IMG/VR virus record: IMGVR_UViG_2548876959_000020
Location: 1-6,200 of that record
Length of the DNA stretch: 6,200 nt
Direction: 5' to 3' (one strand)
DNA from: a virus
Lineage: Duplodnaviria > Heunggongvirae > Uroviricota > Caudoviricetes
Numbering within the stretch: position 1 is the first letter of the stretch; every line of letters begins with the position of its first letter. Positions 1 through 6,200 of the stretch are shown here, in pieces. The position numbers and the translations under genes are program-made. The notes beneath the pieces were generated by a model. That model saw only the letters and a program-made list of their open reading frames with translations, was not told the DNA's origin and ran no database searches.

Positions 1-969
1 ATGAGTGAAGTAACAGATTTAGTTGTTATTGAAAAAGCAAATGCAATGACTGTATTTCAGCATGCCGACCAGATTGAAGAAATCCTTCAAAAGGTTGAAC
101 GTGAAGTTATGTCCTTTGTGCCTGATATCACAACGGCAAAGGGCAGAAAGGAGATCGCTTCTCTGGCGTATAAAGTTGCGCAGACGAAAACATATCTCGA
201 TGGTATTGGCAAAGACCTTGTTGCTGAACTGAAGGAAATTCCAAAGCTAATTGATGCCAACCGCAAGACAGTGCGCGATCGCCTTGATGAACTGAAAGCC
301 AAGGCGCGCCAGCCTCTTACTGATTATGAGTGGGAGCAGGCACGGATTAAAGCCGAAGAAGAAGCTAAGGCAGCAGCTGAAGCTCTCGCAAAGCAAATTG
401 AGTCTGACCATGAAATAGCGATTTTGATGGATCGCGAATTTGACCGCCAAAGAGAAGAGGCAAGACTCAAAACGGAGCAGGAAAAGCGAGAGCATGAAGA
501 ACGCTTAAAAAGAGAGGCTGAAGAGAAAGCCAGAGCTGAAGCCGAAGCAAAGGCAAAAGCCGAAATTGAAGCAGCAGCAAGGCGAGAAGCAGAAGCTAAG
601 GCCGCAGCGGAACGTGCAGAGCGTGAACGCATTGAAGCCGAGCAACGAGCACAGCGCGAAGCAAAAGAGGCAGCAGAACGAGCTGAAAGAGAAAAGCAGG
701 CAGCAATTGAAGCAGAACGCAGAAAAGCACAGGAGGAGGCTGAACGAATCCGTCGCGAGGCTGAAGCAAAAGAGCAAGCCAGAATAGCAGAAGAAAAAAG
801 AATCAAGGACGAAGAAGAGCGTAGAGCAAAGGATAAAGCTCACCGGAAAGAAGTAAATAACAAAATACTTGCTGACCTTATCAAGGTTGGTGCATCAGAA
901 GATGTTGCTAAAAATATCATAACAGCCATCGTAAAAGGCGAAGTATTCGCAACAAAAATAACCTACTAA
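1..969 (+). CDS. Hypothetical phage protein with a long E/R/K/A-rich charged helix between a globular N-terminal region and a short C-terminal region; function unknown
   Basis: 322-codon ORF, stop TAA 967-969. Residues ~115-280 are almost pure EAKA/ERAE-type repeats. The ATG sits at window position 1, so the true start could lie upstream. Confidence 0.6.
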   Translation: MSEVTDLVVIEKANAMTVFQHADQIEEILQKVEREVMSFVPDITTAKGRKEIASLAYKVAQTKTYLDGIGKDLVAELKEIPKLIDANRKTVRDRLDELKAKARQPLTDYEWEQARIKAEEEAKAAAEALAKQIESDHEIAILMDREFDRQREEARLKTEQEKREHEERLKREAEEKARAEAEAKAKAEIEAAARREAEAKAAAERAERERIEAEQRAQREAKEAAERAEREKQAAIEAERRKAQEEAERIRREAEAKEQARIAEEKRIKDEEERRAKDKAHRKEVNNKILADLIKVGASEDVAKNIITAIVKGEVFATKITY

Positions 970-993
970 TAAAACCAACATAAGGAACCACCC

Positions 994-1125
994 ATGATTT
1001 ACGCAATCGCGGGAGGCGCTCGCATGGGTGCCTTCCAACTAAATGAATCTTTACTTGAACGAATCACCCGTAAATTACGTGACGGATGGAAAAGAGTTGA
1101 GGTCTTATTATGCGCAATGAAATAG
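994..1125 (+). CDS. Small hypothetical protein (43 aa; alternative start ATG 1024 gives 33 aa)
   Basis: AAGGAA at 982-987 ahead of ATG 994. An internal GGGAGG at 1011-1016 sits 7 nt before ATG 1024. Its 3' end overlaps the next gene. Below the ORF-track length cutoff; translated by hand. Confidence 0.3.
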   Translation: MIYAIAGGARMGAFQLNESLLERITRKLRDGWKRVEVLLCAMK

Positions 1126-1262
1126 CCATCAATCACCAGATGCTTCGTGCTGCACAAAACAAAGCAGTAATAGCCAGATTTATTGGTGATTCCAAAATGT
1201 GGCTTGAAGCAAATAAAGCGATGAAATCAGCTATCAACCTTCCGTGGTATCGCAGGAAATGA
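1110..1262 (+). CDS. Small protein (50 aa), possibly a Kil-like host cell-division inhibitor
   Basis: GAGG at 1100-1103, 6 nt before ATG 1110. Translation MRNEIAINHQMLRAAQNKAVIARFIGDSKMWLEANKAMKSAINLPWYRRK. The FIGD-K-M region resembles my recollection of lambda Kil, and the gene sits just upstream of the recombination genes as kil does in lambda. Not verified. Confidence 0.4.
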   Translation: MRNEIAINHQMLRAAQNKAVIARFIGDSKMWLEANKAMKSAINLPWYRRK

Positions 1263-1429
1263 GTTTTACAGATAACTGGTCAGACGAAGAATTCATTCGT
1301 CAGATGAAAGAATTAATCGGTAACGAAGGAGATATTCATGTCACTTGCAACCACAGTGAAGGAGAGCAAGTTACAGAGACGCATGTACACGCAGCAGGCG
1401 TTAATGTATCGCCAGAAGGGAGATCGTGA
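1259..1429 (+). CDS. Small hypothetical protein (56 aa)
   Basis: ATG 1259 overlaps the upstream stop as ATGA (1259-1262). No properly spaced Shine-Dalgarno. Overlaps the better-supported ORF 1338-1508 by 92 nt in another frame, so at most one may be fully real. Confidence 0.3.
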   Translation: MSFTDNWSDEEFIRQMKELIGNEGDIHVTCNHSEGEQVTETHVHAAGVNVSPEGRS

Positions 1430-1508
1430 AGGTGTTCGCGTATTTTTAAATGCGGCAAAGACTGAAGTATTAAATCAGCGTTATTTCCTTGGGCCATGTC
1501 CATTCTGA
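1338..1508 (+). CDS. Small hypothetical protein (56 aa)
   Basis: GAAGGAG at 1325-1331, 6 nt before ATG 1338. Stop TGA 1506-1508 overlaps the RBS of the downstream SSAP gene. Translation MSLATTVKESKLQRRMYTQQALMYRQKGDREGVRVFLNAAKTEVLNQRYFLGPCPF. Not in the ORF track (below cutoff). Confidence 0.4.
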   Translation: MSLATTVKESKLQRRMYTQQALMYRQKGDREGVRVFLNAAKTEVLNQRYFLGPCPF

Positions 1509-1516
1509 GGTGAATT

Positions 1517-2224
1517 ATGGATTTGAATAAATTCGATGAGCCATTCAGCCCTGAAGATATCGAATGGCGAATACAGCAAAGCGGTAAAACACGCGATGGC
1601 AAGGTGTGGGCTATGGTGCTGGCTTATGTCACGAACCGGGCAATCATGAAACGCCTGGACGATGTTTGCGGCAAAGCAGGATGGCGCAATGAATACCGCG
1701 ATATTCCCAACAACGGCGGCGTTGAATGCGGCATATCAATCAAGATTGATTCCGAATGGGTAACCAAATGGGATGCTGCTGAAAACACGCAGGTAGAAGC
1801 CGTCAAAGGCGGTCGTTCCGGTGCAATGAAGCGCGCTGCCGTTCAGTGGGGAATCGGTCGGTATCTGTATAACCTTGAGGAAGGTTTCGCACAAACATCT
1901 CTCGATAAAAAGCAGGGGTGGCACAGGGCAAAACTGAAGGATGGAACAGGATTTTACTGGTCCCCTCCATCGCTGCCGGGATGGGCAATCCCAGCATCAG
2001 ATAACAAACCATCACCAGAAAATACCAACCAGAAATCTCCATCGGTTGACTGCGAACAAATTCTGAAAGAATTCAGCGATTATGTGTCAACAGAAACTGA
2101 CAAGAAAAAACTCATCGAGCGTTATCAGCGTGACTGGCAATTAATGGCTGGAAACGAGGAGGCGCAGGCTAAATGCGTTCAGGTAATGAACATCAGAGTT
2201 AACGAACTAAAACAGGCGGCATAA
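1517..2224 (+). CDS. Rad52/Sak-family single-strand annealing protein (phage recombinase)
   Basis: 235 aa. N-terminal region (WAMVLAYVTNRAIMKRLDDVCGKAGWRNEY ... GGRSGAMKRAAVQWGIGRYLY) matches the Rad52/Rad22 annealing-domain pattern. GAGG at 1507-1510 precedes ATG 1517. Immediately followed by an SSB gene. Confidence 0.75.
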   Translation: MDLNKFDEPFSPEDIEWRIQQSGKTRDGKVWAMVLAYVTNRAIMKRLDDVCGKAGWRNEYRDIPNNGGVECGISIKIDSEWVTKWDAAENTQVEAVKGGRSGAMKRAAVQWGIGRYLYNLEEGFAQTSLDKKQGWHRAKLKDGTGFYWSPPSLPGWAIPASDNKPSPENTNQKSPSVDCEQILKEFSDYVSTETDKKKLIERYQRDWQLMAGNEEAQAKCVQVMNIRVNELKQAA

Positions 2225-2740
2225 ATGGCAATCAGAGGCGTAAATAAGGTGATCATTATTGGTCGCCTTGGGCATGATCCAGAAATCAGATATTCACCAT
2301 CAGGAACGGCATTTGCAAACCTTACAGTTGCTACGTCAGAACAGTGGCGTGATAAGCAAACTGGAGAGCAAAAGGAGCAGACGGAGTGGCACCGTGTGGT
2401 AATGAGCGGGAAACTGGCAGAAATTGCCAGCGAATATCTGCGAAAAGGCTCTGAGGTTTATCTTGAAGGCAAATTGCGGACAAGAAAATGGCAGGATCAA
2501 AGCGGACAGGATCGGTTCACTACCGAAGTCATCGTGGGCGTTGGTGGAACCATGCAAATGCTTGGTGGCAAGCAAGGAGGCAATGAACAGTCTTCACCTC
2601 AGCGAAATAACGGTCAGCAACAAAGACAGCAATCTCAGCAGCAGGGGAATCACAGCGAACCACCTATGGATTTTGACGACGATATCCCCTTTGCACCAGT
2701 AACTCTCCCCTTCCCTCGTCACGCTATTCACGCAATTTAA
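2225..2740 (+). CDS. ssb: Single-stranded DNA-binding protein (prophage SSB) with a C-terminal extension beyond DDDIPF
   Basis: 171 aa. OB-fold region closely resembles E. coli SSB ([48 protein letters not shown]). Q-rich linker, then [11 protein letters not shown] followed by 15 more residues ([15 protein letters not shown]) before TAA. ATG 2225 abuts the upstream stop (TAAATG). Confidence 0.9.
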
Positions 2741-2753
2741 TCAGGAGAAAATC

Positions 2754-3050
2754 ATGCCAGCGCCTCTGTATGGTGCGGATGACGTGCGCCGCTGTTCCGG
2801 CAAATCCGTATCGGAGGTGCTGGATAAATTCAGAAAAAACTACGACCTGATAATGTCTCTACCGCAGGAAACGAAAGAGGAAAAGGAATTTCGCCACTGT
2901 ATATGGCTTGCAGAGAAAGAAGAACGAGAGCGAATTTACCAGACATCAATCCGACCATTCCGCAAAGCCACATATACCCACTTCCCTGAATATATCGACC
3001 CGCGCCTGCGTAATTACCGCTCACGCTATGGCGCTATCAGTAATGACTGA
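2754..3050 (+). CDS. Hypothetical phage protein (98 aa), unknown function
   Basis: AGGAG at 2742-2746 ahead of ATG 2754. Ends TGA 3048-3050. No recognisable motif. Confidence 0.55.
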
Positions 3051-3060
3051 GGAATTTACC

Positions 3061-3228
3061 ATGAGAGGACTTGCATACAATCCCGGCATTCTTCCGGCAG
3101 AAATGATTATTCGCCAACGCGTAAAGCCAATGCCATCGAGAGAGGAATTGCTTAAGAGAAATTCTTTTCCATCAGTGAATCAAAACAAATATCTGAATGC
3201 GATGTGGCGCAAAGGAGGCAACCAGTGA
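3061..3228 (+). CDS. Small hypothetical phage protein (55 aa)
   Basis: GAGGA at 3049-3053, 7 nt before ATG 3061. This is the in-frame 3' part of ORF-track entry 2908..3228, whose longer version would overlap the previous gene by 143 nt. Stop TGA 3226-3228 overlaps the next gene's GTG start. Confidence 0.45.
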
Positions 3229-3815
3229 GCGAAATTAACTATCAGGCACTGCGCGAGGCGGCAGAGAAAGCGACGTGGGGAGACTGGGACTCATATAAAC
3301 CACACCGTGGCGCACGTGGTTATGAGGTCCGACTAAGTAGTCAGGCCATTGCGCAACACGTTCTGAAAAACAACGCTGAATTTATTGCTGCCTTTAATCC
3401 AAAGGTTGCTTTGGCACTACTGGATGAACGGGAAAGAAACCGGCAATACATCAAACGCCGCGACCAGGAGAACGAGGATATTGCGCTAACGGTAGGGAAG
3501 CTGCGTGTTGAGCGGGAGGCAGCAAAAAAACGCATAGCAGAACTGGAAGCCGAACTCGTAAGCCAAACTTACAAGTTGAACGAGCTATCGGGCAACTCTC
3601 CGGTAACTCCGGATGGTTGGATAAGCTGTAGTGAGCGAATGCCGGATACCAAAACAGCCGTTCTTGTTGCCAGGGAGTTTGACAGGAAAGGTGACTGGCG
3701 AATGAAATGGGCGACTTACATCCCGGGTCATCCTGACGCTAATGATGGGTGGATAATTCCTGGTGCGTCGTGGAAACCGTCACACTGGATGCCGCTACCA
3801 GAGCCTCCACTTTGA
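3225..3815 (+). CDS. Ead/Ea22-like N-terminal domain fused to a DUF551 C-terminal domain (phage early protein)
   Basis: AGGAGG at 3213-3218, 6 nt before GTG 3225 (the ORF track uses GTG 3204). N-terminus shows Ead/Ea22-like motifs ([32 protein letters not shown]) followed by a coiled coil. C-terminus ([11 protein letters not shown]...WMPLPEPP) looks like DUF551. Confidence 0.7.
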
Positions 3816-3911
3816 AAGCGAAGCTTATACATATCTTTTACATCAGCAATCTATTGTTAATCTCCAATCAATGTTACGTTGTCATCTCACTCATGCTTTG
3901 GAGGTAGTGAT

Positions 3912-4091
3912 ATGTCTTGTCCAAAATGCGGTTCTGGAAATATTGCAAAAGAAAAAACAATGCGTGGATGGTCTGGTGATTATGTGTGCTGCGATTGCGG
4001 ATACAACGACTCTAAAGACGCATTTGGAGAGCGTGGTAAAAACGAGTTTGTTAAAATTAATAAAGAACGCGAAGGCAACGAAAAAAGCTAA
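3912..4091 (+). CDS. Small zinc-ribbon protein (59 aa; CPKC ... CCDC)
   Basis: GGAGG just upstream of ATG 3912. Two Cys pairs (C-P-K-C and C-C-D-C) 19 residues apart, Lys/Glu-rich tail. The ORF track's ATG 3879 start would place the RBS inside the gene. Confidence 0.55.
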   Translation: MSCPKCGSGNIAKEKTMRGWSGDYVCCDCGYNDSKDAFGERGKNEFVKINKEREGNEKS

Positions 4092-4156
4092 TTTATTTAT
4101 TCATATATGAAAACAATGTAACCAATATTCGAATTGAAGAACTGAAAGAACACCAA

Positions 4157-4180
4157 GCCGCCTGATGGCGGTTTTTTATT
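4157..4180 (+). terminator. Putative Rho-independent terminator after the zinc-ribbon gene
   Basis: GC-rich hairpin GCCGCC-TGAT-GGCGG followed by TTTTTTATT, 66 nt downstream of the stop at 4091. Confidence 0.5.
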
Positions 4181-4187
4181 GCCTGAT

Positions 4188-4203
4188 TTGCAGGTTCGAT
4201 TCC
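4188..4203 (+). other. tRNA-Arg (argW) T-arm fragment: 16-nt identity to the tRNA 5' T-stem and T-loop
   Basis: TTGCAGGTTCGATTCC matches the argW segment immediately preceding the att core as I recall it; the T-stem 3' strand is not completed (CCcta instead of CCTGC). Confidence 0.45.
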
Positions 4204-4222
4204 CTATTCGGAGATAGCACTC

Positions 4223-4423
4223 ATGCAACACGAACTACAGCCTGATTCACTGGTTGATTTGAAATTCATCATGGCTGATACTGGCTTCGGTAAGACCTTC
4301 ATCTATGACCGGATTAAGTCCGGCGACCTGCCAAAAGCCAAAGTTATCCACGGTCGAGCAAGATGGTTATATCGCGACCATTGTGAATTCAAAAATAAGC
4401 TCTTAAGCCGCGCCAATGGGTAA
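4223..4423 (+). CDS. torI: TorI-type excisionase / recombination directionality factor (AlpA/Xis family winged helix)
   Basis: 66 aa, MQHELQPDSLVDLKFIMADTGFGKTFIYDRIKSGDLPKAKVIHGRARWLYRDHCEF..., which I recognise as E. coli TorI (the KplE1 excisionase). GGAG is 9 nt before the ATG. Lies immediately before the att core. Confidence 0.8.
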   Translation: MQHELQPDSLVDLKFIMADTGFGKTFIYDRIKSGDLPKAKVIHGRARWLYRDHCEFKNKLLSRANG

Positions 4424-4496
4424 AATAGCGGGTAAAATATTTCTCACATCTAAAAAACACCATTCCAATCAATCCCCTGCCGCTTCAAGTAGATGT

Positions 4497-4511
4497 CTGC
4501 AGGGGACACCA
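4497..4511 (+). other. attR core: copy of the 3' end of tRNA-Arg (argW), CTGCAGGGGACACCA
   Basis: 15-nt identity to the T-stem 3' strand, acceptor 3' strand and CCA end of argW. No upstream tRNA body is present, so this is an attachment-site repeat, not a tRNA gene. Confidence 0.7.
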
Positions 4512-4952
4512 GATACCCTTCAAACGAAATCTACCTTCACCCCGTAAAAGATGGGTTTGGCAGCACACTTGCCTTATATCTACTCATTTTTACTGCAACA
4601 GGTTGAAATCTCAGCACTGTCAGAAAGCGCTGATGACTAAACAGCCCTGGGCCGGGCGATGTAACCATCACACAGAATCCTGATAGCGAAATATGGCGTG
4701 ACTCGATACTTCACTCCGCAATGCATTCCTTGATGAATTCGCAGGACCGTGATACACGGGACAGGTCACTGAATGACGACAATGTCCTGGAAATCAGCGA
4801 ACCGCGCATCTGAAGTACATTTGAGCGACTGTACCAGAACATGAATGAGGCGTTTGGATTAGGCGATTATTAGCAGGGCTAAGCATTTTACTATTATTAT
4901 TTTCCGGTTGAGGGATATAGAGCTATCGACAACAACCGGAAAAAGTTTACGT

Positions 4953-6200
4953 CTATATTGCTGAAGGTACAGGCGTTTCCATAACTATTTGCTCGCGTTT
5001 TTTACTCAAGAAGAAAATGCCAAATAGCAACATCAGGCAGACAATACCCGAAATTGCGAAGAAAACTGTCTGGTAGCCTGCGTGGTCAAAGAGTATCCCA
5101 GTCGGCGTTGAAAGCAGCACAATCCCAAGCGAACTGGCAATTTGAAAACCAATCAGAAAGATCGTCGACGACAGGCGCTTATCAAAGTTTGCCACGCTGT
5201 ATTTGAAGACGGATATGACACAAAGTGGAACCTCAATGGCATGTAACAACTTCACTAATGAAATAATCCAGGGGTTAACGAACAGCGCGCAGGAAAGGAT
5301 ACGCAACGCCATAATCACAACTCCGATAAGTAATGCATTTTTTGGCCCTACCCGATTCACAAAGAAAGGAATAATCGCCATGCACAGCGCTTCGAGTACC
5401 ACCTGGAATGAGTTGAGATAACCATACAGGCGCGTTCCTACATCGTGTGATTCGAATAAACCTGCATAAAAGACAGGAAAAAGTTGTTGATCAAAAATGT
5501 TATAGAAAGACCACGTCCCCACAATAAATATGACGAAAACCCAGAAGTTTCGATCCTTGAAAACTGCGATAAAATCCTCTTTTTTTACCCCTCCCGCATC
5601 TGCCGCTACGCACTGGTGATCCTTATCTTTAAAACGCATGTTGATCATCATAAATACAGCGCCAAATAGCGAGACCAACCAGAAGTTGATATGGGGACTG
5701 ATACTAAAAAATATGCCGGCAAAGAACGCGCCAATAGCATAGCCAAAAGATCCCCAGGCGCGCGCTGTTCCATATTCGAAATGAAAATTTCGCGCCATTT
5801 TTTCGGTGAAGCTATCAAGCAAACCGCATCCCGCCAGATACCCCAAGCCAAAAAATAGCGCCCCCAGAATTAGACCTACAGAAAAATTGCTTTGCAGTAA
5901 CGGTTCATAAACGTAAATCATAAACGGTCCGGTCAAGACCAGGATGAAACTCATACACCAGATGAGCGGTTTCTTCAGACCGAGTTTATCCTGAACGATG
6001 CCGTAGAACATCATAAATAGAATGCTGGTAAACTGGTTGACCGAATAAAGTGTACCTAATTCCGTCCCTGTCAACCCTAGATGTCCTTTCAGCCAAATAG
6101 CGTATAACGACCACCACAGCGACCAGGAAATAAAAAAGAGAAATGAGTAACTGGATGCAAAACGATAGTACGCATTTCTGAATGGAATATTCAGTGCCAT
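4953..6200 (-). CDS. cscB: Sucrose:H+ symporter CscB (LacY-family oligosaccharide permease, MFS)
   Basis: 415-aa hydrophobic ORF. N-terminus MALNIPFRNAYYRFASSYSFLFFISWSLWW and overall pattern are LacY-like; I recognise it as E. coli CscB. Start codon is the last three bases of the window. Confidence 0.88.
   Translation of the reverse strand: MALNIPFRNAYYRFASSYSFLFFISWSLWWSLYAIWLKGHLGLTGTELGTLYSVNQFTSILFMMFYGIVQDKLGLKKPLIWCMSFILVLTGPFMIYVYEPLLQSNFSVGLILGALFFGLGYLAGCGLLDSFTEKMARNFHFEYGTARAWGSFGYAIGAFFAGIFFSISPHINFWLVSLFGAVFMMINMRFKDKDHQCVAADAGGVKKEDFIAVFKDRNFWVFVIFIVGTWSFYNIFDQQLFPVFYAGLFESHDVGTRLYGYLNSFQVVLEALCMAIIPFFVNRVGPKNALLIGVVIMALRILSCALFVNPWIISLVKLLHAIEVPLCVISVFKYSVANFDKRLSSTIFLIGFQIASSLGIVLLSTPTGILFDHAGYQTVFFAISGIVCLMLLFGIFFLSKKREQIVMETPVPSAI

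Follow-up and report, generated by a model that had tools for sequence, protein, structure and literature searches.

Overlapping cIII, kil and two further minigenes ahead of the recombination module in a probable lambdoid PL operon

Introduction

Positions 994 to 1508 of the window analysed here (the whole stretch of 6,200 nt of viral DNA) very probably constitute the middle of the PL (leftward early) operon of a lambdoid prophage of the HK022 / HK75 / Sf6 type, in which four translationally linked minigenes lead into the recombination module. These genes are cIII, kil and two small genes designated ORF3 and ORF4, and their identities, coding status, selection patterns and synteny are documented below. 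The arrangement is a standard PL-operon layout and is already known, having been annotated in HK022, HK97, Sf6 and many other phages. The locus is matched in 2,185 of 5,426 complete Escherichia coli genomes (~40%), and IMG/VR yielded 457 related loci. Since the genes have been named from the HK97, HK022 and Sf6 genome papers onward and the sequence is common, the finding as stated matters little in itself. It does offer a clear case of two genes overlapping out of frame in which the selected frame can be identified. It also places ORF4, a former orphan in HK620, in a compact family adjoining strand-annealing recombinases of three sequence families, and by virtue of this adjacency it is a well-defined and inexpensive candidate accessory factor for Erf-, Rad52- and Sak4-type recombineering. 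Finally, it draws attention to ORF3-type genes, which PGAP and several phage annotations systematically leave out.

Layout and coding status of the minigenes

All features annotated here lie on the + strand. The window opens, upstream of cIII, with the gene of a 322-aa coiled-coil early protein resembling Sf6 gp33 (1..969; ORF list; phrog_1376, E=4.6e-109). This protein has no Pfam match, and PGAP names it hypothetical, coiled-coil or 'TolA'. The four frames that follow had been proposed in an earlier sequence-only reading as tiny early genes, one of them possibly Kil-like, and the ORF list and the sequence bear them out: 994-1125 (43 aa), 1110-1262 (50 aa), 1259-1429 (56 aa) and 1338-1508 (56 aa). 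The start/stop overlap announced at the kil-ORF3 junction is read directly from the sequence as ATG 1259-1261 and TGA 1260-1262, and the 92 nt said to be shared by the last two genes in different frames correspond to the stretch 1338-1429. To these can be added a 16-nt overlap between cIII and kil (1110-1125), absent from that reading, and an alternative GTG start at 1244 that would give ORF3 61 aa as against the 56 aa counted from ATG 1259.

Shine-Dalgarno (SD) pairing was referred to all 126 ATGs in the window (median -2.8, 5th percentile -7.4 kcal/mol). The starts of cIII (994) and kil (1110) reach -6.2 and -6.6 kcal/mol, respectively, and the start of ORF3 (1259) only -4.3 kcal/mol with a weak and badly spaced SD. 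The strongest SD of the region belongs to ORF4: an AAGGAG at 1326..1331, inside ORF3 and separated from ATG 1338 by a 6-nt spacer, pairs at -8.8 kcal/mol, beyond the 5th percentile. The good ribosome-binding sites noted for 1110 and 1338 are present.

Each of the four frames matches a protein family in Pfam or PHROG and is thus more than a chance ORF, and substitution patterns show that the ORF4 frame, as well as ORF3 over its first ~22 codons, is under purifying selection. NCBIfam returned no match for any of the four minigenes, and the antisense ORFs 999-1157 and 1336-1602 matched no PHROG family. Rfam and tRNA scans of the window found nothing, and a promoter and terminator scan of 900-1600 stayed at background level.

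cIII and kil

The 43-aa ORF (994..1125) had been listed as a tiny gene, correctly, and left unnamed; by its sequence it is CIII. It matches Pfam PF02061 (E=4e-15, 56 bits, gathering cut-off 25.7) and phrog_550 (E=1.6e-20), and it is 69% identical to lambda CIII over 35 aa, a region that includes ESLLERITRKLRDGWKR, itself identical in both proteins. PGAP calls the matching gene CIII in the near-identical prophage L001. The window product shares with lambda CIII the central ESLLERITRKLRDGWKR helix, the position and the overlap with kil, and differs from it in having 43 rather than 54 aa and another C-terminal end. Residues ~14-37 of lambda CIII, the conserved central helix region, carry the FtsH-inhibitory activity. 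By homology, the window protein would be an FtsH-inhibitory lysogeny factor, its action stabilising CII and favouring lysogeny; a CII-family regulator is annotated in L001.

The 50-aa product of the next gene (1110..1262) had been likened to the lambda Kil peptide, and this likeness is sustained. The product covers positions 1-31 of the 31 positions of Pfam PF06301 (Lambda_Kil; E=1.7e-20, 72.6 bits, cut-off 27.6), matches phrog_2055 (E=1.2e-35) and aligns with lambda Kil by BLASTP with 17 of 30 residues identical (57%, E=3e-9). The 'FIGD-K-M' motif pointed out in the earlier reading appears as RFIGDSKMW in the window and TFIGDEKMF in lambda, and the gene order given there for lambda is also correct, kil lying between cIII and gam-bet in lambda. 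PGAP labels the gene 'kil' in near-identical loci. By profile, BLASTP, PGAP annotation and synteny, the peptide is a true lambda-type Kil. Lambda Kil blocks FtsZ-ring assembly and causes filamentation on expression (PMC3961180), and its homologue in the window would be expected to inhibit host cell division in the same way once the operon is derepressed.

Beyond the common core IA.FIGD.KM..EA, the two kil genes both come directly after cIII with an overlap of its 3' end and both precede the PL recombination genes. The window product differs by an N-terminal extension of 8 residues and by its C-terminus, INLPWYRRK. The genes downstream are also different: two minigenes followed by a Rad52-like recombinase, an SSB and Abc2 in the window, and gam-bet-exo in lambda. 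A suggested link to Rac KilR did not hold, as none of the four ORFs matched the Pfam KilR family (PF27398) at E<=1. KilR is likewise a small prophage division inhibitor encoded in an early operon but belongs to a family distinct from that of the window Kil; in one divergent relative, L103, it is found in the place of kil.

ORF4 and its attachment to the recombination module

ORF4 (1338..1508) encodes a 56-aa basic protein that matches phrog_1723 over its full length (E=4.5e-34, residues 1-56). HK620 HkaM matches the same profile (E=3.6e-33) and is 33% identical to ORF4 by BLASTP (E=4e-9). With the family of HkaM, HK97 gp42 and Sf6 gp29, ORF4 has in common its size, its place immediately 5' of a recombinase gene and the invariant residues S10, A21, E43, F50, P55 and F56. 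The family C-terminus reads FLG..PF-COOH, F50, P55 and F56 being invariant in 19 members. HkaM had been termed an orphan (PMC5928155); on these sequence matches it is now linked to a family distributed among (pro)phages of Escherichia, Shigella, Salmonella, Klebsiella, Erwinia and Pseudocitrobacter. PGAP lists ORF4 as hypothetical (WP_000050554.1). PHROG 1723 bears the label 'recombinase', which is unsupported.

The AlphaFold2 (AF2) model of ORF4 predicts a two-helix hairpin (helices 7-27 and 30-51, pLDDT 88). No relative of ORF4 was found in Pfam, NCBIfam or the PDB: with the model as query, Foldseek retrieved nothing from the PDB but generic helical hairpins and designed minibinders at E>=1, and a sequence-profile search of the PDB yielded one designed repeat protein at E=0.05. 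Literature searches on gp42.1, HkaM or early-left small genes brought up PMC5928155 as the sole functional study.

The gene following ORF4 encodes a Rad52/Rad22-family single-strand annealing protein of 235 aa (1517..2224; Pfam PF04098, E=4.8e-26; phrog_1097, E=2.3e-129), called Rad52/Rad22 family DNA repair protein by PGAP. Its SD, GAGGTGA at 1507..1513 (-6.9 kcal/mol), overlaps the ORF4 stop TGA at 1506-1508. A phage SSB of 171 aa comes next in the same module (2225..2740; TIGR00621, E=1.9e-54, residues 4-156) and carries a 15-aa extension after DDDIPF, shared by all 18 related loci. The module ends with an Abc2-type anti-RecBCD protein (2754..3050), the L001 match of which PGAP names 'phage anti-RecBCD protein'. 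An anti-RecBCD protein, an SSB and an annealing protein together make this module HK75-class, according to the classes described in PMC12315714.

The spacer separating ORF4 from the recombinase gene measures 8 nt in the window and 8, 10 or 11 nt in 87 of 88 loci, these 87 being the ones in which the recombinase start was found. Within this 88-locus set, one and the same ORF4 allele is found ahead of Erf (52 loci) and of a Rad52-like recombinase (34 loci), and a Sak4-like recombinase is also encountered downstream of ORF4. Divergent ORF4 homologues are followed by an Erf or Sak4-like gene wherever the contig reaches the next gene (L101 ends at ORF4). The exceptions to adjacency are an HNH gene inserted in L009 and a 50-nt gap in contig L102. 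The upstream partner of ORF4, for its part, varies between lineages. Mosaic joints fall exactly at 994, 1108, 1259 and 1509, so that ORF3 and ORF4 move as one unit. The generic host-takeover role initially proposed for small proteins in this slot thus gives way to a connection with the recombination module, and synteny suggests for ORF3 and ORF4 a role in recombination, in which ORF4 may assist or regulate strand annealing by the phage system.

ORF3, a probable counterpart of P22 Arf

ORF3 (1259..1429) is a 56-aa acidic minigene of the HK022 gp42.1 / Sf6 gp30 family (phrog_2123, E=4e-40), annotated in HK022 and Sf6 and omitted by PGAP. Its start relies on the ATGA stop/start overlap (1259..1262) that couples its translation to kil, ribosomes terminating at kil presumably initiating ORF3 there. 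An ATGA or GTGA also couples ORF3 to another upstream gene, a cIII-like ORF, in L004, L010, L099 and L189. Its conserved part comprises the N-terminal ~22 aa, MSFTDNWSDEEFIRQMKELIGN, with an Arf-like motif within, and is followed by an unconstrained tail of 30 codons. These ~22 residues, predicted to be helical and carrying the motif WSDEEFIRQM, would form the functional part of the protein, the remaining 30 codons representing a run-on through the ORF4 start with no protein-level constraint. The N-terminal module heads three different tails and is always found at the front of a recombination module, RecT modules included. A programmed +1 frameshift at the ORF3 stop (TCG-TGA-A after GGGAG) was considered and rejected: the Sf6-type allele stops elsewhere (E53*) and there is no slippery codon.

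By position, ORF3 is the counterpart of P22 Arf, and probably also by function, as an accessory recombination gene, homology between the two being unproven. Arf was defined genetically as stimulating Erf-dependent recombination or phage growth, according to the citation of Poteete et al. (1991) in PMC12315714. Both proteins (PF17585 and PHROG 2445 for Arf) are small and very acidic, with net charges of -8 for ORF3 and -11 for Arf, both stand at the front of the recombination module and both are started by an overlap with the upstream gene; in UAB_Phi20, Arf overlaps kil by 11 nt. They also share [FW]SDEEFI at residues 5-13. Profile matches are weak but recur. ORF3 gives no match at E<=1 to the Pfam Arf model PF17585, which all true Arf proteins carry, and only a weak one to the Arf profile phrog_2445 (E=0.042), the same part of which is weakly matched by four divergent ORF3 members (E=0.00084-0.07). 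Comparing ORF3 with Arf, hhalign reports P=8.4e-4 with a probability of only 24% over 18 columns. The C-terminal two-thirds of ORF3 are unrelated to Arf, and Arf abuts the recombinase directly in P22-type phages whereas ORF4 lies between ORF3 and the recombinase in the window.

Selection in the overlapping frames

A first set of polymorphisms came from loci chosen for 100% ORF4 identity; because it was biased for ORF4, it was set aside and the analysis was repeated on loci chosen through Kil. At the shallow divergence of these loci, ORF4 shows 18 synonymous to 6 non-synonymous polymorphisms (p=1e-7). Within the overlap the ratio is 7 to 3 in the ORF4 frame (p=9e-4) and 0 to 10 in the ORF3 frame, none of the changes falling at a third codon position of ORF3. 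The deeper comparison with the Pseudocitrobacter locus L099 gives the same picture, with pS=0.86 and pN=0.22 for ORF4 (deep-divergence range: pS 0.86-0.90, pN 0.22-0.44) and pN (0.41) exceeding pS (0.14) in the ORF3 frame of the overlap. The selected frame in the overlap is that of ORF4, and the tail of ORF3 is its unconstrained passenger. The overlap of two genes in different frames thus stands as previously described; an equal partnership between them does not. The arrangement is also particular to some phages: in the window the first 30 codons of ORF4 are overlapped by ORF3, but ORF4 stands alone in HK620, Erwinia phage vB_EhrS_59 and Salmonella phage ABTNLsp11242.

Codons 1-22 of ORF3 behave differently from its tail. 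Against L099, at 68% nucleotide identity, they show pS=0.81 and pN=0.25, compared with pS/pN of 0.47/0.34 and 0.23/0.34 in the other two frames across the same codons. ORF3 polymorphisms are distributed 1 : 6 : 11 over the codon positions, with an enrichment of the third (p=0.016). No constraint on ORF3 is detectable at shallow divergence, where 5 synonymous and 13 non-synonymous changes (p=0.14) are no different from neutral. Nonsense variants exist (S8* and Q37*), and the indels, all of which preserve the frame, comprise a deletion of 15 nt in phiKp_30 and duplications of 21 nt in P0029 and P0036.

Alternative interpretations

The ambiguous record of ORF3 invites a simpler account, in which only three genes are real and ORF4 is the sole gene between kil and the recombinase, as in PGAP, ORF3 being a non-functional open frame. 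PGAP omits ORF3, its SD is weak, its stop shifts between alleles (56 aa vs 52 aa) and, as seen above, nonsense variants occur, the shallow ratio of 5 : 13 cannot be told from neutrality and the overlap looks unselected in its frame (all 10 polymorphisms non-synonymous; pN 0.41 > pS 0.14 vs L099). We nevertheless regard this account as unlikely: the first 22 codons keep their amino acids (pS 0.81 vs pN 0.25), every observed indel is in frame, the start/stop coupling is kept with three different upstream genes, the N-terminal module is found on three tails and always at the front of the recombination module, and the DEEFI motif is common to ORF3 and the genetically defined P22 arf. The opposite proposal, that ORF3 and ORF4 are halves of one protein, joined through programmed frameshifting or, as in HK97 gp42 (83 aa), by a fusion that would be the normal state, appears very improbable. 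It draws on HK97, where residues 1-43 of ORF3 are fused in frame to residues ~17-56 of ORF4, on a similar fusion (P0056) on 36 contigs, on many 82-aa fusions in a large protein collection and on the opposite character of the acidic ORF3 and the basic ORF4. However, just 1-2 of the 53 A/B-type loci chosen through Kil are fused, and most database fusions are singletons with differing junctions, a pattern to be expected if sequencing errors or mutations of single bases gave rise to them. Moreover, the two main alleles end ORF3 at different positions, there is no conserved slippery site, and ORF4, which possesses a strong SD of its own, is found in other phages that lack ORF3. The AF2 model of a natural fusion, P0010, joining ORF3(1-26) to ORF4, is of low confidence (pLDDT 57, pTM 0.38).

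Other alternatives accept both genes and concern their function. One or both could be host-takeover or anti-defence factors whose linkage to the recombinase reflects mere co-expression, ORF3 possibly being an acidic DNA mimic and ORF4 a protein that imitates the C-terminal tip of SSB and so draws away host proteins that bind SSB. ORF3 and Arf are indeed small and strongly acidic, and DNA mimicry has been suggested for Arf (PMC9836394); 19 of 19 ORF4-family members end in P-F-COOH, resembling the SSB tip IPF; and the slot corresponds to that of lambda gam, an anti-RecBCD gene. In addition, HkaM is dispensable for oligonucleotide recombineering by Sak4, since HK620 Sak4 and SSB alone reproduced the activity of the whole module (PMC5928155). 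Yet the minigenes show no similarity to known anti-defence families in Pfam, PHROGs or NCBIfam, the ORF4 tail is devoid of the acidic residues of the SSB tip, and Abc2 already provides the module with an anti-RecBCD function. The strict 8-11 nt adjacency to recombinases of three sequence families (Erf, Rad52-like and Sak4) argues instead for a recombination link, and we consider takeover unlikely. Least credible of all is the notion that ORF4 is a divergent paralogue of the adjacent kil and encodes a second division inhibitor of the Kil type. Both are basic helical hairpins of ~50 aa with an 'A..R..GD' turn, and hhalign aligned a narrow ORF4 alignment with the window Kil at P=0.001 over 32 columns. 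This match was lost once broader profiles were used for the two families (1% probability, P=0.046 over 16 columns), and no ORF4-family member matches Pfam Lambda_Kil even at E<=10, and so the paralogue was rejected.

A possible adaptor of strand-annealing systems

The reading retained here, of a PL operon in which ORF3 and ORF4 accompany the recombination module, can be extended to a more specific idea to which we give little credence: that the ORF4 / HkaM proteins are small adaptors dedicated to phage strand-annealing systems, their Pro-Phe-COOH terminus imitating the SSB tip, with ORF3 as partner or antagonist. If this were true, ORF4 would dock on the site used for SSB by recombinases or by host SSB-client proteins, and from there could either load Erf, Rad52-like or Sak4 recombinases on DNA covered by SSB or protect 3' ends against nucleases that SSB recruits. 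ORF3, as an acidic peptide resembling Arf, would be a co-translated partner or antagonist of ORF4. The relative amounts of ORF3 and ORF4 would be fixed by the gene overlap, since a ribosome translating ORF3 crosses the SD and start codon of ORF4.

A weak terminator-like hairpin followed by a T-run is also present inside ORF4 (1425..1450, +). In the consensus terminator scan that found it, 0.5 sites were expected and 1 was returned, a non-significant excess. This hairpin is possibly a tL2-type terminator read through under antitermination; the annotators of HK620 placed tL2D inside hkaM.

Organization of the early region

The window is the leftward early region of a lambdoid prophage. Its genes encode, in order, a coiled-coil protein, four minigene products, a Rad52-like annealing protein, SSB, Abc2, DUF2737, an Ea22-like protein, Eag and a TorI-like Xis, and the end of the window adjoins a cscB-like sugar transporter. 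All four minigenes lie on the plus strand: cIII (994-1125, 43 aa), kil (1110-1262, 50 aa), ORF3 (1259-1429, 56 aa counted from its ATG) and ORF4 (1338-1508, 56 aa). The sequence-only reading had described an array of overlapping tiny early genes here, one of them possibly Kil-like; the observation is confirmed and its interpretation supported. The four sets of coordinates agree with the sequence and the ORF list, the ATGA start/stop overlap is present at 1259-1262, and ORF3 and ORF4 do have 92 nt in common, read in different frames; cIII and kil share a further 16 nt. The good ribosome binding sites proposed for the starts at 1110 and 1338 have calculated Shine-Dalgarno (SD) pairing energies of -6.6 and -8.8 kcal/mol (all ATGs across the window: median -2.8, 5th percentile -7.4 kcal/mol). 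The start at 1259 reaches only -4.3 kcal/mol with poor spacing and therefore depends on coupling to kil.

Matches to the sequence 900-1600 are common: 409 phage records have one, as do 2,185 of 5,426 complete E. coli genomes. The four linked minigenes have a fixed place at the head of an HK75-class Rec module, which combines an anti-RecBCD function, an SSB and an annealing protein (PMC12315714).

Identity of cIII and kil

The first two products can be assigned by homology. The 43-aa protein, whose identity the sequence-only reading had missed, is identified as CIII by its match to Pfam PF02061 (E=4e-15) and 69% identity to lambda CIII, with an identical central stretch ESLLERITRKLRDGWKR. The 50-aa protein is likewise identified as Kil: it scores 72.6 bits against PF06301 (cut-off 27.6), matches phrog_2055 with E=1e-35 and shares 57% of 30 aligned residues with lambda Kil. 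The FIGD.KM core pointed out in the sequence-only reading is among them. The suggested comparison with Rac KilR was unproductive, as none of the minigene ORFs matched the KilR family. Lambda displays the same order of cIII, kil and recombination genes, and both genes are already named by NCBI's pipeline in near-identical loci.

ORF4 is a conserved gene adjoining phage recombinases

ORF4 is a real, conserved gene. It matches PHROG 1723 (E=4.5e-34), whose members include HK97 gp42, HK022 gp42, Sf6 gp29 and HK620 HkaM; HkaM itself matches this family with E=3.6e-33 and is 33% identical to ORF4 in pairwise comparison (E=4e-9). A profile search of 1.8 billion representatives returned only some 21 clusters; apart from fragments and a few weak matches in long proteins, all are about 56-60 aa in length, and the family is thus compact. 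Selective constraint at shallow divergence was assessed in loci picked through the neighbouring Kil protein, a sample therefore unbiased for ORF4. Of the polymorphisms in the ORF4-only part of these loci, 18 are synonymous and 6 non-synonymous (p=1e-7), distributed 5 : 2 : 17 over the codon positions. At deep divergence, pS has reached saturation (0.86-0.90), with pN at 0.22-0.44.

The protein is basic (net charge +6) and is predicted by AF2 to form a two-helix hairpin (helices 7-27 and 30-51, pLDDT 88); fold and PDB searches returned nothing useful. Residues S10, A21, E43, F50, P55 and F56 are invariant in an alignment of 19 diverse members, and all 19 terminate in Pro-Phe-COOH (1500-1505 in the window) after a conserved FLG. 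This end recalls the IPF tip of bacterial SSB. The possibility that ORF4 and Kil are paralogues was examined and rejected.

In 87 of 88 loci, the gene of a strand-annealing recombinase begins 8, 10 or 11 nt after ORF4; this recombinase is Erf in 52 loci, Rad52-like in 34 and Sak4-like in one. Divergent members also precede a recombinase in HK620, Erwinia vB_EhrS_59, Pseudocitrobacter and longer metagenome contigs. Exceptions are an HNH gene inserted between the two in one Salmonella phage, a gap of 50 nt in contig L102, and contig L101, which stops at the ORF4 gene. The SD of the window's recombinase gene (1507-1513) shares nucleotides with the stop codon of ORF4 (1506-1508). PHROG 1723 and PHROG 2123 are both labelled 'recombinase', a label that has spread into RefSeq records of Sf6, HK97 and mEp213; we found no evidence behind it for either family, and it seems to be inherited from neighbouring genes.

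A terminator-like hairpin lies inside ORF4 (1425-1450, plus strand; CGTGAAGGTGTTCGCG followed by TATTTTT) and is not above background in a terminator scan. Annotators of HK620 marked the tL2D terminator inside the homologous hkaM gene.

ORF3 is constrained only in its N-terminal part

ORF3 is real only in part. It matches PHROG 2123 (E=4e-40) and has counterparts in HK022 gp42.1 and Sf6 gp30. Phage records annotate it, whereas PGAP does not. Codons 1-22, set against their counterpart in a Pseudocitrobacter prophage at 68% nucleotide identity, show pS 0.81 and pN 0.25 in frame, against pS/pN of 0.47/0.34 and 0.23/0.34 in the two other frames. Polymorphisms in 1259-1337 favour the third ORF3 codon position (1 : 6 : 11, p=0.016), indels are in frame, and the start overlaps the stop of the upstream gene whether this is kil or a cIII-like gene. 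The shallow synonymous to non-synonymous ratio, 5 : 13, does not differ from neutral (p=0.14), and nonsense variants occur, albeit rarely. Within the 92-nt overlap, all ten polymorphisms are non-synonymous in the ORF3 frame, whereas the ORF4 frame makes seven of the ten synonymous (p=9e-4). In the comparison with the Pseudocitrobacter prophage, the ORF3 frame of the overlap has a pN (0.41) above its pS (0.14). The two main alleles alter the ORF3 tail at 11 of 12 variable sites and shift its stop. Constraint on ORF4 only is thereby demonstrated within the overlap, with the ORF3 tail (residues ~27-56) as its passenger.

Three different tails occur behind the N-terminal module MSFTDNWSDEEFIRQM. 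One tail class is a 35-aa ORF3-type gene, MSFTDNWSDEEFIRQMNKMLNQHKEQEKDDDSDSE, unannotated in the GenBank records of HK140, mEpX1 and SEN22 (901-1008 in each of the corresponding loci, L189, L190 and L191). It is ATGA-coupled to a cIII-like gene and overlaps the gene of a 103-aa acidic protein preceding RecT or RecE; genes of this class come after kil in 22 of the 79 viral contigs that were selected through Kil.

P22-type phages carry the gene order c3-kil-arf-erf. The motif [FW]SDEEFI, at residues 5-13, is common to Arf (47 aa, net charge -11) and ORF3 (net charge -8). Four divergent ORF3 members all match one part of the Arf PHROG, with E-values from 8e-4 to 0.07; hhalign of ORF3 against Arf gives P=8e-4 with a probability of 24%. 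Since ORF3 has no match to the Arf model of Pfam, we term it Arf-like, with reference to position, charge and motif; homology is not demonstrated. The mechanism of Arf itself is not established in the literature (PMC12315714; PMC9836394). In Erwinia-type relatives (L008, 1055-1204; L106, 2855-3004), a conserved 49-aa coiled-coil peptide is ATGA-joined to the following ORF4. It ends in DFDF[IFL]RALYEM, vaguely like the DEEFIRQM of ORF3 and Arf but at the C-terminus.

Mosaic joints and gene fusions

Across some 100 related loci, homology blocks have their left edges exactly at 994, 1108 or 1259, and they stop at 1509 or continue into the recombinase gene. ORF3 and ORF4 together thus behave as one exchangeable unit. 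The joints at 994, 1108, 1259 and 1509 are textbook mosaic joints at gene boundaries; one more lies within ORF3, after about codon 16.

In HK97 (L007, 1090-1341, corresponding to window 1259-1508), an indel after ORF4 codon 16 fuses ORF3 residues 1-43 in frame to ORF4 residues ~17-56, keeping the last 40 residues of ORF4. An ATT-to-ATG change (I26M) gives the fused frame a new start codon, served by the same strong SD and situated 4 nt before the former ORF4 ATG. The combination resembles a compensated frameshift, one that would keep the 40 C-terminal ORF4 residues expressed. A similar fusion occurs on 36 contigs. Fusions are rare (1-2 of 53 loci), and database examples are mostly singletons with scattered junctions. 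A search for a conserved ORF3-ORF4 frameshift site found none, for which reason programmed frameshifting was rejected.

Possible roles of the minigenes

By homology, CIII would inhibit FtsH and so stabilize CII, and Kil would block FtsZ assembly upon derepression (PMC3961180). Synteny suggests that ORF3 and ORF4 may be accessory or regulatory parts of the strand-annealing system. The sole experimental hint opposes such an accessory role for an HkaM-type ORF4 in one assay: HK620 Sak4 and SSB without HkaM reproduced all of the module's oligonucleotide-recombineering activity (PMC5928155). The best remaining lead, a long shot, is that the ORF4 family may serve as an SSB-tip-like adaptor for phage recombinases.

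Every element of this finding had been deposited and named before. What is added here is incremental: HkaM, formerly called an orphan, is linked to the gp42 family, this family adjoins recombinases of three sequence families, its terminal Pro-Phe is invariant, and ORF4 alone is constrained in the overlap.

Other features of the window

The phage SSB (2225-2740, plus strand) carries 15 further residues, including a second LPF, beyond the canonical C-terminal tip DDDIPF. The extension is found in all 18 related loci whose end was captured, and the TIGR00621 profile stops at residue 156 of 171. A masked tip could alter the choice of recruited partner proteins.

The right end of the prophage spans 3912-4423 and 4953-6200, with neither an integrase nor a tRNA gene within the window. 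It comprises an Eag-like zinc-ribbon protein (3912-4091), a terminator-like GC hairpin with a T-run near 4155-4180 and a TorI-type excisionase (4223-4423), followed by about 530 nt without a called gene and by the cscB-like oligosaccharide MFS transporter on the minus strand.

What the first reader, a model, noticed from the sequence alone, without database searches (positions are those of the whole stretch)
2754..3228. Orphan two-gene cassette in the accessory slot between ssb and the ea22-like gene
A 98-aa protein with a strong RBS is followed by a 55-aa protein, and the second gene's stop overlaps the GTG start of the downstream gene. Neither shows a motif I recognise. In lambdoid phages this position in the early-left operon carries variable cargo that includes anti-restriction, anti-defence and host-modulating genes. 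Tight coupling of a larger and a smaller protein is also the layout of toxin-antitoxin-like or inhibitor-chaperone pairs. This is a hypothesis, not a demonstrated system.
Basis: inference. Interest (0 to 1): 0.45.

Follow-up and report, generated by a model that had tools for sequence, protein, structure and literature searches.

The report
Phage abc2 and its DUF2737 neighbour
The "orphan" pair is the well-known phage P22 gene abc2, whose protein hijacks the host RecBCD nuclease, followed by its usual small neighbour of unknown function (P22 orf56, family DUF2737); it is an ordinary, already annotated part of lambdoid prophages and not a toxin-antitoxin pair.

Summary
Each has a good Shine-Dalgarno site, and the second gene's stop overlaps the next gene's start (GTGA).

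They are not orphans. The 98-aa protein is Abc2, the P22 anti-RecBCD protein (Pfam PF11043, E=4e-61). It is about 92% identical to P22 Abc2, whose cryo-EM structure on RecBCD is solved (8B1T). The RecC-binding region and Pro68 are conserved.

The 55-aa protein belongs to DUF2737 (PF10930, E=9e-32). This is the same gene as P22 orf56 and HK97 gp38, and no function is known. RefSeq already names both genes.

- **Linkage:** all 79 testable Abc2-seeded loci have DUF2737 downstream.
- **Not obligate:** 9 of 80 DUF2737-seeded loci lack Abc2. A 93-aa gene is often inserted between the two. About 480 virulent Guernseyvirinae phage records match only the DUF2737 core, and the two examined show no Abc2 nearby.
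- **No co-variation:** alleles of the two genes reassort freely (r=-0.09).
- **No defence or TA signal:** neither protein matches a toxin, antitoxin or defence family.

Verdict: a known P22/HK75-type recombination module. The toxin-antitoxin and inhibitor-chaperone readings are not supported. The function of DUF2737 is the only open point.

The parts
2754..3050 (+). abc2: 98-aa anti-RecBCD protein 2 (Abc2), with RBS AGGAG at 2743-2747
   Evidence: Pfam PF11043 E=4.1e-61, 203.6 bits, full length; phrog_656 'abc2 anti-RecBCD' E=6.5e-56. PDB 8b1t_A/8b1u 'Anti-RecBCD protein 2' E=2.3e-55. 91.8% identical to P22 abc2. In residues 1-76 only positions 11, 17, 65 and 76 differ from P22, and Pro68 is present. 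RefSeq names the B7A counterpart 'phage anti-RecBCD protein'.
3061..3228 (+). 55-aa DUF2737 protein (same gene as P22 orf56/gp33, HK97 gp38, HK75 gp29). It is basic (pI 11.0). Its RBS GAGGA at 3049-3053 overlaps the abc2 stop codon.
   Evidence: Pfam PF10930 E=9.1e-32; phrog_1117 (unknown function) E=2.1e-37. 77% identical to P22 orf56 and 92% to HK97 gp38. No PDB sequence match. AlphaFold model has mean pLDDT 70 and pTM 0.28, with three short helices and no fold match. dN/dS is 0.18.
3225..3815 (+). Downstream Ead/Ea22-like + DUF551 gene. Its GTG start overlaps the DUF2737 stop (GTGA), and AAGGAGG lies at 3212-3218.
   Evidence: PF13935 E=6e-29 and PF04448 E=2e-21; sequence context.
2225..2740 (+). 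Phage ssb, immediately upstream. It occupies the place that abc1 holds in P22.
   Evidence: PF00436 E=2e-38; phrog_44; compare the P22 gene map.
1517..2224 (+). Single-strand annealing protein (Erf-like / Rad52-Rad22 family), the recombinase that Abc2-modified RecBCD is thought to serve.
   Evidence: PF04098 E=5e-26; phrog_1097 'Erf-like ssDNA annealing protein' E=2e-129.
1259..1429 (+). 56-aa acidic protein at the Arf position of the recombination module, identical to HK75 gp33.
   Evidence: phrog_2123 E=5e-40; 56/56 identical to HK75_33.
1110..1262 (+). kil, which marks the proximal end of the recombination module in the PL operon.
   Evidence: PF06301 E=1.7e-20.
4155..4174 (+). First terminator-like hairpin downstream. 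No promoter-like or terminator-like site lies between 2200 and 4150, so abc2 and DUF2737 sit inside one long transcript.
   Evidence: Consensus scan.

Best explanation
The region is the distal end of a P22/HK75-type recombination module in the early-left (PL) operon of a lambdoid prophage. The gene order is kil, gp33/Arf-position gene, Erf-like annealing protein, SSB, Abc2, DUF2737.

The 98-aa protein is Abc2. [quoted passage not shown] Its Pro68 engages the host prolyl isomerase PpiB. The modified enzyme keeps unwinding and resecting DNA but no longer responds to Chi. It is thought to hand its single-stranded product to the phage annealing protein instead of RecA. This protects the phage and feeds its recombination-dependent replication.

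The 55-aa protein is the conserved small basic DUF2737 protein that follows abc2 in P22, HK97, HK75, Sf6 and hundreds of prophages. My inference is that it is a separate module that binds some partner as an extended peptide. It appears to be kept at the boundary between the recombination module and the 'ea' accessory genes, and is not an obligate partner, antidote or chaperone of Abc2. Both genes are transcribed from PL. The compact spacing (a 10-nt gap, then a GTGA overlap) is ordinary operon packing.

Shown here: the identity of both proteins, the synteny, the co-occurrence figures and purifying selection. Inferred: the biochemical activity of this Abc2 copy, and the independence and mode of action of DUF2737.
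For: - **Abc2 identity:** Pfam, PHROG and PDB matches; 92% identity to P22 Abc2; RecC-binding residues 6-52 differ at only two positions and Pro68 is kept.
- **Abc2 mechanism:** taken from the RecBCD-Abc2-PpiB cryo-EM paper and the earlier work it summarises (PMC9836394).
- **Same gene order elsewhere:** P22 has abc2-orf56-eaE with the same overlap. HK97 has gp39-gp38. HK75 has gp33-Erf-SSB-Abc2-DUF2737. RefSeq annotation of E. coli B7A names both genes.
- **Co-occurrence:** 79 of 79 Abc2-seeded IMG/VR loci with enough downstream sequence carry DUF2737 downstream. All 6 genome loci do too. The phage collection holds 225 full-length Abc2 matches and 221 full-length DUF2737 matches. Adjacency persists even with a 32%-identical Abc2-like protein.
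- **DUF2737 independence:** 9 of 80 DUF2737-seeded loci have RecT, Sipho_Gp157 and an Abc1-like gene upstream and no Abc2. A 45%-identical homologue follows a DNA methylase in a RecT-type prophage. About 480 phage records, those sampled being virulent Guernseyvirinae, match only the DUF2737 core; in the two examined it sits among small genes after the lysis cassette (next to a NinH-like gene in one), with no Abc2 in the 3.5 kb fetched on either side. A 93-aa gene separates the pair in 19 of 79 loci. Alleles reassort, with r=-0.09 over 112 combinations.
- **One transcript:** no internal promoter or terminator was found.
Against: No experiment on this copy was possible. The IMG/VR loci sampled are close relatives of the query (95% identity or more to whichever protein seeded them), so the 79/79 figure counts many related prophages and not independent events. 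The near-universal presence of DUF2737 after abc2 could reflect a functional tie that these data cannot see. The structure model of DUF2737 is of low confidence, so 'extended peptide-like binder' is weakly based. The Abc2 hand-off to Erf is itself a model that has not been demonstrated directly.
Confidence: 0.85

Rival explanations
1. DUF2737 is a functional accessory of the Abc2-type RecBCD hijack. It might tune the Abc2-RecBCD-PpiB complex or help load the annealing protein, which would explain why it is kept next to abc2.
For: Abc2 is followed by DUF2737 in 79/79 IMG/VR loci and 6/6 genome loci. The same holds in every phage record that appears in both lists (P22, UAB_Phi20, Oslo, JEP4, SI8, PDP110P2). 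It also holds for a 32%-identical Abc2-like protein. In loci without Abc2 it still sits at the distal end of a recombination module (RecT plus Sipho_Gp157, which has a weak Mu-Gam-like hit).
Against: The alleles do not co-vary (r=-0.09). Another gene is often inserted between the two. DUF2737-like proteins occur in virulent Guernseyvirinae away from any recombination gene, and the two examined have no Abc2 nearby. The published biochemistry and cryo-EM of Abc2 read here do not mention orf56. The preprint's definition of the HK75 recombination locus (Gp33, Erf, Gp31, Abc2) leaves it out.
Confidence: 0.15
2. DUF2737 is an independent counter-defence or host-takeover factor. It would belong to the 'anti-defence hotspot' next to phage recombination genes, for example by neutralising a host system that senses RecBCD manipulation.
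For: The preprint read places an OLD trigger (HK75 gp33, identical to window 1259-1429) in this locus. It also places an OLD inhibitor there (Oad2, which is HK446 gp27 and EaE-related) and calls the region an anti-defence hotspot. DUF2737 is small, basic, under purifying selection, lacks a confidently predicted globular fold, and is shared by temperate and virulent phages.
Against: There is no direct evidence. The reported HK446 library screen for OLD inhibitors recovered gp27 only. There are no PADLOC hits, though that library covers defence proteins and not anti-defence proteins. No target is known.
Confidence: 0.25
3. The two genes form a toxin-antitoxin-like or inhibitor-chaperone pair.
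For: Only the layout supports this: a larger and a smaller ORF, tightly spaced, recurring together.
Against: The larger protein is Abc2, a RecC-binding modulator with a solved structure. Neither protein hits a toxin, antitoxin or defence family. No promoter-like site precedes the pair. DUF2737 occurs without Abc2. The pair is split by an inserted gene in about a quarter of loci. There is no cognate co-variation. Per the paper read, Abc2 has been expressed in E. coli; that it is tolerated there without orf56 is my inference, since orf56 is not mentioned.
Confidence: 0.02

Closest known systems
Salmonella phage P22 abc2 (P22gp34) and orf56 (P22gp33)
   Same: The two genes are homologous and in the same order. 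The spacing is the same, and the small gene overlaps the start of the next 'ea' gene. Both lie in the PL operon after kil, arf and the annealing protein. Abc2 is 92% identical and the small protein 77% identical.
   Different: P22 has abc1 between erf and abc2, where the window has ssb. The annealing protein is the 235-aa Erf-like/Rad52 type, not P22 Erf. The downstream gene is Ead/Ea22-DUF551, not eaE.
Escherichia phage HK75 recombination locus (gp33, Erf-like gp32, SSB gp31, Abc2 gp30, DUF2737 gp29)
   Same: The gene order from kil to DUF2737 is identical gene for gene. gp33 is 100% identical to window 1259-1429. The HK75 stretch from ssb to the DUF2737 gene is about 84% identical in DNA to the window.
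   Different: The genes downstream of DUF2737 differ, as does the integration module. HK75 has int next to xis, while the window has a torI-type excisionase next to cscB.
Lambda Gam and T7 gp5.9 (other phage RecBCD antagonists)
   Same: They have the same target enzyme and the same biological purpose: protecting linear phage DNA and favouring phage recombination.
   Different: Gam and gp5.9 are DNA mimics that block the DNA-binding site and shut RecBCD down. Abc2 binds RecC and leaves helicase-nuclease activity largely intact. There is no sequence relationship.
Type II toxin-antitoxin modules
   Same: Two small adjacent co-transcribed genes.
   Different: There is no family membership, no own promoter, no obligate pairing and no co-variation. 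The larger protein has a different, established function.

Membership tests
Abc2 / Anti-RecBCD protein 2 (Pfam PF11043) | Full-length match to the family profile above the curated cut-off | tested here: met
   203.6 bits against a cut-off of 25; residues 1-98 align to profile positions 1-97 of 97. phrog_656 E=6.5e-56.
Abc2 / Anti-RecBCD protein 2 (Pfam PF11043) | Close similarity to the experimentally characterised P22 protein with a solved RecBCD complex | tested here: met
   PDB 8b1t_A/8b1u E=2.3e-55, aligned end to end; 91.8% identity to P22 abc2.
Abc2 / Anti-RecBCD protein 2 (Pfam PF11043) | Conserved RecC-binding helical region (modelled residues 6-52, or 3-66 in the PpiB-bound complex) and Pro68 at the PpiB active site | tested here: met
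   Only P11V, N17K and A65S differ within residues 1-66, and Pro68 is present. The structural roles are taken from PMC9836394.
Abc2 / Anti-RecBCD protein 2 (Pfam PF11043) | Location in the PL-operon recombination module, downstream of a single-strand annealing protein, with no phage exonuclease in the module | tested here: met
   The order is kil, gp33, Erf-like, ssb, abc2, with no exonuclease ORF between 1110 and 3050. The rule that Abc2 phages lack an exonuclease is stated. Some relatives do carry a 3'-5' exonuclease next to ssb.
Abc2 / Anti-RecBCD protein 2 (Pfam PF11043) | Binds RecC and abolishes the Chi response of RecBCD | not testable with these tools
   This needs biochemistry or genetics. 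It is inferred from 92% identity to the characterised protein.
DUF2737 (Pfam PF10930; P22 orf56 / HK97 gp38) | Match to the family profile above the curated cut-off | tested here: met
   109.2 bits against a cut-off of 25; residues 1-51 align to profile positions 1-51 of 53. phrog_1117 E=2.1e-37.
DUF2737 (Pfam PF10930; P22 orf56 / HK97 gp38) | Conserved core motif P-x-P-[ST][19 protein letters not shown] | tested here: met
   R33, S35 and F36 are invariant, and E29, N34, N42 and L45 are at least 90% conserved, across 31 sequences down to 40% identity.
DUF2737 (Pfam PF10930; P22 orf56 / HK97 gp38) | A defined molecular function | not testable with these tools
   The family has none. There is one incidental literature mention, no PDB relative and no fold match.
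Type II toxin-antitoxin pair | At least one partner belongs to a known toxin or antitoxin family | tested here: not met
   Pfam, PADLOC and NCBIfam give no such hit for either protein.
Type II toxin-antitoxin pair | The partners always occur together and co-vary as cognate pairs | tested here: not met
   9 of 80 DUF2737-seeded loci lack Abc2. 19 of 79 Abc2-seeded loci have another gene between the two. The DUF2737 core occurs in virulent phages, and the two examined have no Abc2 nearby. Distance correlation is r=-0.09.
Type II toxin-antitoxin pair | Own autoregulated promoter upstream of the pair | tested here: not met
   There is no sigma-70-like site between 2200 and 4150. abc2 starts 13 nt after the ssb stop. 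A consensus scan is weak evidence.
Type II toxin-antitoxin pair | One protein is toxic and the other neutralises it | not testable with these tools
   This needs single-expression versus co-expression tests. Published work describes Abc2 expression in E. coli and does not mention orf56.

The most novel reading that the evidence does not exclude
DUF2737 is not a passenger. It would be a conserved small effector tied to phage manipulation of RecBCD, for instance a factor that masks the RecBCD-compromised state from host sentinels (OLD, some retrons and similar systems). That could account for its place at the distal end of both Abc2-type and RecT/Gp157-type recombination modules and its presence in virulent Guernseyvirinae.
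Probability: 0.12. Interest if true: 0.5.

Novelty: already known. Interest (0 to 1): 0.12.

Why it matters
As found, this matters little. It corrects a missed annotation and shows that the window carries a standard HK75/P22-type recombination module. The residual value lies in DUF2737. This small protein is under purifying selection and follows Abc2 in every locus I could test, yet it has no assigned function. It sits in a region that recent work describes as a hotspot of conflict between phage recombination genes and host immunity. A simple deletion or expression test could give it a function.

Tried and rejected
- **Toxin-antitoxin or inhibitor-chaperone reading.** Rejected. No family hits, pairing not obligate, no co-variation.
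- **Solved-structure and fold search for the 55-aa protein.** No PDB sequence hit. The AlphaFold model has pLDDT 70 and pTM 0.28. Foldseek against the PDB gave only a meaningless match at E=8.8. No fold assignment is possible.
- **Longer proteins containing DUF2737** (P0121-P0128). I examined them as possible informative fusions. They look like read-through, deletion or gene-calling artefacts, for example an Erf N-terminus joined through the out-of-frame abc2 region. I did not use them.
- **Non-coding features.** Rfam scan of the whole window found no RNA family. tRNA scan found none. No Chi site is present, but only 0.12 are expected in 6.2 kb, so this says nothing.
- **Window ORF 1-969 as Gad1.** Tested because Gad1 occupies that position in L176. 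There is no similarity and no Pfam hit.
- **Literature.** 'DUF2737' occurs in one unrelated paper. 'orf56' with P22 and abc2 gave only annotation tables listing the homologue as unknown.

Full report
**1. Observation**

The window's ORF table and sequence confirm a 98-aa ORF at 2754-3050 and a 55-aa ORF at 3061-3228.

- AGGAG lies at 2743-2747, 6 nt before the first ATG.
- GAGGA at 3049-3053 overlaps the first gene's TGA and lies 7 nt before the second ATG.
- The second gene's TGA (3226-3228) overlaps a GTG at 3225 as GTGA.
- That GTG is preceded by AAGGAGG at 3212-3218. It opens the Ead/Ea22-DUF551 reading frame.

Both ORFs are real genes. They score far above the Pfam cut-offs. Across 75 to 94 distinct homologous coding sequences from related loci, the median dN/dS is 0.17 for the first gene and 0.18 for the second.

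**2. What the genes are**

The 98-aa protein is Abc2, the anti-RecBCD protein 2 of Salmonella phage P22.

- Pfam PF11043 gives E=4e-61 over the full length, and phrog_656 is 'abc2 anti-RecBCD'.
- It matches PDB chains 8b1t_A/8b1u, 'Anti-RecBCD protein 2', end to end at E=2e-55.
- It is 91.8% identical to P22 abc2.
- Within residues 1-76 it differs from P22 Abc2 only at positions 11, 17, 65 and 76. Pro68 is present.

The 55-aa protein belongs to DUF2737 (PF10930, E=9e-32; phrog_1117, unknown function).

- It is 77% identical to P22 orf56 (P22gp33) and 92% identical to HK97 gp38.
- RefSeq annotation of a near-identical prophage in E. coli B7A already names the two genes 'phage anti-RecBCD protein' and 'DUF2737 family protein'.

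**3. Context**

The window is the left arm of a lambdoid prophage. The gene order is:

- a coiled-coil ORF (1-969)
- cIII (994-1125)
- kil (1110-1262)
- a 56-aa acidic protein (1259-1429)
- an Erf-like/Rad52-family annealing protein (1517-2224)
- ssb (2225-2740)
- abc2
- the DUF2737 gene
- an ea22-like gene
- a zinc-ribbon ORF
- a terminator-like hairpin (4155-4174)
- a torI-type excisionase (4223-4423)
- the chromosomal cscB gene

P22 has kil-arf-erf-abc1-abc2-orf56-eaE, with orf56 overlapping the eaE start. HK97 has erf-gp40-abc2(gp39)-gp38. HK75 has exactly the window's order: gp33, Erf-like, SSB, Abc2, DUF2737.

No promoter-like or terminator-like site lies between 2200 and 4150. No Rfam family or tRNA is present. 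The pair is therefore an internal part of the PL transcript and not a self-contained cassette.

**4. Co-occurrence**

In the phage collection, tblastn finds full-length Abc2 in 225 records and full-length DUF2737 in 221 records. Every record that appears in both printed lists has the two matches 13 nt apart. These are P22, UAB_Phi20, Oslo, JEP4, SI8 and PDP110P2.

In 80 IMG/VR loci seeded with Abc2, 79 have enough downstream sequence to test, and all 79 carry DUF2737 downstream:

- 55 have a 10-nt spacer.
- 5 have a 14-nt spacer.
- 19 have a 297-nt spacer, filled by a 93-aa DUF5405-like ORF.

All six loci from the species-representative genome collection also have DUF2737 downstream. A divergent prophage (L176) carries a 99-aa protein only 32% identical to Abc2. 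It is followed by the DUF5405-like ORF and a 51%-identical DUF2737.

In the other direction the link is looser.

- Of 80 loci seeded with DUF2737, 71 have Abc2 upstream. The other 9 have RecT, Sipho_Gp157 and an Abc1-like protein instead.
- A 45%-identical DUF2737 follows a DNA methylase in a RecT-type prophage.
- About 480 records match only the DUF2737 core (residues 23-51). Those sampled are virulent Guernseyvirinae (Jerseyvirus, Kagunavirus).
- In the two I examined, the gene sits in a cluster of small genes after the lysis cassette, next to a NinH-like gene in one. No Abc2 is annotated in the 3.5 kb fetched on either side.

Over 112 distinct Abc2/DUF2737 protein combinations, pairwise distances of the two proteins are uncorrelated (r=-0.09). 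There are 393 comparisons in which near-identical DUF2737 is paired with Abc2 alleles at least 25% apart.

So adjacency is conserved but the alleles reassort freely. The sampled loci are close relatives, so the counts overstate the number of independent events.

**5. Mechanism**

For Abc2 I rely on the paper read (eLife 2022, PMC9836394) and the earlier work it summarises.

- Abc2 is an extended helical protein that binds the Chi-recognition ('inactivated helicase') domains of RecC. It sits near the latch helix and the proposed exit channel for the recombinogenic ssDNA loop.
- It barely changes RecBCD helicase-nuclease activity in vitro.
- It makes the enzyme unresponsive to Chi, with up-regulated 5'-strand cutting.
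- Its Pro68 sits in the active site of host PpiB.
- It is proposed to redirect recombinase loading from RecA to the phage annealing protein. This hand-off is a model and has not been shown directly.
- Phages with Abc2 typically lack their own exonuclease, and this window's module also lacks one.

Because the window protein keeps the RecC-binding region and Pro68, I infer the same action on E. coli RecBCD.

For DUF2737 no function is known. It is basic (pI 11.0) and rich in proline. The model shows three short helices at mean pLDDT 70 and pTM 0.28, with no structural neighbour. R33, S35 and F36 are invariant and N34 nearly so, within a conserved core [19 protein letters not shown].

My inference is that it works by binding a partner as an extended peptide, and that it is a module of its own. 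The reasons are that it occurs without Abc2, can be separated from it, and does not co-vary with it. The published accounts of Abc2 activity read here also do not mention it.

**6. Rivals**

- **Accessory role in the Abc2 hijack.** This remains possible because Abc2 is always followed by DUF2737. I give it 0.15.
- **Independent counter-defence role.** This is plausible given a 2026 preprint. It reports HK75 gp33 as a trigger of the P2 OLD system and an EaE-related protein (Oad2, HK446 gp27) as an OLD inhibitor. It calls this region an anti-defence hotspot. As reported, the library screen for OLD inhibitors recovered only gp27. I give this 0.25. It overlaps with the 'independent module' part of the best explanation.
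- **Toxin-antitoxin or inhibitor-chaperone.** This is effectively excluded (0.02). There are no family hits, no own promoter, no obligate pairing and no co-variation.

**7. Comparison with the known, and novelty**

The pair is the same as P22 abc2-orf56, HK97 gp39-gp38 and HK75 gp30-gp29. All testable defining features of Abc2 membership are met. Only the biochemical activity could not be tested.

Nothing here departs from what is annotated in hundreds of phage and E. coli records, so the finding is already known. The one open point, the function of DUF2737, belongs to the whole family and not to this locus.

**8. Verdict**

Interest is 0.12.

The most novel reading not excluded is that DUF2737 is a RecBCD-linked or counter-sentinel effector. 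I put its probability at about 0.12, with interest of about 0.5 if true.

Noticed in passing
window 1259-1429 (+), overlapping 1338-1508 (+): A 56-aa acidic protein (pI 4.6) is 100% identical to HK75 gp33. A 2026 preprint reports that protein as sufficient to trigger the P2 OLD abortive-infection nuclease. RefSeq annotation of the near-identical E. coli B7A prophage instead calls an overlapping ORF in another frame, which corresponds to window 1338-1508. The PHROG match (E=5e-40) favours the 1259-1429 frame, so the RefSeq call may be a mis-annotation.
   Followed up: partly
window 1-969 (+): A 322-aa protein has a long Glu/Ala/Lys/Arg coiled-coil centre (phrog_1376, unknown function; no Pfam hit). 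RefSeq labels it variously 'coiled-coil domain-containing' or 'TolA'. It sits just upstream of cIII/kil, the position that Gad1 (Gabija anti-defence 1, PF25705) holds in a divergent prophage (L176 166-1140). The two show no sequence similarity.
   Followed up: partly
window 4223-4950: The excisionase-like gene is annotated as torI in the B7A counterpart. It is followed by about 530 nt of non-coding DNA and then cscB. No integrase and no tRNA lie in between. This fits a KplE1-type prophage, in which the integrase lies at the opposite end (from my own knowledge, not tested).
   Followed up: no
L061 3714-4004; L060 3723-4004; L176 3717-3998: A 93-aa DUF5405-like ORF (PF17399, E=5e-6) is inserted exactly between abc2 and the DUF2737 gene in 19 of 79 Abc2-seeded loci. 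It also precedes DUF2737 in some loci that lack Abc2.
   Followed up: partly
L176 3407-3706: A 99-aa protein is 32% identical to Abc2 (pairwise E=2e-13) but falls below the Pfam cut-off (19.6 against 25 bits). It keeps the N-terminal M-x-APL...CS motif and the C-terminal D-x-R-[LM]-RNY motif. It appears to be a remote Abc2 clade that the Pfam gathering threshold would miss.
   Followed up: partly
L088 3441-3596 (Salmonella phage vB_SenS-Ent1 gp55); L089 3501-3599 (K1ind1, unannotated): About 480 phage records match only the conserved DUF2737 core. Those sampled are virulent Guernseyvirinae phages of Salmonella and E. coli. In the two examined, the gene lies in a cluster of small genes after the lysis cassette, next to a NinH-like gene in Ent1. 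In K1ind1 the ORF is not annotated.
   Followed up: partly
proteins P0001 and P0002 (E. coli): These DUF2737 variants carry an internal tandem duplication of the segment (AEM)[12 protein letters not shown], giving 67-70 aa.
   Followed up: no
window 3879-4091 (+): A zinc-ribbon ORF (phrog_2945, unknown function) has a weak, sub-threshold hit to the restriction-alleviation protein Lar (PF14354, E=1.2e-4, 22.7 against 28.6 bits) and to small archaeal zinc-finger proteins.
   Followed up: no
L060 2892-3380; L172 1763-2245: In RecT-type modules that carry DUF2737 without Abc2, a Sipho_Gp157 protein follows RecT. It has a weak Mu-Gam-like hit (PF07352, E=0.003). It may be the nuclease antagonist of those modules.
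   Followed up: no

Follow-up and report, generated by a model that had tools for sequence, protein, structure and literature searches.

How do two exact pieces of one tRNA gene come to lie on either side of an excisionase gene, and does the piece inside the prophage record an integration event or serve the phage? The window (the whole 6,200-nt stretch of DNA analyzed here) covers the right end of an HK620/Sf6/KplE1-type (P22-like) prophage that occupies argW, and its features are collected in Table 1. It carries TTGCAGGTTCGATTCC at 4188-4203 and CTGCAGGGGACACCA at 4497-4511, both on the + strand and separated by 293 nt that include torI (4223-4423). When argW, whose annotated K-12 gene sequence reads ...GGGCTAATTGCAGGTTCGATTCCTGCAGGGGACACCA, was compared with the window by BLAST, nt 46-61 of the gene aligned with the first piece (16/16, E 6e-4) and nt 61-75 with the second (15/15, E 2e-3), and all remaining matches were 8 nt or shorter or at chance level. 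The two pieces have one C (argW nt 61) in common and, joined, give argW nt 46-75. Neither has a further match in the window with up to two mismatches allowed, and shuffled versions of the window gave a mean of 0.01 matches for TTGCAGGTTCGATTCC and 0.00 for CTGCAGGGGACACCA. Both matches are thus improbable by chance. The initial annotation had described both pieces as argW-related, the 16-mer as improbable by chance, and the two as a contiguous argW 3' stretch now about 293 nt apart with torI in between; alignment with the intact gene bears out this description, including the relation of the 16-mer to the tRNA.

Table 1. Positions of the features discussed, in window coordinates.
Feature	Position	Strand	Remarks
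eaG-like gene	3912-4091	+	Last PL-operon gene before the terminator
Intrinsic terminator, lambda/P22 t'I type	4155-4177	+	Hairpin GCCGCCTGATGGCGG plus T-run; from terminator scan
TTGCctgatTTGC	4179-4191	+	cII-binding site of putative pI in the HK620 record; second TTGC is the first 4 nt of the 16-mer
16-mer	4188-4203	+	argW nt 46-61: end of variable loop, 5' T-stem strand, T-loop, first 2 nt of 3' T-stem strand
Conserved leader box CAGGTTCGATTCCC	4191-4204	+	Family consensus TTnCAGGTTCGATTYCC, ~30 nt before the excisionase ATG
GTTCG pentamer	4194-4198	+	Equals the core of experimentally defined TorI sites
Imperfect second pentamer ATTCG (4/5)	4206-4210	+	12 nt downstream of the first
torI Shine-Dalgarno GGAG	4210-4213	+	Can pair with the box
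torI, recombination directionality factor (RDF, excisionase)	4223-4423	+	PDB 1Z4H match, RefSeq annotation
GGGTAAAAT direct repeats	4418-4426, 4430-4438	+	Overlap torI stop codon; inferred IntS arm-type sites of the P arm
Inverted repeat TCCCCTGC / GCAGGGGA	4473-4480 / 4499-4506		Brackets the P arm/core junction
attR core	4497-4511	+	Last 15 nt of argW; pseudogene pawZ in the K-12 annotation
Bacterial DNA	4512-6200		Native downstream of argW in csc+ E. coli; includes cscB
cscB (oligosaccharide MFS transporter annotation)	4953-6200	minus	

The downstream piece was taken for an att remnant from the start, and the evidence agrees: its 15 nt equal the argW 3' end and lie at the phage/bacterial junction, with similarity to phage records stopping at 4511 and native argW-downstream DNA beginning at 4512. 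This 15-mer is the attR core left behind by IntS-mediated integration; the published KplE1 core is CTGCAGGGGACACCAT (PMC2951348). A synthetic 'empty site', made by joining argW to window 4512-4688, gave full-length matches of 100% identity in many E. coli chromosomes and matches with a coverage of at least 80% in 1472 genomes. The bacterial flank holds the csc sucrose locus rather than dsdC as in K-12, which is why argW identity stops at 15 nt here (ACCA, then G) and at 16 in K-12.

Directly upstream of the core lie torI and the two GGGTAAAAT repeats, in a region 97-99% identical to HK620 and Sf6. The core, P arm and TorI protein are as in KplE1 (CPS-53) of K-12, HK620 and Sf6, in which torI also reads toward the core (PMC2951348, PMC3509656); unlike in KplE1, the module sits in a seemingly fuller P22-like prophage, of which the window holds only the PL operon, from cIII to eaG. 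The GGGTAAAAT repeats are invariant across all lineages, and the P' arm next to intS contains inverted copies of them (TTTACCC) as well as the direct near-copies GGGTAAAAA and GGATAAAAT. P' arm-type sites are known to have TAAA in common (PMC2951348), and we infer that the repeats are IntS sites of the P arm. The columns of the inverted repeat TCCCCTGC/GCAGGGGA are unchanged in 7 lineages. As expected of a matching attL with intact argW and intS at the far end of the prophage, related contigs show argW with the P' arm (L149) and torI (L036) on the same IMG/VR contig.

Prophages and islands integrated in tRNA genes commonly carry duplicated segments of the tRNA 3' end at their borders. The 15-mer is precisely such a direct repeat. 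The 16-mer, in contrast, is internal to the element, ~290 bp away from the junction; it corresponds to tRNA sequence 5' of the core, which the phage can do without in restoring the gene, and at the other end of the prophage it is repeated only as the tRNA gene itself.

The transcriptional setting of the 16-mer is that of a phage excisionase. All 66 residues of TorI match PDB 1Z4H, 'Tor inhibition protein' (E 7e-43), and the protein is 100% identical to that at E. coli loci including K-12-type (KplE1-like) ones. The gene before the terminator has its equivalent annotated as 'Eag protein' (RefSeq) in the best-matching genome, and its product gives weak Lar-type zinc-ribbon matches below the Pfam cut-off. 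Positions 4090-4181, which include the last two bases of this gene, are 100% identical to the end of P22 eaG and its terminator, and the P22 copy is annotated t'I, 'identical to lambda 29106-29165', which in lambda stands directly upstream of xis. A terminator upstream of torI had been placed at 4157-4180, consistent with the hairpin and T-run that we found. The accompanying suggestion that torI is an autonomous unit is not supported, as the terminator is the t'I that normally precedes xis and no sigma-70-like promoter was predicted between it and torI. A sigma-54 match and a match to the TorR 'tor box' (CTGTTCATAT, 5/10) were both dismissed by eye. Because its terminator is the lambda/P22 element normally found before xis, torI is the last gene of the PL operon; the order eaG-t'I-torI is canonical for a PL operon in which antitermination allows read-through. 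The torI promoter, PtorI, has been called 'non-characterized' (PMC2951348), and this, together with the lack of a predicted sigma-70 promoter, is consistent with expression of torI by read-through.

Within this leader, the 16-mer does not behave as a tRNA. ARAGORN found no tRNA gene or pseudogene in the window and Rfam gave no tRNA match to the region 3800-4900 even at E<=10, and a tRNA gene or structured pseudogene was therefore rejected. In addition, the CTATT that directly follows the box makes a T-stem impossible. An RNA mimic of the T-arm, for example as the substrate of a T-loop-modifying enzyme, was also rejected: a T-arm-like stem of 4-5 bp occurs only in Serratia, Edwardsiella and P. 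stewartii and is absent in E. coli and Erwinia phages.

Alignment of related argW prophages, which had been proposed as a check, found the piece upstream of torI retained: HK620 and Sf6 in their free-phage records, and KplE1 of K-12, have the 16-mer equally far from the start codon of the excisionase gene, and it is present in 75 of 80 sampled IMG/VR contigs that encode a protein-identical TorI. A further search with a protein alignment recovered these 80 E. coli-type loci again and no others. Farther afield, TTnCAGGTTCGATTYCC precedes TorI-family genes in phages of Escherichia, Citrobacter, Enterobacter, Serratia, Pantoea, Edwardsiella and Erwinia. An exact GTTCGATT was found no more than ~45 nt upstream of the ATG of a TorI homologue in Escherichia, Enterobacter, Serratia, Citrobacter, Pantoea, Edwardsiella and P. 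stewartii, in a scan of one genome per species with a chance expectation of ~8e-4 per locus. Because it occurs in free-phage HK620 and Sf6 and before TorI homologues of other genera, the 16-mer predates any integration here and travels with the phage. Within the part of the literature on the KplE1/HK620 recombination module that was covered, no mention of the upstream box was found.

Counting lineages with distinct coding sequences, IMG/VR included, 19 of 32 have the box, although the excisionase coding DNA of these lineages is only 70-83% identical to that of the window. The alignment was anchored on the central 8 nt of the box, so that the invariance of these 8 nt is partly an ascertainment effect; in the flanks outside the anchor, C occurs at +9 in 19/19 lineages and C, A and G at -3 to -1 in 79-84%, compared with a mean major-allele frequency of 0.77 at the third positions of invariant codons and 0.4-0.6 in the outer flanks. 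The remaining lineages, ~40% of those with a TorI homologue, lack the box, which is therefore not essential to the module; their upstream DNA is unrelated, with at most a weak partial resemblance noted in two cases (L020, L028). The box has been duplicated in tandem twice independently, with a period of 16 in Erwinia-type phages and of 13 in one further lineage (L122), a layout that, by analogy, is typical of protein-binding repeats. Additional copies, which a multi-site operator would be expected to have, were not found elsewhere: the HK620 genome has one (up to two mismatches allowed), as has the window. The likeness to the tRNA extends over 16 nt in E. coli and over CAGGTTCGATTCCTG (argW 49-63) in Serratia, with TT at argW 46-47 in most lineages, which is more than the TorI pentamer alone would bring.

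These observations bear directly on the explanations offered by the initial annotation. Neither a split of one tRNA segment by insertion of the excisionase module nor a footprint of tandem or sequential integration is supported: the 16-mer is present in free-phage HK620 and Sf6, in KplE1 and in 75/80 contigs, and a box of its kind stands before TorI homologues in other genera, which places its origin before integration here. A more distant version of the idea would make the 16-mer a neutral fossil, the functionless leftover of an ancestral attP or attR that held a contiguous argW 3' segment, into which torI and the P-arm block were inserted or to which they were joined by illegitimate recombination between tandem argW prophages. 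The 16-mer and 15-mer do abut exactly in argW (nt 46-61 and 61-75), the box lies at a mosaic junction directly after the common t'I segment, and no alternative origin has been demonstrated for it. In the Erwinia-type leader, the 14 nt past TTCC match argW at 7/14 positions (ungapped, counted by eye), a weak resemblance; on this same count, which is confined to the Erwinia type, an extended homology between the leader and the entire 3' end of argW, in which GGGG would have given rise to the Shine-Dalgarno sequence, was rejected as too weak. We nevertheless consider a neutral fossil distinctly unlikely. The upstream piece has been kept across genera, well above the adjoining non-coding bases, and duplicated twice, and no clearly decayed copy was noted among the lineages compared. 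There is also no known route for the precise insertion into the core of a 293-bp block with an RDF gene and arm sites. Contiguous argW homology, of the kind that an attP or attR with T-arm plus core would show, was found among the IMG/VR matches listed only as intact argW genes (120/120), none of them a homologous prophage with an unsplit segment. Likewise, the junction expected from an argW x 16-mer deletion that left an orphan torI (argW::torI) was seen in 0 of 5426 complete E. coli genomes. An ancient att-derived origin of the box is conceivable, with nothing positive to support it. Because the box is carried by the phage and conserved across bacterial genera, it is probably a control site rather than an insertion scar.

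If so, what does it control, and how? The published annotation of HK620 supplies one answer, a lambda-like pI promoter activated by cII that would express int without xis during lysogenization, in which case the 16-mer would comprise the second cII half-site and the promoter spacer. Features of pI are recorded for both HK620 and Sf6. Lambda has the identical terminator segment and, as here, the gene order PL operon, t'I, xis, with TTGC repeats right after the T-run; its pI cII box, TTGCGTGTAATTGC, is at the homologous place, directly following t'I. The window has a -10-like TATTCG 13 nt past the second TTGC, the spacing seen in the paQ-like box of HK620, and in an Arsenophonus relative xis is preceded by a lambda-like TTGCGTGTAATTG box. 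However, the details depart from lambda. The lambda cII box is TTGC-N6-TTGC and overlaps the xis start, whereas the half-sites at 4179-4191 are spaced by N5, as compared with N6 also in the pRE and paQ-like boxes of HK620 itself, and the second TTGC is followed by a 31-nt leader with the tRNA-like box, attP lying between xis and int. The -10 candidate TATTCG lacks the final T, and the first half-site is polymorphic: K-12 and 18 of 80 related contigs have TTAC, and other genera show no conservation of it. In lineages other than that of E. coli there is no second TTGC, yet the box is still there, and a promoter spacer would not be expected to be the most conserved part. Moreover, a separate promoter for intS has been mapped in the P' arm (PMC2951348), and the pI annotation was made by analogy only. 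A cII-activated pI is thus highly improbable as the reason for the box.

Alternatively, control could be purely translational, with the box as the 5' side of a hairpin in the leader of the torI mRNA and the resemblance to the tRNA incidental or ancestral. GGUU would pair with the AACC just before the AUG, and AUUYCC with the Shine-Dalgarno sequence GGAGAU, which would keep excisionase translation low on read-through transcripts. Single-sequence folds gave pairing between the Shine-Dalgarno sequence and the box in 18/18 lineages. For GGAG, the predicted probability of being paired was 0.6-0.96 in the window; among relatives it was mostly 0.7-1.0, and four lineages had a single GGAG base at 0.14-0.43. 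In the majority register of the proposed two-tier hairpin, 84% of cells pair, as compared with 31-62% after a shift of the partner by 1-3 columns. Leaders of the Citrobacter type fold at -10 to -11 kcal/mol (z -2.6 to -3.5), and C-to-U changes at box +8 and +10 keep or improve the pairing. On the other hand, the window's own best hairpin is in a different register and reaches only -3.6 kcal/mol (z +0.6), RNAalifold found no consensus structure, and covariation in the leader did not exceed that of shuffles. At +8, the tRNA-like C creates a C·A mismatch in 7/18 lineages, and pairing leaves unexplained both the invariant CG, which falls in a predicted internal loop, and the tandem duplications. 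We regard translational control alone as possible but rather unlikely.

The remaining clue is the pentamer at the center of the box. TorI sites in attL were defined by GTTCG, GATCG and GTCCG (changed to CAAGC in the authors' mutants), and GTTCG is the core of the five mapped sites (PMC2951348). Through sites of this type, I1-I5, TorI represses the PintS promoter (PMC2951348). As in the box, GTTCG in I1-I5 is often preceded by CAG or GG, and the sites are direct repeats (Panis et al., PLoS Genet 2010, PMC2951348). In our alignment of the P'-arm TorI sites (five sites x six lineages), GTTCG was invariant across the six lineages. The leaders of two lineages (L119, L123) have TCAGTTCG, which equals the 8-mer of site I1, and the second pentamer, abutting the Shine-Dalgarno sequence, is GTTCG or GTCCG in 5/19 lineages. 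The leader box differs from I1-I5 in several respects. The latter lie in the P' arm next to intS, are phased every 10 or 20 nt and are followed by C or T (PMC2951348), whereas the former, a candidate TorI site by its pentamer, is upstream of torI and is followed by ATTYCC. Every leader box has A directly after the pentamer, as opposed to C or T in 30/30 aligned P'-arm sites, and the second pentamer is spaced by 10-13 nt and the duplications have periods of 13/16 nt, a mismatch with the 10-nt phasing of I3-I5.

Several observations count against a TorI operator: the flanking A that differs from the mapped sites, the spacing off the 10-nt phasing and the imperfect ATTCG; the ~40% of lineages without the box and its single copy in HK620; and the fact that a DNA-bound repressor beyond a terminator, with no promoter nearby, would be an unusual means of controlling a read-through gene.

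In vitro, a 135-bp attR beginning within the 3' end of torI supports excision (PMC3509656), and the box is therefore dispensable for the recombination chemistry, which makes regulation its likely role. We give about an even chance to the reading that the box is a cis-regulatory site for expression of torI, acting most likely through binding of TorI to GTTCG. The 16-mer is part of a phage-carried box in the 5' leader of torI, between the t'I terminator and the Shine-Dalgarno sequence, that copies or mimics the T-arm side of argW, equal to the left arm of attB, and that has stayed nearly unchanged while adjoining non-coding bases and synonymous sites diverged. As a cis-regulatory site, it would set the amount of excisionase made from PL read-through transcripts: TorI may bind GTTCG and the degenerate repeat downstream of it, providing feedback at the level of DNA, and the pyrimidine-rich 3' half of the box (UUCCC) may also occlude the Shine-Dalgarno sequence in RNA. 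Both the binding of TorI and the regulatory effect of the box are deduced here from its sequence and setting.

The same resemblance to attB could instead point to IntS: the box, a copy of attB's left (B) arm (GTTCGATTCC, directly before the core), might act as a decoy half-site. The core-binding domain of IntS would occupy the box while IntS was also bound to the arm-type sites at 4418-4438, so as to form a loop and repress torI, or to help in building the attR complex. The box does equal the argW bases directly before the core in attB, TTCGAT is retained in the attP C arm of most lineages (..TTCGATGTATGCAGG), arm-type repeats lie ~215 bp downstream of the box, and IntS acts as a known transcriptional repressor through its binding to att DNA (PMC2951348). 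Yet variation is far greater in the C arm of attP (GTAGAT, TTAGAT, TTAGGT) than in the box, and core-type sites normally form inverted pairs around the overlap region, which are absent at the box. Tandem direct duplications would fit an RDF better than IntS, and in vitro excision proceeds without the box. An IntS decoy is accordingly very unlikely. A broader proposal, in which the box would be a 'target-site mimic' operator, resembling the attB left arm/argW T-arm, and TorI and/or IntS, which read DNA on the tRNA side in recombination, would use it to meter RDF synthesis as well, we consider doubtful. The box would derive from the argW T-arm or mimic it.

According to the literature covered, control of excision in prophages of the KplE1/HK620 type rests on the amount of TorI, while the promoter and leader of torI have been described as uncharacterised. 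If target-site mimicry does occur here, it might extend to other tRNA-targeting modules with attP between xis and int. The by-analogy annotation of a 'pI / cII site', which was propagated from HK620 to Sf6, would be corrected. For annotation in general, the lesson is that a short exact match to a tRNA in a prophage need not mean an att site or a past integration. For the prophages themselves, a conserved box with a TorI-type core in the leader of torI provides a concrete, mutable target for the study of RDF feedback.

The prophage portion of the window ends at the right attachment site. Its top matches are E. coli chromosomes in which a P22-like prophage adjoins the csc sucrose genes, and the equivalent region of strain L65 is annotated, in order, as cIII, kil, Rad52/Erf, ssb, anti-RecBCD, several ea genes, Eag and torI, followed on the opposite strand by the oligosaccharide MFS transporter gene cscB. 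The window therefore holds the distal end of a leftward early (PL) operon along with torI, and continues through the right attachment site into bacterial DNA. All 66 residues of TorI are covered by its match to PDB 1Z4H (E 7e-43). When argW was compared with the window by BLAST, exactly two significant matches were returned, a 16-mer upstream of torI and a 15-mer downstream of it, each single-copy in the window. The K-12 argW gene as annotated has the 3' end ...CTAATTGCAGGTTCGATTCCTGCAGGGGACACCA, and the two strings placed end to end give argW nucleotides 46-75 with one C common to both, confirming the initial annotation that two argW-derived strings flank torI and that, joined, they rebuild the contiguous 3' portion of argW. 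No tRNA was predicted at this region by ARAGORN or Rfam.

Coordinates of features in the window and at related TorI-homologue loci (L-numbers)
Feature	Position	Remark
eaG end and t'I terminator	4090-4181	100% identical to P22
Equivalent of HK620 'phage integration' promoter	4178-4216	cII site TTGCctgatTTGC
Folded leader segment	4185-4240	
16-mer	4188-4203	argW 46-61
Conserved leader box	4191-4204	overlaps 16-mer
GGTTCG in box	4194-4199	
Shine-Dalgarno GGAG	4210-4213	
torI	4223-4423 (+)	excisionase gene
CGAAC	4231-4235	torI codons 3-5
43-aa ORF	4416-4547	
8-bp inverted repeat, TCCCCTGC ... GCAGGGGA	4473-4480 ... 4499-4506	second arm within att core
15-mer	4497-4511	argW 61-75; attR core
Non-coding DNA	4512-4952	~440 bp
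Terminator-like hairpin	4559-4573	
Sigma-70-like match	4870-4897	sole match of the region
Tandem boxes, Erwinia phage Midgardsormr38	1985-2015 (L006)	CAGGTTCGATTCCCGT x2, period 16
cII-like box, Arsenophonus nasoniae	~2450-2490 (L024)	TTGCGTGTAATTG
TorI homologue and integrase gene, Proteus hauseri	2492-4067 (L028)	tail-to-tail

The 15-mer is the known attR core, published for KplE1 as CTGCAGGGGACACCAT (PMC2951348), and the same 15 nt carry the K-12 annotation pseudogene pawZ. Similarity to the HK620 and Sf6 phage records ends at 4511, and an artificial 'empty site', made by joining argW to window positions 4512-4688 and compared with E. coli chromosomes, had 100% full-length matches in many of them; therefore the prophage stops at 4511 and native argW-downstream DNA starts at 4512. 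The non-coding DNA that separates the att core from cscB is also what lies immediately 3' of argW in csc+ strains lacking a prophage, and contains the terminator-like hairpin and the sigma-70-like match. The 43-aa ORF, a homologue of HK620 hkaB and Sf6 gene 17 with no Pfam match, overlaps the torI stop codon and crosses the att core, so that, once integrated, the ORF takes its 3' end from bacterial DNA and is chimeric. The inverted repeat spans the junction of P arm and core; both arms are invariant in 7/7 aligned lineages, and the repeat may represent two paired Int core-type sites or a 3'-end RNA hairpin of the torI transcript.

Upstream of torI, the terminator t'I is noted in the P22 record as identical to lambda 29106-29165, and over its 3' part the P22-identical segment is also 100% identical to the lambda DNA upstream of xis, where the same terminator lies immediately 5' of the gene. 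The P22/lambda homology stops sharply at the T-run where the torI leader starts, a mosaic boundary, and related prophages have a second, different terminator (CGCCGCATCAATGCGG) before the same leader. The torI promoter has been called non-characterised (PMC2951348), and no sigma-70-type promoter was predicted from the terminator to torI. The arrangement is the ordinary lambdoid one, xis being reached by read-through of antiterminated PL transcripts, and the proposal that torI is an autonomous unit was not upheld.

In the records of the free phages HK620 and Sf6 the spacing between the 16-mer and the excisionase ATG is the same as here; so it is in K-12 KplE1, where the DNA further upstream differs, and in 75/80 sampled IMG/VR contigs, in which the TorI protein sequence is identical and two different terminator types stand in front. 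This shared placement excludes both integration at this locus and tandem integration in this strain, as initially suggested, as its origin, and the 16-mer is almost certainly phage-borne and older than integration. A tRNA segment split by an inserted excisionase module had also been proposed. Neither of the two observations named as refuting it was made: the 16-mer does align with argW, and contiguous T-arm plus core in attP or attR was absent among the matches listed from IMG/VR (at least 120 contiguous argW matches; in 120/120 of those listed, the match is to an intact argW at the left end of a prophage). Nonetheless, this view gained no positive support, and the conservation described below argues against a neutral scar. 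The argW::torI junction expected from recombination between the two 16-nt repeats occurred in 0/5426 complete E. coli genomes. The sequence of the 16-mer is likely derived anciently from argW or attB.

TorI homologues were scanned with one genome per species for an exact GTTCGATT within about 45 nt 5' of the ATG (ATG-proximal copy within 35 nt). It was found in Escherichia, Enterobacter, Serratia, Citrobacter, Pantoea, Edwardsiella and Pantoea stewartii. With IMG/VR added, and lineages defined by coding DNA <95% identical to one another, the box was present in 19/32 lineages, as the consensus TTnCAGGTTCGATTYCC. The coding DNA of box-bearing lineages is 70-83% identical to that of the window, and the box is far older than the E. 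coli phages. Conservation extends to positions outside the alignment anchor (C at +9 in 19/19; C, A and G at -3 to -1 in 79-84%). By contrast with the box, the bases between it and the Shine-Dalgarno vary freely, and major-allele frequency is 0.4-0.6 in the outer flanks and on average 0.77 at third positions of invariant codons. This conservation makes it unlikely that the 16-mer is a functionless leftover. Box-less lineages have unrelated upstream DNA, with at most weak partial resemblance noted (L020 and L028). Tandem duplication of the box arose in at least two independent events, with period 16 in Erwinia-type phages (L006, L115, L117 and L118) and period 13 in L122 (GTTCGATTCCCGC/GTTCGATTACC). 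Every one of these modules has an argW-type 3' end as its target, and the likeness to argW ranges from 16 nt in E. coli to argW 49-63 in Serratia and 52-63 in one Pantoea. In Proteus hauseri, where the box is absent, the TorI homologue stands tail-to-tail with the integrase gene beside an intact tRNA-Arg(CCU), so attP does not lie between xis and int. The contigs with a TorI module assigned to an 'Actinomycetes bacterium' MAG (L014) and a 'Parachlamydiaceae bacterium' MAG (L031) have Citrobacter-type or enterobacterial-type sequence and are probably mis-binned.

The HK620 record annotates this stretch as a promoter with a cII site, and the Sf6 record takes over this pI annotation by homology. 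The lambda pI cII box does sit at the same place, but the spacing is N5 here versus N6 in the pRE and paQ-like boxes of HK620 itself, K-12 and 18/80 contigs read TTAC at the first half-site, and other genera keep the box without the TTGC pair. The annotation is unlikely to be correct, and a functional pI promoter is highly improbable as the main action of the stretch. The box-less TorI homologue of Arsenophonus nasoniae is preceded by an almost exact lambda pI cII box, so a genuine pI of the lambda type may exist in some relatives.

A 135-bp attR starting inside the torI 3' end suffices for in vitro excision (PMC3509656), so the box is dispensable for the recombination reaction. GTTCG, GATCG and GTCCG are the defining pentamers of the five TorI sites mapped in attL, and through these sites TorI represses PintS (PMC2951348). 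GTTCG is present in the box, and that of the mapped attL sites is invariant across six lineages; a second pentamer abuts the Shine-Dalgarno (ATTCG in the window; five other lineages have GTTCG or GTCCG). RDFs usually bind to tandem direct repeats, as in the duplicated boxes. Two points count against TorI binding: the pentamer/box spacings are irregular, and the base 3' of the pentamer is always A in the boxes but C or T throughout the aligned P'-arm sites. From these motif comparisons, TorI binding is the foremost, though tentative, candidate for the main mode of action. Alternatively, the box 3' half AUUYCC can pair with the Shine-Dalgarno GGAGAU, and GGUU with AACC ahead of the AUG; in that register pairs form in 84% of cells versus at most 62% in slid controls, and fold z is below -2.5 in some lineages. 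However, the window itself folds weakly (-3.6 kcal/mol, z +0.6), RNAalifold gives no consensus structure and covariation is absent, and such occlusion alone is a rather doubtful main mode. Within the E. coli lineage, and in no other, CGAAC is complementary to the GGTTCG of the box, and this pairing replaces the Shine-Dalgarno hairpin in the minimum-free-energy fold of the leader segment. That the box acts mainly as a decoy of an IntS half-site is very unlikely.

The attR core, torI, P arm and terminator are known elements. The well-studied sequences of K-12, HK620 and Sf6 contain the tRNA-like box, and no mention of it was found in the part of the literature examined. It belongs with known kinds of element, as an RDF operator, a leader element or, within an integration module, a sequence derived from a tRNA. 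Our reading is that the box would serve as a conserved cis-regulatory element of the torI leader.
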